From IMG/VR virus record IMGVR_UViG_3300032297_000368, positions 17,470 to 81,469 of that record: a stretch of DNA of 64,000 nucleotides; one strand, written 5' to 3'. This document shows positions 1-64,000 of this stretch, piece after piece. The position numbers and the translations under genes were made by a program. Under the pieces are notes generated by a model. That model ran no database searches. It was given only the letters and a program-made list of their open reading frames with translations, and was not told where the DNA came from. The DNA is from a virus. Numbering within the stretch: position 1 is the stretch's first letter; each line of letters opens with the position of its first letter.

Positions 1-271
1 CAGGTTGTTTGAATATTGGTAGATAGTTATTCACATAACCACCTGCAACGTCAACATCACCTTGAGTAAAGAATCTAAAAATGTTAGTTAAAAAATCTTT
101 TTCAGATTCAGTTAATTTACTCTTCCAATCTTTTACATCTTCTGCCATTGGCACCTCAGTATGTAACCAATGTGATTGTTCATGTTTCAACCAAGCATCA
201 TATGCCCAAGGATAGTGAAACGGTTTAAAACTTGTACGATCTTCTAACAAATTTGATTTTTTCTTACTCAT
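1..271 (-). CDS. nrdB: Ribonucleotide reductase class Ia beta subunit (N-terminal part; runs off the window edge)
   Basis: Hand translation from ATG at 271: MSKKKSNLLEDRTSFKPFHYPWAYDAWLKHEQSHWLHTEVPMAEDVKDW...FRFFTQGDVDVAGGY, a typical R2 N-terminus. Lies downstream of nrdA and trx. Not in the ORF track. Confidence 0.95.
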   Translation of the reverse strand, partial: MSKKKSNLLEDRTSFKPFHYPWAYDAWLKHEQSHWLHTEVPMAEDVKDWKSKLTESEKDFLTNIFRFFTQGDVDVAGGYVNNYLPIFKQP

Positions 272-509
272 TTATCCATGCCTCTAATTCTTGTTTTGAT
301 TTTGTACCAACCATCTTTTTCAATACTGTATTATCTTCGACCATAATTAAAGTAGGAACTGATCTAATTCCATATTCAGAAGCAATTTCATTATGCACAT
401 CAATATCAATAACCTCAATAGGTAAATTTGTATTGACTTGTTCTAATGTCATTGCTAAGGCCTTACATGGCGCACACCATGAGGCAGTAAATCTTAATAC
501 CTTTTTCAT
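264..509 (-). CDS. trxA: Thioredoxin
   Basis: WCAPC active site and the SVPT cis-Pro motif; located between nrdA and nrdB. Confidence 0.93.
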   Translation of the reverse strand: MKKVLRFTASWCAPCKALAMTLEQVNTNLPIEVIDIDVHNEIASEYGIRSVPTLIMVEDNTVLKKMVGTKSKQELEAWINE

Positions 510-527
510 TTACTCTCCGTTCTTTTC

Positions 528-719
528 TTATTTTTCGCAGGTGCGAGTTCTAGTTACTGTACCATCTGGATTTTTAACTTCTTCCCATGCTGTACACTTT
601 TGTTGTTGTACTTCTTTTTCCATAGTTGCAGGTTTTTCGAATACAGGTTCGATAACGAAATGATTGGCACCCCACCAACCAAAAGCACTTACAAAACCAT
701 ACAATAACATTTCACCCAT
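528..719 (-). CDS. Small hypothetical protein with a hydrophobic N-terminal segment
   Basis: Same strand and tightly packed in the operon; N-terminal hydrophobic stretch. Confidence 0.6.
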   Translation of the reverse strand: MGEMLLYGFVSAFGWWGANHFVIEPVFEKPATMEKEVQQQKCTAWEEVKNPDGTVTRTRTCEK

Positions 720-720
720 T

Positions 721-1365
721 TTATTTCTCCATCAATTCATTAACAAAATCTAACAATAGTTTATGCTGTACGCCACCATGATAATGATCTTTCATCCAAC
801 TATGATATGTGTACCAAATTGGTGTACCTTCAGGATGACAGCCTATAATACCGATGTTGTTTTGTATAATGGCCATCGGGTCACCATTAGCATATCTTGC
901 AATCGTTTCAAACTTTGTTTCATCACCCGCCAATGCACAACCATCAAAGAAAAACATTTTATGGTCTTCACCTTTCCATGTTATAGGCATTGCCTTTGCA
1001 TGTGGTCGTTTAGTATCTGTATTTGGTCTTGTAATATATTGTACAGCATCCACATCTTTTAGTATATTAAAATAATGACTGCCTGCCCAATATGCACCCA
1101 TACAGATACCAAGATACTTGCCACCATTATTCAGAAAATCATATATCTTTGTTCCATTATTATTGAACAGTTGATGCCATGATTCTGAATCTCCCTCGCC
1201 ACCAGGAAAAGCAACAACATCAACATCATCAAAGAAATCTTTTTCTACTTGATGTTTGGTGAATATTTTAAACATGTATTCGTCAGATAAAGCTTCAATT
1301 ATACCATTACCACATTGTATGGAACATCTGGGGTGGTGCAAAAAGAGAGCCATCTTACGTTTCAT
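721..1365 (-). CDS. Class I glutamine amidotransferase-like protein (BPL_N-like)
   Basis: FPGG, YLGICMGAY nucleophile elbow and HPE motifs. Confidence 0.8.
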   Translation of the reverse strand: MKRKMALFLHHPRCSIQCGNGIIEALSDEYMFKIFTKHQVEKDFFDDVDVVAFPGGEGDSESWHQLFNNNGTKIYDFLNNGGKYLGICMGAYWAGSHYFNILKDVDAVQYITRPNTDTKRPHAKAMPITWKGEDHKMFFFDGCALAGDETKFETIARYANGDPMAIIQNNIGIIGCHPEGTPIWYTYHSWMKDHYHGGVQHKLLLDFVNELMEK

Positions 1366-3165
1366 TTAACCCTCACATGCTATGCATACAACTTCTTCAG
1401 TTGCTAACTGTTTCAAATCAATCTCCTCCATTACTTGTCGTTCGATTCGTTTTGATACTTTATCAGCCTTACCAATTTTTTCTGAACGGCAATAGTATAA
1501 AGTCTTCAAGCCTGTTTTCCATGCCATGAAATGAATTGCATGTAAGTACTTCACATTAACATCAGGTCTAAAGAAAATATTAATAGATTGTGCTTGATCG
1601 ATATATTCTTGACGATCAGCAGCATGCTGTATAATCCAACGTTGATCTATTTCCATAGATGTTTTGAATACATCTTTAGTCCAATCATCCATCCATTCTA
1701 GATGTTGTACTGAACCGTCATTTGCAATGATACTTGACCATACTTCATCATAATCTAACTCTTTATCATCCTCACATGCCTTTTTAATGATAACATCTAA
1801 GAACTTATTTTTGTTAAGGTGAGAGCCTGAGAGCGTATCTTGTCTATATGCATTTGCTCGATATGGCTCAACACTAGGAGAAGTGTTGCCCATGATAATA
1901 GAACTGCTAGCATTGGGTGCAATAGCCATGAGATGGCTGAAGCGCTGACCAGTACCTGCAGCATCCGGAGCTTCACCACGTTCTTTGCCGAGTTGGAGAT
2001 TGGCATCGTTAAGTCCCTCTCTTATATGTTTAAACATTTGTACATTACGACCTGTGGCCATTGGTGATTCAAATGCTAAGTTTTTCTTTTGTAGATAAGC
2101 ATGAAAGCCGAGAGCGCCAATACCAATAGACCGTTCACGAATAGCACTGTATCTTGCCCTTTGTATGCTGTCAGGAGCATTATCAATGAAATGCTGAAGG
2201 ACGTTATCGAGCATCTCTGCAACGTCCCGAAGAAAAAGTTTGTCATCTTTCCAATCATCATAATACTCCAAATTCAAAGAAGATAAACAACATACAGCAG
2301 TACGTTCTTTATCGGTTGGTAAAATAATTTCACTACACAAATTCGATTGTTTAATACTTAAACCTAATTTCTTTTGAAACTCTGGCATTGCTCTGTTACT
2401 TGTATCAATGAAGTGAATGTATGGTTCGCCTGTTTGCATACGCATTTCTAAAACTCTCTGCCATAATTCACGTGCTGATACTTTCTCTTTAACATCACCT
2501 GAATGAGGATCTTTTAATTCCCATGTATCATCAGCATCAGGATCAATCATACACTTTTCAATAATATGCATGAAGTCATCGGTGATATTAATACCATGGT
2601 GTAAATTTAATGTTCTTAAATTAGGATCACCTGTAGGTTTTCTCATCTCTAAAAACAACAAAATATCTGGATGACTAATATCAAGATAAGCGGCATAACT
2701 GCCACGCCGAGTACGACCTTGACGATAGGCGAGACTTGAAGCATCATATGTACGTAAATGAGGCATAATACCAACAGACTTATCATCAGCACTACGAATT
2801 CCCAAGCCAATTCCTACTCCTCCACCTAGCATTGAGAGCCAGTTGACTTCCGAGAGGGTATTGACAAGACCTTCTGCACTATCATCAAGATAAGGGAGGA
2901 AACAACTGATAGGCAAACCACGCTTGCTACGGCCAAAAGATAGAATAGGAGTAGAATAGCTGAGCCAATGCCTGCTGCTATAATTATAAAGACGCTGAGC
3001 GTGAGCCAAATTAGATCCAAAACTTTTGCTAACATATGCAAACCTTTCTTGTGGTGAGGTTTCATCCTCTTTCATATATGATTCTTTTAATCTTTTAATT
3101 CCTAATTCATCGAATAAATTATCACGTGAATAGTCTACCGTGATACCATGTACCGTTTTTTCCAT
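1366..3165 (-). CDS. nrdA: Ribonucleotide reductase class Ia alpha subunit (short form, no ATP cone)
   Basis: PISCF, SNLCSEI (thiyl Cys), APNASSS, LKTLYY and C-terminal CIACEG. Confidence 0.97.
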   Translation of the reverse strand: MEKTVHGITVDYSRDNLFDELGIKRLKESYMKEDETSPQERFAYVSKSFGSNLAHAQRLYNYSSRHWLSYSTPILSFGRSKRGLPISCFLPYLDDSAEGLVNTLSEVNWLSMLGGGVGIGLGIRSADDKSVGIMPHLRTYDASSLAYRQGRTRRGSYAAYLDISHPDILLFLEMRKPTGDPNLRTLNLHHGINITDDFMHIIEKCMIDPDADDTWELKDPHSGDVKEKVSARELWQRVLEMRMQTGEPYIHFIDTSNRAMPEFQKKLGLSIKQSNLCSEIILPTDKERTAVCCLSSLNLEYYDDWKDDKLFLRDVAEMLDNVLQHFIDNAPDSIQRARYSAIRERSIGIGALGFHAYLQKKNLAFESPMATGRNVQMFKHIREGLNDANLQLGKERGEAPDAAGTGQRFSHLMAIAPNASSSIIMGNTSPSVEPYRANAYRQDTLSGSHLNKNKFLDVIIKKACEDDKELDYDEVWSSIIANDGSVQHLEWMDDWTKDVFKTSMEIDQRWIIQHAADRQEYIDQAQSINIFFRPDVNVKYLHAIHFMAWKTGLKTLYYCRSEKIGKADKVSKRIERQVMEEIDLKQLATEEVVCIACEG

Positions 3166-3184
3166 TTAATCCTCTTTGTTATTT

Positions 3185-3814
3185 TTATTGTACTGCTGCG
3201 ACTACATTAGGGAACTTTTCAGAAATAATATCCCAACATTTTTTTGCCACATCCATGTGTTCTTTCTGTGTACCATTTGCCATCCGTAGAGTGCAGTAAT
3301 GGATCCACGAACGTAAAGTTCCGTTCATGTATAATTTTGATTGTGTGTTGCCTTCTGGTAGTACAGACCTTGCTTGTTCTTTAGCAATACCGTTATTGAT
3401 TGCCCATTCATAAGCATTCTTCGATTCTTCAATCACTCGCCTTTGTCTTTCTTCCCATCGTACCTGCAATGATAGGTCGTCAGTCGTAATACTATTTTGT
3501 CTGTTTTTATTGTCTTGCAATCTTGCTTCACGTAATTCAAATGACAAATCTTTTGTTGGATCAGCATATCGTTGGCTGAATTCTTGAAACGAGAAACTTC
3601 TGTGTCGTAATATCTGTCTTGCAATATCACGTGTTGTGTTTATTTCCATTACTATATTTACCATCTCAAATGGTGACCAATGTTGATTCTTAATCAAATA
3701 ACGAATCAACTTTTCATTGCCTTCGGTAGTGTTTTGGTTACTAGGATTAGATACCCTAGCCATATAGACAATTAAATTCTCATCACCCGAAACACCAATC
3801 ATCTTTACATTCAT
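3185..3814 (-). CDS. thyX: Flavin-dependent thymidylate synthase
   Basis: HWSPFE and RHRSFSFQEFSQRY motif. Start moved to MNVK at 3814 (ATGA overlap with the primase stop). Confidence 0.97.
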   Translation of the reverse strand: MNVKMIGVSGDENLIVYMARVSNPSNQNTTEGNEKLIRYLIKNQHWSPFEMVNIVMEINTTRDIARQILRHRSFSFQEFSQRYADPTKDLSFELREARLQDNKNRQNSITTDDLSLQVRWEERQRRVIEESKNAYEWAINNGIAKEQARSVLPEGNTQSKLYMNGTLRSWIHYCTLRMANGTQKEHMDVAKKCWDIISEKFPNVVAAVQ

Positions 3815-4827
3815 ATCTTCTTCCAATAATTAAATTTCAAATTCGCTTTAACACCTTGAAACGTGTTATTACTTATAATATCTTGCACTTCACCTGCTGA
3901 AATGCCATTTTGTATCATCTCATTGATATCTTTGCCTTCCATAGTGTCTGGCCAGATAACAACTTTACGACCTGCCTTGATGGCTGTCTGAACCATCTTG
4001 ACAATTTCTTTATTACGAGGTTCATTATCAAAGACCAAAACAACATTCTCAACATTCATCGATTCAGCAGTTTTGTTCAGATTTGCATCACCAGAAGCGA
4101 TAGTATTATTTAGAAACAAACTGTCTATGGGACCTTCTACAATCTGTATAACCTGTGATTGATTTATTGTATCGAGACCATAGATTAATTTGTCTTCACT
4201 ATCATTTGTTCTGAGAGTTACATATCTGAGTTTATATGTAGTCTCTCCCAAAGCACGACCGGATACTGCAATTAATTCTTTATTCTGATTGTAGAATGGT
4301 ATAACCAAACGAGCATCATTAGTAATTGTTTTGCCATGATCTGGCACCAATGCATTAACAAAATCTAGATACTTCTCAGTGAACAACAATTTATTCCATT
4401 TATCTTTAGGAATATTTCTTGCAATAACATAATCTTTACAGTAGTGACCATCAGGCAATTCTGACACATACATTGCATGTTCAAAAGATTTCTTGATGAT
4501 AGGTAATCTAGTCTTGATTGGTAGTGGAGCTTCCACAACCTTGTTAGTCTCACCTGTTTTATACCGTTCAAGTACATATTCTCTATGTACCGCAGGATCA
4601 ACTTGTTTAATAAGATTGCCAATGTTCGTGCTTGCTGAACAGTTATGGCAACGGTAGAATAAACTATTTCCCTTTGCAAATGCATACCCACGAGCTTTAG
4701 ATTTATTCTTTTGACTGTCACCACAAATGGGACATGAAAAGTTCCAAAGATAGGCACTCTTCTGCTTAAAGTTCCGCAGACGAGAAGAGATAAGTTTTAA
4801 ATAAGTGGAATCTGTAGATAGTGACAT
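3811..4827 (-). CDS. gp61: DNA primase (T4 gp61)
   Basis: Zn finger CPICGDS...CHNC; TOPRIM motifs VEGPIDSLF, FDNEPRN, KDINEM. Confidence 0.96.
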   Translation of the reverse strand: MSLSTDSTYLKLISSRLRNFKQKSAYLWNFSCPICGDSQKNKSKARGYAFAKGNSLFYRCHNCSASTNIGNLIKQVDPAVHREYVLERYKTGETNKVVEAPLPIKTRLPIIKKSFEHAMYVSELPDGHYCKDYVIARNIPKDKWNKLLFTEKYLDFVNALVPDHGKTITNDARLVIPFYNQNKELIAVSGRALGETTYKLRYVTLRTNDSEDKLIYGLDTINQSQVIQIVEGPIDSLFLNNTIASGDANLNKTAESMNVENVVLVFDNEPRNKEIVKMVQTAIKAGRKVVIWPDTMEGKDINEMIQNGISAGEVQDIISNNTFQGVKANLKFNYWKKI

Positions 4828-4834
4828 AATGCAT

Positions 4835-4863
4835 AATATAATACATCTTTAACACAATGTCAA
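4835..4863 (-). promoter_or_regulatory. Sigma70-type promoter for the primase-thyX-nrd operon
   Basis: TTGACA-17 bp-TATATT on the minus strand, just upstream of the gp61 ATG. Confidence 0.7.
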
Positions 4864-4864
4864 G

Positions 4865-5299
4865 TTAATTAAATAATTTACCTAACATTTCTAATTTGAC
4901 GTTGGAAACTAACCAAGCAAACACAATTACACCACCGGCAACCATCCATCGCCATTGGGATAACTTTTGTATGTCGGCATCTTCTTTGTCATTATGTTCG
5001 GTAATATGATCTCGTAGAGATTTGATTTCATCCATAATTCTACGTTCAGTTAATTCTATCTTATCTGATAGGTTTCTGTCAACTGTAGTAATACGTGAAT
5101 GTAATTCTTTGATGTCGCTCACAGTATCTTCTTTTCTTTTATCCATATCGTTATAGATTTGGTTTGTTAGTGCGGTTTGATTATCTGTGAGCTTTTCAAT
5201 CACACGATCCATTTTGTTGCAAAGATCAGTGAGTGTACTGACTTTTACCTTCAGTACACCCACATCTACCTTTAAATCAACTTCGTTGATATCAGACAA
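4865..5299 (-). CDS. Coiled-coil protein with a C-terminal TM helix (possible lysis accessory)
   Basis: Heptad-like body followed by WRWMVAGGVIVFAWLV; adjacent to the holin-like gene. Confidence 0.55.
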   Translation of the reverse strand: MSDINEVDLKVDVGVLKVKVSTLTDLCNKMDRVIEKLTDNQTALTNQIYNDMDKRKEDTVSDIKELHSRITTVDRNLSDKIELTERRIMDEIKSLRDHITEHNDKEDADIQKLSQWRWMVAGGVIVFAWLVSNVKLEMLGKLFN

Positions 5300-5302
5300 T
5301 TT

Positions 5303-5632
5303 TTACTCCGAATTGCCCGCTTTAATCGATTCTACTTTTTCTTGACCTCTAGTCCATGCCGAGATGCCTAGAATTGCCATGAAGGAGATATGAATAAAAC
5401 CCCCGTTTTGTAGAGTCATCGATTGCCATTGACGAAATGCATCATTCGAAGCTTCTGTTTCCCAGAATTGAATGATTGAGAATAAAATTGGAAATAAAAC
5501 AAAATCGCAGATATTGATAATCATGTAAGTTACAGCCATCATAGGACGCCATTTACTGGTCATCCAATCTTCCGATTTTTGTTGAGCTTCTGTTACTGGT
5601 GGTTCAACCACTTCTTCTTTTTTAGTTGCCAT
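5303..5632 (-). CDS. Putative holin (holin-of-3TMs-like)
   Basis: WMTSKWRPMMA...LGISAWTRGQEK pattern, hydrophobic helices, charged C-terminus. Confidence 0.7.
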   Translation of the reverse strand: MATKKEEVVEPPVTEAQQKSEDWMTSKWRPMMAVTYMIINICDFVLFPILFSIIQFWETEASNDAFRQWQSMTLQNGGFIHISFMAILGISAWTRGQEKVESIKAGNSE

Positions 5633-5633
5633 G

Positions 5634-5840
5634 TTATGCTCCTATCTTGGCGAGTTTATTATTTATCTTTTTAAGTAATTCACTTTTTTGTTCCTCAGTT
5701 TCATCTTCAACTAATATCGAATTTTCTACATCAAAACTTTTAAGTGTTAGTATGAAAGTATCTTTATCGATTACTTTATCGTCATACATCTTACAAATAT
5801 CTGGAAAGTTTGATTCTAAAGCATGAAAGTATTTTGCCAT
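5634..5840 (-). CDS. Hypothetical protein
   Basis: In-operon ORF with an AGGA Shine-Dalgarno upstream. Confidence 0.6.
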   Translation of the reverse strand: MAKYFHALESNFPDICKMYDDKVIDKDTFILTLKSFDVENSILVEDETEEQKSELLKKINNKLAKIGA

Positions 5841-5853
5841 TTTTTATCCTTGA

Positions 5854-7395
5854 TTATAAATTATACCCATATGTTATGTATATTCTACCTGCACTACCAG
5901 TAACACCTAATCCATCACCTCCATTACCAGCTGTACCTCTATTAGCATCATTAGTATTTGCTGCTACTTTTTGACCACCAGTATTAGAAGCAGGATTTAA
6001 AACTTCAGTAGGATGAATATAACCACTGCCGCCACCGCCGCCATATGCTGCTGAAGTGTGTCCGCCACCGCCACCGCCATAGTAACCGCCACCGCCGCCA
6101 CCACCGCCAGCGTTGCTATTTTCGAATCCGCCAGCACCACCTGGCGCCCATCCTAATCCGCCAGCAGCTGGATATGATGCTGATCCGGAACCTCCTTTAC
6201 CTCCAGCTTTATATGATCCTGAGGTTCCTTCTTGTAACGGAACTCCACTGCCACTACCGCCAGCACCTCCAGAGTTTTGTGTTCCTTCTCCTCCGGATAA
6301 TGAGCCAGCATTAATTCCTCTTTGACCTGATTGTCCTCCACCCGCACCACCTAGACCATTAAAGAAAGTGTATGATGCGTAAGAACCTCCTCCGCCACCG
6401 GCAACCATAAGAACTGATACTGTTCCTAAAGTTTCAATACCTGTAGCACCACCGCCACCGCCTGATACTCGTGGTGCTGTGCCTCCAGTTCCACCCGCAC
6501 CAACTGTCATGCCGTATGAATTGGCCTTATACATTTTTAATAATCCACGACTAAATCCTCCGCCGCCGCCAGCATAACTAAGAATCGGACTGCCAGTAGG
6601 ATTACCGCCACCGCCACCAGCACCCCACATAGTAATATTCATCGCTGCATTAACATTAGGTATAATAGTGTATAGCGTTGCAGCTGTTGATATAGTTAAG
6701 GGGCCATCTATAGCAAAAATCCATGTAGATTTTCCGGAGATAGCAGGAGATATAGAAAAAACCGCAGTATTAGCTACACCTAAATTGAAAGTTCTATCCG
6801 ATGATTGATATTCAGTATCAGTTGCTCTTACTGTAAATGAATAGGTAGTGTAAGGTATACTTAACTGTATATTTCCGGTTAATAAACCGCCACTACTCAA
6901 AGTGATACCTTCAGGTAAACTACCTCCAATTTGTGTATATGATAAGATTGGACTATCTGATGTTGCTACGATAGAAGTAGATACATTTGAATTTGTTGTT
7001 TGTATTGGTAACGTAGTTGATGTTTGCCATGTTATTGCTCCGCCAATCTTCAATAATCCCGTTTTAAAGGCCGTTGATCCTGAAGGATTCTGTACATATA
7101 AATTATAGTTGCCATTGTTGGCAGCAGGAACAACTGCTCGAATTTGTGTTGATGTTGCACTAGTAACTGTCAAACTTGTATTAACATTAAAGTATGCCTG
7201 CACATTCGGAGCAAATCCAAAACCATTAATTATAATATAACCACCGGTATTATCTACGGCGGCTATATTTGCAAATTCATTTAAAGTATTATAATTTGAA
7301 TTTGTAACTTCAACATTCGCAATTCGAACTACATTGATCGAATATTTTTCGAATACAGATGTGTCGATATTATAATCAAATACTTTTTGTGCCAT
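5854..7395 (-). CDS. Virion fibre/adhesin: IPT/TIG-like N-terminus, Ig-like domain, glycine-rich C-terminal domain
   Basis: GSLPEGITLSSGGLLTG...FTVRATD Ig motif; WGAGGGGG, VAGGGGG and GGGGGGYYGGGGG Gly-rich motifs resembling gp38-like adhesins. Confidence 0.75.
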   Translation of the reverse strand: MAQKVFDYNIDTSVFEKYSINVVRIANVEVTNSNYNTLNEFANIAAVDNTGGYIIINGFGFAPNVQAYFNVNTSLTVTSATSTQIRAVVPAANNGNYNLYVQNPSGSTAFKTGLLKIGGAITWQTSTTLPIQTTNSNVSTSIVATSDSPILSYTQIGGSLPEGITLSSGGLLTGNIQLSIPYTTYSFTVRATDTEYQSSDRTFNLGVANTAVFSISPAISGKSTWIFAIDGPLTISTAATLYTIIPNVNAAMNITMWGAGGGGGNPTGSPILSYAGGGGGFSRGLLKMYKANSYGMTVGAGGTGGTAPRVSGGGGGATGIETLGTVSVLMVAGGGGGSYASYTFFNGLGGAGGGQSGQRGINAGSLSGGEGTQNSGGAGGSGSGVPLQEGTSGSYKAGGKGGSGSASYPAAGGLGWAPGGAGGFENSNAGGGGGGGGYYGGGGGGHTSAAYGGGGGSGYIHPTEVLNPASNTGGQKVAANTNDANRGTAGNGGDGLGVTGSAGRIYITYGYNL

Positions 7396-10300
7396 TTAAT
7401 AACCTATAGGGTAAGACTGATACATTTCGTTGGTTAAATTTGCAGTATATCTAGCACCTCTAGTTATACGAAAGTCTTGTATGTGTCCATAATAAGGTTG
7501 CGATGTTGTGGTACCGCCAATATAATGAGCATTGACAGTGTGATTGTTTGCATCTATCCAAATGGCACCTGATCGTGAACCATCTATGTATATAGAAACA
7601 TTACTATTATAACGTTCAACAGCAACATGAACCCACGTATTACTTGTAATTGCAGCTGTACTAATTCTGTCGGCACCACCCATATAATATCTAACGTTGT
7701 TTGTGGTGGACAGATAAATTAATGGACTGTTTTGTGTTGTTGCACTTCTTTGGTCATAAATTGTTTGTTGTGCTGCACCATATCTATAAATCCAAAACTC
7801 AATGCACCAATTTCCTGTGCCAAAGTTTTCTGTTTCAGAACGTGCTGGTGCCATTTGAAGATAGTCACCAGTTCCGTCAAACCATAAAGAAGTATTCGAA
7901 TACTTATTTTTAAAAGTATTATATGTTCCACCAGCTCTTGATGGTGCTGGCCAAGATTTGGGATCAGCGATAGTTTGAAGATTATGTCTTGTTGTGTAAT
8001 CAACAATACCACCTGTATCAAAATTCATCAACAATACGGTATTGGCAGTTCTTGTTACTGGAGCTGTAGGTGGTGCCGAGTTGGCAGTATAAATCGCATC
8101 GCCTTTAACTATACGTAAATTCGAATAATAACCGAACATAGTAGCATTGTTAAATGCACCTATCGATAGTGGTACTGTTGATAATGTTGGATTAGGTGTA
8201 CCAGATATTGCTACAGCAGGATTAGCCTCACCATTAACCCATACCCTTATACCAGAACTTGTAATAGTAACGGCTAAGTGATTCCATTCCATAGCCTTTA
8301 CAGTTTTAGTAGAAACTACATATTGTGATGTACCATTATTATATTGAAATACTACTGTGCCTGCGGCTCTTAAACCGAAAGACCAATAAGTGGTTGCTGC
8401 AGCAATTGCTTGAGAACCTATTATATGAGGTACAGTTGTAGTTACTGGTAAAGAAATAGCATAGAACCAAAGTTCTATTGTGTAAGGAACTACTACACCA
8501 CTACCTGTTTGCCACCAATCATATAATTCTTTACTATAAGGAATAGTAAAATAATTTCCAGCATCTTGAGCTAACCAACTTGCACCATGTAGGTGTGGTT
8601 GATATGCATTACTACCCCTAAATGGACCAAATGGTATTATTTTAGTATTATCACCATTTCTTGTCACAGCAAAATTATTATTACTTTTATCTCTAAAGCG
8701 ATTATCAGCTAAGAGTAAAAGTTTAGTATTAGCTTCTACAGTTAATGGTTCTGTTGGAGGTGTGAATACTTGTGTACCCGTTGTAGTTTCTGTAGTTTGA
8801 TATAAAGTAGGAACAGAGTTAATTGTAACTCTAAAATTACTAATCCAACCTTTAAATTGTTCGTTTACATCTGTGGTTGCACCAACGGATAAAGGACTCG
8901 ATTGATCTGGAAAAACTATAGCATTATTAGCACGACCAGCTAATATACCGTTCAAAAATATACGGAAAGTTTCGCCGGTTCTAGTAATGCAAAGGTGATT
9001 CCATTTATTCAAATTGGGTGTATAATAAATTGAAGTACTGATACCTAAGCCCGAAGAACCTTGGAATGAAAGTTGTGCAATTGGCAATCCACCGAACGCA
9101 AAATAATACCTACCAGCGCCACCGCCACTGGCGAGACCATTATAACTCCAAACTATACCAAAAACTTGTTGATCGGTTGCTGGATGTATCCAACATTCAA
9201 TACAATGATCGTAGTTCGATAAGTATAAATTTGTGTTTGCAGCTACCGTTATGTAATCTATGTTTGTAGAAGTGCCGTCAAAATAACCAGAATAACCATA
9301 AGGACTAAACGGACTAAAAGAACCAACCGGACCGTTTTGTGCTGCAGGATAAGTTATTAATCCTCCTGTTTTAGAAGTATCGACTAATCTCTTATTATTT
9401 TCACCATCATATGTTTGCATCATTAATAGAACGGTGTTGGCATCTACGTCTGCCGGAACTGTTGGTGGTGTTGTATTGGCAGTCCATAATGCAGTATTTT
9501 TTAATACTCGAAGACCGTGCAGATAACCAATCATAGGACTACCACCGGCAGTTTGACCATCGGCACCAATTGAAGGTCTATTAGCTTTTGTGATAAAAGA
9601 TACGACAGATGTTGAAGTAGCACCAGTCTGTAATCCATTCATAAAAAGTCTTAAAGTATTATTTCTACGAGAGAGTAATAAATGTGTCCAAGCATTACGT
9701 GGCATTTGAGCACCCGTAATTAAAACTGTCGCATTATTTGTTGTTACTGTTACTGCACCTGTAGTTATTGCTTGGCCAATTCTAAGTCTTCCAGTTCCTG
9801 TAGCATCAGACAGAGCATTAGTATCGAAATACATGGACGCAGCAGCATATGTTCCTGTGTAATACACCCAACATTCCCAAGTAAAATCACCAGTTAATAA
9901 GTTAAAATCTGTACTATTTCCTGGATCAGCCAACATGTAGTCGCCAGTGCCATCAAAATAAGTTGATCCTAGTCTTGCTGTATTATTGTATGCAGTATTG
10001 TCACCAAAAGGATTGAAAGGACGTGCAGCAACATCATTGAGTCTTGTTATAGTAAAATTTCTATCACTACGATCAACGAGATATCTATCTTGAAGTGTTA
10101 ATAATACTGTATTCGAATTTTTTTGTAACTTCGTTGTCGGTGGTGTAAATGCAGCACCATAAGCAGAAGCTCTGAGCTGAACTCTAACATCAAATATAAA
10201 TGAAGAGGTAACTACGTTTGTTGTGCCTGATACTCCAATACCAAATGTTGCTGTATTTCTAGGTATAGTTCCTGATAATGTAACAGTTCCTCCTGAAACA

Positions 10301-11433
10301 CCATTAACGTAAATTGTCCATGTATCACCGACACGAGTACAAGCAATATGATTCCATTGACCTAATACTATGCTAACACTTGATGTTATTGAAACGCCAT
10401 AGGTACTTCCATTAACAGTAGCTTGAAATATTGGAGCTGTTGATCCACCAAATCCTAGTCTAAACCCAGCAATTGTAACATTAGATGCTCTTTTTGTTAA
10501 TAAATCACAAGTTCCTGGTACTGCGGATGAAAAGAACCAACATTCTACTGAAAAATCTAAATTCAAAAAGTTTAAGAAATCACTATCAGGCACAGTCATG
10601 TAATCCGCTGTACCATCAAAGTAATAGCACCATTTATCACCATAAGGATAAATTGCTGCTGGATGAATGTCACCAAAAGTTCTGAACGAATGATTACTTG
10701 GAGACATATCACTATTAAATTTAGTTTTCTCAGGACCTATAAGGTGCATAGTAGTTCTATAATATTCACTGTCTCCTGAACCTACCTCATCAATATAATA
10801 CTGAACAGTGTTTTGGTTTTCTGCATCTTTAACATCAATATACATATTGGTAGAAGAACCAGCTGTATTGGGTATTCCATAATAATAACCATTAGCTAAT
10901 AAAGTTGTGTTGGCAGGTATAGTACTACCATTTGCAACTGAATATATCAGAGTGTTTGATGTTGGTGATGAAGAAAAATTGTAATTAAAAGGATAATTTA
11001 AAAGTTTCGGGTTTAGAATTAAACTACCAAAATTTGGCCAAACAGGAAAATCACTATACTGTATGCCATTGACACGTACAGCATTAGTACCATCTCCGTT
11101 TTGAACATATACGTTATAAAAACCTGTTGGTTTTGGTGGTAATAATGCTCTTAATTGTGTTGATGAAACGTATGTTGTAGAATTTGCCTGTTGATAATCA
11201 ACTGTATCGTTATTTGAACTACCAAGAATAACTATAGAACCCGTATCGAAACCTGATCCATTAATTACAACATACGTACCAGTGCCACTTGAACCAGTAT
11301 TAGCCGCAAGATCATCTAAAACATTATAAGATGAATCTGTTATTTGTATTGATTGAATTCTAGGACCAGAAAGACCAAACTGCGCTAGTGTGGATTCTTC
11401 GATATTAAATTCTTTTATTAAATTTGATGGCAT
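7396..11433 (-). CDS. Large virion protein with five LamG/concanavalin-like domains (receptor-binding fibre)
   Basis: Repeats of YFDGTGDY...FTxECW...WNH/WTH...NG...R(V/I)...YTAN. Confidence 0.85.
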   Translation of the reverse strand: MPSNLIKEFNIEESTLAQFGLSGPRIQSIQITDSSYNVLDDLAANTGSSGTGTYVVINGSGFDTGSIVILGSSNNDTVDYQQANSTTYVSSTQLRALLPPKPTGFYNVYVQNGDGTNAVRVNGIQYSDFPVWPNFGSLILNPKLLNYPFNYNFSSSPTSNTLIYSVANGSTIPANTTLLANGYYYGIPNTAGSSTNMYIDVKDAENQNTVQYYIDEVGSGDSEYYRTTMHLIGPEKTKFNSDMSPSNHSFRTFGDIHPAAIYPYGDKWCYYFDGTADYMTVPDSDFLNFLNLDFSVECWFFSSAVPGTCDLLTKRASNVTIAGFRLGFGGSTAPIFQATVNGSTYGVSITSSVSIVLGQWNHIACTRVGDTWTIYVNGVSGGTVTLSGTIPRNTATFGIGVSGTTNVVTSSFIFDVRVQLRASAYGAAFTPPTTKLQKNSNTVLLTLQDRYLVDRSDRNFTITRLNDVAARPFNPFGDNTAYNNTARLGSTYFDGTGDYMLADPGNSTDFNLLTGDFTWECWVYYTGTYAAASMYFDTNALSDATGTGRLRIGQAITTGAVTVTTNNATVLITGAQMPRNAWTHLLLSRRNNTLRLFMNGLQTGATSTSVVSFITKANRPSIGADGQTAGGSPMIGYLHGLRVLKNTALWTANTTPPTVPADVDANTVLLMMQTYDGENNKRLVDTSKTGGLITYPAAQNGPVGSFSPFSPYGYSGYFDGTSTNIDYITVAANTNLYLSNYDHCIECWIHPATDQQVFGIVWSYNGLASGGGAGRYYFAFGGLPIAQLSFQGSSGLGISTSIYYTPNLNKWNHLCITRTGETFRIFLNGILAGRANNAIVFPDQSSPLSVGATTDVNEQFKGWISNFRVTINSVPTLYQTTETTTGTQVFTPPTEPLTVEANTKLLLLADNRFRDKSNNNFAVTRNGDNTKIIPFGPFRGSNAYQPHLHGASWLAQDAGNYFTIPYSKELYDWWQTGSGVVVPYTIELWFYAISLPVTTTVPHIIGSQAIAAATTYWSFGLRAAGTVVFQYNNGTSQYVVSTKTVKAMEWNHLAVTITSSGIRVWVNGEANPAVAISGTPNPTLSTVPLSIGAFNNATMFGYYSNLRIVKGDAIYTANSAPPTAPVTRTANTVLLMNFDTGGIVDYTTRHNLQTIADPKSWPAPSRAGGTYNTFKNKYSNTSLWFDGTGDYLQMAPARSETENFGTGNWCIEFWIYRYGAAQQTIYDQRSATTQNSPLIYLSTTNNVRYYMGGADRISTAAITSNTWVHVAVERYNSNVSIYIDGSRSGAIWIDANNHTVNAHYIGGTTTSQPYYGHIQDFRITRGARYTANLTNEMYQSYPIGY

Positions 11434-11439
11434 ATTTTA

Positions 11440-11817
11440 TTATATTGGAACAAAAACTCGTAAACCTCTATGTTTCGTAGCATAACTACCATCAGGTTTT
11501 ACAACATAAACGGTAAAATAATCTAAAACATCAATACCAGGAAGAGTAACATTTAATTCTTCTGAACTTACTACAGTTACAAGTGTAGCTGCTACATTGC
11601 CAACATAAACTAACATAGGCGAAGAATAATTATCTCCTAATATTTTAATATAACCAGTTGACGATGGTGATATTCTACCTAATCCATTGTTAGCAAAAGC
11701 ATTATCTGTAGTCCAAACAGAATACAATTTTGGTGGAAATGATGGTCGATTAGCATCATATCCTAGTTTAGCTAATGCTGCGTCATCGATATTATCAGCT
11801 GTTATTTTTTGTGTCAT
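11440..11817 (-). CDS. Stand-alone IPT/TIG-like virion protein
   Basis: Shares the GYIKILG...VSSEEL...VYVVKPDG pattern with the N-termini of the two downstream fibre genes. Confidence 0.6.
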   Translation of the reverse strand: MTQKITADNIDDAALAKLGYDANRPSFPPKLYSVWTTDNAFANNGLGRISPSSTGYIKILGDNYSSPMLVYVGNVAATLVTVVSSEELNVTLPGIDVLDYFTVYVVKPDGSYATKHRGLRVFVPI

Positions 11818-12074
11818 TTGTTTACTTCATCGAAAATTTTCTTCTGTTCAGCATACCATTCTTGCCATGCTTGCAGTTTAATACGAATCTCATAATAAGA
11901 TTGACTATTATCTGCGGTGTTCTTGATTATCTCACTAATGTTCTTAGTATCTTCAGGAACTTTATTTAGAGTAGGTGCAGGTTGCATTAACTCTGGTGGT
12001 ACTTCTGGAAACTTTTGTTTAACAGGTACAGCAACAGAACAACCGGCAAGTAATAAGATTAAAAGATATTTCAT
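11814..12074 (-). CDS. Putative o-spanin (Rz1-like lipoprotein)
   Basis: Lipobox LLAGC after MKYLLILL; Pro-rich PEVPPELMQPAP; W-rich C-terminus. Confidence 0.75.
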   Translation of the reverse strand: MKYLLILLLAGCSVAVPVKQKFPEVPPELMQPAPTLNKVPEDTKNISEIIKNTADNSQSYYEIRIKLQAWQEWYAEQKKIFDEVNK

Positions 12075-12511
12075 TTTTGTGCCTCTAATGCCTTATTGTA
12101 AAACTTAATGGCTTCTGGCGTGAGAGAACAATCTTTATCTATAACTTCTTTCTGTATTTCAATTTCTTTCTTAACCACATCAATATATTCTTTTTGTAGT
12201 TTAACTTTAGTTACAATCTTCTCTCTGATAACTGTATTTACTTTAGCAGACTTTTCTTCTGCTATGGCAATCTTAGCCTCTAGTTCTTTAACACGAGCCT
12301 GCCATTTCTTTTCAACAGCAATACCACCAAAGAAATATATGGCACCAACCAACATTAGAATGCAAATGATTCTAATTGGTAATAAGTATTTACCAATGAC
12401 TGGTATCTTAGATAGGAAATAAGTTGCGATTGTGCCAAAGAATCCTAGAACTAGGAATGTATTAGCAAGTGCAAGAAAAACCGAATCTGGTAAAAAATTA
12501 AGCAACCACAC
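12071..12511 (-). CDS. Putative i-spanin (Rz-like)
   Basis: N-terminal TM helices, coiled coil, C-terminal Cys; overlaps the lipoprotein gene. Confidence 0.7.
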   Translation of the reverse strand: MWLLNFLPDSVFLALANTFLVLGFFGTIATYFLSKIPVIGKYLLPIRIICILMLVGAIYFFGGIAVEKKWQARVKELEAKIAIAEEKSAKVNTVIREKIVTKVKLQKEYIDVVKKEIEIQKEVIDKDCSLTPEAIKFYNKALEAQK

Positions 12512-12713
12512 CTTTGCGCCTCATGTATGTAATAAATGGATAAAGTTTTTTCTTCTTAACTCCAGGTTCACCATCTTTACCTACACCGGCGCCTGCTATA
12601 TTTCCACCACTGATATTGTTTGTGGGAATTTCTTCTTGTTGTATTGGCTTGCAGACTTTATCGGTACTACACCAATAATATCCAACACCACATTCTTTTT
12701 TGAATTCGTTCAT
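12498..12713 (-). CDS. Hypothetical protein
   Basis: In-operon ORF with CGVGYYWC...C motif and an EEIPTN...GIAG...EPGV segment. Confidence 0.55.
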   Translation of the reverse strand: MNEFKKECGVGYYWCSTDKVCKPIQQEEIPTNNISGGNIAGAGVGKDGEPGVKKKKLYPFITYMRRKGVVA

Positions 12714-13102
12714 TTTATCTGCCTTAGAGTATCTGCGATTTTCATGTCTATAGGTATATCGGAAGAGATTACATCTTGTCCTTTAATACCTCTGACTCGT
12801 TCCGGCATACAACTCAAAAACAACAAATATGTTTTTAAGATATCGTAATCTTCTTTAGGAACTTTAAAAAATAATAATCTAGTAGTAACTTCAACACCAA
12901 AAACATTATTCAAAATAATGAGATGATTAAGAACTAATTGTTCCCTCATCTCATCATATTTTTTGTACCGCTTAAAGAGTTTTTTAAGATAATTAAACCT
13001 TTTCATATCTTCTTTAAATTCACTCATTATGCAGTTTGGCTTGTCGTAAGCTTTAACTGCATAGAGTGTCACGTTCTCATTGGTCAAATTATCGAAATAC
13101 AT
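12710..13102 (-). CDS. Conserved T4-like hypothetical protein
   Basis: YDKPNC...EFKEDMKRFNY...LNHLIILNNVFG pattern recognised from T4-like phages. Confidence 0.7.
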   Translation of the reverse strand: MYFDNLTNENVTLYAVKAYDKPNCIMSEFKEDMKRFNYLKKLFKRYKKYDEMREQLVLNHLIILNNVFGVEVTTRLLFFKVPKEDYDILKTYLLFLSCMPERVRGIKGQDVISSDIPIDMKIADTLRQIK

Positions 13103-13494
13103 TAATCCTCGTCTTCATCCTCCGATACGAGGGAATTAATAGTATCTTCATCGCCAACTTGTGCATAGAAGTCATAATATCCTTCATCGGTAATATAATA
13201 TATCACGTACAAATATATGATATGGTCTTCATTATCATATTGTTTTAAATCGAAAGTGATTTCATCACCTTCTTGGTCGAAATCATACATGACAGGCATA
13301 TCTAGTCCGAAACGATAAAGACATTTTCGAATCTTTTGTATGCCTGCATGTACATCCATTATTAAACCATCAGATAATTCTCGGTTTAATAATGAATTAA
13401 TTTCTCCAACGACCATTGGATTATCAATCGAAGAGGATGCACGTTGAGTCGGCTCATGTGCGTCATGAGCCTGACCTGTAATAATATTAGACAT
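13102..13494 (-). CDS. Hypothetical acidic protein
   Basis: TAATG-coupled to both neighbours. Confidence 0.65.
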   Translation of the reverse strand: MSNIITGQAHDAHEPTQRASSSIDNPMVVGEINSLLNRELSDGLIMDVHAGIQKIRKCLYRFGLDMPVMYDFDQEGDEITFDLKQYDNEDHIIYLYVIYYITDEGYYDFYAQVGDEDTINSLVSEDEDED

Positions 13495-14294
13495 TAGTTG
13501 AGTTGTTCGTCATCAGCACCATCGCTAGTCATAGAACGCATTGGAACTAAAGTTTCATACGTTACACGACCTGCACGACCGCCAGTACCTTCTATACGAA
13601 GATTCCAACCTGGTGTTACTCCGCCTTTACGACCTTCAGCGCCAGTTAAAGATAAACTTACTTGAGTACCAACACCACCTGTACCACCAACTACAACAGC
13701 AGCAGTATTTGATTGATAGCCTTCGCCAGCAGCAGTCAATCGAGCTTTCAATAAATTGAAAGTTAAACTTGCAGTGAATCCTGTACCGCTACCAGTATTA
13801 GATGTGAATGGATTGTTAGTAACTGTAGGCAATACTGTGTAATCGCCAGCAGTTGAAATTGAAACGCCAGTTACATTACCATTAGCATTTACAGAGGTAA
13901 CTGTAAGAACTGCGGAAGTTCCTGTGCCGCCAGTAGCTGTAAAGGTATTACCAACAGCATAACCAGTACCATTTGCTGTAATTGCTGTGCCAGTTACACT
14001 AGCATTTGTAGCTACAGTTGCTTGTGAAGTATTTGCACCAGTAATAGTAACTGTTGGTAATGCTGTGAAGCCAGAACCACCTGAAGTTACTGTAACGGAT
14101 GCGATATTACCAGTAGTTACACCAGTAATTTCATCGGTAGAAATACCGAATAAACCTAATTCTATATTTGGAACATAACCACTAGCCGTAGTGTTGGCGT
14201 ATAGTGTTGAACCGTTTGCAGAGACTCCTAATCCACTAGCGACTGGTATGTTAGGCGCTGTATCGCTGGAATCTGTACTTTTATATAAAGACAT
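13494..14294 (-). CDS. Virion structural protein (Thr/Gly-rich beta repeats)
   Basis: VTSGGSGFT-PTVTI type repeats; C-terminal GGRAGRVTYETLV; late promoter upstream. Confidence 0.65.
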   Translation of the reverse strand: MSLYKSTDSSDTAPNIPVASGLGVSANGSTLYANTTASGYVPNIELGLFGISTDEITGVTTGNIASVTVTSGGSGFTALPTVTITGANTSQATVATNASVTGTAITANGTGYAVGNTFTATGGTGTSAVLTVTSVNANGNVTGVSISTAGDYTVLPTVTNNPFTSNTGSGTGFTASLTFNLLKARLTAAGEGYQSNTAAVVVGGTGGVGTQVSLSLTGAEGRKGGVTPGWNLRIEGTGGRAGRVTYETLVPMRSMTSDGADDEQLN

Positions 14295-14321
14295 CTTTTT
14301 CTCCTAATGAGTTATTGTTAT

Positions 14322-14329
14322 TATTTATA
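14322..14329 (-). promoter_or_regulatory. T4-type late promoter TATAAATA
   Basis: Exact consensus overlapping the stop codon of the upstream gene; gp55 is encoded in the window. Confidence 0.75.
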
Positions 14330-15824
14330 CGTTATCTACCTTTTGTACCTGAGAGTTTAATTCAGGTTCAGGTTCAAATTTGTCATTACCTTTGTTCTTT
14401 TCTTTTGCTTTCTTAACTGCTTCACGTACAATTTGTGCTTTACGTGATTCTTGTATTTGCACAGATTCAGGCACGCAGTTTGGAACTTTCTTGCCACCCT
14501 TCTTTTTCATACCAACCATCTGGTAACCTTTCCAACAAGGGTCTTCACCTTTCATCTCATTAGCTTCAGAAACTTTAGCGGTTTGTTTCTTCATAGCACT
14601 TTTAGCCAAATCACGAGCACGAGACATTGGTGTATGTTTTGCACCTGACTTATCTGTTACAGTGCCGCCTGTAGATTTCTTGTAAGGAGGATCAAAAGGT
14701 GGTGAGTATTTTTGTTTCAAATACTTGTCAACTTTGCGATCATATTCATCTTTAGGTTTCTTAGCAACAGGAGTGGCATTTGGAGAAGGAACAAATGAAT
14801 TAACTGCTTCATCGATCTCACTCATCATATAGTTGGCAACTGTTGAAATGTAATCTTCAGCAAGAGTGATCTTAGATTGAACCCACTCAGGAAGATTATC
14901 ATTATCTTCCAACATGTCATGTACTCTTTGAGCATTGTTGATAATACTTTGTAATTGACCACGAGCCATATCACCTTCGTAATCATACTCTGTTTTTTCT
15001 TTTGCTTCATTCAAGCCATATTTCTTCTTGTACCAATCTGGTGTGCCAGACTTTTTACGGAAATAACGTACAGTTGCCGAATCATTTGCTTGGTCACGAT
15101 ATTTGTTTTCTGCTGTTGTATTGTGACCTTTCATCGCTTCTGCTGCCTTGTGTGCATCTTTAGCAATGTATTCTAATTCAGCATTAGTCTTTTTGTGATA
15201 CTCATGGCCTTCTAATGGATGACGTTGTGATTGGCGACCTTCTTCCAATTCAACTTCTTCATGTAAATCAGCATGGCATGATCTATTTGGGCAACGATCT
15301 ACATGATTCTTGAAGTTTTTTGCATCATCATGAGATTTAAATTTAAAGTAAGCACCTTTATCAGAAGCACCATCATATGTACCGCCATGTTTTTTAAGTC
15401 CAGATACTACATGTTCAGTATCTTTTGCATCAGGTTCATTACCATATTTACTACCATCACTTACGTGAACTAAATGTTCTTCTTCAAGAGATTCAACTTC
15501 TTCTTTCATTGCATCAATCTCTTTTTGCTTTTGTGCTGCCATTTGTTTGTAATGTGAAGGATCAGGTAAACCAGATGCCTTACGTCTTGCAGCATGTTCA
15601 CGTGCTAAACGTTCAGCAGGAGATTCAGGAGGCATCTTAAAGTTTACTTTAATCTTAGCCTCTTGCATTGATCGTTTCTTCACATGATCTACTTGTTGCT
15701 GATATTCTTGTGAATCAACTGTATAATGCTCTTCATCATCCGTAGAACCTTTCGGTCCCTTGTCATGATTAGGATCCATTTTAGCAAAACGAATCGATTT
15801 AAATACTTTAGATGCCTTCTTCAT
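14325..15824 (-). CDS. Charged modular protein, putative internal head (poly)protein
   Basis: Short modules separated by Glu-rich linkers (KEEVESLEEE, LHEEVELEEG, GLNEA, EIDEA, VQIQES). Confidence 0.6.
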   Translation of the reverse strand: MKKASKVFKSIRFAKMDPNHDKGPKGSTDDEEHYTVDSQEYQQQVDHVKKRSMQEAKIKVNFKMPPESPAERLAREHAARRKASGLPDPSHYKQMAAQKQKEIDAMKEEVESLEEEHLVHVSDGSKYGNEPDAKDTEHVVSGLKKHGGTYDGASDKGAYFKFKSHDDAKNFKNHVDRCPNRSCHADLHEEVELEEGRQSQRHPLEGHEYHKKTNAELEYIAKDAHKAAEAMKGHNTTAENKYRDQANDSATVRYFRKKSGTPDWYKKKYGLNEAKEKTEYDYEGDMARGQLQSIINNAQRVHDMLEDNDNLPEWVQSKITLAEDYISTVANYMMSEIDEAVNSFVPSPNATPVAKKPKDEYDRKVDKYLKQKYSPPFDPPYKKSTGGTVTDKSGAKHTPMSRARDLAKSAMKKQTAKVSEANEMKGEDPCWKGYQMVGMKKKGGKKVPNCVPESVQIQESRKAQIVREAVKKAKEKNKGNDKFEPEPELNSQVQKVDNV

Positions 15825-15826
15825 GA

Positions 15827-16750
15827 TTAATCCTCTTTAGCTCGTTTAGTAGCAGTTGCGTACATTACAGACTTAGCGTCTTTACCATAACGTTCTTTGA
15901 AACCTGAAAGACCTTTTTTCATTGACATAACGATATCTTCTTTCTTTTTAGATTCTGAAGCAGTCAATGAACGTTCTTCGAGGGCTTCTAATTCTTCTTT
16001 AGTTAGTTTTTTTACAGCACGACCAATACCTTTTTCACGATTGGACATTCTGCGTTCACGATCTTCAAGGTCTTTATCTCTTTCTGGATCTTCACCTGGA
16101 TCACCATACTGACGGTGTTCATCTTCACCATGGTCAAAAGCATCATTTGATTGATCTTTAGCAGCTTTCTTTATATAAGAACCGAGAGTTGATTTTGCGA
16201 GTTCATCAAGTTGTTCAATATCTTCAACAAAAATTTCATCGAGAGCCTTGATACCTTGTTCATCAAGTTTCTTCAACATACTTGTGAAAGATTCTTTGTA
16301 TAGTTTGGTATTGGTTCTACGTTTTTGATTAGCACCGTAAGTCTTACCTTTTTTACCAGTCTTCTCTTCGGTTTCATCTTCATCTTTGTAATTACGTTCG
16401 TGTTTTAAACCAGTGGCAGTCTTAGTAACTGTACCTTTGGTGTAATTACCCATTCTACGGTGTGCATCAGCAACTGTAGGAAATGCTTCATCGATTTCTT
16501 CAACTTCCTCTTTTACTTTTACATTGTACTCTTTACCACCTGGTCCGATATCAGCAGTTCTTACACCGATAGGTTTCTTGGTGCTAACAACAGCAGGCTT
16601 CTTAGCACGTAAAAGTTTAAAGTCATGAGAATCAATTTTACCATTCTTGTTGGCATCAATTTTATGTTGATTGCCTTTCAGTTCTTCATCCATAACATGT
16701 TGTACTGCATCAGCTACACCTTTCAGTGTTTTGTCGTTATAAGTTGACAT
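15827..16750 (-). CDS. Charged modular protein, putative internal head protein
   Basis: DANKNGKIDSHDF EF-hand-like loop; linkers VKEEVEEIDEA, IEQLDEL, EELEALEER. Confidence 0.6.
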   Translation of the reverse strand: MSTYNDKTLKGVADAVQHVMDEELKGNQHKIDANKNGKIDSHDFKLLRAKKPAVVSTKKPIGVRTADIGPGGKEYNVKVKEEVEEIDEAFPTVADAHRRMGNYTKGTVTKTATGLKHERNYKDEDETEEKTGKKGKTYGANQKRRTNTKLYKESFTSMLKKLDEQGIKALDEIFVEDIEQLDELAKSTLGSYIKKAAKDQSNDAFDHGEDEHRQYGDPGEDPERDKDLEDRERRMSNREKGIGRAVKKLTKEELEALEERSLTASESKKKEDIVMSMKKGLSGFKERYGKDAKSVMYATATKRAKED

Positions 16751-16772
16751 GTGTTTCTCCTATTTTAATTTT

Positions 16773-17369
16773 TTAACCTATTGCTACTGAACTTGTTTCG
16801 TATGCACCACTAATGTCGAAGTGGCTAGTGTTTGCTGTTGCACTAACTGGTGTATTATATTTCCATGCCAAGTCTGTTGTGCTTCCTGAATAATACAATT
16901 TCATTGTTGTATTTGAATCTGGTGAAGAATCTTCTATATCTGTGATTCCTGCAATATGATATCTTGCATCTGTAGCTTCATTATGTAAAGTACCACCACG
17001 AATTGTTGTTGTAGCGGATACAGGGAAAGGTAATGTGATTTGATATTGGCTGTTTGCACCAAAATCGGTAGTATTTGCGAATTGCACATTCACTCTAAAG
17101 TGGACAATTAAACCCTGTTTAACAAATGAACCAGTTGATACTGTACCCGATAATGTGTTACCTGACACTGTTTTGAATTCTGGGTCATATGATCTACTAA
17201 CCGATGCAATACCAAATGCAATACCACCGGGAGTCTCACCATCAGAAAGTCGTATTGGTGTTGAACCGTCTTGATCGTAAAAAACTTCTCCTTTTCTACC
17301 AATATAATTATTGGCAGTTGTGTTGCCCATAGTATCAGTAAAAAATTTACGTGTTATGTTCGTTGTCAT
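16773..17369 (-). CDS. Tail-fibre-like virion protein
   Basis: N-terminal GRKGEVFYD...IRLSDGETPGG motif typical of fibre N-termini; beta-rich C-terminus. Confidence 0.55.
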   Translation of the reverse strand: MTTNITRKFFTDTMGNTTANNYIGRKGEVFYDQDGSTPIRLSDGETPGGIAFGIASVSRSYDPEFKTVSGNTLSGTVSTGSFVKQGLIVHFRVNVQFANTTDFGANSQYQITLPFPVSATTTIRGGTLHNEATDARYHIAGITDIEDSSPDSNTTMKLYYSGSTTDLAWKYNTPVSATANTSHFDISGAYETSSVAIG

Positions 17370-17385
17370 TTTTTTATTCCTTTAA

Positions 17386-17688
17386 TTAACAATTCCATTT
17401 TCTCAACGATTTGTTGATACGTGAATCTGGATCACGTGCTGTTTCAGCTGATGTTAGTTTATCTTTCATGCCTCGCATTCTACGGCAGAATGATAATCTA
17501 CGTTTAGCTGACTTAGAACCTTTTTTTAATTTTGATGGATCTGTAGTAACAGCAGTTTGTAACTTGGAACCTGGATTTTCACGGCGATAAGATTCAACTC
17601 CTTTTTGGTTTAAACCACCTTCAGGATTTTTTCCTTCTTTACGCTGCCATGCCGCAGATTCGTTAATAAATTCTTTGAATGATATCAT
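17386..17688 (-). CDS. Basic phage protein (DUF6321-like) with a capsid-targeting-like N-terminus
   Basis: MISFKEFINES; AWQRKEGKNPEGGLN...SFCRRM...SLRKWNC. Confidence 0.7.
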   Translation of the reverse strand: MISFKEFINESAAWQRKEGKNPEGGLNQKGVESYRRENPGSKLQTAVTTDPSKLKKGSKSAKRRLSFCRRMRGMKDKLTSAETARDPDSRINKSLRKWNC

Positions 17689-19925
17689 ACGAATTTCTTA
17701 GCCTTAAAAGTTTGTAGGTTAATACCTTTACGTTTCAGTTCACCTTCTTTTTGATCGCCAATACTCATAGTTGTTTCATCACCAGTCATCTCAGTAACTT
17801 GTGATGCCTTACCATCTTTCTTACGAATCTTTTCACCTGTATCACGAGCAATGCTTTCACCAGATGCCGCCATAGAAAGACCTGGTTCTATGTTCTTGTC
17901 TATGGATTCGGCGATTTTGGCTTTCTGCCTTTGCCTGATTTCGATGAGTGAGAGTTTTTCTCGTTGCTCGTTGTAGTTTTGTGGCTTGGCGATTTCGGTT
18001 TGTTTTGATACGTTTTCTTCGGGGTGTATGTCTTTTTTGGCTGGTCGATAGGCTTTAAATTTGGCTCTGATCGAGTCTGCTGCTGGGGTTGAGACGGTTG
18101 GATCGGTGTTGCTTCCGTCTGTTCCGTCTTCTTGAATAGTTTCTTTACGAAATCTAGCATCTTCATTCTCCTTTATTTTAACAATGTAGCCAGTTTTATG
18201 TTTCATCACTTCACCATTTTTTAGGTGAGCTTCTTTTGCTGCAGCTCTACGTAACATAAACACTCTCAATTTACCTTTACCATCACGTAGTAGTTTAACT
18301 TTTTCATCCAACAATTCAACATCTTCATCAACAAACAATTCTTCAAACTCTTCATTAACTTTCTTTCTTGGTTTCTTTGTCATTGATGTACCTGGAGTTG
18401 GAACTGAACCTGCTTCTTTTGGATCTTCTTTTGGTATTTCAACCAACTTACCATTAACTGAATGATGTGTAACTTTACCATTTCTACCATAACGGCCAAA
18501 TCCATAATAAGTTAATCCCATAGTATTCATCTTATCTTTATGTGGATTTTCTGGATGTGCAGCCATTGTTGTTTTACTTGGTGATGGTGCAGCAGACAAT
18601 CTATCTTTACGTGACATCTCATGTGCAATCCATTCTTCAGCCTTAGGATTGGCAGCAGGTTGTTGTGTGAATTCACGGACACTTTTGAAAATGTCCATCA
18701 TCTCACCTTTCTTTTGTTTAACAACTTCGGGTGGTGCTGATCTTAAATCTTCCGAATTATCAAACTCATGGTAATTATCACCAAACATTTTAGCATATTC
18801 AGTACGAGCATTCTGTACGCTTTCCCATTTTTCACGGCGAATGTTTTCTGGTACAGTACGACCACCACGTTGTCCACGTTCAATGTTTCTCTGTTGCGAG
18901 ACTTCATCTTTAGTATTAACTAGAACCATCTTGGAGTCATATCCAAGTTCTTCCAAACGTTTTTTGATCTTAGTAACTTTCTCTACATCATCACCTGTAC
19001 CATTGATGATAAGACCATTTCTACCTAATAGTGCCAATCGTTGGCGCAATTCGGTCATACTCTTTGCTTTACCACGAACAAGATTTCTTTTCTCTTCTTC
19101 ACTTGCCGGCATTTTCTTATCAAGACCATTTTTATCCATTAAGAATTCTAATGCCTTATCTGAATTGATCTCTGTCAATCCATGGCCTGATAGTGTGTTA
19201 TCTAACACATAGTCTTTACCAGAACCAGGTCCCCCAGCAAGAAATACTACTTTAAAGATTGATTGATCGTGAACACCTTCATTCAATAAACTTTCAAACT
19301 TGGTGTTGATATCTTCATGTAAGCTCATACCTTTATGTACATCATGCATTAATTCTTTTGCATGTTTATCTGATACATGTGCAGGTACACCTTTACGGAA
19401 AGATTTGAAATCATTGTTCTTAACATGTTCACGCATCTTTGTACCAGAAATGCCTGTATCACCTTCAGCATCCGGATCTCTTGTACCTGCGGAATGTATT
19501 GTGATCTTTTTGAAATGAAATGGTACTTTGCCTTCTTTGTTAGGTTTACCATTTAGTTCTTTGAATTTTTGTTTGTACTCGGGTACACGATCTGAACCTG
19601 CAACAACATGTAGATGTGTTACGCCACTCTTATGCAATTCAGCGGCATGTGAGAAAATGGTAGGATTTTCTTTACTAGAGGCTTTTATGTTGGCACCTGG
19701 AGCATAACGCTTTAAATGCTTAACTTTTTGTTCGCCAGATAATGGATTCTTTTTAGAATCTTGTGAGTGAGATACAATCATATGATGTTCGCCACCTACG
19801 TCTTTGGCAACATCTTGCACCTTATTAATAACTTTAAGGTGACCAGTGGTTGGTGGGTTCATACGACCGTAAGCTAATACGGCGTGTTTTTCTTTCTGTT
19901 CGACCAGAAAATCTTTGAAATTCAT
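17685..19925 (-). CDS. Multidomain protein: cytidyltransferase-like (HxGH/TxGH) nucleotidyltransferase + P-loop kinase (Pnk/zeta-like) + charged tail
   Basis: GRMNPPTTGH, VAGSDR, ISGTKMR; then LAGGPGSGKD and RNIERGQRGGRTVP lid; N-terminus MNFKDFLVE. Confidence 0.8.
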   Translation of the reverse strand: MNFKDFLVEQKEKHAVLAYGRMNPPTTGHLKVINKVQDVAKDVGGEHHMIVSHSQDSKKNPLSGEQKVKHLKRYAPGANIKASSKENPTIFSHAAELHKSGVTHLHVVAGSDRVPEYKQKFKELNGKPNKEGKVPFHFKKITIHSAGTRDPDAEGDTGISGTKMREHVKNNDFKSFRKGVPAHVSDKHAKELMHDVHKGMSLHEDINTKFESLLNEGVHDQSIFKVVFLAGGPGSGKDYVLDNTLSGHGLTEINSDKALEFLMDKNGLDKKMPASEEEKRNLVRGKAKSMTELRQRLALLGRNGLIINGTGDDVEKVTKIKKRLEELGYDSKMVLVNTKDEVSQQRNIERGQRGGRTVPENIRREKWESVQNARTEYAKMFGDNYHEFDNSEDLRSAPPEVVKQKKGEMMDIFKSVREFTQQPAANPKAEEWIAHEMSRKDRLSAAPSPSKTTMAAHPENPHKDKMNTMGLTYYGFGRYGRNGKVTHHSVNGKLVEIPKEDPKEAGSVPTPGTSMTKKPRKKVNEEFEELFVDEDVELLDEKVKLLRDGKGKLRVFMLRRAAAKEAHLKNGEVMKHKTGYIVKIKENEDARFRKETIQEDGTDGSNTDPTVSTPAADSIRAKFKAYRPAKKDIHPEENVSKQTEIAKPQNYNEQREKLSLIEIRQRQKAKIAESIDKNIEPGLSMAASGESIARDTGEKIRKKDGKASQVTEMTGDETTMSIGDQKEGELKRKGINLQTFKAKKFV

Positions 19926-19968
19926 GTCTGCCTCTACAGCAAAAAATATATTAAATTTTACTATCTAT

Positions 19969-20676
19969 TTAGTATATTTCTACTTTTCCTGTACTGGCCA
20001 TGGTGCCTTGGCAGTGAATATTTTCTAATTCTAACAGATATTTTTTGTCAATATTATACCAATGTGCATGTTCCGTGTCAACACCTTGCGTTTGTACATC
20101 GTTTAGATTTTTCTGGCAAACTTGCAGATAGTCGTCAAACAAAGATATACAGAAAGAAAACAATCTGGTAATTAGAAGATTCGAGTATATCTGTTGTCTC
20201 TTGTCCGTTATCCATGTTGGCATGGCTTTCTTGAACACATACTTACCAAACTTATCATGTTCTAGTGCATCGAATTGATCTAACAGGTTTGTACGTGCCG
20301 ACAATTTAAAGATTCGTTTGACTGAACTTAACTCTTTCATCAAATCCACATTACGTTTGAATATGATTAGAGTTTTAAGTATCAGTACATTTTCAGCCTC
20401 GCTCTTTCGACCTGTAGAAGCAAACTGTGTAATATCAGGATCAGTTGACATATCTAATATCACATCACAATAATGTGCAATTCTATCGTAAGTTTCACGG
20501 TCAACTTTATTAGGAGAACCATCAGTAAATACAATCATATCATGTGGACATTTTTCACGTAATGATTTAAGACCTTCTATTGTTTGTTGTAGTCGATCTT
20601 CATTGTTAATGACACCCATATTAGGATTCAAAGCAGATGTCACAATAAACAGATTTCTATTTAAAAGAATACTCAT
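19969..20676 (-). CDS. Hypothetical protein, possible glycosyltransferase-like
   Basis: IVTSAL...RLQQT...FKLSAR pattern; last gene of the sugar cluster. Confidence 0.55.
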   Translation of the reverse strand: MSILLNRNLFIVTSALNPNMGVINNEDRLQQTIEGLKSLREKCPHDMIVFTDGSPNKVDRETYDRIAHYCDVILDMSTDPDITQFASTGRKSEAENVLILKTLIIFKRNVDLMKELSSVKRIFKLSARTNLLDQFDALEHDKFGKYVFKKAMPTWITDKRQQIYSNLLITRLFSFCISLFDDYLQVCQKNLNDVQTQGVDTEHAHWYNIDKKYLLELENIHCQGTMASTGKVEIY

Positions 20677-21680
20677 AGTTTTATTTTTCTCATGGTGTCT
20701 ATCATCAAAGATTCTATGTCTGTATTAGGTTTCCAACCCAATATTTCTTTTGCCTTGTCATAAGAACCTAAGGCAAACTTATTAACTTCTCGTTCTAATA
20801 CTTCAGGCTTCAAAGTCTTCTCACCTTCATTCAGTACAGGATAACCTGACCAGAATTTGGTCGATGGATTAAATGTAGGTTTAATTGGTTCTTGAAATGC
20901 GGATTCAGCATAACCTATAATATCTCTAACTGAAGTTAATGTATTGGTGCATACATTAAAGATTTCATTCTTAGCTTCTTCTTTAGATAAGCATAACTCA
21001 ATCAGATTAACTACATCATCAACGTGTACATAATCTCGAACTTGTTTACCGTTTGAATAGAATACTGGATCTTTACCATTGATAATCGTCTTTGCGATAT
21101 AGTTAATCAAAGGTGGAGATTCACGATGAATGTCTTGTCTAGGACCAAATACATTGAAGAATCTTAGTGTAACGATATCCATGTCATAGTTCTTGATGTA
21201 TGATTGAATAACTTCTTCCATCAACTTCTTAGATAATGGATAGAATAATCGAGGTGTTACTTCTATATCTTCATCGAATGGTGCATCGAGTCTGCTATTG
21301 TTTTCGTATATTGCTGAAGTACTTGCAACAATAACTCTCTGGCCTCTAGACTTTCGAACTGCATCTAGTATCGATGCTGTACCTGCAACATTAACTTTGA
21401 TACACTCGGCAGGATCACTTTCACATACAGGCAATGCTGTTATAGCTGCAAGGTGAATGACTACATCGATCTTATGTTTCTCTAAAATGAAAAACATCTT
21501 AGCACTTTCTAAGATATCATCTTGGTAGAAATCACATATCATTTCACCATCTTCGATTAGGTTTGCTATGTAACCATTGTTGAGATTATCAACAACAACT
21601 GGAGTATGGCCATTATTTTTCAATAGTAGTGCTAGAGTAGAACCTATACCACCTGCACCACCAGTAATTAATATATTCAA
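20673..21680 (-). CDS. NAD-dependent nucleotide-sugar epimerase/dehydratase
   Basis: ITGGAGGIG, HLAA, YPLSK (YxxxK), RFFNVFGP, RDYVHVDD. Confidence 0.93.
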   Translation of the reverse strand: MNILITGGAGGIGSTLALLLKNNGHTPVVVDNLNNGYIANLIEDGEMICDFYQDDILESAKMFFILEKHKIDVVIHLAAITALPVCESDPAECIKVNVAGTASILDAVRKSRGQRVIVASTSAIYENNSRLDAPFDEDIEVTPRLFYPLSKKLMEEVIQSYIKNYDMDIVTLRFFNVFGPRQDIHRESPPLINYIAKTIINGKDPVFYSNGKQVRDYVHVDDVVNLIELCLSKEEAKNEIFNVCTNTLTSVRDIIGYAESAFQEPIKPTFNPSTKFWSGYPVLNEGEKTLKPEVLEREVNKFALGSYDKAKEILGWKPNTDIESLMIDTMRKIKL

Positions 21681-22696
21681 ATCAAGTCCTTCAATTGGTC
21701 AGAATCACGAGGTATGTTTACTGCTACTGCTGTTGGGTATGGATTAGTTTTAGCGTAATCATTAATCAAGATACGTTTTGAATGATGTACTTCCATAATC
21801 AAATCACAATCGGCAAAACCTAAATCATCTAATAGATTTCTAGTAATAGATTCATACTTTTTATTTCTTGCCGTACAGAAGATGATCTTACAACCTTCTT
21901 CTTTCTTTTGAATTAACTTCTGTACATTCTCCATGATTGGTTCATAATCATCATAGTAATCATTTTGAGTCTTGATTATTGTACCATCGATGTCGCAGAA
22001 ATAAGTAGGTTTATCATTGAATTTAAACCAATCATCGGCAGTACCAACATCAATAAAGTTTCTGGTATTTTGTTCTACGAATACACTGCCTGTAGATATC
22101 ATGTAATCGATAATATTAGATACGAATATCTCACTCTTCCATGTAGATGTTAGTAATCTATAAGCACGAGCAAAATCAGCCGCAGACTTAAACTGATAAC
22201 CACCTACACAAAAACTATCACTCACAATTTTCTTTTCAACTACTGAACTGATAATGTTTTGTTCATTAGTAATCGTATAACTTTTGGCTGGTGCGTTTCT
22301 TATATCAGGATTTTCAGATAACTTAGATACATAGATGGCATTTCCTTCTACCAAATCTGTATCATAAAAACCATCACAGTCTTTAATTAATATCGGTGAA
22401 TTCATATTGATTGCACCAGTCATCAACGTTTGATAAACTGTATCAGCAGGACCGGCAGTTGGTTGACCTAGAACAACAATACTAACCTTATCACCAAAAG
22501 CATCTTTCAATTTCTGTGAGGCCTTATACTTGTCATCATGCGCTCTCAGAATCGTAATAACAATCCTGTGTTTACCTAAGAAGTTTTTAATGGCATTTTC
22601 AATCATCATCTTACCCGAATAATCGGTAAGTAGATACTTTGGCCTCATATTCGGGAATCTGGTCGATAGACCAGCACATGGCATAATTATTTCCAT
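21677..22696 (-). CDS. Sugar-phosphate nucleotidyltransferase fused to a HAD phosphatase
   Basis: MPCAGLSTRF...PKYLL, DCD, DVGT; C-terminal CDIDGT...TAR...IND. Confidence 0.85.
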   Translation of the reverse strand: MEIIMPCAGLSTRFPNMRPKYLLTDYSGKMMIENAIKNFLGKHRIVITILRAHDDKYKASQKLKDAFGDKVSIVVLGQPTAGPADTVYQTLMTGAINMNSPILIKDCDGFYDTDLVEGNAIYVSKLSENPDIRNAPAKSYTITNEQNIISSVVEKKIVSDSFCVGGYQFKSAADFARAYRLLTSTWKSEIFVSNIIDYMISTGSVFVEQNTRNFIDVGTADDWFKFNDKPTYFCDIDGTIIKTQNDYYDDYEPIMENVQKLIQKKEEGCKIIFCTARNKKYESITRNLLDDLGFADCDLIMEVHHSKRILINDYAKTNPYPTAVAVNIPRDSDQLKDLI

Positions 22697-23430
22697 AATT
22701 TCTTTATCTCATCTATCAAAAATTTTTCGTCAGTATCATTTCGTGTATATGGTAATACTCTCATCAACATCAAGATTAAAATATAATCATTATTAAAATG
22801 AGGATAATCTTGTAATCCATCAATTATAGATTGTAGTTTAGAATCTAAGTAAACTGAATCATTACGTATGAACCATTTACATTGTAAGTCTTGTCTTAGT
22901 TTTGCTAAGTCGAAAACAAATGAACTATAAACAGTTGTTAATGGATCAATTAAAACAAATTCATTCTTTTGTGTATTGTATAATACATTCTCTAGAGTAA
23001 AATCACCATGATACTCAGAATAAGGTAAATACTCTGGTAACTTACCAATTAATTCTTCTGTAGTAAAAGGTAAGTTGTATTGTGTAAAATCTTTCTCTGC
23101 TAACTTAGTTCTATAAACATCAACAAAACTCATCTCTATAGTCTTTTCAGATAGTTTGTCTATAGTTTCCCTAATGAATTTTATTATCTCATTAGTTTGA
23201 TTAGTTGCAAGATAAGTTTTCATATCTAGATTAGGAATATACTCCATATTATAATGAGTGTCAAGAACCTCATATATAATTGGTATTTTTATACCTAAAT
23301 GTGACAATACATCATATCTCTCCAAATTGCGAGAAATATCTCCAGACTTACGGACAAATATTCCGTTGTCATCTACTAATTCAACTTCAGCTTTAGAGTA
23401 TCCCATAAATTTTTTTAGTCTTTTTGCCAA
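22687..23430 (-). CDS. APH/choline-kinase-like phosphotransferase
   Basis: HGDFTLENV, LIDP and DLAKLRQD motifs. Confidence 0.8.
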   Translation of the reverse strand: MAKRLKKFMGYSKAEVELVDDNGIFVRKSGDISRNLERYDVLSHLGIKIPIIYEVLDTHYNMEYIPNLDMKTYLATNQTNEIIKFIRETIDKLSEKTIEMSFVDVYRTKLAEKDFTQYNLPFTTEELIGKLPEYLPYSEYHGDFTLENVLYNTQKNEFVLIDPLTTVYSSFVFDLAKLRQDLQCKWFIRNDSVYLDSKLQSIIDGLQDYPHFNNDYILILMLMRVLPYTRNDTDEKFLIDEIKKLWK

Positions 23431-24125
23431 TTTTCAAAATCGTCCCGTATCAAAGAGTGCCATGTGCCGTTATGGGGACCTGGTGGAAAAGGATGATTTG
23501 GATTAAAATACACCAAGTTATGACCAACAAGACCTTTTTCTTTCCAGTTGGCACTCATCATATCTTCACCGATCATTGTAACGCCATCATCGTAATGTCT
23601 ATCAATGTTATTAAACGAATCTGCATAACTGTTCATATGTCGTGATGAAGAGAATGCAAATTGGTCATTACCAAAATCACGGTCAGGTGTCATTCGACAA
23701 TTTGGTATATACAGTTTAGAATCATCTAGTGTTTCAAATGGTATGACAACATTCAAAGCAAAGTCATATCGACTGCGAACAACCCAATCAAAATACATTT
23801 TATGTTCATGTTCATACTCCATCTTCAACTCATTAGCCTTCATCAAGGCATATTGTTGATTCCAAGTTGCACGTGCCGGATCTTTTACTTTCCAATTTGG
23901 TTGTGGAGGAGGAACTCTGGTGTATTTTGATAGATCATTATCTAGCGATGCCTCAACAGCAAACTTTGCAGGTTTGTATAGTTCGAATATATCTTTGGCC
24001 TTTGGTGTTTGCCATACATGACAGAATACGGTAACATCATAACGATCTAATAAATTCTTTTTATGATATTCAAACCCTTGTTCGAAACACCTAGGTTGTC
24101 CTGATAAACATAATGCAATTTTCAT
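23415..24125 (-). CDS. Putative glycosyltransferase (IALCLSGQPR family)
   Basis: KIALCLSGQPR, DWVVRSRYD, NDQFAF. Confidence 0.7.
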   Translation of the reverse strand: MKIALCLSGQPRCFEQGFEYHKKNLLDRYDVTVFCHVWQTPKAKDIFELYKPAKFAVEASLDNDLSKYTRVPPPQPNWKVKDPARATWNQQYALMKANELKMEYEHEHKMYFDWVVRSRYDFALNVVIPFETLDDSKLYIPNCRMTPDRDFGNDQFAFSSSRHMNSYADSFNNIDRHYDDGVTMIGEDMMSANWKEKGLVGHNLVYFNPNHPFPPGPHNGTWHSLIRDDFENWQKD

Positions 24126-24823
24126 TTGTAGAATCTTTCAAAAACTTCTTCATTAATTTTATAATTACGATCTGATGGTAAATTAGTCCTACACAAAGTA
24201 TAGTAACTATTCACATCACTAAATTGCTCTTCTTGTGATATTAAATGTATCTCAGAAGGATCAATATACTGTATCAGTTTATTATATAGTCCATGTGTAT
24301 CATGTGACATTGCAGAATCTCTATATGCACCGTAAGATTCGTGTAGAGATTTCTTCACAATACTGGTCATTCTTTGTGGCCACACATAAAAATTATCTGT
24401 AGTATATCTTAAATCATTCCAATGGTTTGATTCTGGAAATAGAAAGTTAAATTTATTCACATCTATATTTTCATCTAACATAACTCTATTAAAGTGTATA
24501 TCAGAACGAGTTAAGATAAACAAGTCTGCATCTACAGTCTCTAATAAATCTAATGCGCCACTCTTTGTGGTGAATCCATCAGAGTTCTCAAACTTACAGT
24601 AATTAATCTCTTTAGGTTTTACTAAATCTACTATATCGGCTTCTATCAAAGGATTAAATGATTTGTATGTTGAAAGATATAATTCAACTTCATGACCACT
24701 TTGTATGGCAGGATCAACTAAATTCTTTTTGATATTTGGCCAACAATGACGAAGGTCTCTGAGACTGCCGAACTTGCCGCCAGTCCCGTAGATTATACCA
24801 AAAAGACAGATTGCTATTCTCAT
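24122..24823 (-). CDS. Putative glycosyltransferase, distant paralog of 23415-24125
   Basis: RIAICLFG, ILTRSD, TDNFYV. Confidence 0.6.
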   Translation of the reverse strand: MRIAICLFGIIYGTGGKFGSLRDLRHCWPNIKKNLVDPAIQSGHEVELYLSTYKSFNPLIEADIVDLVKPKEINYCKFENSDGFTTKSGALDLLETVDADLFILTRSDIHFNRVMLDENIDVNKFNFLFPESNHWNDLRYTTDNFYVWPQRMTSIVKKSLHESYGAYRDSAMSHDTHGLYNKLIQYIDPSEIHLISQEEQFSDVNSYYTLCRTNLPSDRNYKINEEVFERFYK

Positions 24824-25389
24824 TTAACCCAATACCAAACATCACATTCGGTGGTCAAGATTTCTTTACCCATCTTGGCAGCAAATTCTTTTACTGCCTT
24901 ATTAACACCAGGTATTACAGTGAAATCATGTCCTGCAAATATACCACCATCTTTTACTTTTGAATAATAGTTTGCACAATCTATAGAGAGTTGCTCGTAA
25001 GTATGTAAACCATCAATAAAAATATAATCAAAAAAAGAATCATTTAAAAGTCCCACAGCCTCATCAGAAGTTTTTTTATAAAAATTAAATCTTTCACCAA
25101 AAGGTAATAGACGTTGCATTGCGGTATCAAAGACTTCATTTCGATTGTCTAAGTTTCTACCATTCCAATCAACATAAGTCATGTAAGGATCAATGACATG
25201 TAATGTTAATTGTGGTAAACTGGATAACATGAAGTGTGAAGTATCTCCTATATCACATCCAATTTCTAAACCAACAATTGATTCTCTATCTTTAACTAAG
25301 TCACGTAGTCCATAACCAGAACATTTCATCTCTGTTGCTGGTCGGCCAAATGCTTCATGCTCGGTGTTAATTGTAATTGTATCACTCAT
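24820..25389 (-). CDS. Class I SAM-dependent methyltransferase (Methyltransf_24-like)
   Basis: LEIGCDIG, IDPY, FIDGLHTYE, GGIFAGHDF. Confidence 0.88.
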   Translation of the reverse strand: MSDTITINTEHEAFGRPATEMKCSGYGLRDLVKDRESIVGLEIGCDIGDTSHFMLSSLPQLTLHVIDPYMTYVDWNGRNLDNRNEVFDTAMQRLLPFGERFNFYKKTSDEAVGLLNDSFFDYIFIDGLHTYEQLSIDCANYYSKVKDGGIFAGHDFTVIPGVNKAVKEFAAKMGKEILTTECDVWYWVK

Positions 25390-26224
25390 ATTTTGCCTCT
25401 ATAATTTTTTTCCATTCAGGTACACGATCATATTGATGCACTATTACATATTCTTTTCCTTCAGATGTAACAACTTTATCGCCTTCTAATTTAGGAGTTG
25501 CCTCTACTAAGAAAGGTTTGAATTGTTCTATCTTACTAGGATCAGCAGTAGTTCCTAATTGACATGCCCATCCATCTTCTGAAGTCATGTACATACTACT
25601 CTTCAAATAAGGATGTTGTGATATCAATACATTAAATGTAGATTGATCTACAATAGGAATTGGACGATTGATTGATGATAAGAAGATGTTTAATGCTAAA
25701 GACTTCATAGCATAACCACGGCCTGCCAATACACCAACGTTGAATATAACATTGTTCTTGAAGTGATCGTGAATCATAGGACCGAAAGTCTCTAATAGAT
25801 TCTGATTGCCCCATGGTTCATCTTTGTAACGAATGCTTTCAGAAGAGAATACTAAGTCTTCAGATGAACCATCTGGTAGATGTTGTTCTAACCATTCAAC
25901 AGGATTTTTCTGAAAGATAACGTCTTTAACATCAGTGGTAATAACATACCGATAGTCTTGTGATTTTAATGTATTGTAGATGTGAATGAATCTTTCAACG
26001 TGTACCATCAATTGAGATTGATACACTAAGTTTCCATTATCATCTTGTTGAAATGCAATAACACTGAAACCAGCATTACTGACTTGTTGAACTGTTTCTT
26101 TATCACAATTCATAAGAATCAGGACTTTATCGCCTTCAAATCCTGATTTATTAATTGAATTAACCCAATACTTCAGTTTCGACCAATCATAGTTAGTCGA
26201 ACATCCTATAATCAAATCCTTCAT
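25382..26224 (-). CDS. Putative GT-A glycosyltransferase
   Basis: TDVKDVIFQKNP, NVGVLAG, DQSTFN, VHQYDR. Confidence 0.7.
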   Translation of the reverse strand: MKDLIIGCSTNYDWSKLKYWVNSINKSGFEGDKVLILMNCDKETVQQVSNAGFSVIAFQQDDNGNLVYQSQLMVHVERFIHIYNTLKSQDYRYVITTDVKDVIFQKNPVEWLEQHLPDGSSEDLVFSSESIRYKDEPWGNQNLLETFGPMIHDHFKNNVIFNVGVLAGRGYAMKSLALNIFLSSINRPIPIVDQSTFNVLISQHPYLKSSMYMTSEDGWACQLGTTADPSKIEQFKPFLVEATPKLEGDKVVTSEGKEYVIVHQYDRVPEWKKIIEAKYE

Positions 26225-26237
26225 AATAACTCCAATT

Positions 26238-26972
26238 TTAATTTACATATTTTCTAAATCTTTTGATACTTTGACCTGGTGTTCCTTTTATATAGTTATC
26301 TCGTAGCTCTGGTCTTCCATCTTCACCCGCACCAGCCTTAGATACGAACTCTTGTTCTTCTTTAATAGTTCTAATAGAACCATTATGACTTGCTAGATAT
26401 GCTGAAAACTGTACATCTGGAAATTCTTTCTTCATTGCCAACATTGCTGTCAAATTACTCATAGCATCATCAAACAAACGAACTCTACTAAATTTACCAT
26501 ACTTTAAATATTTACGTATGATCTTAACTTTGTTTTCTGCACTAGGGTTATTACCTAGATTACCTGCACGTTCAACATAAACTTTATCCATATCAACACC
26601 GTGTTGCCTGAATGTATCTAGGAACAAATGTTTATTGTCGAAATCGGAACGTGCTGTGATTATTATAACACGACTATTGGATTTATTCGAGACATTTTTT
26701 AAAATACTCTTCAACTTTGCCATCATTCGTGGTATAACTTTTGATTCTTTATTGAACTTCTCAGCATCTCTAAACTGACTGTAATCAAATGATTCGCCAG
26801 CTTTAAGTTTATATGTATTAAACTCTTGATTAGTCAATTCTTTAATGACTTTACCAGATTTAATAACGGCAATCTTTGCTGTTGTTTGGAATAAAGTCTC
26901 ATCAATATCAAATATGGTAAGTCCACCACCTTCTTCGATAGACTCATTTAAAAATTGTGTGAAGTTTTTCAT
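26238..26972 (-). CDS. HAD-family phosphatase (Pnkp-phosphatase-like) with a capsid-targeting-like N-terminus
   Basis: FDIDETL, ITAR, K and LFDD motifs I-IV. True start probably MKNFTQFLNES at 26972, just after the erpA stop. Confidence 0.8.
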   Translation of the reverse strand: MKNFTQFLNESIEEGGGLTIFDIDETLFQTTAKIAVIKSGKVIKELTNQEFNTYKLKAGESFDYSQFRDAEKFNKESKVIPRMMAKLKSILKNVSNKSNSRVIIITARSDFDNKHLFLDTFRQHGVDMDKVYVERAGNLGNNPSAENKVKIIRKYLKYGKFSRVRLFDDAMSNLTAMLAMKKEFPDVQFSAYLASHNGSIRTIKEEQEFVSKAGAGEDGRPELRDNYIKGTPGQSIKRFRKYVN

Positions 26973-26977
26973 TTTTA

Positions 26978-27298
26978 TTATACTGTGAATGATGATCCAC
27001 AACCGCAACTTGCTTTTGCGTTTGGATTATTTACTACGAATTGAGAAGATGTCATATCTTTTTTGAAGTCTATGGTTGCTTCATTTAAATATTGCATTGA
27101 TATTGCATCTACTAAAACTTTAATGCCGTGTTGTTCAAATGATAGATCATCTTCTGAAGCCTGTTCTTCAATTGTAAACCCATATTGAAAACCAGAACAA
27201 CCACCACCTTGAACAAATACACGCAATGAACCTGGAGTATCTTCATCTTCTAAAATACTTTTTATTTGTTTTGCTGCCGATTCTGTAATCTGTATCAC
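26978..27298 (-). CDS. erpA: A-type Fe-S cluster carrier (ErpA/IscA)
   Basis: LRVFVQGGGCSGFQYGF...NPNAKASCGCGSSF. Confidence 0.93.
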   Translation of the reverse strand: MIQITESAAKQIKSILEDEDTPGSLRVFVQGGGCSGFQYGFTIEEQASEDDLSFEQHGIKVLVDAISMQYLNEATIDFKKDMTSSQFVVNNPNAKASCGCGSSFTV

Positions 27299-27299
27299 A

Positions 27300-27581
27300 T
27301 TAACCTCTCGTTAGATTCAATATCTTTTGTATTTGAGTCTCTAATGTTTCTTTACGGTTTGGCCATTTAATGATTGGTTGATCTGCCGTCTTTAATAATT
27401 TAGTTAAGAAAGGCAATATTAATTTCTCGACTTGTTGTAAACGTTCTTTATATTCTTCTGCCGTTTCTTCTTTCTCGGCAATTACATCTGTATATTCTTC
27501 TTCATCTATTGCTGTGAATCCGAAATCATCATCAGCAAATTCATCAATAATTTTACTTAGGTCAAATTTCTTTTCAGCCAT
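27300..27581 (-). CDS. Hypothetical protein
   Basis: DDFGFTAID...PFLTKL...IKWPNR; translationally coupled. Confidence 0.65.
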   Translation of the reverse strand: MAEKKFDLSKIIDEFADDDFGFTAIDEEEYTDVIAEKEETAEEYKERLQQVEKLILPFLTKLLKTADQPIIKWPNRKETLETQIQKILNLTRG

Positions 27582-28807
27582 TATTTACTCCAATTCTTAG
27601 CAGCATTAAAGTTTGCTTGACTAAACTCTAATCTATCTACAAGTTTTACCGCATTACCTTTAAGTCTATCAACAGCAACAAATCCTTCTGGTGCTGTAAT
27701 TCTATAACCATCGTCTGTACGTATGAATGTACCGATTGAACGAATGGTTTCTAATTTACGTACAATCAATAATTTACAATCAACTAAAAGATTCATCAGT
27801 TCAAAAATCTTTTGTAATTCGCCAGCAGAACCACGGAAGAATCTCATCATCTCATTCTTCTCTGCAATTCTTTTCTTCTTAGTATCATCTCTCTTTGCTG
27901 CTTGTACTTCTTTATTTAACTTCTCTTCAATCCATTTTATCAGTTCAACAGTGTGAGCTCTTGTATTGGTAATCTTCTGCCCTTGGCGTATCTTTGTGTT
28001 GTTGAATGTTTTAATGAAAGTTAGAATAGAATCTACGGAAGATATTCTATTTAACACTATAGAATTAATACTTCTAAATGTTCTACCTGCTTCGGTTAAT
28101 TTACTTGAAAGTATTTTAGTTTCAGTTTCGGTGAATGTTGCAGTACCTGAAGCATCAGTGAATGAAGCATCACGGAACCAAACATCTTTAGTTGTTGATA
28201 GATTACCAATATCGATGTTGAATGATGCCTTCATATCAGACATTGTTTTACCTGTGTATGAGGTATGAAACACTACACCAACATGTGCAGCCATCATTGT
28301 CTTTGCCAGTTTAGAATCTGAAGGCACAGCATAAACAATTGTATTAGGTTGAAACACTATGTACTCTTCACCATCAATTATTTTTGTATCGATATCACCT
28401 TTACTAAACATCATATCACCTTGAAGGATGCCTTTGATGCCTAGTTTAGGTAGATAACGTAATGCCATTTTAAGTTTATTGTTAAGACCTTCAGAAGCAT
28501 GATTGTTATCAATATCTTCTTCTGTATAATTTAATTTAGCATCTTTATTGAATACTGATTTAGTACCAACAAAAAACTTACCGTTTTCTGGATTGGTGCC
28601 AACAAAAATTGCTGGCGCACCGTCCCATTTAGTTGTGATATTAATCTTTGACTGTGCATGACCAGCAAGCATATCACGCAAACTTTGTAAGAAATTTATG
28701 GCACCTCGAGCACCAGCAACTCCGCCATTTAAGACTTCATCTTCTAGATGTTCGAGGTGTAAATTCTTACCTTGTTTATCTTCTGTTAAATATTCTATGA
28801 ATTTCAT
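27581..28807 (-). CDS. DUF6267-like protein with ATP-dependent ligase-type motifs
   Basis: KNLHLEHLED; TKWDG (motif I), QGDMMF (III), PEGFV (IV), VKLVD (V); N-terminus MKFIEYLTE. Confidence 0.7.
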   Translation of the reverse strand: MKFIEYLTEDKQGKNLHLEHLEDEVLNGGVAGARGAINFLQSLRDMLAGHAQSKINITTKWDGAPAIFVGTNPENGKFFVGTKSVFNKDAKLNYTEEDIDNNHASEGLNNKLKMALRYLPKLGIKGILQGDMMFSKGDIDTKIIDGEEYIVFQPNTIVYAVPSDSKLAKTMMAAHVGVVFHTSYTGKTMSDMKASFNIDIGNLSTTKDVWFRDASFTDASGTATFTETETKILSSKLTEAGRTFRSINSIVLNRISSVDSILTFIKTFNNTKIRQGQKITNTRAHTVELIKWIEEKLNKEVQAAKRDDTKKKRIAEKNEMMRFFRGSAGELQKIFELMNLLVDCKLLIVRKLETIRSIGTFIRTDDGYRITAPEGFVAVDRLKGNAVKLVDRLEFSQANFNAAKNWSK

Positions 28808-28809
28808 TT

Positions 28810-30036
28810 TTAGTATATCTTTACAAATGGTCCGTTAGTGTCTCTAAATTCTTTCTTTGCACCATAGTATAATGTTTTCAACCATTCAGCCATTAATCCT
28901 TTCTTCTCGATTAAAGCCCAAGCATATGCCCATCTCATACATGTCAACTTTGATGATAATCTTCCACCAGCATACTTAGAACCCTCCTCTCGAATAGAAT
29001 AATCTAATACATTAGCAAACGAACCAGTAGAAACTATTTTACCTTTATACACAACTTTCATTTCACCAAAATCTATACTCATACGATTGACTTTAAGTTT
29101 AGATAACTCTTTTTGAAAATCAATCCAATATTTTTTAGTTTCTGTTGTCCATTTTCCTACAGGAGGAATATGAGGGTCTTTACCTGCATTAACTGGTCTA
29201 ATTATTCCGAGTTTATTATAATATTTCGAAAAGAACTCATCAATGGCGTCAGCAGAAGCTTTACCAATTTTAGCACCAGCATCTTTTCCTGTAGGAGTTA
29301 AATCGGTCTGAACACCACCTCTAGGAGTTGACATGTTAAAGTTTCTTGTTTGCCAATTAACAATTGTATCGTTCACTTTAAATTGTCCAGCAATTTCTCC
29401 ATTATCTATCTCTGTTGGAGTTTTGTTATTTGTTCCGAAATTTGCATAACACTTCAAGGGGCCAACATTTTCAAATGTTAACTCTTTCTGTTTGCCTTTA
29501 CCCATATTAGATAATTCTAAATCAGCTTTAGCTTTAGTTTTAGAAATAGCTTTAAGTGATACAGGAACTAAATCTTTAGTTTGTATTAATTCTCTCATGT
29601 ACGCATTTAAAGAATAAAGATTGGCCATTTTATCAGGATTTTTAGTGATTGAATCTAATTTTTTTCTTATTACATTTTCTTTTGTTTTTCTAACCATGTA
29701 AATATCAGCAGGATCCCAATTATCTTTTGTTGAAACGCCACATCTTTTTTTAGCAATATCTTCAATGAATGCCATAAAACCATCTCGTTCATCACGAGAA
29801 TAGGAATATCCTTTATTACTATCGCCTAGATAATTTTTTAGAGCAATACATTGTTTAGTGTATGTAGATAACCATATTTCTCTAAGTTTTACGTCTTTAG
29901 CTAATTGAGGATAAACTTGTACGATCTCAGAAAACAACTGAGATTCTGTAGGTGTTTTAACACTTTCAATCCATAATTTGAAAGCAACTTTAGAACCATT
30001 CTCTTGTTTAGCTGTCTCTATCGCATTGCCGGCCAT
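28810..30036 (-). CDS. Putative PD-(D/E)xK endonuclease (free-standing homing-endonuclease-like)
   Basis: AKQENGS helix, DNWDPADIY...VPVSLK catalytic-like motif; late promoter plus SD-sequestering hairpin upstream. Confidence 0.6.
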   Translation of the reverse strand: MAGNAIETAKQENGSKVAFKLWIESVKTPTESQLFSEIVQVYPQLAKDVKLREIWLSTYTKQCIALKNYLGDSNKGYSYSRDERDGFMAFIEDIAKKRCGVSTKDNWDPADIYMVRKTKENVIRKKLDSITKNPDKMANLYSLNAYMRELIQTKDLVPVSLKAISKTKAKADLELSNMGKGKQKELTFENVGPLKCYANFGTNNKTPTEIDNGEIAGQFKVNDTIVNWQTRNFNMSTPRGGVQTDLTPTGKDAGAKIGKASADAIDEFFSKYYNKLGIIRPVNAGKDPHIPPVGKWTTETKKYWIDFQKELSKLKVNRMSIDFGEMKVVYKGKIVSTGSFANVLDYSIREEGSKYAGGRLSSKLTCMRWAYAWALIEKKGLMAEWLKTLYYGAKKEFRDTNGPFVKIY

Positions 30037-30040
30037 TTAT

Positions 30041-30072
30041 TACTCCGTTACTTGTTAATAGGAGTATTTATA
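30041..30072 (-). promoter_or_regulatory. Late promoter TATAAATA with an overlapping RBS-sequestering hairpin
   Basis: Minus strand reads TATAAATACTCC-TATTAACAAGTAAC-GGAGTA-ATAA-ATG. Confidence 0.75.
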
Positions 30073-30081
30073 TTAACACGG

Positions 30082-31197
30082 CTACCGAATTATGTCAATA
30101 TCTTTTCCGCTAGTCCAAACCTCTTGTTCTGTACGTAAACGACCTTCGGTCTTCAGAGTTTCATATCTGTTAATGGCTTTCTTTCTCCACCACTCAATAA
30201 TGTTACTCAAATGAAACTTTTCATAGTTCTCACCAGCCTCTAGTTTAGTGGCTTTTCCATTGACAAAATCGACCATATTTTTGTAACCATAGTCAGATAT
30301 GAAGTATCGTTTCTGTTCGTTCAGATTCTTGGCCTTCTCGATGGTTTCTTTAAATTTTACACCTTCTGGTGTTCCTTTAAGTGCGATACCAACCATCGAA
30401 ACTATTGCATTTGATATTTTCAATTTACGACTAGAAGCATTTAGTGGTGCCAATGGTTCACCAGTAATATTCTCAACATATTCTTTCAGATCAGTATATG
30501 TTTTACCGTGTAACATAGGAAGAAAATCTGAATCTGTTAGACCTTTGTAACGAATAAAAGGTTTCATGCCATCATATTGTGACACTGTTTTTGTAGAACC
30601 ATATAAAGAAGTGGTTTCAAAAAGACAAGTGTTCATTTTATACTTGGCATTTAACATCTCACGAACTTCATGTGATGTACAGATTGCCGCCATAAGTTTA
30701 CCACCTAGATAATTATAACCAAATGGTTGTGAAGGTACAATAACAAAACCCATAGCAGCACACTCATTGAATCTTTTGGCACCACCCTCAGTTTGTGTAA
30801 ACACTGCTCCAAGCATCTCATTACGTGGCTTACAGTTAATCACAGGTGAACCTAGGCGAATAAAACCACACCATTTACCAGTTGTCTTTTCCATAACAGC
30901 AAGTCTTAGGCAACGACCTGGAATACTTGTCATATTAGAATGACTTGATATTATGTTAAGATATAAGTCCCATTGCGATTGTGACAACTCGACCACCTCA
31001 AACTCCATCGACTCTGGAGAGAGACTAAAATCTGAGTATAGGTCTTCTTCTGGTCCCCCAAAAGGAAGCGCAGGAGGTCTATCGGAGAGACTGGCCAATT
31101 TCTGTTCACGCATGTACTCATCAATACGATTGAACTTGTCAAAGTAGTCACTATAAATGTTAGCACAATGTAATGCTTGTTCTTTTGTTAACTTCAT
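30082..31197 (-). CDS. DUF4338/DruA-like protein, paralog A
   Basis: PGRCLRLAV, VPSQPFGYNYLGGKLMA, ETTSLYG, SQYDG. Confidence 0.7.
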   Translation of the reverse strand: MKLTKEQALHCANIYSDYFDKFNRIDEYMREQKLASLSDRPPALPFGGPEEDLYSDFSLSPESMEFEVVELSQSQWDLYLNIISSHSNMTSIPGRCLRLAVMEKTTGKWCGFIRLGSPVINCKPRNEMLGAVFTQTEGGAKRFNECAAMGFVIVPSQPFGYNYLGGKLMAAICTSHEVREMLNAKYKMNTCLFETTSLYGSTKTVSQYDGMKPFIRYKGLTDSDFLPMLHGKTYTDLKEYVENITGEPLAPLNASSRKLKISNAIVSMVGIALKGTPEGVKFKETIEKAKNLNEQKRYFISDYGYKNMVDFVNGKATKLEAGENYEKFHLSNIIEWWRKKAINRYETLKTEGRLRTEQEVWTSGKDIDIIR

Positions 31198-32588
31198 ACT
31201 TTAATGTTGTCAAATTTGTTAGTAAAATTACGTTCACGATTACCAAAAGTATTTAAAGGTTTATCTTGACCTGATTCTGAAATATCTTGTTGCGCTGATT
31301 GTTCAGTATCATATAAACGCATCTTTGCTCTATCGATACCAATAACAAAACGTTTGAATGAATTAGGATCAGACCAACGATTCTTTAATTGTTTAACCAT
31401 GATTTGGCCAAGTTGTTCTAACTCTTCAGTACTAATCAAAGCAAACATAAAGTCAGCAGTTGCGGGAAGACCAAAAGATTCAGATGTATCTTCAAGACCT
31501 GGATCGGATGAAGTAAAGCCACTTCTAGTTGTTTGTGTTGCAGATACAACAGGAACATTAAACTCAACAGCAAGACCACGTAATTCTTCTGCAATAGATT
31601 TGATGTATGTGTATGAGTTTACACCTGCACCGTGTTTGATACGAGCAGAGGCACAAATGTTCAAGTAATCAATAAAGATAATTGCAGGTTTAAAATTCTT
31701 CTTCAACAATAACTCTTGCAGTAAACCTCTGAAGTGTAACACAGATGCCGCAGCAGTTGGATATTCTTTGATGATTAGTTTGCCTTGAGTTTTACTTTTC
31801 AATACTTCAAACTTCTTCTCATAACTATCTCTAGGTAGATGTTGCAATTCATCCATAGTGACGTTCAATAGATTAGCATCGATACGTTTTGCAATCTCTT
31901 CTTCAGCCATTTCCATAGAGATATAGAGTACATCATGGCCTTGAGAAATTGCTGCAGCAGCACAGTGACACATGAACAAAGATTTACCAACGCCTGTACC
32001 TGCCAGTGCAATACTCAAAGTCTTTAGTGGCAAACCACCTTTAGATATTTTATTGAAGATATCCAGATCAAATGGTATTCTAGATTCTTTACGATGATAG
32101 AAGTCATAACGAGATTCAGCATCACTGATATAATCATGGCCAACGTTTGAATCAAATGATACTGCAAGAGCATCACTCAATAGTTGTGGTATTTCACCTT
32201 TAGATTTTTTCTGTTGTTTGTCATCAAGAATACCAACAGATTCCATGATGGCATTGTAGATGGCTTTATCTTGGCAAAACTTTTCAGTTTGTGCAATCAG
32301 CCATTGTTCTTCGGAAGGATTATCTTTGTCGTTGAAGATATCACTTAGAAGATTTATACCTTTGCGTACTTCTTCTTCAGTGTATTTGTTGGACTCTGTA
32401 AAGTTAATTACTAGTGCTTCGTGTGTGGGTAGTGTGTTGTATTCATCGCAAAATTTACCAATCTCTTTGAATAGATTTTTTTCAGTTACATCTTCAAAAT
32501 AATCTTGACGTATGAATGGTAATACTTTACGAGTGAAACTCTCGTTGTAAATCAGGTTCTTTAGGATTGTTTGTTCTAGTCTGTTCAT
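31194..32588 (-). CDS. gp41: Replicative DNA helicase (T4 gp41)
   Basis: AGTGVGKS, SMEMAE, IDYLNIC, SATQTTR, SESFGLPATAD, QLKNR. Confidence 0.97.
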   Translation of the reverse strand: MNRLEQTILKNLIYNESFTRKVLPFIRQDYFEDVTEKNLFKEIGKFCDEYNTLPTHEALVINFTESNKYTEEEVRKGINLLSDIFNDKDNPSEEQWLIAQTEKFCQDKAIYNAIMESVGILDDKQQKKSKGEIPQLLSDALAVSFDSNVGHDYISDAESRYDFYHRKESRIPFDLDIFNKISKGGLPLKTLSIALAGTGVGKSLFMCHCAAAAISQGHDVLYISMEMAEEEIAKRIDANLLNVTMDELQHLPRDSYEKKFEVLKSKTQGKLIIKEYPTAAASVLHFRGLLQELLLKKNFKPAIIFIDYLNICASARIKHGAGVNSYTYIKSIAEELRGLAVEFNVPVVSATQTTRSGFTSSDPGLEDTSESFGLPATADFMFALISTEELEQLGQIMVKQLKNRWSDPNSFKRFVIGIDRAKMRLYDTEQSAQQDISESGQDKPLNTFGNRERNFTNKFDNIKV

Positions 32589-32910
32589 TATCTATGATTA
32601 ATTCCGTTAGTAAGTCACCTAGTATTGTAACAAATTCTTGACTATTTTTCAAGTCATCCATATCATGTGTACCTGGATCAATAATATCATATTGAAATTT
32701 TAATTTTGGTGGATATTCTTCTTCGATAAATTTTACATTGAAGTATTGGAATATAACACTAGAAAAAGTACCGCTGGTCAATTCGACAGCGGTACTTTCT
32801 TCATCAGGTAGATATATGAATTCGTAATCTATGAATTCGTTAAACTTCTTCTTCGGCAGTTTCGGCTGGAGTTTCATCTTCTCCAAGAATGCTTTTATAA
32901 GTGATCTCAT
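32527..32910 (-). CDS. Hypothetical protein at the T4 gp40 position
   Basis: Between uvsX and gp41; start codon uncertain. Confidence 0.5.
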   Translation of the reverse strand: MRSLIKAFLEKMKLQPKLPKKKFNEFIDYEFIYLPDEESTAVELTSGTFSSVIFQYFNVKFIEEEYPPKLKFQYDIIDPGTHDMDDLKNSQEFVTILGDLLTELIIDNEQTRTNNPKEPDLQREFHS

Positions 32911-33901
32911 ATTTACTCTTTACATATTCTTTAAATTTGTCATCGTTCAAAAGTGGTAACCAGAAGTCTGATGTTTGTGTATCAGCAAGTCTCATCTTGT
33001 CACCAATCTCACCTGTCTCTTGATCTACCTTTGCATACCAACCATTAGAAGGTTTACTTACGAAATTGCCTTCGAGTGCGATATCCATAAGGCCAGACCA
33101 CTTACTAATGCCGCCATCAAAAGATACACTGATAGGAATTTTAGATTTTTCTTTAACGTACCTAGATTTCTCAACGTTAATAATGAAGTTATAGCCTGTA
33201 ATTTCTGTTCCATCTTTTTCTTGTTGTCTCCCTAGAATGTAGATGTTATCGGCAGAATAATATGAACCTGTACCACCACCAACAATATCTTTAGGATACA
33301 AACCAATTTCTTTGTAAGTATGATTAACTACAACCATTGGTATATCTTTCATCGTCAAGTGAGGTGTTACCATTCTGAATAACGATTTAACTTGTTTTGC
33401 ACGTGACATATCTGCAACTGATTTACCATCAAGTGCATCGTCAACTTCTTTCTTTGATGCTAAGTTACCAATAGAATCTAGAATGATAATCAACTTATCA
33501 CCACGTTCAATGTTCTGTAACTGTTGCATGATATCAAACTTCAACTGTTCAATATCTGTAAGGGGTGTATGCAATACACGTTCCATATCGATATCAAACG
33601 TTTCAAAATATTTTATTGGTGTACCAAATTCTGAATCATAGAATAACAGTATCGCTTCTGGATATTGCTTCATGTATGATTTGGCCATCAATAAACTAAA
33701 AGCAGTCTTGAAGTGTTTAGAGGGACCTGCCCACATAGTAAGACCTGGTGTTAAACCACCATCTAATCTACCTGATAATGCCACATTAACCATTGGTACT
33801 TCTGTTGGTACTACATCTTTATCATTAAAGAACTTTGACTTAGATAATATAGAACTATCTTTGATGGTCGAATTCTTTTTTAATTTGTCGAGTAAGCTCA
33901 A
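32840..33901 (-). CDS. uvsX: RecA-like recombinase UvsX
   Basis: AGPSKHFKT, YDSEFG, DSIGNLAS, GGGTG. Confidence 0.97.
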   Translation of the reverse strand: MSLLDKLKKNSTIKDSSILSKSKFFNDKDVVPTEVPMVNVALSGRLDGGLTPGLTMWAGPSKHFKTAFSLLMAKSYMKQYPEAILLFYDSEFGTPIKYFETFDIDMERVLHTPLTDIEQLKFDIMQQLQNIERGDKLIIILDSIGNLASKKEVDDALDGKSVADMSRAKQVKSLFRMVTPHLTMKDIPMVVVNHTYKEIGLYPKDIVGGGTGSYYSADNIYILGRQQEKDGTEITGYNFIINVEKSRYVKEKSKIPISVSFDGGISKWSGLMDIALEGNFVSKPSNGWYAKVDQETGEIGDKMRLADTQTSDFWLPLLNDDKFKEYVKSKYEITYKSILGEDETPAETAEEEV

Positions 33902-34725
33902 AACGAATCTCCTTTAAAATTTGCAATCTCACTTTTAGGAATAACTTCAACATCATTATCTTGAAATAAAGGTTCTAATGTCTGAGTCGGTATATACTCC
34001 TGTTTCTTTTTCTTAACAGGCACTTTCTTTTCAGGTGCAGGTTCTTCTTTTGCTTTTTTATATCTTTGATATGTTTGATTCGAAGCAAGTAATAATAATA
34101 TTGCCAAAGGATCAAAAACAAAAATGATAATCATAATAACAAAACGTACAGCTTTATCTATAAAAGATGGATCATTTTTTTCATATAAAAATTCGGCAAT
34201 GTAACGAATCGGACCTACTTCTGCCATAAGTTTATTCTCTACCTTCAATAAAGGTAACTTCTGTTCAGTAATAGATTTTAATTCTAATTGCGCTTCTTGT
34301 ATATTCTTATCTAATCTTTTAGAGGCAGTTTCAGGATCACCTGCACGTTGTAATAGATACGCTAGTCTTTCATTTACAATCTTTTCTTGTTGAATCAAAG
34401 TTTGTAATTGTACATTATTACTTCCCACTTCTACATTAGTTTCAATATGCGCTCTTGATAAGTAACCAAAAATTCCCATCGATGTTATACCCATCAATAG
34501 GAAAATAGATACTAGAAAATAGTAACGCATAATCCGCACAGTATCAGACCAATTGTTATGTAGCCAAGATACTGTTACCAATTTACTTATCTCTAAAGTA
34601 GTACCCATAATCACAACAGGCCAAAAAGAACCTGGAAATATTTGTGCAAGTCCTACTACAGAATAATAAGCCGCTACTCCTGATAGAGCAATGGCTGTTA
34701 GAAATGGTAAAATAATTTGTGTCAT
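33898..34725 (-). CDS. Membrane protein with a coiled coil
   Basis: Three N-terminal TM segments, coiled coil, EVGPIRY, IFVFDPLAILLL. Confidence 0.7.
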   Translation of the reverse strand: MTQIILPFLTAIALSGVAAYYSVVGLAQIFPGSFWPVVIMGTTLEISKLVTVSWLHNNWSDTVRIMRYYFLVSIFLLMGITSMGIFGYLSRAHIETNVEVGSNNVQLQTLIQQEKIVNERLAYLLQRAGDPETASKRLDKNIQEAQLELKSITEQKLPLLKVENKLMAEVGPIRYIAEFLYEKNDPSFIDKAVRFVIMIIIFVFDPLAILLLLASNQTYQRYKKAKEEPAPEKKVPVKKKKQEYIPTQTLEPLFQDNDVEVIPKSEIANFKGDSF

Positions 34726-37265
34726 CCGAATAAACTCTCTAACGTGTTTCGCCTTTCAACTTCCCAACCAACACAATCAAGAATAACTTTAACTGGTTCT
34801 ACGAAAGACTTTTGAAATTGTGTATCATAATCAATATAATCTTGAAGGCCTAACTCTTTAGGTAATCTAACTGGAAAAGAAATGACTGTATCTTTAAGCG
34901 GATTAGGTGTACGTAGGTAAGTAAATTTAAGTTTCTCACCTTCTTGAATGACCTGATACTTAGTTGTCAACCCATTATCTTTCAAAAGTTTATTATAAAG
35001 AATTGCACCCTTCACATGAATAGGTGTGCCTTTTTTATATAGTGTAACAGAATCAGAGTACTCACGCAAGCCATTTAAACCACGTGGAAAAGAAATATCT
35101 TCAGCAGGTAATGTTTTAAATTCTTCCTTAAAATCTGAAATAAATTTTTGTACATCATCTTGTGTACCGTTCATGATGATCTTGATTAGTTCCCACATCT
35201 TCTCACGTACCGCAGATGGTGTTGAAGATTTAACCATCTCTAAACCCATAACTTTAATTTTAGGTTCTTTGTATTGAACACCTTCATTGTTATGTACGTT
35301 TAGAATGTAACGTTTCTTGGCAGTCCAGATACCTTTATCTGATAATGCCTCACGTTTCATTTGCATTTTTTGGTCGTATGCGTGGACATAATCAGCAAGT
35401 TCTTTATAACTCTTATCAATAAATGGTTGAATCTTCTCCTCACATACCTTATCCATGAATTGGATGACCTTAGATGTGTCTTGTGTTTTTGATTCACCAA
35501 ACACACTTTGTACCAACCCACCAAGATTGAGATATATCGAATCCGTATCTGAAGCAATAACATAATCTGTATCCGTCTTTAATATTTTATTTACATATTG
35601 ATTTAGTTTGGCTTCAATCCAACGAATCGATAACTGACCCGCACTAGTAACAGCAAGTGCTTGCCTCAAATCATAAAATCTAAAGAACTGCGAACCCAAT
35701 GCACCGTAAGCGGAGTTTAATGAAACTTTCTTAGCAAGTTGTAGGTTATCATAACGAGCAATTCTCTTCGATAATCTTTCTTTCTCTTCTTTAGTTGTTG
35801 CCTTTTCATACTCTTGTTTCGCTTGAAGCATCATCTTCTTATACTTCTTACGATCTTCATACATAGACTCCATCATTCCAGGAAGAAAACCTTGTTTATC
35901 TGTCCTGAAATATTGGCCATTAGGTGTTAGTGTTACATTGCTGAGTTTAGAAGTATCTACCTGTTTAGTCAACAAGTTATCAACCGTAACACCTTGCATG
36001 ATAATGTTACGCATATCATCTGTGTACTCATAGGGTTCAACCAACGTCTCTGGAGAGATATTGTATTGCATGAGTAGATGTGGATATAGACTGTTCAAAT
36101 CAAACGAAGCCACCCAATCGTGTTTGCCAACTTGAGGTTCTTTTACATATGCACCTTCAAATGCTGAATTCTTTTGTTGGAAACTTTTCTGCGGAACAAC
36201 AATGCCTTTCGACAATAGATGGCAATAGATAAGAGAATCCCACATACGAGTTTGAGCAAATATATCTTCATAGTTTGTTTTAGTATCATAGGCAAGAGTT
36301 AAGCCAAGTTCTAGTAGTTTAAGTTTCTCTTCTAGTTTAATAATCAAGTCAACGTCTTTGATGTTATACTCAATAAACTTTTGATAGTTCAATCGATACA
36401 GTTGATGTAAGTTATCATACTCATCAAACGACAATTTACTTTCACCAAGTTCAACGTTAGCAATATTATCCAACTTATACGACTCTTGTGATTTACCACC
36501 CGGCGCATACCACTTGTATAGTTCGATATAATCAAGACACGCTATGCCGTAAATAGAATAAGAATGTAACTGTCTTCCCATTTTAGTTTCAGTCTTAGCA
36601 TAGATGTAATTCCATGGAGAAAGTTTCTTTGCAAAGTCTTCACCCATAACTTTATTGATTCGATTAACCAAATAAGGAATATCAAAAAACTCTACATTCC
36701 AGCCAGTGATTACATCAGGAAAGTTATCACGCCAATCATCAATAAAGTTTTTACATAAATCATATTCATCTTTACATTTGATATATGTAACATCATCATT
36801 AGTGTTATTGAAATCACCACAACCATATACAGTCATACCACCATTCAATTGACGTATTGCAATTGCTGTGATGGGTTCAGATGCACGTTGCGGATCAGGA
36901 AAGCCATTCTCAGAACCAACTTCAATATCGATTACTGCGATTGATAGATGTGAAATATCCCAATCAATATCTGTAGGATGTTCATCAGCAATAAATGAAT
37001 ATTGAAATCTTTCTTGGCCATAGATTTTGAAATTATCTACACCTTCATACTTCTTAAAGAAGTCTTTGGCTGCTCTCATACCCTCAAACTTCATAGGTTC
37101 GAGATAATCACCTTGTAGATTTGTAAACTTGGTAACTTTCTTGGAAGGCAAAAACAAAGTCGGCGCATACTTTATTTCTAAGTTAATGCGCCGACCATCT
37201 TTAACTCCACGATATAAAACTTTGTCACCGTAGATTTGGATGTTTGTATAATATTGATTAGTCAT
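34722..37265 (-). CDS. gp43: Family B DNA polymerase (T4 gp43)
   Basis: DIEV exonuclease I, FDLNSLYP, KVSLNSAYG, SDTDS, KKRY. Confidence 0.98.
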   Translation of the reverse strand: MTNQYYTNIQIYGDKVLYRGVKDGRRINLEIKYAPTLFLPSKKVTKFTNLQGDYLEPMKFEGMRAAKDFFKKYEGVDNFKIYGQERFQYSFIADEHPTDIDWDISHLSIAVIDIEVGSENGFPDPQRASEPITAIAIRQLNGGMTVYGCGDFNNTNDDVTYIKCKDEYDLCKNFIDDWRDNFPDVITGWNVEFFDIPYLVNRINKVMGEDFAKKLSPWNYIYAKTETKMGRQLHSYSIYGIACLDYIELYKWYAPGGKSQESYKLDNIANVELGESKLSFDEYDNLHQLYRLNYQKFIEYNIKDVDLIIKLEEKLKLLELGLTLAYDTKTNYEDIFAQTRMWDSLIYCHLLSKGIVVPQKSFQQKNSAFEGAYVKEPQVGKHDWVASFDLNSLYPHLLMQYNISPETLVEPYEYTDDMRNIIMQGVTVDNLLTKQVDTSKLSNVTLTPNGQYFRTDKQGFLPGMMESMYEDRKKYKKMMLQAKQEYEKATTKEEKERLSKRIARYDNLQLAKKVSLNSAYGALGSQFFRFYDLRQALAVTSAGQLSIRWIEAKLNQYVNKILKTDTDYVIASDTDSIYLNLGGLVQSVFGESKTQDTSKVIQFMDKVCEEKIQPFIDKSYKELADYVHAYDQKMQMKREALSDKGIWTAKKRYILNVHNNEGVQYKEPKIKVMGLEMVKSSTPSAVREKMWELIKIIMNGTQDDVQKFISDFKEEFKTLPAEDISFPRGLNGLREYSDSVTLYKKGTPIHVKGAILYNKLLKDNGLTTKYQVIQEGEKLKFTYLRTPNPLKDTVISFPVRLPKELGLQDYIDYDTQFQKSFVEPVKVILDCVGWEVERRNTLESLFG

Positions 37266-37268
37266 TCA

Positions 37269-37574
37269 TTAGATTTTCATTCCAGCGGGGGCAATTTCAA
37301 TACCAGAACCAAAGATTCTATTGTATTGATTCTCTAATTCTAACATAGGTGATGTAATTGTCAATATGTCTATCGATTGAAATTTAATACCTGTGCCGAA
37401 TTCTTGGCAGTACTCTAAGAAAGGTGAAAATGCAATACCACCAGTATCACCTGCTGACTTTGGTGGAACATTAATAACCTGCACAGGCTGTTTAACTATA
37501 ACTGTACCCGCAGATTCAGTTACATCACCGATGATTGTATGATTAGTTTTGAATGTGATTAGTTTAATGGACAT
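37269..37574 (-). CDS. Small Sm-like-fold hypothetical protein
   Basis: MSIKLITF...IIG...QYNRIFGSGI pattern often seen before gp43; start moved to 37574. Confidence 0.6.
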   Translation of the reverse strand: MSIKLITFKTNHTIIGDVTESAGTVIVKQPVQVINVPPKSAGDTGGIAFSPFLEYCQEFGTGIKFQSIDILTITSPMLELENQYNRIFGSGIEIAPAGMKI

Positions 37575-37794
37575 TTGACACCTCATAAGAAGCATCCAAT
37601 ACACCCAATGTTACCCACTTTTTAGGGAACAACATCTCACGACCGGCAAAGTCTTTCATGTTATAATTAGGATCATCAACCAATCCTAATACCTCAACTT
37701 GTTTATCAAATTCTCTATAAAAGAGATCATATGAATAGGCAGAAGGAAACTTGTTCACTTCTGCCAGTTGTTTTGCCATTTTATACATACTCAT
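37564..37794 (-). CDS. Hypothetical protein
   Basis: GAGG Shine-Dalgarno upstream; in-operon. Confidence 0.6.
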   Translation of the reverse strand: MSMYKMAKQLAEVNKFPSAYSYDLFYREFDKQVEVLGLVDDPNYNMKDFAGREMLFPKKWVTLGVLDASYEVSNVH

Positions 37795-37819
37795 TATTTA
37801 CCTCACTGTTAATAAAAAA

Positions 37820-38440
37820 TTACAATACTTTCAGATTGTTTTCAAAATGTGATTTACGATCTTCAAGTCCTATGGTACCACCATTAATTCGTTTTGTCAA
37901 GGTCAGGATGTCCTTTTTATCCGCAATTTCATTCAATTTGTTTTTGTTCCAGAACCAACATGCCGATTCAATAGCACCATCAAGTGTCTCGCAATAGGCA
38001 ACTGCTTCATCTATTGATTTACCGATTGAAGTTGCAAATGCGGCATAGTTATCATGTCCTGTCAATTGAATTGCACCACGACCACGATACTTATAACCAT
38101 CACCAGACTTTTCATCACCGTTACCCATACGTGATGCATAAACTTTATTAGCAATCATTTCAGGTTTACGTTCGTACTTGAGTGCTGTTGCTTCATCAGG
38201 AAAGTATTTCTTAAATGTACCCATCAAACCTTTTGCACCGTAGTTTAGGTTTTCTTTCAATACAGTGAAATCTAAAGATTCATGGCCACATTGTGCTAAG
38301 AAAGCTGCAACTCTTTCTTTAGTGGTTATATCATACTTTGGTAATACTTTTGAAAAAGATTCAAATAACTTATCTGTCTCTTTGTTTTTCCCTAAACATT
38401 GTTTAAGTTTTGCTGCGGTAAATTCGAAGTTGAATGACAT
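37820..38440 (-). CDS. GH19 chitinase-like endolysin
   Basis: FLAQCGHES, ENLNY, YRGRGAIQLTG, INGGTIGLEDR. Confidence 0.93.
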   Translation of the reverse strand: MSFNFEFTAAKLKQCLGKNKETDKLFESFSKVLPKYDITTKERVAAFLAQCGHESLDFTVLKENLNYGAKGLMGTFKKYFPDEATALKYERKPEMIANKVYASRMGNGDEKSGDGYKYRGRGAIQLTGHDNYAAFATSIGKSIDEAVAYCETLDGAIESACWFWNKNKLNEIADKKDILTLTKRINGGTIGLEDRKSHFENNLKVL

Positions 38441-38619
38441 TCTCTACTCTCCTTTGTTGTATTTGTAAGGTATATACTACCATCACGAACATCATATTCA
38501 AGTTTGTCACCAACTTCCCATCCTAACTCTTCAACCAATTCTTGTGGTAAGTCTAATATTCCATCGCCATTTTCCAATATGGCACTTACCTTTGTTATAT
38601 GAACTTTAGTTTTTGACAC
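38392..38619 (-). CDS. AbrB/MazE-like swapped-hairpin protein
   Basis: LDLPQELVEELGWEVGDKLEY. Confidence 0.7.
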   Translation of the reverse strand: MSKTKVHITKVSAILENGDGILDLPQELVEELGWEVGDKLEYDVRDGSIYLTNTTKESRECHSTSNLPQQNLNNV

Positions 38620-39118
38620 GATAAATTCTCACTCTACATTTCTGTAAAAAATTAATCCCATCATCGTTTTTATATTCGTGTTCATATATAACTTCTGCAA
38701 TTCCTGCCTGATAGATCATCTTTGCACATTCTAAACATGGTGCATGTGTAACAAATAAAGAAGCACCTTCAGATGAATTTGTTGAACGTGCTACCTTTGC
38801 TAATGCATTTGATTCAGCATGTAATACTTCAGGTCTTGTTTTTAATCTGTATCTTCTGCCATCTTTTCCTGTTAATGGCCATTGATTTTCAATTTCAGGT
38901 GGATCAATCCAACCGCCTGCTTCTGAAGGAAAATATTCTTTAGTTTCGCATGTATTATTCCAATCAACAGGCATTCCATTGTAACCAATACCAATGATAG
39001 TATTGTTCTTTACGATTACACAACCTACTTGTAATCGTTTGGCACTTGAAAGTTCTGCATAAACACTTGCAGCTTTCATATGTGCCTTAACATACTTACT
39101 CTTCATCAACAGTGACAT
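38606..39118 (-). CDS. cd: dCMP deaminase
   Basis: VGCVIV, GYNG, HAESNA, PCLECAK. Confidence 0.93.
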   Translation of the reverse strand: MSLLMKSKYVKAHMKAASVYAELSSAKRLQVGCVIVKNNTIIGIGYNGMPVDWNNTCETKEYFPSEAGGWIDPPEIENQWPLTGKDGRRYRLKTRPEVLHAESNALAKVARSTNSSEGASLFVTHAPCLECAKMIYQAGIAEVIYEHEYKNDDGINFLQKCRVRIYRVKN

Positions 39119-39269
39119 TTTTCTTTTTACTTTCTTTTCTTACGATTTTGGATTCTACTTCAGCTTTAATCATAGATTGTTTGTAGAAAGACTTATGTTC
39201 AGAGTCTTGAATTGTTGCTAAAACTCGTTTGACTGTTTTAGGCATTTTAAAAGCGGAGTTTGTTTTCAT
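39096..39269 (-). CDS. Small basic hypothetical protein (57 aa; not in the ORF track)
   Basis: Hand translation MKTNSAFKMPKTVKRVLATIQDSEHKSFYKQSMIKAEVES...; AAGGT SD; fills the gap between hsp20 and cd. Confidence 0.6.
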   Translation of the reverse strand: MKTNSAFKMPKTVKRVLATIQDSEHKSFYKQSMIKAEVESKIVRKESKKKNVTVDEE

Positions 39270-39287
39270 AATATACCTTTATATAGA

Positions 39288-39307
39288 AGTGGGGCATAAG
39301 CCCCACT
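39288..39307 (-). terminator. Hairpin after hsp20 (possible terminator or stability element)
   Basis: AGTGGGGC-4 nt-GCCCCACT, with only a weak U-tract. Confidence 0.5.
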
Positions 39308-39309
39308 CG

Positions 39310-39783
39310 TTATGCTGCTTTTTTAGTTTCTTGTAAAAGTTGTGGTGTAAACTCTAAGAGTTCTTCACCAATAGCAACCTTACGTGGCTTTCTATGTTCT
39401 GGAATAATATTTTCTAAACCAATACGTAGAATGCCATCTTTGTATTCAGCACCTTTAACTGCAATGGTATCTGATATAGCAATTGACTTAGTGAATGAAC
39501 GTGTACCAATACCACGATGCAAATAATTCAATTCAGTCTTATCTGCCTTTTCACCTTTGATAGTGAGTGTATTTTCTTGCACTTCAATATCAATTTCATC
39601 TCGACTAAACCCAGCAACAGCCAACTCCACAATATATTTGTGTTCATCGGTTTTGATGATATTGTGTGGTGGAAATGTCGTGACAGGTTTATCATTTAAA
39701 AGTGATTCAACATCACGAATGAAATTTTCAAAGCCCAAACTGTTATTTAAAACCATTGGACCAAAGCGACCAGTAATAGTCAT
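39310..39783 (-). CDS. hsp20: Small heat shock protein (IbpA/Hsp20)
   Basis: FPPHNI, ELAVAGF, YLHRGIGTRSF, DGILRI. Confidence 0.95.
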   Translation of the reverse strand: MTITGRFGPMVLNNSLGFENFIRDVESLLNDKPVTTFPPHNIIKTDEHKYIVELAVAGFSRDEIDIEVQENTLTIKGEKADKTELNYLHRGIGTRSFTKSIAISDTIAVKGAEYKDGILRIGLENIIPEHRKPRKVAIGEELLEFTPQLLQETKKAA

Positions 39784-39840
39784 AGTAGTTCTCCTTTTAG
39801 TTAAGCGAGTTTATAAAGAAGTGACCCCGAAGGCATCACC
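39784..39840 (-). promoter_or_regulatory. ROSE-like RNA thermometer in the hsp20 5' UTR
   Basis: CUCGCUU-aacuaa-AAGGAG pairs the SD with a bulged G (U(U/C)GCU motif); upstream cUUCGg hairpin. Confidence 0.65.
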
Positions 39841-39843
39841 CCT

Positions 39844-40026
39844 TTATTTAGTTAAAATTTTAAATGCTTCACGGTTGACCAGAAAAGTTCTTTCTGGATG
39901 ATCTTCTTTAAATACTCTAATAAAAGTCATGCCATTAGATTCCGAAATATCAGATATATCTCTACAGATAACTATATCACCCGTGAAAGTGTTTTTTAAT
40001 TTGACTGGCGGTTTCACTTTTTTCAT
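39844..40026 (-). CDS. Hypothetical protein
   Basis: GGAG SD; in-operon. Confidence 0.6.
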   Translation of the reverse strand: MKKVKPPVKLKNTFTGDIVICRDISDISESNGMTFIRVFKEDHPERTFLVNREAFKILTK

Positions 40027-40040
40027 AATATAACTCCATA

Positions 40041-40445
40041 TTAATACTCTTGTCTTTTCTTACCAATATTGTATTTACTTACCAACTCCCATTCATCCTT
40101 TTCTTTGAAAGCAATGATTTTAATTTGGTGTACAGGTGCAATCTTATCACCGATAACTTGTGGATTTACAATATCAACCAATTCCCATTCTTCTAACAGT
40201 CTTGCAATTGCATTTCTTCTTTCAATATCATTGTCTGATATGTTCGAAGGCTTACCATCTAAAGCAAATAATTCTTTGAAGTGTACAATATAATATCTTC
40301 CTTGTTTATGTAATATATGGCAAGACTGATACAATACTTTCTCTTTTCGTGAAGATACTCCGATTCGGGTTAGTGTCTCACGTACTTTCAAAAAATCATC
40401 TTGTTCTACAAGTGTCACCTCGATAAATTTACTTAAATCTACCAT
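40041..40445 (-). CDS. regA: Translational repressor RegA
   Basis: DDFLKVRETLTRIG, LYQSCHILHKQGRYYIVHFKELF. Confidence 0.97.
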   Translation of the reverse strand: MVDLSKFIEVTLVEQDDFLKVRETLTRIGVSSRKEKVLYQSCHILHKQGRYYIVHFKELFALDGKPSNISDNDIERRNAIARLLEEWELVDIVNPQVIGDKIAPVHQIKIIAFKEKDEWELVSKYNIGKKRQEY

Positions 40446-40446
40446 A

Positions 40447-40830
40447 CTATTTCCTTAATCCACCGGTGTCGGTTTGTTGTTTTATTTGTTGGATTTGTTC
40501 ATCATTTAGTAGGCGGAGAGCTTCACGAGCTTTAAGGTCTGAAAAACCATAGACTTGTTTGATGCAGGATATATCATCATGTTTTTCAGCTTTTACCCAC
40601 TTCATGAACGGTCTTTTTTGAGACCGTACGGTATTTAGTAAATAATCATTCTGTAGATTTTTATCTAGATGGTGCCTCTGGTTCATCTCATTTGCGTACA
40701 TAATACAATCTTTATGGTACGAAAGTGATCGATTTACCAGAAACGGTTGATACTCCTTCTCAGTTATATCGTCAACAATTAGATTCTTTTTGCCTTGCAA
40801 TATCTGGTTAACAAATTCAAACGGACTCAT
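40447..40830 (-). CDS. gp62: Clamp loader small subunit (gp62)
   Basis: YQPFLVNRSLS...ANEMN; position between gp44 and regA; start MSPFEF at 40830. Confidence 0.9.
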   Translation of the reverse strand: MSPFEFVNQILQGKKNLIVDDITEKEYQPFLVNRSLSYHKDCIMYANEMNQRHHLDKNLQNDYLLNTVRSQKRPFMKWVKAEKHDDISCIKQVYGFSDLKAREALRLLNDEQIQQIKQQTDTGGLRK

Positions 40831-41759
40831 TTGAACTCCAGATTCACCATCAATTCTGTTAGGCAAGCGACTGTATTGATCTCAGCATCAGCAACAAAAG
40901 CATTCTTATACTGATAGTCAGCCAAGATAACCACCGCTTGTGGAATAGATTGTGGTTTCAAAGTATCATAAAGATTATCATACAGTTTTCTAAACAAAGT
41001 GGCAGCATCAATATCATTACTAGCAACCCATTTACGAATTGCACCAAAGTCTTTATCTTTCAAAAACTTCACAATGTCATTGATAGCAACATCACCAATT
41101 TGATTTAGAATACCAACATCAATCTTACCAAACTGCGAATATCTTTGCAGTTCATTAATGATACGGCGAAAATCTGGAAAATGTTTCTTGATTAATTCAG
41201 CAATAACTTTATCATCATACTCAATAGTTTCATTAGCCAAAACGGATTGAATTCGTTTGAAGAATTGTCCTGCCATTTGAGCCTTCTCACCATTCTTCAA
41301 CGTGAAGTCAACGACAGCACATCGTGAATGTAGAGGTTCAATGATACGATTTTTAAAATTACACGTGAAGATGAATGAGCAGTTACTAGCAAACTCTTCA
41401 ATAGCATTACGCAATGCTGGTTGTGTAGAATTTGGATTTAGATAATCTGCTTCATCGATAATGATAACTTTACGACCACCCATCAAACTCATAGATGATG
41501 CATAAGTTTTTATCTTAGTTCTGAATACATCGATACCAGATTCATCAGAACCATTGATTACCATGTAATCGCAACCTATCTCGTTGCACATGGCTTTGGC
41601 GATTGTTGTCTTGCCTACTCCTGCTCCACCACTCAGTAGTAGATTTGGAATGTTTTTCTGATTGACGTACTCTTGAAACGGTTGCTTCAAACGGTCTGGA
41701 AGAATACAATCCAGAACCGTTTGAGGCCGGTACTTCTCTGTCCATAATAAATGTTGCAT
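40827..41759 (-). CDS. gp44: Clamp loader large subunit (gp44)
   Basis: WTEKYRP, GGAGVGKTT, IIDEAD, SRC. Confidence 0.97.
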   Translation of the reverse strand: MQHLLWTEKYRPQTVLDCILPDRLKQPFQEYVNQKNIPNLLLSGGAGVGKTTIAKAMCNEIGCDYMVINGSDESGIDVFRTKIKTYASSMSLMGGRKVIIIDEADYLNPNSTQPALRNAIEEFASNCSFIFTCNFKNRIIEPLHSRCAVVDFTLKNGEKAQMAGQFFKRIQSVLANETIEYDDKVIAELIKKHFPDFRRIINELQRYSQFGKIDVGILNQIGDVAINDIVKFLKDKDFGAIRKWVASNDIDAATLFRKLYDNLYDTLKPQSIPQAVVILADYQYKNAFVADAEINTVACLTELMVNLEFK

Positions 41760-41823
41760 AAGAACCTTTCACATAAATCATAATATATTACTATAAGGAA
41801 TAAAACGAAAATAAAAATATATA

Positions 41824-42831
41824 TTAAACTACAATCAAATCTTGTTCACCAGCTTTAACATCTTGAGGTAAAAAACCTACAACTTGCCAAGGAAAAGTTT
41901 TGTGTTCTAGATAATATTTCATGACATCTAATAAAGCAGTTTCAAGTTTTTGAAAATTATTTACCATCTTATCACGTTTTTCTTTCAAAGGATATTTTTC
42001 CGTCGGAGATTTTGTGTGACAAATAAAATATGAAGTTGATCCTGTTTCTGAAAACTTTTTAGCTGCGCTCATAATATATTCATACTCATAACCTTCTAAC
42101 ACCGACCAACCAAAAGATTTTCTTTTCTTATCGAATTCACCACTAGTAACATAATCAGTTGTTTTCTGAACAAAATTATTAACATCGTGTGGAGTATAAG
42201 TGACGGTATCAGAATAAACAGCAACGCCATTTTTCTGCATGTTACGAACGACATCACGAATTACTTTTGCTTTTGTATTACCATGCATATTTTTACAGTG
42301 TGCATCCAAATAATCACGAATACTATCACAATTAGGTTCGACAAGTTTAGAATTGTGATCTAAAAGTCTGCAAATAATATTTACAGCATCATCTTCACTT
42401 GTTTCTAAATGTGGAGGGTGATCGTTTTCATCTAACTGAAGCGTTCTTAGAGAATCTTCATAAGTGGATTTTTCATCACCAGTAATTGCATATACATCGA
42501 AAATCCATTTATTGTAATTATTAGCCAACAAAGCTTCCAATCTATGATTTCCAGCAATTAACTCATATTCGTAAGTATGACCATCTATTAGTTGTACTTT
42601 TTCACGAACTATAGGTGGAGACTTAGAATAATTTATTCCGTTTCTAAAAGATTCGGTTAATCTCTGAATATTATTATAGTTCTTACCTTTTTTTCTAACA
42701 GGATTATCTTTGAGTGGTGGAATGTAAATCTTGAAAATATCAATAATTGATCTATCAAGATACTTTACGCCGGGGGTGTTGTAGCGTCCAAAGGTTACTT
42801 TAGACGGATCGAGGGTGTTAATATCAAACAT
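41824..42831 (-). CDS. ParB/Srx-like N-terminal domain protein inserted between gp45 and gp44
   Basis: PPIV...YELIAGNHRLEAL motif; AGGAG SD. Confidence 0.65.
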   Translation of the reverse strand: MFDINTLDPSKVTFGRYNTPGVKYLDRSIIDIFKIYIPPLKDNPVRKKGKNYNNIQRLTESFRNGINYSKSPPIVREKVQLIDGHTYEYELIAGNHRLEALLANNYNKWIFDVYAITGDEKSTYEDSLRTLQLDENDHPPHLETSEDDAVNIICRLLDHNSKLVEPNCDSIRDYLDAHCKNMHGNTKAKVIRDVVRNMQKNGVAVYSDTVTYTPHDVNNFVQKTTDYVTSGEFDKKRKSFGWSVLEGYEYEYIMSAAKKFSETGSTSYFICHTKSPTEKYPLKEKRDKMVNNFQKLETALLDVMKYYLEHKTFPWQVVGFLPQDVKAGEQDLIVV

Positions 42832-42848
42832 ATACTTCTCCTATAAAA

Positions 42849-42922
42849 TTCATACTTGGAGATCAAACGTCTACCGTTAAGTATGAAGTGGGTTTAAAAT
42901 CTCCCACCCAACGTGGGAGATT
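42849..42922 (-). promoter_or_regulatory. Two-hairpin structured leader or terminator between gp45 and the ParB-like gene
   Basis: AATCTCCCAC/GTGGGAGATT (42898-42922) and TTCATACTT/AAGTATGAA (42849-42887) inverted repeats. Confidence 0.55.
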
Positions 42923-42942
42923 GTGCTGCAAAAGATATTTAG

Positions 42943-43638
42943 TTATTTTGCTTTTTCAAACTTTGAACCAACTTCTACAGCAATCCAATACTGTAATGGT
43001 TGTTTCTTATTTTTGAAATGAGCAACAGGAACTCCGTTGTTTGTGGAGTATTCAACATCATATTCACCAACTAAAACTTTTTGTAACGTTTCTGTTTTAA
43101 ACATAATACGATACTTGTCTCCGTTACCTTCACCAATCTCTAGTGCTTCAGTGCTTGCAGCATCATTCGAGGCATCGAAAGTAACCAACTTGATTTTTTC
43201 ACCATCAGATTCGATTGAAATGTGAGTGGAAGATAATACGTTTGCAGCTTTCAATAACAAAGTAAAATCAGTCTCAGTCAAAACAAACTTAACGTCAACG
43301 GTAGTTAATTTGATTGAATTTTCTGGTGGTACTGTGATGGTTTTAACATCAGCAAAACGATACTTCAGTTTAGAACGACCTTTGTTACCAACAATCATAA
43401 CATGCTTGTCATCGAATTCAAACGATGAATCATCACCATGCAAAGAGATTACTGATAGGAAGTTATTGACATCATGAATACCAAACTCATTAGGAATATC
43501 TTCAGTGATTGTGGCTTCTGAAAGGATATTCTTATGTGCCGATACGGTCTTCAGGGTCTTGCCTTTGCGAAACAGCATACCTTGGTTGATGCTCGCAAAG
43601 TTTTTAAGAATGCCTAGTGTTTCATTTGAAAATTTCAT
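42943..43638 (-). CDS. gp45: Sliding clamp (gp45)
   Basis: MKFSNETLGILKNFASINQG...FGIHD...YWIAVE. Confidence 0.95.
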   Translation of the reverse strand: MKFSNETLGILKNFASINQGMLFRKGKTLKTVSAHKNILSEATITEDIPNEFGIHDVNNFLSVISLHGDDSSFEFDDKHVMIVGNKGRSKLKYRFADVKTITVPPENSIKLTTVDVKFVLTETDFTLLLKAANVLSSTHISIESDGEKIKLVTFDASNDAASTEALEIGEGNGDKYRIMFKTETLQKVLVGEYDVEYSTNNGVPVAHFKNKKQPLQYWIAVEVGSKFEKAK

Positions 43639-43653
43639 TTTAAAACCTCATAA

Positions 43654-44016
43654 TTAAGAATTATCAACTACAGAATATAGTATATCATGTTCATACAAAA
43701 ACATCAAGCAGCAAATTGCATGTGCTAAGTGATGTCTTCCTGAATCTGAATCTATTTGTTCACCTTCTTTCCATGCCCACATGTGTCTTTGTGCAGCATC
43801 GAAATAACGATTGATAGAATCAGGAACATGTTTCCAATTTCCTGGTTCATATTTTTCAGCACCAAACGTTAACACATCAGCAGTAGCTTTAAGTGCTAAT
43901 GGTGGTAAAAGACCATAACGTATTTTACCACCATCAAACTTACGACCACCTGTTGTTGCTGTTTGAGATGCCTTGATGCTCTCTTCAATAGAGGCTCTAA
44001 TAGCATCTCGATCCAT
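43654..44016 (-). CDS. dATP/dGTP diphosphohydrolase-like domain (DUF5664)
   Basis: GRKFDGGK, VLTFGAEKYEPGNW, DSGRHHLAHAICCLMFL. Confidence 0.85.
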   Translation of the reverse strand: MDRDAIRASIEESIKASQTATTGGRKFDGGKIRYGLLPPLALKATADVLTFGAEKYEPGNWKHVPDSINRYFDAAQRHMWAWKEGEQIDSDSGRHHLAHAICCLMFLYEHDILYSVVDNS

Positions 44017-44810
44017 TACAGTCTACCTGTAAGTTCAGCAACCTTAGGCATGTTACCAGTGAATGCGTAACTACCGATGTGTTGAGTTCTCATCCATGGA
44101 CACAGATAGATTTGTCCACCAATTTTACGCCACCACTGACAGAACATATAATCTTCTGAAAGATAACGGTGTGAAACTGGATCAATCACTGTATCAAAGT
44201 AAGCATGAATGTAACGTGAGCCATCAAAGTGTGCTTGACCAACATGATCTGGTTTATATTGAAGTTCAGGATATGCATCCTTAAACTTAGTAAACACTTC
44301 ACGTTTAATCATCATGAAGCCTGTACCAATTTCCATAACTTCTAATGGTTCGCTTACTTGAAACTGTTGAGTGCCATGTACTACGTTGAATACATATTCA
44401 CCAACTAGATTTTCTAGTTCACGTGCCTCTAATTGTGGATGTGTACGTGCTGCATGTGCAATGTTAGCCCAATTGATAGACTTCTTAGGATAAGGAGCGC
44501 CAATAACATCCTTATCTAAAGCCATTAAGGCAACAACGTCTTGTGGATTAAAATGAATATCAGAATCCAAAAACAATAGGTGAGAACAATCTGAACGGAG
44601 AAATTCATCGACTAGATAATTTCTTGCTCGTGTGATTAGTGATTCGTTGAATAGGAAGGAAAACTTTGTTGCTACACCGTATTGGTTTAACATGTTTTGT
44701 AAATCTAAGGAAGACTTAGCATACAAACCATGGCATTGGCCACCATACATTGGTGTTGCTACAAATAATTTATTTTTTTTCAAGTCATCGATTTTTACTT
44801 GTATTTCCAT
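44016..44810 (-). CDS. GT-A-fold glycosyltransferase-like protein
   Basis: ATPMYGG, ESLITRARN, FLDSDI, GTGFMMIKR, LSEDYMFC. Confidence 0.75.
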   Translation of the reverse strand: MEIQVKIDDLKKNKLFVATPMYGGQCHGLYAKSSLDLQNMLNQYGVATKFSFLFNESLITRARNYLVDEFLRSDCSHLLFLDSDIHFNPQDVVALMALDKDVIGAPYPKKSINWANIAHAARTHPQLEARELENLVGEYVFNVVHGTQQFQVSEPLEVMEIGTGFMMIKREVFTKFKDAYPELQYKPDHVGQAHFDGSRYIHAYFDTVIDPVSHRYLSEDYMFCQWWRKIGGQIYLCPWMRTQHIGSYAFTGNMPKVAELTGRL

Positions 44811-44821
44811 AATTTACCCAT

Positions 44822-44859
44822 AAAAAAAAGAGGAGAGATACTATTATATATCTCTCCTC
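44822..44859 (-). terminator. Rho-independent terminator
   Basis: GAGGAGAGATA-8 nt-TATCTCTCCTC followed by T8. Confidence 0.85.
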
Positions 44860-44879
44860 GAGCCTAAAATTTAATTATT

Positions 44880-45152
44880 TTAGGCAAAAGCACTTTCGCC
44901 TTTAGCTTTGAGTGCTGCGATACCAGCAGCAACTACACGCTTAGAAGGAGTACCTAGGCGATAGTAAGAAACTTTTTCGCCATTTGCATTTACTCGTGTG
45001 TTTAAGTAAATAGCATGACCGTCATTGCGAAGGTCATTGATTGTTGCGGATGGGTTTGAAACACCAAACACGCTTTGCATTTTAGCTGCGGTCAAAGTGT
45101 TATAACCATCTTTTTTAGAAAGATACGCAAGAATTTTAGATTTAACAGACAT
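44880..45152 (-). CDS. Small winged-HTH DNA-binding protein
   Basis: KILAYL...LTAAKMQSVFGVSNPSATINDLRNDG...YRLG; has its own promoter and terminator. Confidence 0.7.
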   Translation of the reverse strand: MSVKSKILAYLSKKDGYNTLTAAKMQSVFGVSNPSATINDLRNDGHAIYLNTRVNANGEKVSYYRLGTPSKRVVAAGIAALKAKGESAFA

Positions 45153-45238
45153 TACAAATACCTCATAAAGTTAAAAAAGTGAATCGCTGCATTTACTACC
45201 AGACCGAGATGCGATTCGTTATCTCAGAATATAAAACA

Positions 45239-45267
45239 AGTATAATATAATTAATTATCAAAGTCAA
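45239..45267 (-). promoter_or_regulatory. Sigma70 early promoter
   Basis: TTGACT-17-TATACT. Confidence 0.8.
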
Positions 45268-45270
45268 TAG

Positions 45271-45299
45271 AAAAAGAGGCAAATAATATTATTTGCCTC
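45271..45299 (-). terminator. Terminator after the AAA+ gene
   Basis: Perfect 24-bp palindrome GAGGCAAATAATATTATTTGCCTC followed by T5. Confidence 0.7.
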
Positions 45300-45304
45300 A
45301 CTGA

Positions 45305-46507
45305 TTAGAACGGTATTTCTTGACCAACGGTATTGTTGGTAACAGTGCTTGCAACCGTATTAGCAGTCTCAACTGAAGCATCCAGTTTAGTGTACAGGTC
45401 TAAGAATGATGCCTTAGTGTCCTCATCAAAACGATTCAAGCAGTATGAAAGTGCCTTGACACGATCTTTATAGATACCGAATGTACGTGCAATGTGTACC
45501 AAACGGCGAGTAGCAATAACCTCATCACAACCGCCATCACGGAACGTTTGACGGATAACATCTGCCCATGTAACTAACTTATCGGCAAATTCGTTATCTT
45601 CAGCACCAACGGCTTTCAATTCACCACGAATGATTTTCTTTTCGACAGCAACTGGCGGCCAATCCTGTTCGAATGTATTCACAAAGCGCTCTAAGAATGC
45701 TTCATTCAATACGTTAGTAAACATGAAACGACCATCTTCAGAACCTTTACCTTTAGTATTAGCAGTGGCGAAGATTGTAAAACCTGCAGCAGGTGTTACC
45801 AATTCGTTTTTCTTTTTGAGTAAGAAAGGTTTGCCTTCTAATACACGCTGTAAACAGGAAAGATTCTGAGCACCATAATCAATCTCATCAATACATAAGA
45901 CCGCACCTTCACGTGCTGCTACAGTAACGGGGCCATCACGCCATTCCATCTGGCCGTTAATCAACACAAAGTTACCTAACAGATCAGATTCATCAGATTC
46001 GGGTGTCATTGATACGCAAATAAATTTACGTTTTAATTTAGCACAAGCCTGTTCGATTGACATTGTTTTACCGTTACCAGATTGACCAGTAACGAAAACA
46101 GGAAAGAATTGATTCGATTGAATGATATTAACCACATCATCAAAGTTACCAAAAGGTACATAATTCTTGTAAACTTTAGGAACTAAATCGGTTGCTTCTA
46201 AATCGGTAGTGATATTAGAAATACGATTACCAGATTTTTCGGTCATAGGAATTACCTTTGCTACAGAAGCAGATAGTGCCGCAATTTGCAATTCATCATT
46301 CGAAGCTACAGCTTTAAAATCTGAACCTGTTTTATAAACGCCACGAGAAATTTTATTAGCCTCGTCATTAATATACCAATAAGGTATAGCCAAATTGTTA
46401 TCAGCACATAAGTCTTTAATTTCGGCAAGTTTAATTTCTGGTTGGCCGAATGTTGTCAAAAGATCAATAAACTTTTGACGCTTTGCAGAATTACTCATAA
46501 TATACAC
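45305..46507 (-). CDS. MoxR/CbbQ/CobS-like AAA+ ATPase
   Basis: GQSGNGKT, WRDGPV, CIDEID, ATANTKG, NEAFLERF. Confidence 0.9.
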   Translation of the reverse strand: MYIMSNSAKRQKFIDLLTTFGQPEIKLAEIKDLCADNNLAIPYWYINDEANKISRGVYKTGSDFKAVASNDELQIAALSASVAKVIPMTEKSGNRISNITTDLEATDLVPKVYKNYVPFGNFDDVVNIIQSNQFFPVFVTGQSGNGKTMSIEQACAKLKRKFICVSMTPESDESDLLGNFVLINGQMEWRDGPVTVAAREGAVLCIDEIDYGAQNLSCLQRVLEGKPFLLKKKNELVTPAAGFTIFATANTKGKGSEDGRFMFTNVLNEAFLERFVNTFEQDWPPVAVEKKIIRGELKAVGAEDNEFADKLVTWADVIRQTFRDGGCDEVIATRRLVHIARTFGIYKDRVKALSYCLNRFDEDTKASFLDLYTKLDASVETANTVASTVTNNTVGQEIPF

Positions 46508-46530
46508 TCCATGTCACTATCAATACTACC

Positions 46531-46558
46531 ATTATATCACGCTGACGGAATAAGTCAA
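46531..46558 (-). promoter_or_regulatory. Sigma70 early promoter (extended -10)
   Basis: TTGACT-16-TATAAT with TG. Confidence 0.75.
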
Positions 46559-46563
46559 CCACT

Positions 46564-48882
46564 TTATACAGCTATTTCTTGTATGAAACGTGAGACCAGT
46601 ACTCGGTTTACCTGACGTTTTTTGTTATATTTACCAAAAGCACTTTTAAGTTTGCCTGCGGTAACATTACCGTTAATCTCCAACTCTTCGTTATCAATTT
46701 GTAAATTATCGCCACCAGCAATAAAGTAAAATTTACGGTAGCCAAAATTGTGTGATTCTAAGAATTTTTCAGTTTTCAATTCTTGCATTTTTTCTTTAAG
46801 AATCGGTGAATTTCTATATTCAGATTCATAGTGATGACGACCAGGTATTAATGTTTCATCAATCTTATCGATCAAAGTTTTTTTATCATCAAATCTAAAA
46901 TGACGGAACAAAGCATTTCTAGCTGATGAACCTTTCTCAGTGATAAAGAAAGCAAAAGTTTTAGCACCGGTGGTATCTGTTAACCACTGTAAAGCAGCAC
47001 CTGTCATATCGTTATCTTCACGTGATAACAGATAACTTTTTTTAGTTTTATTATCAGTAAGAATGACGTTTTCACGGTTAAGATTATAATAACTTTGAGG
47101 TTTATGTAGTGCTTTAGGATCACTTACATACCGATTAGTAGCATCAGCATCACCGTCTTGAATAAAAACAATATTCACCAAGTCTAAATTATTATTTTGT
47201 TTAAACGAATCTACAATAGGTTTTACCGCAAAAACAGTTTCATTAAATGGTGTTGCACTCAGTGTTTCTGTTGGCGGTAAACCACCATGAGCTCTGTTAT
47301 AATAACTATCAGGATTACTATAATCATAAAGGCTTCTGATATACAATAAATTTTTAACAGCCTTAGTATATTCACTACCGCTCATGCGAGAATTTAAATA
47401 CTCACGTAGGAAAACATCATCTAAGTATAAATCATTCAGATTGTTTTCAAAACATGGTGGTATGCTCTCATCAAAGTCAATAGAGTATTCTAATTTTCTA
47501 ACAACTTGAGCGTCACCAAAACCATAAACAATAAAAGGAATATTTACTTTACGGCAAAACATAGTTAAGATTAAAACCTGTTCGATAGAACCTGCCATAT
47601 TGTTTGACATTGAACCAGATTTATCTAACAGAATAACTAAGCCATGAGATTTACCTTTTGGTGTTTTTGTAAGTTTACGGAAGATAGAATCATCAAGTTT
47701 ATACTTGTAGATTTTACCCATGTCAAGATCACCACTGGTAGATAATTTAGTTTTAGCATAAGATTTTGCCGCTTTACGCATTTCAAATTCTTTTGCCAAT
47801 AGTGAAATGTATCTCTCATTCTTTTTCTTAAACTCATTTAATGAATCATTAGATTCGAGTACCGAAGCACCACGGTGTTCAATGACATAATTGGTAATAC
47901 CTGCATGTACTTTTTCAGCAGGTGTAATAATGTTTTTCAGATTAGGTGTTGGTACATTAATATAAACAAAAGGTTTAGATTCTTTTGATAACAATTCAGT
48001 TTCACGTAAACGGAAACTCTCATCGGTTTCACATGTAGGTTCGAATGAATTATTATCGTAAGATTCTTTATCACGATTTATTTCGGATGATTCTTCACCT
48101 TCCTCATCATCACCTTCACCGTCTTTAGCATTTAAAGGCTTACCATCTTCACCTTCATCACCCTCTTCATCACCATCACCTGTAGTGTCAGCATTAGATT
48201 CTTCACCGTACTCTGATTCGATCTCAGATTCGGAATCATAATCATCATCACCGTCACCTTCACTCAGGTCATAATCTTCTTGCAAATCTTTTAACAATTG
48301 CTGTTCTTGTTTTTCTTGCTGTTCTTGTTTAGAATATGCCCATACTTTATCAGTAACAGCAACAACATCTTCCCAAGTTTCACAAGCAAAAACTTCATCT
48401 ACCAGTTTTTGTTCTTCTGGTGTAAAATCTAAACCAGCAGTGGTGAATAAAGATTTAAAGTGTAAGTTTAAACGGTCGATAAAAAACAATTCACTTACAG
48501 GACGGCCTTTGATACCGAAAAAATCTTCTTGATTGAATTTTTCGTAGGCAGTTTTAAATGATTTTTTAAGACCGGGGTAACGGCGTTTAATTTTCTTTTC
48601 GATACGAGCATCTTCAATAACATTTAAGAAATGCTTGTAACCTTTACCTTTAGTACATACAGCATCATGCCAACCTTGTTGAGGTGTTTCAGTAGCATGG
48701 CCTACCTCATGACCTAACAAAAGATCATAAGTATCACCGCCCATATCTTTCCAGATGGGGCAAACTAATGTACGGTTTTTCAAATCGAAATACGCTGTTT
48801 GAACCTTAGCGTGTTGGACTGTAATATTTTCGGTGGCCATCAGCTTGGCCAATTGGGATTTAGACTCTACGGTAAATGTCAT
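46564..48882 (-). CDS. Metallopeptidase-like + vWA domain protein (CobT-like AAA partner)
   Basis: GHEVGH (HExxH), NVIEDARIE, acidic linker, LDKSGSM (MIDAS), TP, QDGD. Confidence 0.85.
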   Translation of the reverse strand: MTFTVESKSQLAKLMATENITVQHAKVQTAYFDLKNRTLVCPIWKDMGGDTYDLLLGHEVGHATETPQQGWHDAVCTKGKGYKHFLNVIEDARIEKKIKRRYPGLKKSFKTAYEKFNQEDFFGIKGRPVSELFFIDRLNLHFKSLFTTAGLDFTPEEQKLVDEVFACETWEDVVAVTDKVWAYSKQEQQEKQEQQLLKDLQEDYDLSEGDGDDDYDSESEIESEYGEESNADTTGDGDEEGDEGEDGKPLNAKDGEGDDEEGEESSEINRDKESYDNNSFEPTCETDESFRLRETELLSKESKPFVYINVPTPNLKNIITPAEKVHAGITNYVIEHRGASVLESNDSLNEFKKKNERYISLLAKEFEMRKAAKSYAKTKLSTSGDLDMGKIYKYKLDDSIFRKLTKTPKGKSHGLVILLDKSGSMSNNMAGSIEQVLILTMFCRKVNIPFIVYGFGDAQVVRKLEYSIDFDESIPPCFENNLNDLYLDDVFLREYLNSRMSGSEYTKAVKNLLYIRSLYDYSNPDSYYNRAHGGLPPTETLSATPFNETVFAVKPIVDSFKQNNNLDLVNIVFIQDGDADATNRYVSDPKALHKPQSYYNLNRENVILTDNKTKKSYLLSREDNDMTGAALQWLTDTTGAKTFAFFITEKGSSARNALFRHFRFDDKKTLIDKIDETLIPGRHHYESEYRNSPILKEKMQELKTEKFLESHNFGYRKFYFIAGGDNLQIDNEELEINGNVTAGKLKSAFGKYNKKRQVNRVLVSRFIQEIAV

Positions 48883-48898
48883 TTTGATAATCTCTCAT

Positions 48899-49105
48899 TT
48901 ATTCAGATTCTATTATATCATTTTCAAAAGAATAAGTCAAGTATTCCTGATATTCAGGTAACTTTTCAATCTCGGACATTATCTTTTTGATACCAAATTG
49001 ACGTATTGCACATTTGATATCTAAGATTGCATATTGATAACTGTTATCAATATGATATTCATCGTAAATCTGTTGTAATTTTGACATGTTTTCCTCACTG
49101 TTCAT
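48899..49105 (-). CDS. Small early hypothetical protein
   Basis: Downstream of an early promoter; GAGGA SD before the second Met. Confidence 0.55.
   Translation of the reverse strand: MNSEENMSKLQQIYDEYHIDNSYQYAILDIKCAIRQFGIKKIMSEIEKLPEYQEYLTYSFENDIIESE
48912..48940 (-). promoter_or_regulatory. Sigma70 early promoter (inside the 3' end of the small ORF)
   Basis: TTGACT-17-TATAAT with TG. Confidence 0.75.
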
Positions 49106-49111
49106 GTTACC

Positions 49112-49170
49112 ATTATACCAGAACCAGTGAGTAAGTCAATAGAAAAAGTGTTGTAAAAATACAACACTTT
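49112..49170 (-). promoter_or_regulatory. Sigma70 early promoter preceded by the palindrome AAAGTGTTGT-6-ACAACACTTT
   Basis: TTGACT-16-TATAAT (49112-49139); inverted repeat at 49145-49170. Confidence 0.75.
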
Positions 49171-49177
49171 GGGAAGA

Positions 49178-49243
49178 TGGAGCGGTGAGACTGATTCGCA
49201 CAATCGGACTAGGTTGGGCACCCAATCTGTTCTAAACCACCGC
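49178..49243 (-). tRNA. Atypical D-armless tRNA-Gly-like RNA with encoded CCA
   Basis: GCGGTGG TTTAGAAC AGATTGGGTGCCCAACCT AGTCC GATTG TGCGAAT CAGTC TCACCGC T CCA: 7-bp acceptor stem, U73, 5-bp T-stem with a 7-nt loop, GCC/CCC in the middle arm, no D-stem. Confidence 0.75.
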
Positions 49244-49250
49244 ATATTAA

Positions 49251-49288
49251 GCGGTGATTACTACATCTAATCACCGCATATACTTATA
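49251..49288 (-). promoter_or_regulatory. Late-promoter-like TATAAGTA and a 10-bp hairpin upstream of the tRNA-like gene
   Basis: TATAAGTA at 49281-49288; GCGGTGATTA/TAATCACCGC at 49251-49277. Confidence 0.5.
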
Positions 49289-49296
49289 TAGGCGTT

Positions 49297-50574
49297 TTAT
49301 CTGCCAACTTGAGGTAAATATTTCTCCTTACATTCTTCCCATGACAAATAAATTAAATCGTCATAGAAAAGAGTTTCATATGAAACATTATTCTTTTTGA
49401 TTAGTTGTTTGATACGACCTTTAACATGTTTTGTTTTCCACAATTCAGTCAAAGCCTGTTCACTATTATCAAACAGTTTAGTCATATCACCTTTATAATC
49501 GCCACGTAAAAATTCACATGTCTTATCAAATAATGGTGCAAAGTAAATACCTCTGTGGTGTTCTGCCTTAATTAATTCTTTTGGTACTTTTAATTTTGAA
49601 TATGTAAAGTTCAAAGAACGATTCTTGTGGTCACGTTTATATGGTTGACCAGAAGGTTTCTTTGCTGCGTACCATTCAAAGTATTTACGTGTATGATTAA
49701 CTTTCAACCACTCACGTACCTTATATCTTGTATTGCGTTCAGGTTCAAACGATACAGAACCAGAACTGAAACCCATCGGCAACCAATGATCTAGATTATC
49801 ATACTGAGACAAACCACCGGCCTTTGTACGACCATATAAAGATGTTGTAGTGACGCCAACAAGTTTATCTTTATATTGATTTTGCCATGTCTTCTCTACT
49901 GTATCAGATAAACAAAGCAATGCCAATAGTTTACCACCAACATAATTAAATCCTAGCGGTTGTAATGGCACAATAGTAGAACCAATAGCAGTGTGATTAA
50001 TCATGCCGCCTTGTGTTTTTAATTCTCTTTCCCAACCAATAAACTTATCACGAGGTGTTAAGTCTAAGAAATCTGAAGAGATACAAATAACACCGAGATA
50101 TTTCTTAGTTACTTTATCTTGTACAATAAAGTTTAAGTTTCTACCGATGTTAGAGTTGTTCTTCATGGTAGATGAGAATGTACGAATACAATTCCACAAT
50201 TCAGGAAGATTACTATCTTTTACATTTGTATATATCAGTGTCGGTTCAAGATTCAGATAATCTTCTGGTGATGTTGGCATCCAGATATTATCTTTAACAT
50301 GTTGTATCAACTCAGCCTGAGATTCATCTTGCAATACCTTTTTAGGACCTGACCATAGATCAGATACAATCATAGTAGGAAACTTTTCTTGAATCTCACA
50401 CCACTTCTGATATAGAATATACTCACGCACATCCATCTTAGAAATATACGACAAGTCTTCTTCTAAAGAAGTTTTAATATCTTCTTCACTATAATGTACA
50501 TAATTCTCAGGAGGATTTTCTCGTTGCCAATCATTCCACTGAGTTTCAATATCTTTAATTTGCTGTTTGCTCAT
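49297..50574 (-). CDS. DUF4338/DruA-like protein, paralog B
   Basis: IGRNLNFIV, VPLQPLGFNYVGGKLLA, TTTSLYG, SQYDN. Confidence 0.7.
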   Translation of the reverse strand: MSKQQIKDIETQWNDWQRENPPENYVHYSEEDIKTSLEEDLSYISKMDVREYILYQKWCEIQEKFPTMIVSDLWSGPKKVLQDESQAELIQHVKDNIWMPTSPEDYLNLEPTLIYTNVKDSNLPELWNCIRTFSSTMKNNSNIGRNLNFIVQDKVTKKYLGVICISSDFLDLTPRDKFIGWERELKTQGGMINHTAIGSTIVPLQPLGFNYVGGKLLALLCLSDTVEKTWQNQYKDKLVGVTTTSLYGRTKAGGLSQYDNLDHWLPMGFSSGSVSFEPERNTRYKVREWLKVNHTRKYFEWYAAKKPSGQPYKRDHKNRSLNFTYSKLKVPKELIKAEHHRGIYFAPLFDKTCEFLRGDYKGDMTKLFDNSEQALTELWKTKHVKGRIKQLIKKNNVSYETLFYDDLIYLSWEECKEKYLPQVGR

Positions 50575-51142
50575 TTAATCTTTTCTGTTTCTTCACATTG
50601 CGTTTAAGAGTTTTAATCAGTTTAGTTTGTCTCTGTCTTGCCATTTTCATTGCAAGTGGACCTACATGATCTTCTAATAAAACACCATTCATATGATCTA
50701 GTTCATGCATGAAGCATCGTGCAGTTATACCGGTCAATGACATCTTCTGTACTTGGCCATTAACATCAGTAAATTCAACATCGATAGTTGATGATCGTTT
50801 CACAGGAACAAAAAGACCTGGATAAGATAAACAACCTTCACGACTCTTATCAGTTTCATCAGACTCATCAATAACTTTAGGATTAATACACACTATGTTG
50901 AAGTCTTCGTAACCAATAACAAATACTCTTTCGGGAATACCACATTGATTTGCCGATAGACCAATACCATCATATAACTTACGTGTCATCTCTAAACGTT
51001 TAGCTAACTCATTCATTTTAGGGTTAGGCAAAGGCGAATCATATAGAGGCATTTTTTGCCTTAACATATGAAACTCGTCACCATAAACAGGTAAAGGTGT
51101 TATGTTTGGTTCTGTATTGATCGTTAAAATTTCACTCATCAT
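50555..51142 (-). CDS. def: Peptide deformylase
   Basis: GIGLSANQCG, EGCLS, HELDH. Confidence 0.95.
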   Translation of the reverse strand: MMSEILTINTEPNITPLPVYGDEFHMLRQKMPLYDSPLPNPKMNELAKRLEMTRKLYDGIGLSANQCGIPERVFVIGYEDFNIVCINPKVIDESDETDKSREGCLSYPGLFVPVKRSSTIDVEFTDVNGQVQKMSLTGITARCFMHELDHMNGVLLEDHVGPLAMKMARQRQTKLIKTLKRNVKKQKRLNEQTAN

Positions 51143-51915
51143 TCTATCCTTGGTTTATTATATAATGTTTCCAATATATGTTGTACTGGCCAATCTTCTC
51201 TACTATCGCATAATAATACATTAATGTCAAGCATTTCTCGCAAACACATCCGAACTGGAAAAGGAACACTTAAAGAATGCCTAGCAACATTGATAAAGGT
51301 TATCATTTTAGTTTGCATTTTCTGTACGTGCTTCTTCTTACACATGTAAGCCTTATTGTCACCTATAGCATACACTCGCCAGTTTTCATAATTGTATTTC
51401 GCCAGACTATATTCAATCGCAGCACTATTAACACCTGGATATTCATAATCATTGAAATCATCCAAGACAATAGTACCCTCATCATGCATGTGTTGAGTAA
51501 ATACTGTTAGATCATTCATCACCGCAGAATGCTCATGACAACCATCGATATGTAATAGTCTTAAAGGTTTATCAAAAAATATTATTTCATCATCTAATTT
51601 TGTGGTATCTTGTAATCTCCATACCAACAAGTTTTCTTCACCAGAAAATTTACGTATATTTCTTTCAGCCTCTATTCTAGATATTTCACTAAAGATATCA
51701 TACAGATATAATCTATCTGTTTTCTTTTTAAAATTAGATAATGCTATGGCACTTTTACCATAAGCTACACCAATTTCACAAAGATCACCTGGAATATTTT
51801 GTTGTATGTCATTAAGTAAGCCGTATAACATAACAATGTCAATTGGATAAAACCAACCAGGAACTTCTTTGTCGATCACTTCTTTAAAGTGAGTTAAGTA
51901 TTCTTTAAAATTCAT
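51139..51915 (-). CDS. Class I SAM-dependent methyltransferase (Methyltransf_24-like)
   Basis: GDLCEIGVAYGKS, LHIDGCH, VLDDF...PGV. Confidence 0.85.
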   Translation of the reverse strand: MNFKEYLTHFKEVIDKEVPGWFYPIDIVMLYGLLNDIQQNIPGDLCEIGVAYGKSAIALSNFKKKTDRLYLYDIFSEISRIEAERNIRKFSGEENLLVWRLQDTTKLDDEIIFFDKPLRLLHIDGCHEHSAVMNDLTVFTQHMHDEGTIVLDDFNDYEYPGVNSAAIEYSLAKYNYENWRVYAIGDNKAYMCKKKHVQKMQTKMITFINVARHSLSVPFPVRMCLREMLDINVLLCDSREDWPVQHILETLYNKPRIE

Positions 51916-53624
51916 TTTGCTATCCTTGAAAAGTTCTTTATCTTTTCGAATCGAACCACATTTCTAAATTTGTCCTGCAATACATCACCTTTGTGTGATA
52001 TGACAAACAGGTTAACATCTTCAAGCATTTGTAATATGTTCATCAAGTATTCGGTACCGTTTACATCTAGTGAAGAATCAAATACTTCATCAAGTATTAA
52101 TAGATTAGTGTTCGTAGAGTTTTTAAGTTTTGCCACAGCACGCCAAGTTAATAATAGTGCCATATCAATACGTTGTTTCTCACCTTCACTGAAAGATGCA
52201 TAACTGAATTCATCACGATGACGAGACTTGATTGTTTCTTTAAACGATTCGTCTAGGTTAAAATTAACAAAGAAATCCAAAGATGATAAATACTTATTTA
52301 CCAGTTTATTAATTATAGGTAAGTATTGTTTAATAATTTTGGTTTTAATTCCCGTATCTCTTAACAAACTCATTGCGACTTCAAAATATGTTTTCTCTAG
52401 GATCAATTCTCTCAGTTCTACTTCCAATTGGCCAAGCTGTAATTTTAGTTGCTCTAGTTTGGTATTTTCTTCGTGACCTTGGTTGGTAGAATTCTGAAGT
52501 TCTTGTATTAACTTTTGCAGTTTAGAAATATATTTGTTGATGCCACTAATTGATGCATTAATGGTGGCAATTTCAACTTGAAGTTTCTGAATTTCTTTTT
52601 GTTTATCAGTTATCTCAGTTAACTTAGTTTGCTCTTCAAGTAACTTACTTCCTAAAGCAGCAAGACCTGATTCAGCTTCTGTTATCTTTGTGTTGATATG
52701 ATTACATTCTCTCTCTTTAATCTCAGTTGCAATTTCTTGCCTACATGTAGGACAGTTATCATTCTGTGAAAAGAATTCAATATCTTTATTAAACTTACCA
52801 ATATTGTTTTCAATCTGAGATTCTAGTTTAACAATCTTTTTAATCTTACCTTCAATTTCAGTTTTGTTGGCAGTAGATTCGGTTAATGTATCTATTGTAG
52901 TCATAATCGATTGACTAGATTCTAATAGAGTTTGTAATGCGGTATTATTAGTTTCTATTTCAGATTCATACTCTTTTACTTTCTGTTCATCATTCTGTTT
53001 AGCAGATTCTAAATGTTCTTTCTTTAGATTGTACTCTTGTGTTTTGAGTTCGATATCTGATTTCTTTGTAGTGATAGAATCTTTATTAACCGACATTCGA
53101 TCTTTGACAATAGAATTCATTGTTGAAAAGATTTGAATGTCTAATAAATCTTCAATGATTGCTCTACGATCAGATGACGATAATTGCATGAAAGGTGTGA
53201 ATGATGCACTACCTAAAATGACAATCTGAGTAAATGATTTATAGTTTAATTTGAGTATGTTACGTTCGAGATGTTCTTGGTAATCTCTACTAGCCGCATC
53301 TTGATTGATTAAGATACCGTCTTGATATATTTCAAAAATGTTGGGCTTAATACCACGAACGATTCTATATGACTTAGCATTGACCTCGAAAGTAATTTCA
53401 ACAACACCGTCTTTCTGATTGATAGAATTTAACAGTTGAGGTTTATTGATATTACGAAATGGTTTACCAAACAAAGCAAAACACAATGCATCAAGCATCG
53501 TAGATTTACCAGAACCGTTTTCACCAACAACAAGTGTGTTGGTATATTCATCAAGTCTTAACTCAGTGAAATAGTTGCCAGTACTTAAAAAGTTTTTCCA
53601 TTTAATGGTTCTAAAAACAATCAT
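51912..53624 (-). CDS. gp46: Recombination ATPase subunit (gp46, SbcC/Rad50-like)
   Basis: GENGSGKS, CPTC hook, FSEGEK, LDEVFD. Confidence 0.97.
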   Translation of the reverse strand: MIVFRTIKWKNFLSTGNYFTELRLDEYTNTLVVGENGSGKSTMLDALCFALFGKPFRNINKPQLLNSINQKDGVVEITFEVNAKSYRIVRGIKPNIFEIYQDGILINQDAASRDYQEHLERNILKLNYKSFTQIVILGSASFTPFMQLSSSDRRAIIEDLLDIQIFSTMNSIVKDRMSVNKDSITTKKSDIELKTQEYNLKKEHLESAKQNDEQKVKEYESEIETNNTALQTLLESSQSIMTTIDTLTESTANKTEIEGKIKKIVKLESQIENNIGKFNKDIEFFSQNDNCPTCRQEIATEIKERECNHINTKITEAESGLAALGSKLLEEQTKLTEITDKQKEIQKLQVEIATINASISGINKYISKLQKLIQELQNSTNQGHEENTKLEQLKLQLGQLEVELRELILEKTYFEVAMSLLRDTGIKTKIIKQYLPIINKLVNKYLSSLDFFVNFNLDESFKETIKSRHRDEFSYASFSEGEKQRIDMALLLTWRAVAKLKNSTNTNLLILDEVFDSSLDVNGTEYLMNILQMLEDVNLFVISHKGDVLQDKFRNVVRFEKIKNFSRIAK

Positions 53625-54691
53625 TCTGTAGTTTCAGTATTTAAAGCTTCAACGTATAATTCACGCATCAGTGTTTTGAGTTTATCAGGTTCTACATTCA
53701 AAGGTAGATTATCAATATACTTAGACAATATGGTCATTGTATCTTCTGCTTGATCTACAATATCATCATCAACTTCAGAAGTTACATCATTAAAATCTTC
53801 TACAATAGAAATATCATATATGCCTGTTTTGTATAAGTTATCTAATACATTATCAAACAGGTAAGGATTATTCTTATTGATTACTACAACTTTCAAATAA
53901 GTTTCTTTGTAGTCATTGTAATTAAAGTTTTTCCAATAATCAAAGTCTTGCGATTCATCATTGTAAAATACTTTACGAAACATTGTGTAAGGATTTTTAA
54001 TGAATGATAGTGAACGATCTTCAGTATCAAAGATATGAAAACCTCTTTCATCATCAAAATCTGCCCATGTCATTTCACCAGGTGTTCCTACGTAAGTAAT
54101 ATTATCTGCGGTAGATTTATGGTGAAAATGTCCACTTAACACTATATCATACTTGTTTAATTTGGTTCTGTCAAGGCCACCTTGATGAACATTGCCTCGA
54201 TCCATTTCAAAGCCATCAATCTCAAAATGTCCCATACAAATTTGAGATTTGGTATTAGTCATGTGTTTGAGTATTTCTTCCTCATTCTCATCACATATCC
54301 AAGGAACAAAATCGATAGGCACACCATCAAACTCTTCGGTACAGTATTTGGATATAAGCTTCACATTGTCATAATCTTTCAGTAATAAACCGGTAGAGTT
54401 AACTTCTAATGTGTTCTTATAGGCAATATCGTGATTACCTAATAACGTATAGAACTGTATGTTATTGTCTTTAAGTTTATCGAAAAAGTATTTACGAGCT
54501 AGGTGTAATGAATTAAAATTGATAAACTTTCTACGGTCAAATAGATCACCTAATTGAATTACCGTATCAATATTATTTTCTTTCAAATACGGAAAGAATA
54601 CTTTGGTATAGAACAAAGCATAATGTTTATGAAAGTGTAAAGAGTCTCCACGCATACCAAAATGCGTATCACCTAATATAGCTATCTTCAT
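53621..54691 (-). CDS. gp47: Recombination nuclease subunit (gp47, Mre11-like)
   Basis: GDTHFG, GDLFD, GNHD, SGHFH. Confidence 0.97.
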   Translation of the reverse strand: MKIAILGDTHFGMRGDSLHFHKHYALFYTKVFFPYLKENNIDTVIQLGDLFDRRKFINFNSLHLARKYFFDKLKDNNIQFYTLLGNHDIAYKNTLEVNSTGLLLKDYDNVKLISKYCTEEFDGVPIDFVPWICDENEEEILKHMTNTKSQICMGHFEIDGFEMDRGNVHQGGLDRTKLNKYDIVLSGHFHHKSTADNITYVGTPGEMTWADFDDERGFHIFDTEDRSLSFIKNPYTMFRKVFYNDESQDFDYWKNFNYNDYKETYLKVVVINKNNPYLFDNVLDNLYKTGIYDISIVEDFNDVTSEVDDDIVDQAEDTMTILSKYIDNLPLNVEPDKLKTLMRELYVEALNTETTE

Positions 54692-55224
54692 GTTAAATCG
54701 TCTTCAATGGTAGGAGTTTCGTCCTTCTTTGCCTTTTTATTCTTTCGGTTTTCTTCAAAGTTGTGTATAAATTCGGAAATGTTTTCATATAATTCAAATT
54801 GTTTACTCATACCGTCATCATCGGTATAGAATTCACCTTCATCAAAAATACCAAACTGTTCAGTTGCCTTATACTTAACGTAGAGTTGTTTCTTCTCTTT
54901 CATAATTCTACGCAAGAAAGCATAATATATTATTTGAGTAAAATAAGCAAATGGATTTTTCGATTTATCCGGATTAAAGTTATGAAAGTACATTAGGCAA
55001 TTCTCAATGCCATCTGATATCATCTCATCTCGGAAAGAATATGATATAAAATTGGGTTTTCTAGAAAGATGATCTGCAATCTTTAGAAAACATTCACCAA
55101 TATAATTTGGTATCTGAGGAGGTGGTAGATTAGATTCTTTGTTAGCATCACAAGCTGTTCTATAATCTATTAGTGCCTTTAAGAAATCGGCATTGTTCAC
55201 ATAATGTTTTGGTTGTTTACTCAT
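54688..55224 (-). CDS. gp55: Late-transcription sigma factor (gp55)
   Basis: HYVNNADF, EMISDGIENC, NPFAYFTQIIYYAFLRRI; start set at MSKQPK, which has an AAGGTG SD. Confidence 0.96.
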   Translation of the reverse strand: MSKQPKHYVNNADFLKALIDYRTACDANKESNLPPPQIPNYIGECFLKIADHLSRKPNFISYSFRDEMISDGIENCLMYFHNFNPDKSKNPFAYFTQIIYYAFLRRIMKEKKQLYVKYKATEQFGIFDEGEFYTDDDGMSKQFELYENISEFIHNFEENRKNKKAKKDETPTIEDDLT

Positions 55225-55289
55225 ATTCACCTTATTTTCAGTTGACAAACGGCTTGACAGGTGTTAGACTGGCGGTGTTCCGTTAGATA

Positions 55290-55703
55290 TTAATGTATTG
55301 GTTCTTTCTTCTTTACTTCCATTAGCTGATCTATTTCATCATCAGTATAGTAATCATCTCCAGGTTCTTCATAACTTTCTTCTTCAAGTAAATCTTCCAT
55401 ATTAGCTGACTCTGTATATAATTCAATCTCAGAAATAGTGTTGTCGTAGTACTCCATAAATTCTGCTTTGGGTTGAATTACCGTCAGTATATCTTTCTGA
55501 GATACTGTTGCAACATTCTCTATCATTACCTCAACAGGTAGCCATGGCATCATAACCATCATAGTCTTACCTGTTTCTAATCTTCTAAAAACTAATCTCA
55601 TAGGTCCCTTTAAGGTAGCTTGATTAGTTTCTATATCATGCGTATATGAAGCTACTATGTCTTCACCACTTTGCATTCTAATTATTTTTATATTTTCTCT
55701 CAT
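55290..55703 (-). CDS. Sm-like-fold hypothetical protein
   Basis: IKIIRMQSGEDIVA...PWLP; conserved position between uvsW and gp55. Confidence 0.65.
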   Translation of the reverse strand: MRENIKIIRMQSGEDIVASYTHDIETNQATLKGPMRLVFRRLETGKTMMVMMPWLPVEVMIENVATVSQKDILTVIQPKAEFMEYYDNTISEIELYTESANMEDLLEEESYEEPGDDYYTDDEIDQLMEVKKKEPIH

Positions 55704-57163
55704 GGTTTTATGTCTATGTTGTAAAACTTGTAGTTGAACTTTTCATCATCGTATATTTTAACACGTTCTATGAAATGATTCAAGGTAAAATTAACATGTT
55801 TGCCTGTTCTGAAATCGTCTGATATATCGAATAGAACTGCTTCATCTTTGTCATCACCTAGTCTAAGACTACGACCTATTGACTGAAGATTGCGTACACG
55901 AGATTTGCTAGGAGAAGAAAAGATAATGTTGTGCAGATTCCTAATATTAATGCCAGTAGAACTAGTTCCATATGATGCCACAATAATTGCATCTTTTTCG
56001 GTTTCTGTGATGGCTCTGATTTGTTCTCTGAGTTCGATGTCTGTTTTTCCATAGATGAGAAAGACCTTTCTGTCTGTGACTTTTTCCATCAACATTGCAT
56101 GAAGAACTTTACCATGTTTCTCAACAAACTGGAACAGAATCATAGTATTACCTTTGAGTGATAAAGCAAGATTACGAATAAATTCATTTCTTGCTTTACT
56201 TAATACTATGTATTCCATTTCAGTGTTGTAGTCCCAATCTCTAGACTGTTTACAAATTTCTTCTGGATATTTTAATATTAAACATTTAATTTTAAAATCT
56301 GCAATTTGTTTTTTGTCCATCAACTCTTTAGTTGTTGTTGCTCTATATGCTGGACCAAAAAGGCCTTCTAATACTAGTTTATGTGTTTGAGTACCATCTA
56401 ATGTACCTGTACAACCAAATCTAAAACGAGCATTCAAACAACTAGTTAGAATAGTCATTAAAGATTTAGCTTTAAATTCATGTGCTTCATCACCCAAAAC
56501 AAAATCAAATTGTTCAAAGTATTCTGGTTCTCTTTTATAAATTGATTGCCATGTTGTGATAGTTAAAGGTAGATCAGTATCTTTTTCTCTACCTGAATAT
56601 TGACGATGAACATTCTCATCAACGTCCCAACCATAAGACTTAAAGTCAGAAAACATTTGTTCAACTAATGATGTTCTAGGTACAATCATCAATCCTTTTT
56701 TATGACCTGAATTAAAAAGGTAACGAATGACTAGATATTGTATGAGTGATTTACCTGATGCTGTAGGTGAAATTAATAATGTACGTTTAGTTCTTATTGC
56801 CTGAACAAAAGAATCTAATTGATAATCACGAGGCTCAAAAGGTAATTGTAAAGTTTTAATAAACTCATTAGCTTCATATACTGAAAAGTTTTCGGTTAAT
56901 TCTAAATCAGGATGAACATCTATTTTATAATTACGTTCTTCACAAAACTTTTTAATATATGCAAGTAGTCCATGATAGATTGTGAAAGACTGTAGATTAA
57001 ACAATCTTATCTTACCGTCCCACAATCTATTCTTATATTGAGGAGTGAATTGATAACCCGGAACTAAAAATGTAAAGTAATCAGAAAGTTCCTGTGCGGT
57101 ACTTCTTTCACAATCCACTTTAATGTAAACTTCATTCTTTTTAGTTAGTGTTATATCACTCAT
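55700..57163 (-). CDS. uvsW: RNA/DNA helicase UvsW
   Basis: SPTASGKS, GDEAH, TGT, QSIGRSLR; start set to MSDITL (TAATG coupling with uvsY). Confidence 0.96.
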   Translation of the reverse strand: MSDITLTKKNEVYIKVDCERSTAQELSDYFTFLVPGYQFTPQYKNRLWDGKIRLFNLQSFTIYHGLLAYIKKFCEERNYKIDVHPDLELTENFSVYEANEFIKTLQLPFEPRDYQLDSFVQAIRTKRTLLISPTASGKSLIQYLVIRYLFNSGHKKGLMIVPRTSLVEQMFSDFKSYGWDVDENVHRQYSGREKDTDLPLTITTWQSIYKREPEYFEQFDFVLGDEAHEFKAKSLMTILTSCLNARFRFGCTGTLDGTQTHKLVLEGLFGPAYRATTTKELMDKKQIADFKIKCLILKYPEEICKQSRDWDYNTEMEYIVLSKARNEFIRNLALSLKGNTMILFQFVEKHGKVLHAMLMEKVTDRKVFLIYGKTDIELREQIRAITETEKDAIIVASYGTSSTGINIRNLHNIIFSSPSKSRVRNLQSIGRSLRLGDDKDEAVLFDISDDFRTGKHVNFTLNHFIERVKIYDDEKFNYKFYNIDIKP

Positions 57164-57597
57164 TAGATGCCTTGTATAAATCTCTCCCAAGCAATGAAGT
57201 CTCTCAATTGAAATGTACGAGAGTTTAATTCTTTTAATATACTTTGGCAAACATCAACAATCTCATCATACATAATTTTATTAGCCATAAGTTTATTTAA
57301 GTCTTCATCACTTTCGAAGTATAAGTTAATATCAGATTTTAAAGTATATGGAAATACCTCCCAGCCACGAGCATCTAGTTCAGATTGATCTAGTTTGCCT
57401 GTGTAGTATTCCCATTTTACTTTTTTAAGTTTGTTAAATTTAAATTCTGCTTCTTTAGAAAGCAAACGATACCGAGAAAGTATGTTTAAATACTTACTGT
57501 GTAATTGTGGTATATTGATTAGTTCTTTACCAGGTTCTGTACGGTCAATAACAGAATCTTTTTTCCACGTGTCTAATAATTCTTCAAGTTTGTTCAT
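57163..57597 (-). CDS. uvsY: Recombination mediator UvsY
   Basis: WKKDSVID, PQLHSKY, WEYYTGK, IAWERF; synteny. Confidence 0.9.
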   Translation of the reverse strand: MNKLEELLDTWKKDSVIDRTEPGKELINIPQLHSKYLNILSRYRLLSKEAEFKFNKLKKVKWEYYTGKLDQSELDARGWEVFPYTLKSDINLYFESDEDLNKLMANKIMYDEIVDVCQSILKELNSRTFQLRDFIAWERFIQGI

Positions 57598-57629
57598 TAT
57601 AAATCCTCCTTTCTAGGAGTATATACTAT

Positions 57630-58163
57630 TTAAAATAGTTTTTCAACATCATAATAAGAAAATCTGAATGTTGCATCAGCTGTTACTGTATTATCTGCCG
57701 ATTCAGTTGTTGATACTACAAATGTGGACAAAGAAGTCGGAAATAATTCATGAAACTTAAATCGATATAATGGGTTATTATGTGATGATAACAACGTCAA
57801 AGATGCATCAGAATATTGTGGTGGTAAATTTAATGATCTATTTTGATTTAGATTACGAAGATTCACATACTCGGCAAACTCTTTAGGGAAAGTCATCGCA
57901 CGAATCCAATCGTGTATCTCTAGCCATCCTAATAACTCTTCATCAACATAAAAAGTTACACTCATCAAATCATATATTGCTTTTTCACCTGGAACATACA
58001 AGTCAACGAACGGAGTATTTCTAGGAACCTCAGACATAGAAATACCAGGAACACTTACACCTTGACAAAAGAATTGTAGGTTTGGTGCCCGTTCAAAGCT
58101 CAATATGAACTTATTAGGTTGAAAAAAGTTTTGGTTTATTGGGTTTCTGTTAAGTGCTGTCAT
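57630..58163 (-). CDS. gp3: Tail tube terminator / tail completion protein (gp3-like)
   Basis: NFFQPNKF...FFCQ...PGI, FYVDE, FPTSLS; tail-tube fold gene following gp23. Confidence 0.8.
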   Translation of the reverse strand: MTALNRNPINQNFFQPNKFILSFERAPNLQFFCQGVSVPGISMSEVPRNTPFVDLYVPGEKAIYDLMSVTFYVDEELLGWLEIHDWIRAMTFPKEFAEYVNLRNLNQNRSLNLPPQYSDASLTLLSSHNNPLYRFKFHELFPTSLSTFVVSTTESADNTVTADATFRFSYYDVEKLF

Positions 58164-58179
58164 ACGTATATTTATCCGT

Positions 58180-58207
58180 AAAAAAAAGAGACCCCGAAGG
58201 GTCTCTT
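58180..58207 (-). terminator. Rho-independent terminator after gp23
   Basis: AAGAGACCC-TTCG-GGGTCTCTT followed by a T run (cUUCGg tetraloop). Confidence 0.92.
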
Positions 58208-58243
58208 AAAACACAATATAATTATTATTATGTTTGTGTAAGA

Positions 58244-59578
58244 TTACATTAAGTTAGCAATCTTGAATGCACGGTAGTACAGGTTGGTCTTGGCGTTAAT
58301 AGCGCCCATACCTTGTGTAGCACCTTCAGCAAATGGGTTAGCAACTAGACCATAACGTGTCTTGAAGCCGATCTTTGGTTGGAAGTTGTTTGTGTCAACT
58401 GCACGAACCATTTGCAGAGGAACGTATGGGCAGTAGAAAATACCTGCGTCATAAGCGTTCGAACCTTTGTAACCCATAACAGCGAATTCAGCTGTTGAGT
58501 TAGCAGCAAAATATGGATCGATATACACTTTGATACGACCAAACAGAGTACCAGCAAAAGTGTTACCTGTGTCATCAACGGTTAAGTTGATGTTTGAGCT
58601 GAGTGCTGATTGATAGTCAAGAATACCAGCCATTGCCAAAGCAGATGCTACGTCTGAAGAACAGATCATAACATTACCTTTGCCACGACGGGTTGTCTTA
58701 GCGATGGTGTTAGCTTCACGCTCTAATTGGAATGCCAAACCTTTGATCTTTTCAACCATCCAACGACCGTTAGAATCTGTATCTAAGTCAAATGTACCAG
58801 CAGTAGTTGTACCTACTTGAGCACCAACTTTAGCGGTTGTATAGATTGTACGGATAACTTCACGGTTGATCTCAGCAAGAATTTCTGTTGAGAGGATGTT
58901 GCTTAATTCGGTTTCTGCGTCTAGACCATGAACTGCTTTCAAGTCTTGTGCAAGTTCCATTGAGTATTCTGCCTTCAAAGCACGTGTCTTTGCAGTTACA
59001 GAAACTTTCTCAATTGAGAATGCCATTTCTTGGAATGTCAAATCTTCAGCAACCGAAGTAGCCATAGCTTGACCAGTTGCAACTGTCGAAGCAAATACGT
59101 TTTGTGAACCGAATGCTGTGTTAGCAGCAAGTGAAACTGCGGTATGGGACAATTTGTCGCCAGACCATGCTGTGTTAGCCTCATTGTAGAATGCTTCAGA
59201 AGCACCAGCAGCAACGTTTTGTGATGCATAGGTTGAACGCATTGCGAAGATCAAACCTGTAGGACCAGTCATTGGTTGAACACCGCAGATGTCATAAGCG
59301 ATCAGGTTTGGTAATGAACGGCGAACTAAAGAAATCAGGATTGGATCAAAACCAGCAACAGGACCTACGGCAGCAGAACCACCGGAGAAACCTGTACCAC
59401 CCAATGAATTGGTTGGTGCTGTCTCTTGAAGCATTTGACCTGATTTTTGCATCTCTTGAGCTTGGTTCTCAAGAATAACTGCTGTAACTGCCTTACGATA
59501 TGGATCTTTAATCGCTGGCAAATCTGGGTGGTCGAGTACGCCTTCCCATTTCTTTTGTAAATTTTCAGAAAGATACAT
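58244..59578 (-). CDS. gp23: Major capsid protein (gp23)
   Basis: LISLVRR, GVQPMTGPTGLIFAMR, RALKAEYS, ELAQDLKAVHGLDAE, YCPYVPL, PKIGFKTRYG. Confidence 0.99.
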   Translation of the reverse strand: MYLSENLQKKWEGVLDHPDLPAIKDPYRKAVTAVILENQAQEMQKSGQMLQETAPTNSLGGTGFSGGSAAVGPVAGFDPILISLVRRSLPNLIAYDICGVQPMTGPTGLIFAMRSTYASQNVAAGASEAFYNEANTAWSGDKLSHTAVSLAANTAFGSQNVFASTVATGQAMATSVAEDLTFQEMAFSIEKVSVTAKTRALKAEYSMELAQDLKAVHGLDAETELSNILSTEILAEINREVIRTIYTTAKVGAQVGTTTAGTFDLDTDSNGRWMVEKIKGLAFQLEREANTIAKTTRRGKGNVMICSSDVASALAMAGILDYQSALSSNINLTVDDTGNTFAGTLFGRIKVYIDPYFAANSTAEFAVMGYKGSNAYDAGIFYCPYVPLQMVRAVDTNNFQPKIGFKTRYGLVANPFAEGATQGMGAINAKTNLYYRAFKIANLM

Positions 59579-59599
59579 CTTTAAATCTCCTTAGTTTTA

Positions 59600-60640
59600 T
59601 TAAATTTTTGTTTTCGAAATTGCTTGCATTACTGAAGCGACATATGGATCAGCAGTTGCTGTTTTCTTTTCGCCTGCTTCAGCATCTTCTACCTGTTCGT
59701 GTAATTGCTTCTCATTGGCTTTTACAATGCCAGATGGGAAATAGTTTTCACGGATTGTTTCAAGTTTCTCAGTGAATTCTTCCTCTGTGGAAAATTCTAC
59801 ACTCTCTGCGAGTGATTTGATTTTTTCAACTTGAGTTGCCGTTAAACCTTCACAAACGGTACGAACGATATCTGTCTTTGTAGATTCTACAAGAGCTTTC
59901 TTGTATTCGATACCACGCTCAATCTCTTCATTGAGTTTAGTTTCTAAATCTTCTACTTTACCAGAAAGTTCATCAACTAGGTCAACCTTGTCTTCTGGAA
60001 CATCGATGTAATGTTCAGCAAACAGATTGCGTAAACCTGCGATAAACTCTTCAGTTAACTCTGAACGTAAACCAGATTCGATAGCGATTTGATTCTCTTC
60101 AACCCACTGTTCAACAACGTAGTTGAGGTAGTCATCAACCTTCTCGGTTAATTCTGATTTAACAGCTTCAACAGCTTCTTCTAACATAGAAGAGTATTGT
60201 GCTTCAATTTGTTCTTCAATTTGAGCAACACGGTCAGTAACACGTGCTTCAAAAATTGTAGCTACTTTAGATTTGAACTCTTCAGAAATGGTAGAATCAT
60301 CGGCAAATAAAGCATCAACATCTTCCTTCATTTGCTGTTTCATTTCTTTCTTAGCTTCCAAAACGACTTCTTCATCTTCAACTTCTACGTCTTCTTTTTT
60401 CATCTTCAACTGAGTATCAGGAGAAGCATCAGAAGGCTTAGTTGTTGGAGCTGTAGCACTCTTAGCTGCTTTGGTTGTATCCAATTTAGCAGAATCATCG
60501 TCTGGTTTGTAATTCTGAGGGGTAGGACCACCAACATCTACTTCAGTAGATGGTAGTTTTTGAGGAGGCATTGCGGATGCTTTTGACTTGCTACCAGACA
60601 AAATATCAGCTGCTGCTTCCATAAGTTTATTTGTTGCCAT
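59600..60640 (-). CDS. gp22: Prohead core scaffolding protein (gp22)
   Basis: FKSKVATIFEA, KVDDYLNYVVEQW, LFAEHYIDVP; synteny. Confidence 0.93.
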   Translation of the reverse strand: MATNKLMEAAADILSGSKSKASAMPPQKLPSTEVDVGGPTPQNYKPDDDSAKLDTTKAAKSATAPTTKPSDASPDTQLKMKKEDVEVEDEEVVLEAKKEMKQQMKEDVDALFADDSTISEEFKSKVATIFEARVTDRVAQIEEQIEAQYSSMLEEAVEAVKSELTEKVDDYLNYVVEQWVEENQIAIESGLRSELTEEFIAGLRNLFAEHYIDVPEDKVDLVDELSGKVEDLETKLNEEIERGIEYKKALVESTKTDIVRTVCEGLTATQVEKIKSLAESVEFSTEEEFTEKLETIRENYFPSGIVKANEKQLHEQVEDAEAGEKKTATADPYVASVMQAISKTKI

Positions 60641-60665
60641 TAGGAATCTCCTTTTTTTATTTCTT

Positions 60666-60673
60666 TATTTATA
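60666..60673 (-). promoter_or_regulatory. T4-type late promoter TATAAATA
   Basis: Exact consensus upstream of gp22. Confidence 0.8.
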
Positions 60674-60676
60674 AAA

Positions 60677-61327
60677 TTACAGTTTTCTTAAAAAATTCTC
60701 GAATAAATGAAGAGCGACTTCTTCTATTTGTTTAGAAGAGGCAGTTCTTATTTGTCTCTTTGCATTGTCGATGTCGCACTCTACATAACGACCTTCAACA
60801 AATAACCATTCTTTATTTTCCATGATACCTTGTACAAAAGCACCAGGTGCCGAAGGATCAGCAACGATATCTGCGGCTGTCGCTAAACGAAAGTCGTCCT
60901 GAACGATATTGTATCCCTCTTTAGCTTGAACCAAAGAACCCATACCACGAGAAGAAACTCCAAGGTTAACTCCCGAATCAATAAAGTTTTTAACGATTTG
61001 ACCGTATGGTGTATCTAAGATTAATGCCTTACCGACAAATGTGTTACCATCTTCTTTTAAGGAAACAATCTTATGTGAAACTCTTTCGAGGTTGATAGAA
61101 GGTGTATCTGGATGACCAAGTTCACCTAAAGCTCTATTAGTTTCAACGTACTCTTTCATATAACGAGACACTTCATTACGAAGTGTTTCCATCTTATAGT
61201 AACGTCTATTTCTATTAGGTTCATCGCCTACTAGAAAACGACCTTCAATATAAAGATTCTTCTTACCTGATTCGGTTGTCTCGGTGAGATAGTTTACATT
61301 CTCGACAACTTCTTTTATTAATTTCAT
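60677..61327 (-). CDS. gp21: Prohead protease (gp21)
   Basis: NRNRR, ALGELGHP, GVSSRGMGS, DIVADPSAP. Confidence 0.97.
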   Translation of the reverse strand: MKLIKEVVENVNYLTETTESGKKNLYIEGRFLVGDEPNRNRRYYKMETLRNEVSRYMKEYVETNRALGELGHPDTPSINLERVSHKIVSLKEDGNTFVGKALILDTPYGQIVKNFIDSGVNLGVSSRGMGSLVQAKEGYNIVQDDFRLATAADIVADPSAPGAFVQGIMENKEWLFVEGRYVECDIDNAKRQIRTASSKQIEEVALHLFENFLRKL

Positions 61328-61336
61328 TTTAATTCC

Positions 61337-61714
61337 TTAAAATTCTAAAGGACTAGGATAATCAGCTGTCTTAGACACCTGAAGTATCAGAGTGCCTGCT
61401 GTACCTGAATTTGTTACGTAAATGTTTGCAGTAGATGTATTTGAGATTGCAATATCACCTTGTGTTAACGGTAAAAAATTATTACCAACCAATTGCAATA
61501 CTATTACTCCAGTATCATCATTACCTCTATAAACAGTCCAAACACCATCAGTTGTTGAAATTGCAGTTGTAATACTTGCTGACGTAACTATTTCTGCAAC
61601 TGGACTAGCTGTTGGCTCTGTTGAAAGTGCTGTTAGATTAATACGTGTAGCTGTATTACCTGTTACAGTAATAACAGACTTTGAACGTCTTGCATTTACA
61701 ATGTTGTATGCCAT
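61337..61714 (-). CDS. Hypothetical virion-associated protein
   Basis: In the head operon; beta-rich, Thr-rich. Confidence 0.6.
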   Translation of the reverse strand: MAYNIVNARRSKSVITVTGNTATRINLTALSTEPTASPVAEIVTSASITTAISTTDGVWTVYRGNDDTGVIVLQLVGNNFLPLTQGDIAISNTSTANIYVTNSGTAGTLILQVSKTADYPSPLEF

Positions 61715-61715
61715 G

Positions 61716-62156
61716 TTATCTTATTCCCATTGATTTTCGGCGGCGCATTGACATCTTTCTTTTTAGTAAAGTTCTTGTCAACTTAGCACGACCTTTTGTT
61801 TTCCAGTATCTTTTAAGTGCTCTTTGCTTATGAATTCTTTGAGTAGCAGATATACGTTTAACTGAGCTACCTGATATTCTATAACCTTTAACTGCTGATC
61901 TACGCACATTACGTTGAACAACAATTTTTCCTTTCGAATTGCGGCGAATTCTTCTACGAATCTTTTGAATTCTACCTACTTTAACAACGTTTCTACTTGG
62001 AGCTTCATCTAATAATTCTACTTCTTCATAAACACTAGAACCGACTACTTGTTTTAATTCTTGTAGTTTATCTGAGGCAATCTCATTCAATCTATCAAAT
62101 ATAGATTGTTTTGCTTCAACTAACTTATTCTTAATTATGTGATCTACAAAATTCAT
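61716..62156 (-). CDS. Prohead core protein (gp68-like)
   Basis: Acidic N-half and extremely Arg/Lys-rich C-half; position before gp21. Confidence 0.7.
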   Translation of the reverse strand: MNFVDHIIKNKLVEAKQSIFDRLNEIASDKLQELKQVVGSSVYEEVELLDEAPSRNVVKVGRIQKIRRRIRRNSKGKIVVQRNVRRSAVKGYRISGSSVKRISATQRIHKQRALKRYWKTKGRAKLTRTLLKRKMSMRRRKSMGIR

Positions 62157-62946
62157 ATATCTTGTCGAAACTATCTTGTGATTCGGTTAAATTAAGAATA
62201 AACTGTCTTTGATTTTCTTCAGTTAAACTATAAAATACTTCTAATATCTGTTCACATACATTAGATTCCAAACGAATAGAAGTACCGTCATTTAACTGGT
62301 GTTCTATTTGTTCATTCAATTCAGTGGCATATTCCATTTTCTGAATGAACGATTCTGGATTAAGTACAGCATTTACATTAGTACCAAAAGGTACTGAGAA
62401 ATATTTTTTAATTCTATCGTTAAAATATAAAGCAACTTTCGTATTGTCTGGATAAAGACGTATTGCTTTTCTTCTCAAGACTAATACGAAAGGTGGTTCT
62501 TGATCGAACATACCACCTGGTATACCACCCATCCCCGTGAGTTCGTTTATAATTTCTTCTTCTGTAATCGCACGTGTAGGATCTTTTCTGACTTCATCAG
62601 GATCATACAATTTAATTCTACTCTTTCTTACTTTTCTACCTGAAGGTGATAGTTTAAAATCTGTGGTACTAATGCCGGCATAATCTTCTTTGACAGCTCT
62701 ACGAGCCTGCATATTAATACTCTTATTATTAGAAAGTAAATCTACCATCTTAGTAAAAATGTTTTGTATAATAGCACGGTCAGCTTGTGTAAAATTAGGT
62801 TTATCTTGACCCATCTTATCCAAGATTTGGTGTATTCTACTCAACTGTGCTTTGTTTGCCAAACCGGCACGAACTAAAGCATCAAACTTAGAATAGTCTG
62901 ACTTTTCTTCTTCAACGATAGATTTAAATTCGTTTAAATATTTCAT
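62131..62946 (-). CDS. Hypothetical head-region protein
   Basis: MKYLNEFKSIVEE N-terminus; PPFVLVLRRKAIR motif. Confidence 0.6.
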   Translation of the reverse strand: MKYLNEFKSIVEEEKSDYSKFDALVRAGLANKAQLSRIHQILDKMGQDKPNFTQADRAIIQNIFTKMVDLLSNNKSINMQARRAVKEDYAGISTTDFKLSPSGRKVRKSRIKLYDPDEVRKDPTRAITEEEIINELTGMGGIPGGMFDQEPPFVLVLRRKAIRLYPDNTKVALYFNDRIKKYFSVPFGTNVNAVLNPESFIQKMEYATELNEQIEHQLNDGTSIRLESNVCEQILEVFYSLTEENQRQFILNLTESQDSFDKIYEFCRSHN

Positions 62947-63140
62947 TCGGTAGTTTCAGTTTCTTCTGGCTCTACTTCTGTTTCTTGTTCTGGTTCTTCT
63001 GAACGATATAACGATTGTGCTATATCTTTCTTAATAAAATCTAGAGCTTCAAAAGACTTATTAGATAAAGATTGTGTAATAGCTTCTTTTGCTGCAGCAG
63101 CATTGCCTTGGGCAATTAAGTCAATAATATTATTTTCCAT
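62943..63140 (-). CDS. Prohead core protein (gp67-like)
   Basis: Small protein with an acidic tail, immediately after the portal gene. Confidence 0.7.
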   Translation of the reverse strand: MENNIIDLIAQGNAAAAKEAITQSLSNKSFEALDFIKKDIAQSLYRSEEPEQETEVEPEETETTE

Positions 63141-63148
63141 GATATCTC

Positions 63149-64000
63149 CTACTTGGTTGTTTTATTTAGTTTAGAGGAATACTTCTCTACCTCAGAATCT
63201 AACATAGGTGTCATACTCTCAGATGCACCTTCTTCTTGTGTGTTATCTTCGGGAGGATAAGCATCAGGATCAACTTGTTCTTCTTGACCTGGAACTCCTA
63301 ATACTGGTCCTATTCCTTGTTCTTCTTCTGCGTCAATTTGTTTTTGCATGTTCTTAATATCTTCATCAGACATATGTAGAACATGCTTCTTAATCCATTC
63401 TTGTGAATAATATTTACCAATAAACGGATCTGTCATCGTTAATAAATTAATACGTTCACGCAATAATTCTGCATCACGCAATTCAACAAAGTTATTATCT
63501 TTCTTAAAGTCGTAATAGATGGCTTCTCTAAACTCTTCCCATTCAGCTTGTGTGCAGATACCTTTTAATACTAATTGTACTTTAAGTGCATGGTCGAATA
63601 TCTGAGCAAACTTATTACGAAGTCTTTGAATAAACTTTGTAAACTTAACTTCATCTCTAGTAACTTCAGTAGAACGACCTATACCAATCATACCGCCAGA
63701 TTGTTGTGGCTCTAATCGTGAAAGAGGAACATTCAATGAATTTAATAATTTGGATCTAAAATACTTAACATCTTCTAATTCGCCAAGATTTTGACCAGCT
63801 GGTAGAGTTGTAATCTCTGTACCTTTACCACCTTCACGGCGAGGCAACCAGAAATCTTCTAACATTGACATGTGCTTACGGTCATCTCTCAGTTCACCAG
63901 TCGATGCATCGTAAACCATTTTATTTCTATACTTCACCATAACGTCACGTAAATATTGTTCAGCTTTACCTTTTGGTAAATTACCTACGTCAATATAAAA
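63149..64000 (-). CDS. gp20: Portal protein (gp20), C-terminal part; start lies beyond the window
   Basis: FYIDVGNLPKGKAEQYL, EDFWLPRREGGKGTEITTLP, TRDEVKF. Confidence 0.98.
   Translation of the reverse strand, partial: FYIDVGNLPKGKAEQYLRDVMVKYRNKMVYDASTGELRDDRKHMSMLEDFWLPRREGGKGTEITTLPAGQNLGELEDVKYFRSKLLNSLNVPLSRLEPQQSGGMIGIGRSTEVTRDEVKFTKFIQRLRNKFAQIFDHALKVQLVLKGICTQAEWEEFREAIYYDFKKDNNFVELRDAELLRERINLLTMTDPFIGKYYSQEWIKKHVLHMSDEDIKNMQKQIDAEEEQGIGPVLGVPGQEEQVDPDAYPPEDNTQEEGASESMTPMLDSEVEKYSSKLNKTTK

Follow-up and report, generated by a model that had tools for sequence, protein, structure and literature searches.

The stretch of DNA analysed here, referred to as the window, is 64,000 nucleotides long and belongs to a freshwater T4-like phage. 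On its minus strand lies the gene of a 425-aa protein of the DUF4338/DruA family (49297-50574, paralog 1), assigned by Pfam, AlphaFold2, Foldseek and VIA-align. A 66-nt RNA gene (49178-49243, minus strand) starts 53 nt past its stop codon. On the basis of sequence, fold, a covariance model (R1) and family covariation, this RNA was assigned to subtype B of a group of tRNA-Gly-derived RNAs. An earlier note on this DNA had described a CCA-ending RNA at this distance downstream and on the same strand, and the sequence and fold bear out both its coordinates and its anatomy.

The RNA gene and its flanks

All parts of the RNA are given on the minus strand. The acceptor stem has 7 bp (G1-C72, C2-G71, G3-C70, G4-C69, U5-A68, G6-C67 and G7.U66), with its 5' strand at 49243-49237 and its 3' strand at 49188-49182, and is followed by U73 (49181) and an encoded CCA (49180-49178). 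The T-like arm (49205-49189) consists of a 5-bp stem and the loop UGCGAAU; in these features the first description was accurate. The middle, anticodon-like arm (49227-49207) has 7-8 bp, and the minimum-energy fold narrows its loop to 5 nt. CCC is present in this loop as claimed; the loop reads U-G-CCC-A-A, which puts G rather than U at position 33. The D-arm, for which an 8-nt linker had been claimed as the substitute, is in fact replaced by a conserved and covarying hairpin of 3 bp with a 3-nt loop (about 49237-49229).

Standard tRNA and Rfam tools miss this RNA family, which is new. ARAGORN returned no tRNA genes in the window, and an Rfam search of the RNA region gave no match at E ≤ 10, the tRNA model included. 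For the tRNA-Gly/subtype B region of the related contig L219, canonical tRNA was the sole family returned by Rfam. The contig that bears the window RNA has one tRNA-Thr in 81 kb, and the mini-RNA is nonetheless kept. A published description of the family was not found in the literature.

On the 3' side, a hairpin of 11 bp with a T run, resembling an intrinsic terminator, was located by sequence scan 7 nt past the CCA (49145-49170, minus strand), and comparable hairpins stand 3' of the RNA in relatives. The same scan placed a strong sigma-70-like promoter of the next gene (TTGACT-16-TATAAT, 11/12, with TG) at 49112-49139 on the minus strand. As the next gene has its own promoter, the RNA is a separate unit rather than a leader.

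On the 5' side, comparison with the upstream sequences of L189, L191, L233, L241 and G016 pointed to a CCTATATAA(G)TA box (49281-49292, minus strand), which relatives keep just 5' of their subtype B genes. In L189, it is the -10 element of a TTGACT-17-TATAAT promoter. The box is presumably promoter-like, acting as a sigma-70 -10 element in some relatives and lying near the T4 late consensus in the window, where a simple scan detected no full sigma-70 site at the box. In a 10-bp hairpin at 49251-49277 (minus strand), words of the acceptor stem recur (GCGGUGA ... UCACCGC). The hairpin belongs to a 34-nt duplication flanked by 10-nt direct repeats and is missing from relatives such as L241 and L191; a junction from 49237 to 49272, skipping 34 nt, is present in contigs from two runs. 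Assembled contigs of three runs were examined for expression. Of these runs, the only definite metatranscriptome covers 48772-49090, outside the RNA. The RNA is spanned by a contig from a run that is labelled RNA-Seq but has a metagenomic source; this contig may be DNA and can only be guessed to be RNA.

A phage family of tRNA-Gly-derived RNAs

More than 40 distinct sequences of the family, 63-70 nt in length, were found on more than 70 IMG/VR contigs, about 30 being of subtype A and at least 13 of subtype B. They occur on phage contigs only. Neither megablast nor blastn, run with the region and with each RNA subtype, matched any of 50,697 phage records. When 185,579 bacterial and archaeal genomes were scanned with exact patterns, subtype A had no matches and subtype B had 47, none of which was confirmed by the covariance model; with exact patterns alone, divergent cellular copies could escape such a scan.

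The model R1, built from 31 sequences that include the window's own, scored the window RNA at 49.6 bits (E = 6e-11). As a single sequence, the RNA has a fold z-score of only -2.3, with 7 of 200 shuffles equally stable; it is covariation across the family that is decisive for a structure beyond chance. Among 48 distinct sequences, 90.6% of alignment cells are paired, compared with 41-46% for slid partners, and both sides have changed in 16 of the 21 pairs. The covariation score of 0.568 was reached by none of 500 shuffles and compares with at most 0.12 in controls. Compensatory changes are present in each helix. Even the mini D-hairpin covaries, reading GUU-UAG-AAC in the window and GUC-YGA-GAC in subtype A, with G-C/U-A and C-G/U-A pairs. 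The fold and covariance model that had been proposed as a check thus describe a real structured family, and a decaying pseudogene is ruled out by the covariation. The RNA is very probably real, functional and non-decoding.

The same observations bear on the idea that the element has no function in trans, being either a tRNA-like processing or stability element acting in cis or a slowly decaying relic of a tRNA cluster. Structures resembling tRNA are substrates for RNase P as well as RNase Z and can define where a transcript ends. The RNA occupies a slot for tRNA genes, and the hairpin upstream of it in the window is a dispensable duplication, both of which would fit. Nevertheless, compensatory changes in all helices, invariant identity nucleotides, the promoter and terminator that the RNA has for itself in relatives, and the upkeep of two subtypes in tandem are not expected of such an element, and a processing signal would need neither U73 nor an encoded CCA nor the loop CC. 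This explanation is considered quite unlikely.

All 48 distinct sequences have G1-C72, C2-G71 and G3-C70; U73 and CCA do not vary across the family, and CC always lies within the middle loop. These identity nucleotides are invariant although the proteins are merely about 50-70% identical. Glycine identity in bacteria is set by U73, G1-C72 and C2-G71 together with C35/C36 (PMC9976931, PMC7826273). The family RNAs have this set (U73, G1-C72, C2-G71, G3-C70 and the loop CC), and the glycyl-tRNA synthetase (GlyRS) identity elements recognized by the earlier note in one RNA are therefore a property of the family. Judged by these nucleotides, the RNA is probably glycylated, with somewhat better than even odds. 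In subtype A, loops of 4-5 nt may present C35/C36 improperly.

Descent of the family from tRNA-Gly is indicated by two observations. Among 51 canonical tRNAs (ARAGORN; L186, L204, L208 and L219), R1 selects tRNA-Gly alone, at 27-32 bits. In addition, subtype B often sits directly behind a canonical tRNA-Gly, as in L204, L208, L219 and L231, where it lies 6 nt 3' of that gene and shares its promoter. Tandem pairs of A+B or B+B are found in L086, L158, L173, L222 and L252.

What the RNAs lack, relative to canonical tRNA-Gly, is a D-arm with G18/G19, a 7-nt loop with U33 and the T-loop U54-U55-C56-R57-A58. The T-loop is UGCGAAU in subtype B, with G55, and UUUAACU in subtype A, with U56. With a mini-hairpin for the D-arm, G33 and the T-loop UGCGAAU, the window RNA is predicted to be unable to decode. 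A working though odd decoding tRNA-Gly would account for the glycine identity elements and for the NCC triplet of subtype B (CCC in the window, UCC in most), whose loop can open to 7 nt. Nevertheless, G33 replaces the near-universal U33, the D-arm and elbow are missing, subtype A loops have 4-5 nt, and both ARAGORN and the Rfam tRNA model reject the RNA. The mitochondrial tRNAs of nematodes and mites likewise have a short element for the D-arm and keep acceptor and T arms. They decode with co-evolved factors, whereas the phage RNAs occur in bacterial viruses and have no proper anticodon loop; D-arm-less tRNAs are known to function only with specialised mitochondrial factors (PMC7609411, PMC6158502). 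A decoding role is thus highly improbable.

The DUF4338/DruA protein and its association with the RNA

The ORF at 49297-50574 matched Pfam DruA (PF14236) with 72.1 bits against a cut-off of 27, in agreement with the DUF4338-like label first given to it. Clustered at 50% identity, the family falls into more than 1,700 groups. The motifs VPxxPxGxNYxGGKL, TTSLYG and SQY, which had been picked out from the window protein, correspond to columns that are fully or almost fully conserved in alignments of the family.

In the AlphaFold2 model (pLDDT 89), a GNAT core (residues about 105-360) with a helical insertion between its last strands is framed by helical N- and C-terminal parts. The top Foldseek and VIA-align matches are all GNATs and span model residues of about 105-370. 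Mu Mom (8bv8_B) was the best of 48,161 chains in VIA-align (Z 9.7, rmsd 4.0, 172 residues aligned), by a small margin over other GNATs (Z 9.0-8.5, about 145 residues aligned), ordinary acetyl-CoA GNATs reaching 9.0, and its Foldseek probability was 0.96-0.99. FemA (Z 7.6) and the GNAT toxin chain 7byy (Z 7.8) were further matches. The protein as modelled has a GNAT fold, and DUF4338 has been described as GNAT (PMC10853773). Of the Mom/GNAT-like core proposed earlier, the GNAT fold and the position of Mom as top PDB match hold, but homology to Mom at the sequence level does not. Alignment of DUF4338 profiles by hhalign to Mu Mom alone and to a 19-sequence Mom profile gave, in three comparisons, probabilities of at most 1.2%, Pfam Mom (PF25680) had no match in the 425-aa protein even at E ≤ 10, and the DUF4338 profile matched none of the PDB sequences.

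The invariant QPxGxNYxGGK segment is placed where GNATs bind the pyrophosphate of CoA, so that an acyl-CoA donor could also be used. The N-terminal domain (residues 1-105), folded alone with a pLDDT of 78, reached a best Z of only 3.4 among PDB representatives, and hence has no assignable fold; a winged-helix guess from the order of secondary structure is unsupported at this score. In relatives, DUF4338 domains occur as fusions with UDG and ParB_N, an arrangement that points to DNA, and the family is found in DndF and Druantia contexts (PMC10853773). The window protein shares its Pfam family and GNAT character with DruA (DUF4338, PF14236) of type I Druantia and with the DndF-fused GNAT (PMC10853773). 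In contrast to Druantia, its gene belongs to a lytic T4-like phage and lies between recombination genes and a peptidase/CobS pair; no Druantia partners were found near it, nor any large DruE-like ORF at 46-54 kb of the window. We know of no report of a tRNA-like RNA accompanying DruA.

Neighbors of the DUF4338 gene include T4-like gp46/gp47, a methyltransferase, a peptide deformylase, a peptidase and a CobS-like ATPase. The deformylase gene (50555-51142, minus strand; sequence and Pfam) shares its last 20 nt with the start of the DUF4338 gene, and the two are adjacent in relatives too. In HTVC008M, the ORF upstream of the DruA gene, in the position of the deformylase counterpart, is unannotated. 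A second DUF4338/DruA-like protein of 371 aa (paralog 2, 30082-31197, minus strand; phrog_19197, Pfam 40.2 bits) is 36% identical to paralog 1 over the GNAT core, and its gene is coupled to the gp41 helicase gene in the replication module. Paralog 2 is present in all eight RNA-positive contigs of sufficient length. The claim that it always travels with the RNA was rejected: two paralogs but no mini-RNA occur in G018 and G019, and in G017 an RNA relative is present while 60 kb of sequence contain no paralog 2. The link is no more than suggestive.

In 63 of 71 instances, the RNA follows a DUF4338 stop codon of its own strand at a distance of 24-136 nt. Where the two are not adjacent, 4-46 kb separate them, as in G016 (7.5 kb), G001 (12.7 kb) and G017 (46 kb). 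L081 keeps the RNA with no adjacent DUF4338 gene. The gap between the DUF4338 and peptidase genes is a slot for tRNA genes, holding tRNA-Ser in L032 and tRNA-Ala in L038, so the adjacency can be, and in part or in large part is, conserved synteny. The mini-RNA is absent from the DUF4338 phages Mosig, G015, G018, G020 and the two complete 33-kb genomes G022 and G023, and blastn, the sole method applied there, found none in 25 Synechococcus phage records with DUF4338. HTVC008M encodes two paralogs of DruA and a single tRNA, an odd tRNA-Gly(ACC) whose T-loop is AGCGUUA. The association put forward in the earlier note is thus real as adjacency in most instances, but is weakened by synteny, by distant RNAs and by the many DUF4338 phages without one.

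Such a pattern might also arise if the RNA were a tRNA-Gly mimic and DUF4338 merely its neighbor. As a decoy or sponge, it would occupy a host factor that reads the acceptor end of tRNA-Gly, be it a TacT-type toxin that acetylates Gly-tRNAGly, a tRNA-Gly nuclease, GlyRS or a tRNA-sensing regulator, and would thereby protect translation or rewire the host. The invariant parts are precisely the acceptor-end marks, the decoding parts are gone, and U73 with G71 is the combination read by TacT (PMC9976931). RNAs in tRNA clusters away from DUF4338 and directly 3' of canonical tRNA-Gly, the retention of the RNA by L081, and strong promoters of its own in relatives, which suggest a high copy number, are all consistent with a decoy. 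TacT/AtaT toxins are themselves GNAT enzymes, for which the charged tRNA is a target and not a donor, and they belong to toxin–antitoxin modules; no antitoxin gene was seen at the window locus. Against a decoy, an RNA that lures an anticodon nuclease should have a native anticodon loop rather than the 4-5 nt of subtype A, and the likely hosts are not known to have any defence directed at tRNA-Gly. The tight DruA linkage and the two tandem subtypes would also be left unexplained, and a decoy role is judged unlikely.

A possible private glycyl donor

Among the readings considered, the best is that the RNA serves as a private glycyl donor, with a probability of about 0.4. We infer a course that runs from expression and charging through avoidance of EF-Tu to a consumer enzyme and its target. 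The RNA would be transcribed as its own small gene, with the promoter-like box 5' and the terminator 3', and its 5' end would be trimmed by RNase P. Host GlyRS would load glycine by way of U73, G1-C72, C2-G71 (G3-C70) and the CC in the loop of the middle arm, the D-arm-less RNA being a putative substrate of the alpha2-beta2 form of the enzyme. Lacking a D-arm or elbow, the U33 turn and U55/C56, the charged RNA might stay off EF-Tu and the ribosome, and so keep activated glycine in store for a transferase that depends on aminoacyl-tRNA. The likeliest consumer would be the adjacent DUF4338/DruA GNAT, perhaps with the paralog of the replication module, although the assignment of the RNA to the DUF4338 protein is tentative and stands below even odds. 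By analogy with Mu Mom, the enzyme might act on phage DNA; DNA as the target is doubtful.

Two known systems are close to this proposal. In Staphylococcus aureus, the non-proteinogenic tRNAGly species NP1-NP3 keep GlyRS identity and feed the GNAT-like aminoacyl transferases FmhB, FemA and FemB off the ribosome (PMC4574755, PMC7826273). G18/G19 and U55/C56 are missing from staphylococcal tRNAs of this kind, as the earlier note stated, and their binding to EF-Tu is weak (PMC4574755). The same positions are lost in the phage RNAs, subtype B having G55. Nevertheless, NP1-NP3 are full-length cloverleaves of a cellular lineage confined to staphylococci (PMC7826273) and serve peptidoglycan precursors as acceptor, whereas the phage RNAs are D-arm-less molecules of 63-70 nt with G33 or a 4-5 nt loop. 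Near the window RNA, no gene of the Fem family was found. The likeness is one of shared features, not of common descent.

The second system is Mu Mom, which modifies N6-adenine in dsDNA (PF25680, 8bv8). Mom takes its glycine from Gly-tRNAGly, as the earlier note had it, and shows selectivity for the body of tRNAGly (PMC13219725). Both Mom and the window protein as modelled are phage-encoded GNAT folds, the extra helical insertion of Mom, HTH-like in its family, may have a counterpart in the window protein, and the tRNAGly from which Mom draws glycine has its acceptor marks on the window RNA. The two proteins differ in that no sequence or profile similarity connects them and the window protein, with 425 aa, has extra N- and C-terminal parts; Mom also relies on host tRNAs, with no dedicated RNA.

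A glycyl carrier need not serve DNA. Glycine might instead be passed to a protein N-terminus, to a lipid or cell-wall precursor, or by a consumer other than DUF4338. In the N-terminus version, the GNAT would act after the overlapping peptide deformylase, much as an L/F-transferase or N-terminal acyltransferase does. In the window, Mosig and G001, the genes of the deformylase and of DUF4338 overlap or abut, FemA is among the structural matches noted above, and the known aminoacyl-tRNA-dependent GNAT-fold enzymes have peptides, proteins and lipids as substrates (PMC13219725). Nevertheless, the UDG and ParB_N fusions and the DndF and Druantia contexts point to nucleic acid, paralog 2 belongs to the replication module, and the top structural match, Mom, is a DNA enzyme. 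A different reaction of this kind is regarded as unlikely.

In its fullest form, the private-donor proposal describes a self-contained phage hypermodification, in which one or two non-decoding mini tRNA-Gly (A, B), charged by host GlyRS, would act as donors for one or two DruA GNATs, the first encoded beside the RNA genes and the second in the replisome module, that glycylate new phage DNA. This form is possible but distinctly less likely than the opposite. If it holds, it would give the DruA domain of Druantia its first biochemical function.

Should the RNA be a donor, the phage would be the first virus known with its own non-translational aminoacyl carrier. It would also represent a second, independent tRNA-dependent DNA modification after that of Mu Mom, whose donor was reportedly identified only in 2023-2026. 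DUF4338/DruA, a family of Druantia and Dnd defence, would gain a testable function. Even without a donor role, phages keep tRNA derivatives of 63-70 nt under strong structural selection, and the family is relevant to tRNA mimicry, to the minimal substrates of GlyRS and to how tRNA regions in phages are annotated.

Genomic setting and fold of the RNA

The window derives from a T4-like phage whose parent IMG/VR record is 81 kb long and about 49% complete; runs sharing sequence with it are freshwater samples. On the minus strand, a gp47-like phosphoesterase gene is followed by genes for a gp46-like SMC ATPase, a Methyltransf_24 (TylF-like) methyltransferase (51139-51915), a peptide deformylase (50555-51142) and, overlapping the last, the DUF4338/DruA protein (49297-50574; PF14236, 72 bits). 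Downstream, the mini-tRNA-Gly-like RNA (49243-49178) is followed by a hairpin resembling a terminator (49170-49145), then by a near-consensus sigma-70 promoter (49139-49112) for a 68-aa ORF (48899-49105), and finally by genes for a 772-aa peptidase (phrog_459) and a CobS-like AAA ATPase. The 68-aa ORF matched no Pfam or PHROG family; one metatranscriptome contig spans window 48772-49090, in the region of this ORF. In relatives (Mosig and contig G001), 2OG-Fe(II) oxygenases occupy the position of the methyltransferase.

Folding the sequence reproduced the structure that the earlier note had drawn for the 66-nt RNA: a 7-bp acceptor stem, a middle hairpin and a 5-bp T-like arm (loop UGCGAAU), with U73 and CCA. 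Neither ARAGORN nor Rfam called it, and taken alone it folds only mildly better than shuffles (z -2.3). An acceptor-like hairpin lies directly upstream (49251-49277). Contigs of two public runs skip the 34-nt stretch at 49238-49271, which is flanked by 10-nt direct repeats (TATGCGGTG-). The hairpin is therefore a strain-specific duplication rather than a conserved component; related strains lack the duplication that holds it.

A family derived from tRNA-Gly

Relatives of the DUF4338 protein were fetched, and reading downstream of their genes turned up comparable RNAs at several loci. A pattern scan and then a second scan added further members, and family counts are lower bounds. Two subtypes were distinguished. 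In subtype A (63-68 nt), GCGGnnn leads into a GUC-YGA-GAC mini-hairpin and AG; next come a 6-7-bp stem whose cap is CCCC, CCCA or UCCCC, a 5-bp stem closing the loop UUUAAYU, and finally nnnCCGC-U-CCA. Subtype B (66-70 nt), to which the window RNA belongs, has the mini-hairpin GUU-(n)UAG-AAC, the T-loop UGCGAAU and the middle loop U-G-NCC-A-A, with UCC in most members and CCC in the window RNA. Tandem A+B or B+B pairs, 2-5 nt apart, occur on several contigs. A CCTATATAA box lies upstream of subtype B genes in relatives.

The earlier note had suggested a covariance model; the model built here (R1) bore out both pairing and covariation in the family. Among 48 distinct sequences aligned with R1, standard pairs filled 90.6% of pair cells, against 41-46% with slid partners, and both-sided changes were seen at 16 of the 21 pairs. 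The covariation score was 0.568 (at most 0.12 in controls; reached by 0 of 500 shuffles), in an alignment that, being fitted to R1, somewhat favors the structure. The raw sequences themselves also clearly show compensatory changes, including in the mini-hairpin (GUC/GAC versus GUU/AAC). G1-C72, C2-G71, G3-C70, G53-C61, U73 and CCA are invariant.

Among 51 ARAGORN-called canonical tRNAs in four of the loci searched (L186, L204, L208 and L219 together), R1 detected only tRNA-Gly genes (27-32 bits). In L204, L231, L208 and L219, subtype B follows a canonical tRNA-Gly(UCC or GCC) at a distance of 6 nt and shares a sigma-70 promoter with it. Because R1 picks out only tRNA-Gly and subtype B stands directly behind the canonical gene, the sequences indicate descent of the family from tRNA-Gly. 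A long conserved stretch separates subtype B from the next tRNA-Met in tRNA-rich phages (L219:5448-6160, L231:2670-3380); Rfam at E<=0.01 yielded only the flanking tRNAs there. Locus L321 carries, at 227-301 (G019 49226-49300), a full-length 75-nt tRNA-Gly(UCC)-like gene 4 nt after tRNA-Gly(GCC), missed by ARAGORN and detected by the covariance model.

All elements of the bacterial glycine identity set (U73, G1-C72, C2-G71, C35 and C36; PMC9976931, PMC7826273) are retained in the family; its losses comprise the D-arm with G18/G19, U33, and U55 or C56. In staphylococci, the non-proteinogenic tRNAGly likewise lack the elbow nucleotides that the phage RNAs lost, and bind EF-Tu weakly (PMC4574755). 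That the RNA family exists, stems from tRNA-Gly and has a non-decoding design is well established. A role as an off-ribosome glycine carrier is the most economical account of the features kept and lost, though the RNA may instead serve as a tRNA-Gly decoy. Exact-pattern scans of cellular genomes and blastn against cultured phage records found no family member, and no paper on a phage mini-tRNA-Gly was found.

Linkage to DUF4338 genes

Among the matches listed, 63 of 71 RNA instances have the stop codon of a same-strand DUF4338 ORF 24-136 nt upstream. Two more have an inserted gene between them (549 and 766 nt), and five lie too near a contig end for the neighbor to be judged. This adjacency is weaker evidence than it looks, because synteny is shared by all of these loci, because ordinary tRNA genes fill this gap in other relatives (tRNA-Ser in L032, tRNA-Ala in L038), and because tRNA-rich phages carry subtype B within their tRNA cluster. 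The RNA may instead be a cis-acting element.

Nevertheless, co-occurrence independent of adjacency was observed. Subtype B and a DruA gene are 12.7 kb apart in contig G001, an RNA resembling subtype B lies 7.5 kb from a DruA gene in G016, and in G017 an RNA like subtype A, with part of a D-arm, lies 46 kb from one. The cultured Pelagibacter phage HTVC008M (147 kb) has a single tRNA, a tRNA-Gly with the unusual anticodon ACC and a non-canonical T-loop, AGCGUUA (L002:8998-9071 = HTVC008M 91140-91213), which lies 3.9 kb downstream of the phage's DUF4338 gene. The association proposed in the earlier note nonetheless held only in part: DruA genes occur without such an RNA in Mosig, in contigs G015, G018 and G020, and in two complete 33-kb genomes (G022, G023); 25 Synechococcus phage records with a DruA-like gene yielded none by blastn, the sole method used there; and one of the 71 instances (L081) has no DUF4338 gene within 4.3 kb.

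In relatives without the mini-tRNA, a different conserved short element occupies this gap; its sequence is approximately GCUGUGCGA..UGACGCA(C)CAGC, and AUGCAAAAA often comes after it. The element lies directly before the peptidase promoter (L002:5125-5150, L001:5688-5712, and downstream of the DUF4338 gene in L017-L025).

The DUF4338 protein and its possible substrate

The window protein shares 60% identity with its counterpart in the Pelagibacter phage Mosig and 56% with that in HTVC008M; clustering the family at 50% identity gives 1,733 clusters. An AlphaFold2 model based on 22 homologues (pLDDT 89) matched only GNATs, over residues ~105-370, in agreement with the predicted GNAT fold. Of 48,161 representative chains, phage Mu Mom (8bv8) ranked best (Z 9.7, rmsd 4.0, 172 residues aligned), ahead of the next GNATs (Z 9.0-8.5, ~145 residues); Foldseek gave Mom a probability of 0.96-0.99 with weak E-values. 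The longer alignment suggests a helical insertion between the last strands common to both proteins. The comparisons run gave no sequence signal between the two families.

Mom moves glycine from Gly-tRNAGly onto the N6 position of dsDNA adenine; each of the three E. coli isoacceptors is active and Gly-tRNAAla is inactive (PMC13219725; preprint 10.1101/2023.03.24.534169). The donor named in the earlier note was therefore correct. DUF4338 has been described as a GNAT domain, reported fused to DndF (PMC10853773), and no paper on DUF4338 in phages was found. Fusions of DruA-family proteins to UDG-superfamily, ParB_N, DUF3102 and GIY-YIG/NUMOD3 domains (metagenomic proteins P0138, P0156, P0164, P0176 and P0268) point to DNA.

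A second paralog (30082-31197; phrog_19197), whose core is 36% identical to that of the first, is coupled to the gene for the gp41 helicase. It is present in all eight RNA-positive contigs long enough to show it, and in some RNA-negative contigs as well. One depositor labeled the cyanophage ortholog of this second paralog 'methylcarbamoylase mom', although Pfam gives only DruA for that ortholog. Directly downstream of the second paralog in the window lies a 408-aa ORF (28810-30036, minus strand) with no Pfam family.

Given the deformylase gene that overlaps the DUF4338 gene, the RNA may instead supply glycine to a different acceptor, for instance protein N-termini. For the off-ribosome glycine carrier, linkage and fold analogy make the DruA GNAT a plausible consumer and DNA a plausible target.

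Follow-up and report, generated by a model that had tools for sequence, protein, structure and literature searches.

The minus strand of the 64-kb window (the whole 64,000-nt stretch of viral DNA that was analysed) carries at positions 49178–49243 a 66-nt gene for a tRNA-Gly-like RNA without a normal D arm. This had been proposed in a sequence-only reading of the window and is borne out by both the sequence and the predicted fold. The element belongs to clade B of a family of widespread phage small RNAs, which have a tRNA end with the features for glycine charging and lack the parts that read codons. It is very probably a real RNA under selection, and is best explained as a small RNA gene that is functional and would be expressed from a promoter-like motif and terminator of its own. 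As to its role, we favour a dedicated glycine carrier for non-ribosomal use, with a probability of about 0.35. What was computed here is the structure, conservation and covariation of the element, the genes around it and its relatives, and the GNAT fold predicted for the protein encoded next to it.

Sequence and predicted fold of the element

Nucleotide n, counted from the 5' end of the element, corresponds to window coordinate 49244 - n. The acceptor stem is formed by the 5' strand GCGGUGG (49237–49243), whose G1, C2 and G3 belong to the set of nucleotides that define glycine identity in bacteria, and by the 3' strand UCACCGC, which together with U73 (49181) and an encoded CCA (49178–49180) occupies 49178–49188. 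Its seven pairs include G1-C72, C2-G71 and G3-C70, and the last pair is G-U. The T arm (49189–49205) consists of GAUUG, the loop UGCGAAU (49194–49200) and CAGUC, giving five pairs, one of them U-G. The paired acceptor and T stems with G-U pairs, as well as the intact U73 and CCA, which had been read from the sequence alone, are thus seen in the window copy. A 7-bp acceptor stem, a discriminator base and CCA are present in this copy and in all relatives, as in canonical tRNA-Gly.

The D arm is replaced by 9 nt, UUUAGAACA (49228–49236), without GG. The element has no canonical D arm with a 3–4 bp stem, a loop containing G18 and G19, and the preceding U8 and N9; at most a GUU/AAC mini-hairpin of 3 bp, using G7, could form. 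The earlier claim that the D arm is cleanly absent holds for the normal arm, with the qualification that this mini-hairpin, invariant in clade A, may remain. The anticodon-like arm (49207–49227), with a stem of 7–8 bp, has two equivalent folds, one with 8 bp and the loop GCCCA, the other with 7 bp and the 7-nt loop UGCCCAA (49214–49220). The CCC of this loop lies at 49216–49218, and G occupies the position of the universal U33. The variable region is reduced to a single connector base, C (49206), and the canonical set of a 5-bp anticodon stem, a 7-nt loop with U33 and a 4–5-nt variable region is absent. In the T loop, U54, A58 and the G53-C61 pair are retained, while Psi55 and C56 are lost; positions 55–56 are G-C in the window copy and U-U in clade A. 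The minimum free energy fold is the same three-way junction (-23.1 kcal/mol), with an energy that is modestly unusual taken alone (z = -2.29; 7 of 200 shuffles were equally stable).

Detection by standard tools and covariance models

ARAGORN in standard mode found no tRNA in the window. Rfam gave nothing at gathering score, and around the element there was no tRNA match even at E <= 10, where the only matches were chance ones to snoRNA and miRNA. The 12–16 relatives checked were likewise unrecognised by standard ARAGORN or by Rfam RF00005. The element is missed by standard finders, as had been anticipated, and so was its sole recognition in the mitochondrial mode of ARAGORN, which reports a "D-loop mtRNA-Gly(ccc)" at exactly 49178–49243. 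This match was rejected as evidence, because the mode makes 15 calls in the 81-kb genome, for which standard mode confirms one tRNA; the sole canonical tRNA of the 81-kb contig is tRNA-Thr. The evidence beyond chance for the element comes from comparison with relatives, not from the fold energy or the mitochondrial-mode call.

The covariance model R2 was built from 30 relatives, with the window sequence excluded from training. With filters off, it ranked the element first across both strands of the window, with an end-to-end match of 18.7 bits (E 0.007); at default filters the element was missed. Since R2, made without the window sequence, ranks the element first, and since the same syntenic slot is occupied, the element belongs to the family. 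Another covariance model, R1, scored the window element at 41.6 bits and also matched canonical phage tRNA-Gly genes at 25–32 bits.

A BLAST search of the element together with a neighbouring tRNA-Gly against 50,697 cultured-phage records matched the canonical tRNA-Gly half only, and a search with a 1.3-kb region hit nothing but the pelagiphage DruA gene. In the literature that was searched, no earlier description of D-armless tRNAs in phages was found.

Relatives and covariation

Two gene-blind pattern scans of viral contigs yielded 134 loci with about 64 distinct sequences, which form two clades: A (76 loci, 30 distinct sequences) and B (58 loci, 33 distinct sequences, the window included). 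The relatives come mostly from freshwater T4-like phages. The frame GCGG...CCGC-U-CCA plus the loop CC(C) occurs in all collected copies, against a background of varying stems. This should be read with the fact that CCGCTCCA belonged to the pattern used in the second scan and to both filters applied in collecting the copies. Folds of 62 of the 64 distinct members contained a closed acceptor stem and at least two hairpins. Full tandem copies of the element are present in relatives.

In clade A, 91% of cells were paired, against 37%–54% with the partners slid (30 sequences), and double changes were found at 11 of 21 pairs; the covariation score was 0.369 against 0.136 in shuffles and was reached by none of 500. 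In clade B, acceptor pairs 1–6 were paired in all 33 sequences, with double changes at pairs 4–6, and the T stem was also paired in 33 of 33, with double changes in four of its five pairs and an invariant G53-C61. The clade-B counts were taken from a rule-based parse; the MAFFT alignment A3 was left unused for its misplaced 5' ends, and the covariance-model alignment A4 was untidy in the clade-B middle arm. Three helices are backed by compensatory changes in both clades, including the clade of the window element. These changes across relatives uphold the earlier suggestion of selection rather than decay. A canonical tRNA-Gly at this place in relatives would have pointed to a pseudogene; none was found at the site, and the relatives share the reduced architecture of the element and show many compensatory changes. 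Where canonical tRNA-Gly genes are present, they adjoin the element as separate genes.

The D-arm replacement of relatives is 9–12 nt long and consists of GUU, 1–3 nt and AGAACA; its GAAC corresponds to the 3' strand of the D stem in the full-size relatives L196 and L265. In clade B, most middle loops read (U)GUCCA(A) or (U)GCCCA(A); those of clade A are 4–7 nt long and always include CCC. Intermediates also exist: L236 and L265 keep the D arm, yet already show G33 or a middle loop of 6 nt, together with a T loop that is non-canonical.

Glycine identity and decoding features

Bacterial glycine identity is set by U73, G1-C72, C2-G71, C35 and C36 (PMC9976931), and all of these are present in the window sequence. 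A minihelix is charged by the GlyRS of E. coli, and an engineered tRNAGly with a D-arm deletion is barely glycylated by the alpha2beta2 GlyRS of L. plantarum (PMC10464925). We consider glycylation of the element slightly more likely than not.

The decoding side is reduced. G is found at position 33 in most of clade B, the loops of the family have 4–7 nt, and G18/G19 and Psi55/C56 of the elbow are missing from the element. Owing to the 4–7-nt loops, G33 and the lost elbow, decoding is unlikely, in agreement with the doubt expressed earlier, and we consider the element probably non-decoding. The T stem of clade A contains A49-U65 in 21 of 30 and A51-U63 in 23 of 30 sequences. This resembles the staphylococcal pattern of weak EF-Tu binding, but the argument was given little weight, since A49-U65 is also found in the canonical phage tRNA-Gly next to the element, and the window copy has G49-C65 and U51-G63 instead.

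Flanking signals

A promoter-like A/T motif, UAUAUAAGUAUAU, lies on the minus strand at 49278–49290, directly upstream of the first GCGG. The motif (C/A)TATATAA(T/A/G)TATA recurs 3–14 nt 5' of G1 in many clade-B relatives, and clade-A relatives have TTGACA-17-TATAAT or TGnTATAAT upstream of G1. An intrinsic terminator with an 11-bp stem, a 4-nt loop and a U-rich tail was found by scan and fold at 49145–49170 (minus strand), beginning 7 nt past CCA. At 49112–49139 on the same strand is a sigma-70-type promoter (TTGACT, 16 nt, TG-n-TATAAT; 11 of 12 matches plus the extended -10), which serves the next gene, a 68-aa ORF at 48899–49105. Being placed between terminator and promoter, the element is a separate unit. 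Metatranscriptome contigs from one run cover only 48772–49090, 49901–50004 and 50143–50187, and the element is outside the covered stretches.

Hairpin 1 (49251–49277, minus strand) consists of GCGGUGAUUA, a 7-nt loop and UAAUCACCGC, repeats that it shares with the element. It resembles an upstream copy of the element after an internal deletion, with only the acceptor stem, without CCA, left. It was the second-best R2 match, aligned as an acceptor stem with a deletion of 45 model positions; at 9.3 bits (E 2.9), this match is not significant by itself. Hairpin 1 falls in a 34-nt insertion/deletion polymorphism (about 49238–49271) that one environmental contig, from a relative with ~92% identity, skips. 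It was not found in other family members, nor in one close environmental variant. Near-identical environmental variants have one extra base in the D-arm replacement. A tRNA-Ile call made by ARAGORN with -ps80 spans hairpin 1 and is spurious.

Genomic context

Upstream of the element, on the minus strand at 49297–50574, is a gene for a 425-aa protein of the DruA/DUF4338 family (PF14236; Pfam E 5.8e-20). The order in the window is the DruA stop codon, 53 nt, the element, the terminator, the 68-aa ORF and a 772-aa ORF. This fits one of the two slots of the family, which are directly 3' of DruA/DUF4338 and ahead of the gene for the 772-aa product, or, within tRNA clusters, behind tRNA-Gly. In the first context, the element is on the DruA strand, in most loci 23–82 nt 3' of DruA; a few gaps are larger, up to 766 nt, and some of them contain a second copy of the element. 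The second context is tRNA clusters of phages with 20–28 tRNAs, where the element lies 7 nt past a canonical tRNA-Gly(UCC) with the loop UUUCCAA, GG in the D loop and the T loop TTCGATT. Among contigs of useful size with this second context, three of four encode DruA-family genes.

Distant DruA genes of both paralog types also have an adjoining tRNA-Gly or Gly-like gene, in other arrangements (L244, L265, L267, L268). The window encodes a second, diverged DruA-family paralog of 371 aa (30082–31197, minus strand; PF14236, E 2.9e-10), which no tRNA-like element adjoins, and no tRNA or tRNA-like gene was found within 1.5 kb of 80 close relatives of this paralog. In some lineages the slot after DruA holds other tRNAs, namely tRNA-Ser 10 nt away (L030) or tRNA-Ala at ~900 nt (L032-36). 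Pelagibacter phage Mosig has a DruA gene and no model match anywhere in its complete genome. The adjacency to DruA may reflect inherited synteny.

Fold of the DruA-family protein

The AF2 model of the 425-aa DruA (pLDDT 89.8) contains a GNAT-fold core at residues ~105–369, and hundreds of GNAT chains match the model at Z >= 5 over this span. The Mom protein of phage Mu was first in three rankings, with a Foldseek probability of 0.99–1.0 and a VIA-align Z of 9.8 over 171 aligned residues; its margin over generic acetyl-CoA GNATs is about 1 Z unit (9.8 vs 9.0, the latter with ~145 residues aligned). Comparison by hhalign with the Mu Mom sequence and with a 26-member Mom alignment revealed no similarity (probability 0.2). 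Pfam assigns DruA only to PF14236, the Mom family being PF25680, and a sequence search against PDB chains gave no match. Residues R145, R175, S256 and R341 of DruA are invariant, and a helical segment is inserted at ~280–327. The catalytic residues of Mom are R111, S124, D149 and R151, and Mom has an HTH-like insertion. It moves glycine from Gly-tRNAGly to dA in dsDNA, and its recognition depends chiefly on the 3' end of the tRNA and on the amino acid (PMC13219725). In the literature that was searched, no report linking DUF4338 or DruA with a tRNA-like RNA, GNAT or Mom was found.

Proposed function and alternatives

From these data we infer the expression, processing and charging of the element and its partnership with DruA. 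As a glycine carrier, the element would have originated from a phage tRNA-Gly(UCC/CCC). The parts important for GlyRS or for enzymes binding the acceptor end (G1-C72, C2-G71, G3-C70, U73, CCA, C35 and C36) have been kept, along with the acceptor/T-arm stack with G53-C61 and U54...A58. Those required by the ribosome, namely the D arm, the elbow formed by the D and T loops, U33 and, in many relatives, the 7-nt anticodon loop, have been lost. The RNA would be transcribed, with the hairpin leader cut off by RNase P in the window genome, and glycylated by the host GlyRS. Because it cannot decode, the Gly-RNA would form a separate pool closed to translation, from which glycine could be handed to a phage acyl-transferase. 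A precedent is the non-proteogenic tRNAGly of S. aureus, a reserved and poorly decoding pool for FemXAB (PMC7826273). The adjacent DruA/DUF4338 GNAT-fold protein is the favoured acceptor enzyme. Its activity might resemble that of Mom, which modifies adenine in DNA with glycine taken from Gly-tRNAGly, or that of the Fem enzymes, which use non-proteogenic tRNAGly. The whole chain, with the element as donor for a DruA-family enzyme, is tentative. Bolder, and to be held more loosely, is the idea of a two-part phage system in which the RNA, a host-charged non-decoding carrier, and the DruA/DUF4338 GNAT protein would place a glycine-derived mark on DNA or another nucleic acid as counter-defence. 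We know of no DNA modification in phages carrying the element.

The sequence-only reading had suggested a decoy for anticodon nucleases or a sensor of the host defence. Neither role gained specific support, and a glycine donor for the adjacent DruA fits the context better. It is doubtful that the element is a decoy or sponge, an RNA that, charged or not, would mimic the acceptor end of tRNAGly and soak up an attacking or sensing host factor, thereby shielding translation during infection. Targets could be GNAT toxins of the TacT/AtaT2 type that acetylate Gly-tRNAGly, an acceptor-stem tRNase or an uncharged-tRNA regulator. The features retained are those read by such enzymes, the specificity of TacT being set by U73 and G71 (PMC9976931), and the decoding parts would be dispensable; however, the conserved loop CC(C), a GlyRS determinant, is not needed for mimicry of the acceptor end. 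The strong promoter-like and terminator signals and the tandem copies would give a high dosage, and the co-occurring canonical tRNA-Gly genes could be what is shielded, but a stoichiometric decoy is weak against a catalytic toxin, and no such toxin is known in the freshwater hosts. A decoy also leaves the recurrent adjacency to DruA-family genes unexplained.

An unusual but genuine decoding tRNA-Gly, a reduced elongator that provides extra GGG/GGA capacity or resists anticodon nucleases, is unlikely. The near-universal U33 is replaced by G in most of clade B, loops have 4–6 nt in most of clade A, the anticodon stem is 7–8 bp and the variable region 1 nt long, and canonical tRNA-Gly(UCC) and (GCC) genes are encoded adjacent. 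Moreover, the ribosomes and EF-Tu of bacteria, in contrast to those of nematode mitochondria, lack an adaptation to D-armless tRNAs (PMC1636415). Set against these points are the 7-nt loop of clade B with UCC or CCC at the anticodon position, the canonical-looking CUUCCCA loop of the clade-A member L106, the occurrence of the element in tRNA clusters and its acceptance by the mitochondrial mode of ARAGORN.

Taken together, two regulatory explanations are very unlikely. In one, the element would be an RNase P/RNase Z cleavage signal or a stabiliser that, in a mascRNA-like manner, sets where the DruA mRNA ends on its 3' side; in the other, hairpin 1 and the acceptor strands would pair mutually as a switch. 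The position of the element 53 nt past the DruA stop codon with the terminator right behind would suit a processing signal, but in relatives a separate promoter lies after the DruA stop codon and before G1, tRNA clusters remote from any DruA gene also contain the element, and such a signal would not require an invariant U73, a CCA end and the CC(C) loop. For a switch, the four GCGGUG/CACCGC segments make alternative pairings possible, but hairpin 1 is missing in a close environmental variant and in all other family members. A decaying, functionless tRNA-Gly pseudogene is hardly credible: although the window copy escapes standard tRNA finders, hairpin 1 resembles a decayed copy and in L010 the change of C2 to A breaks the C2-G71 pair, all three helices are maintained by compensatory changes, and functional motifs stay invariant, in about 64 distinct sequences on at least 134 contigs, and the family persists in lineages stripped of nearly all canonical tRNAs, such as the 81-kb contig with tRNA-Thr only.

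The findings reveal a virus-encoded family of tRNA-derived RNAs that has no Rfam family and is invisible to standard annotation; phage tRNA inventories undercount it because standard annotation cannot see its members. With the GlyRS identity set, CCA and the acceptor/T stack kept, against the loss of the D arm, the elbow, U33 and the loop length, these RNAs represent a natural split between charging and decoding. D-arm loss had previously been described mainly in animal mitochondria, whose tRNAs still decode. The recurrence beside DruA GNAT genes and the use of Gly-tRNAGly by Mom, shown in 2026, make a testable lead on the function of DruA/DUF4338, which covers both phages and the Druantia defence system. 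To our knowledge, DruA of type I Druantia is a defence gene without an assigned function; if the two-part system were true, it would be a Gly-tRNA-dependent modification (self-marking) enzyme.

Comparison with known systems

Like the element, D-armless tRNAs of animal mitochondria (tRNA-Ser(AGY) and those of nematodes) have a short loop in place of the D arm, an extended anticodon stem and an acceptor/T stack. They decode, with a 7-nt loop containing U33 and with co-evolved EF-Tu and ribosomes (PMC1636415, PMC4013460), whereas in the phage RNAs, which adjoin canonical isoacceptors, G33 or short loops are found. The likeness is one of architecture, with no common descent.

Bacterial pseudo-tRNAs, such as tRNA-Other of Bacillus cereus, are another case of a tRNA-derived gene kept for a non-decoding role (PMC3399842). 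They differ in identity, host and architecture, and are not known to have lost the D arm or to be linked to a GNAT gene. The GNAT toxins TacT and AtaT2 read U73 and G71 of tRNAGly (PMC9976931, PMC9177977). They acetylate the charged amino acid, which blocks translation, and are paired with protein antitoxins, while DruA shows no sign of being a toxin.

Mom of phage Mu is a phage GNAT-fold enzyme that draws glycine from charged tRNAGly, and it is the top structural match of the DruA GNAT core (PMC13219725). Unlike the proposed pair of element and DruA, it relies on the ordinary tRNAGly isoacceptors of the host, with no RNA dedicated to it. At twice the length of Mom, DruA has extra N- and C-terminal helical parts and shares no detectable profile similarity with Mom.

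The non-proteogenic tRNAGly species of S. aureus, which are donors for the peptidoglycan bridge made by FemXAB/FmhB, have, like the element, kept the GlyRS identity (PMC7826273). With altered D and T regions and a T stem that is weak for EF-Tu (A49-U65, A51-U63), they feed a GNAT-fold aminoacyl-transferase (PMC7826273). They are cellular, full cloverleaves with normal anticodon loops and are found by standard tools, whereas the phage RNAs are viral, have neither D arm nor U33, and would serve an acceptor enzyme that is so far only proposed.

Structure and surroundings of the tRNAGly-like element

The 66-nt tRNA-Gly-like element is located on the minus strand at 49178–49243, exactly the coordinates proposed in the sequence-only reading. 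It comprises the acceptor 5′ strand GCGGUGG, 9 nt (UUUAGAACA) replacing the D arm, a middle arm with a stem of 7–8 bp and the loop U-G-C-C-C-A-A, a one-base connector (C), the T arm (GAUUG / loop UGCGAAU / CAGUC), and the acceptor 3′ strand UCACCGC, followed by U73 and CCA. The MFE fold gave the same three-way junction as the sequence layout, with a stability relative to shuffled sequence (z = −2.29) that is a moderate advantage when taken alone. Standard ARAGORN found no tRNA in the window, and an Rfam search returned zero matches at the gathering score and no tRNA match even at E ≤ 10. The mitochondrial mode of ARAGORN, for which a match had been forecast, reported a 'D-loop mtRNA-Gly(ccc)' at the element; this call is no proof, since the mode made 15 calls across the 81-kb genome and the standard mode confirmed only one tRNA.

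The element comes from an 81-kb contig, a T4-like phage fragment estimated to be 49% complete. It is distantly related to the Pelagibacter myophages Mosig and HTVC008M, and the public runs containing the contig are labeled freshwater. On the minus strand, peptide deformylase is followed by a 425-aa DruA/DUF4338 gene (49297–50574; PF14236, E 5.8e-20), a promoter-like A/T-rich motif, a 10-bp hairpin built of acceptor-stem sequences (hairpin 1, 49251–49277), the element, a strong intrinsic terminator (49145–49170), a near-consensus sigma-70 promoter (49112–49139), and ORFs of 68 and 772 aa. The promoter-like motif, the terminator, and the next promoter thus bracket the element as a separate unit. 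The sigma-70 promoter has a near-consensus counterpart at 48912–48940 (minus strand); both have an extended −10 (TTGACT, 16–17 nt, TG-n-TATAAT), and they lie within 200 nt, one preceding the 68-aa ORF and the other inside it.

A family of reduced elements in two clades

Loci retrieved via the DruA protein carried related elements in the same slot, and two pattern scans of IMG/VR DNA, made without reference to genes, yielded a large family of two clades. Clade A included 76 loci with 30 distinct sequences of 63–68 nt, characterized by the D region GUCYGAGAC, the T loop UUUAAYU, and a middle loop of 4–7 nt always including CCC. Clade B, to which the window copy belongs, included 58 loci with 33 distinct sequences of 66–69 nt, with a D region of GUU, 1–3 nt, and AGAACA, the T loop UGCGAAU, and in most cases the middle loop UGUCCAA or UGCCCAA. 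None of the elements in the 12–16 loci tested was detected by ARAGORN or Rfam.

The paired architecture is maintained in both clades. In clade A, 91% of cells were paired versus 37%–54% with partners slid, both-sided changes occurred at 11 of 21 pairs, and the covariation score was 0.369 versus 0.136 on shuffling (0 of 500 shuffles as high). In clade B, acceptor pairs 1–6 and all five T-stem pairs were intact in 33 of 33 sequences, with double changes at acceptor pairs 4–6 and four T-stem pairs. MFE folding produced a closed acceptor stem and at least two hairpins in 62 of 64 distinct members. A covariance model trained without the window (R2) recovered the element, full-length, as the best match across both strands of the 64 kb (E 0.007).

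Tandem pairs of elements 4–7 nt apart were observed in relatives (L164:1955–2094, L159:287–430, L219:6126–6263, L073:847–986, and L177:405–546). Some of them are mixed, clade A and then clade B, so the clades are paralogs able to coexist in one phage. The types of D region and T loop are linked in the family alignments A1 and A4 (GUCYGAGAC with UUUAAYU; ...AGAAC with UGCRAAU or UGCAAGA), and a non-Watson-Crick G-A occurs near the acceptor/T junction, at pair 6 in clade A and pair 7 in clade B. These features could represent a replacement tertiary contact or shared ancestry only.

The best reading of hairpin 1 is as the residue of a tandem copy that lay upstream. This hairpin was the second R2 match in the window, in an alignment that covers an acceptor stem and deletes the interior, and it lies inside a 34-nt indel polymorphism (49238–49271) flanked by 10-nt direct repeats (CACCGCAUAU). 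In an environmental contig of a ~92%-identical relative (n = 1), exactly this 34-nt stretch is absent and hairpin 1 is gone; with the 34 nt removed, the promoter-like motif directly abuts G1, an arrangement common to relatives. Variants with ~96% identity from two freshwater metagenome runs have one additional base (G, minus strand) at 49235/49236, within the linker replacing the D arm, giving a 67-nt element of the usual clade-B length.

Retained and lost tRNA features

All collected copies contained G1-C72, C2-G71, G3-C70, U73, CCA, G53-C61, T-loop U54 and A58, and CC(C) in the middle loop, subject to selection for CCGCTCCA, which was built into the second scan pattern and both collection filters. 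Among these features is the bacterial glycine identity set established by experiment: U73, G1-C72, C2-G71, C35, and C36 (PMC9976931). The family model matched canonical phage tRNA-Gly genes at 25–32 bits, making the descent from tRNA-Gly clear. One clade-A copy (L010:3390–3452) has C2 replaced by A (GAGG...), breaking the otherwise invariant C2-G71 identity pair; this allele may be inactive, or the change may come from a sequencing error.

The D arm is lost, G18/G19 and their T-loop partners 55/56 are lost or variable, U33 has become G in most clade-B sequences, the loop ranges over 4–7 nt across the family instead of a fixed 7 nt, and the variable region is reduced to 1 nt in clade B. Two intermediates, L236 and L265, retain a 4-bp D stem and have a 6-nt loop or G33 plus a non-canonical T loop; ARAGORN missed both.

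Genomic contexts and a possible link with DruA

The elements occur in two contexts. In context A, the element follows the DruA gene in the same orientation and precedes the 772-aa gene, occasionally as a tandem pair. The gap to DruA is 23–82 nt in most loci, 140 nt in six loci where a second copy (clade A) sits between, and 549 and 766 nt in two others. In context B, it is found in clusters of 5–28 phage tRNA genes, 7 nt 3′ of a canonical tRNA-Gly with a normal UUUCCAA loop, D-loop GG, and a TTCGATT T loop. Context-B phages therefore already own proper glycine decoders; the reduced gene comes in addition to these and is conserved in its own right. The case against both decoding and decay rests mainly on this point, on G33, and on the variable loops.

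A partnership with DruA beyond synteny is plausible but unproven. DruA-family genes were present on three of the four context-B contigs tested, the fourth being an 18-kb fragment, and among four incomplete DruA-positive contigs lacking an adjacent element, two carried it elsewhere. Distant DruA genes in MAG contigs showed other juxtapositions: a paralog followed after 48 nt by a Gly-like RNA (L265), a paralog followed by one small ORF and then a Gly-like RNA (L268), a canonical tRNA-Gly(UCC) 13 nt upstream of a paralog (L267), and a tRNA-Gly(UCC) 57 nt upstream of a main-type DruA (L244:2317–2391). Against the link, other lineages have tRNA-Ser or tRNA-Ala in the slot after DruA, the family-model search of the complete, DruA-encoding Mosig genome gave no match, and no such RNA was found near the second DruA-family paralog of the window (30082–31197, minus strand, 371 aa; PF14236, E 2.9e-10) or near 80 close relatives of that paralog.

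The canonical tRNA-Gly(UCC) of L244 ends in ...CCGCUCAA; in contrast to the reduced family, this gene does not encode its CCA. Contigs of related phages likewise contain two DruA-family genes, of 431 and 369 aa. In the DruA-positive loci L015–L023, which lack the element, the same slot, made up of the 60–100 nt that follow the DruA stop codon (as in L017:4255–4340), holds a different conserved motif (...UGCGUCCAGCGCAGGUCAGCUAUGCAAAAA...). A TTGAC-type promoter comes after the motif, which may represent a further small RNA or serve as a regulatory site.

Proposed function and comparison with known systems

In the AlphaFold model of DruA (28 input sequences, pLDDT 89.8), residues ~105–369 adopt a GNAT fold. 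The top structural match in three rankings was phage Mu Mom (8BV8), with a Foldseek E of 9e-3 and probability of 0.99–1.0. The VIA-align search of all against representatives gave Z 9.8 over 171 residues, values unchanged upon VIA-align re-examination of the Foldseek matches. Ordinary acetyl-CoA GNATs followed by a small margin (Z ~9.0, ~145 residues), FemA scored Z 7.6, and comparing the DruA and Mom families profile to profile revealed no similarity. The claim made here for DruA goes no further than a GNAT fold, Mom-like at best.

We propose that the element is transcribed from its own promoter-like motif, that in this genome the hairpin leader would be cut off by RNase P, and that host GlyRS could glycylate the RNA via the kept identity set. 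Since decoding features are lost, it would not decode, and the Gly-RNA may serve as a reserved glycine donor for a GNAT of the phage, with the DruA-family protein the likeliest candidate. The sequence-level premises of this scheme are shown; expression, charging, and donor use are proposed steps. One α2β2 GlyRS charged an engineered D-armless tRNAGly very poorly, although the E. coli enzyme is able to charge a minihelix (PMC10464925).

No Rfam family corresponds to the element, and neither phage tRNA-like genes with a reduced D arm nor a connection between DruA and tRNA was described in the searched literature. Non-decoding tRNA-derived RNA and tRNA-dependent GNAT chemistry are already known in kind; the reduced architecture, viral origin, and gene context of the family are new. 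Fem transferases, also of the GNAT fold, are supplied by dedicated non-proteogenic tRNAGly (PMC7826273). Mom is relevant here because it was shown in 2026 to transfer glycine from Gly-tRNAGly to the N6 position of adenine in double-stranded DNA, relying mainly on the amino acid and the 3′ end of the tRNA (PMC13219725).
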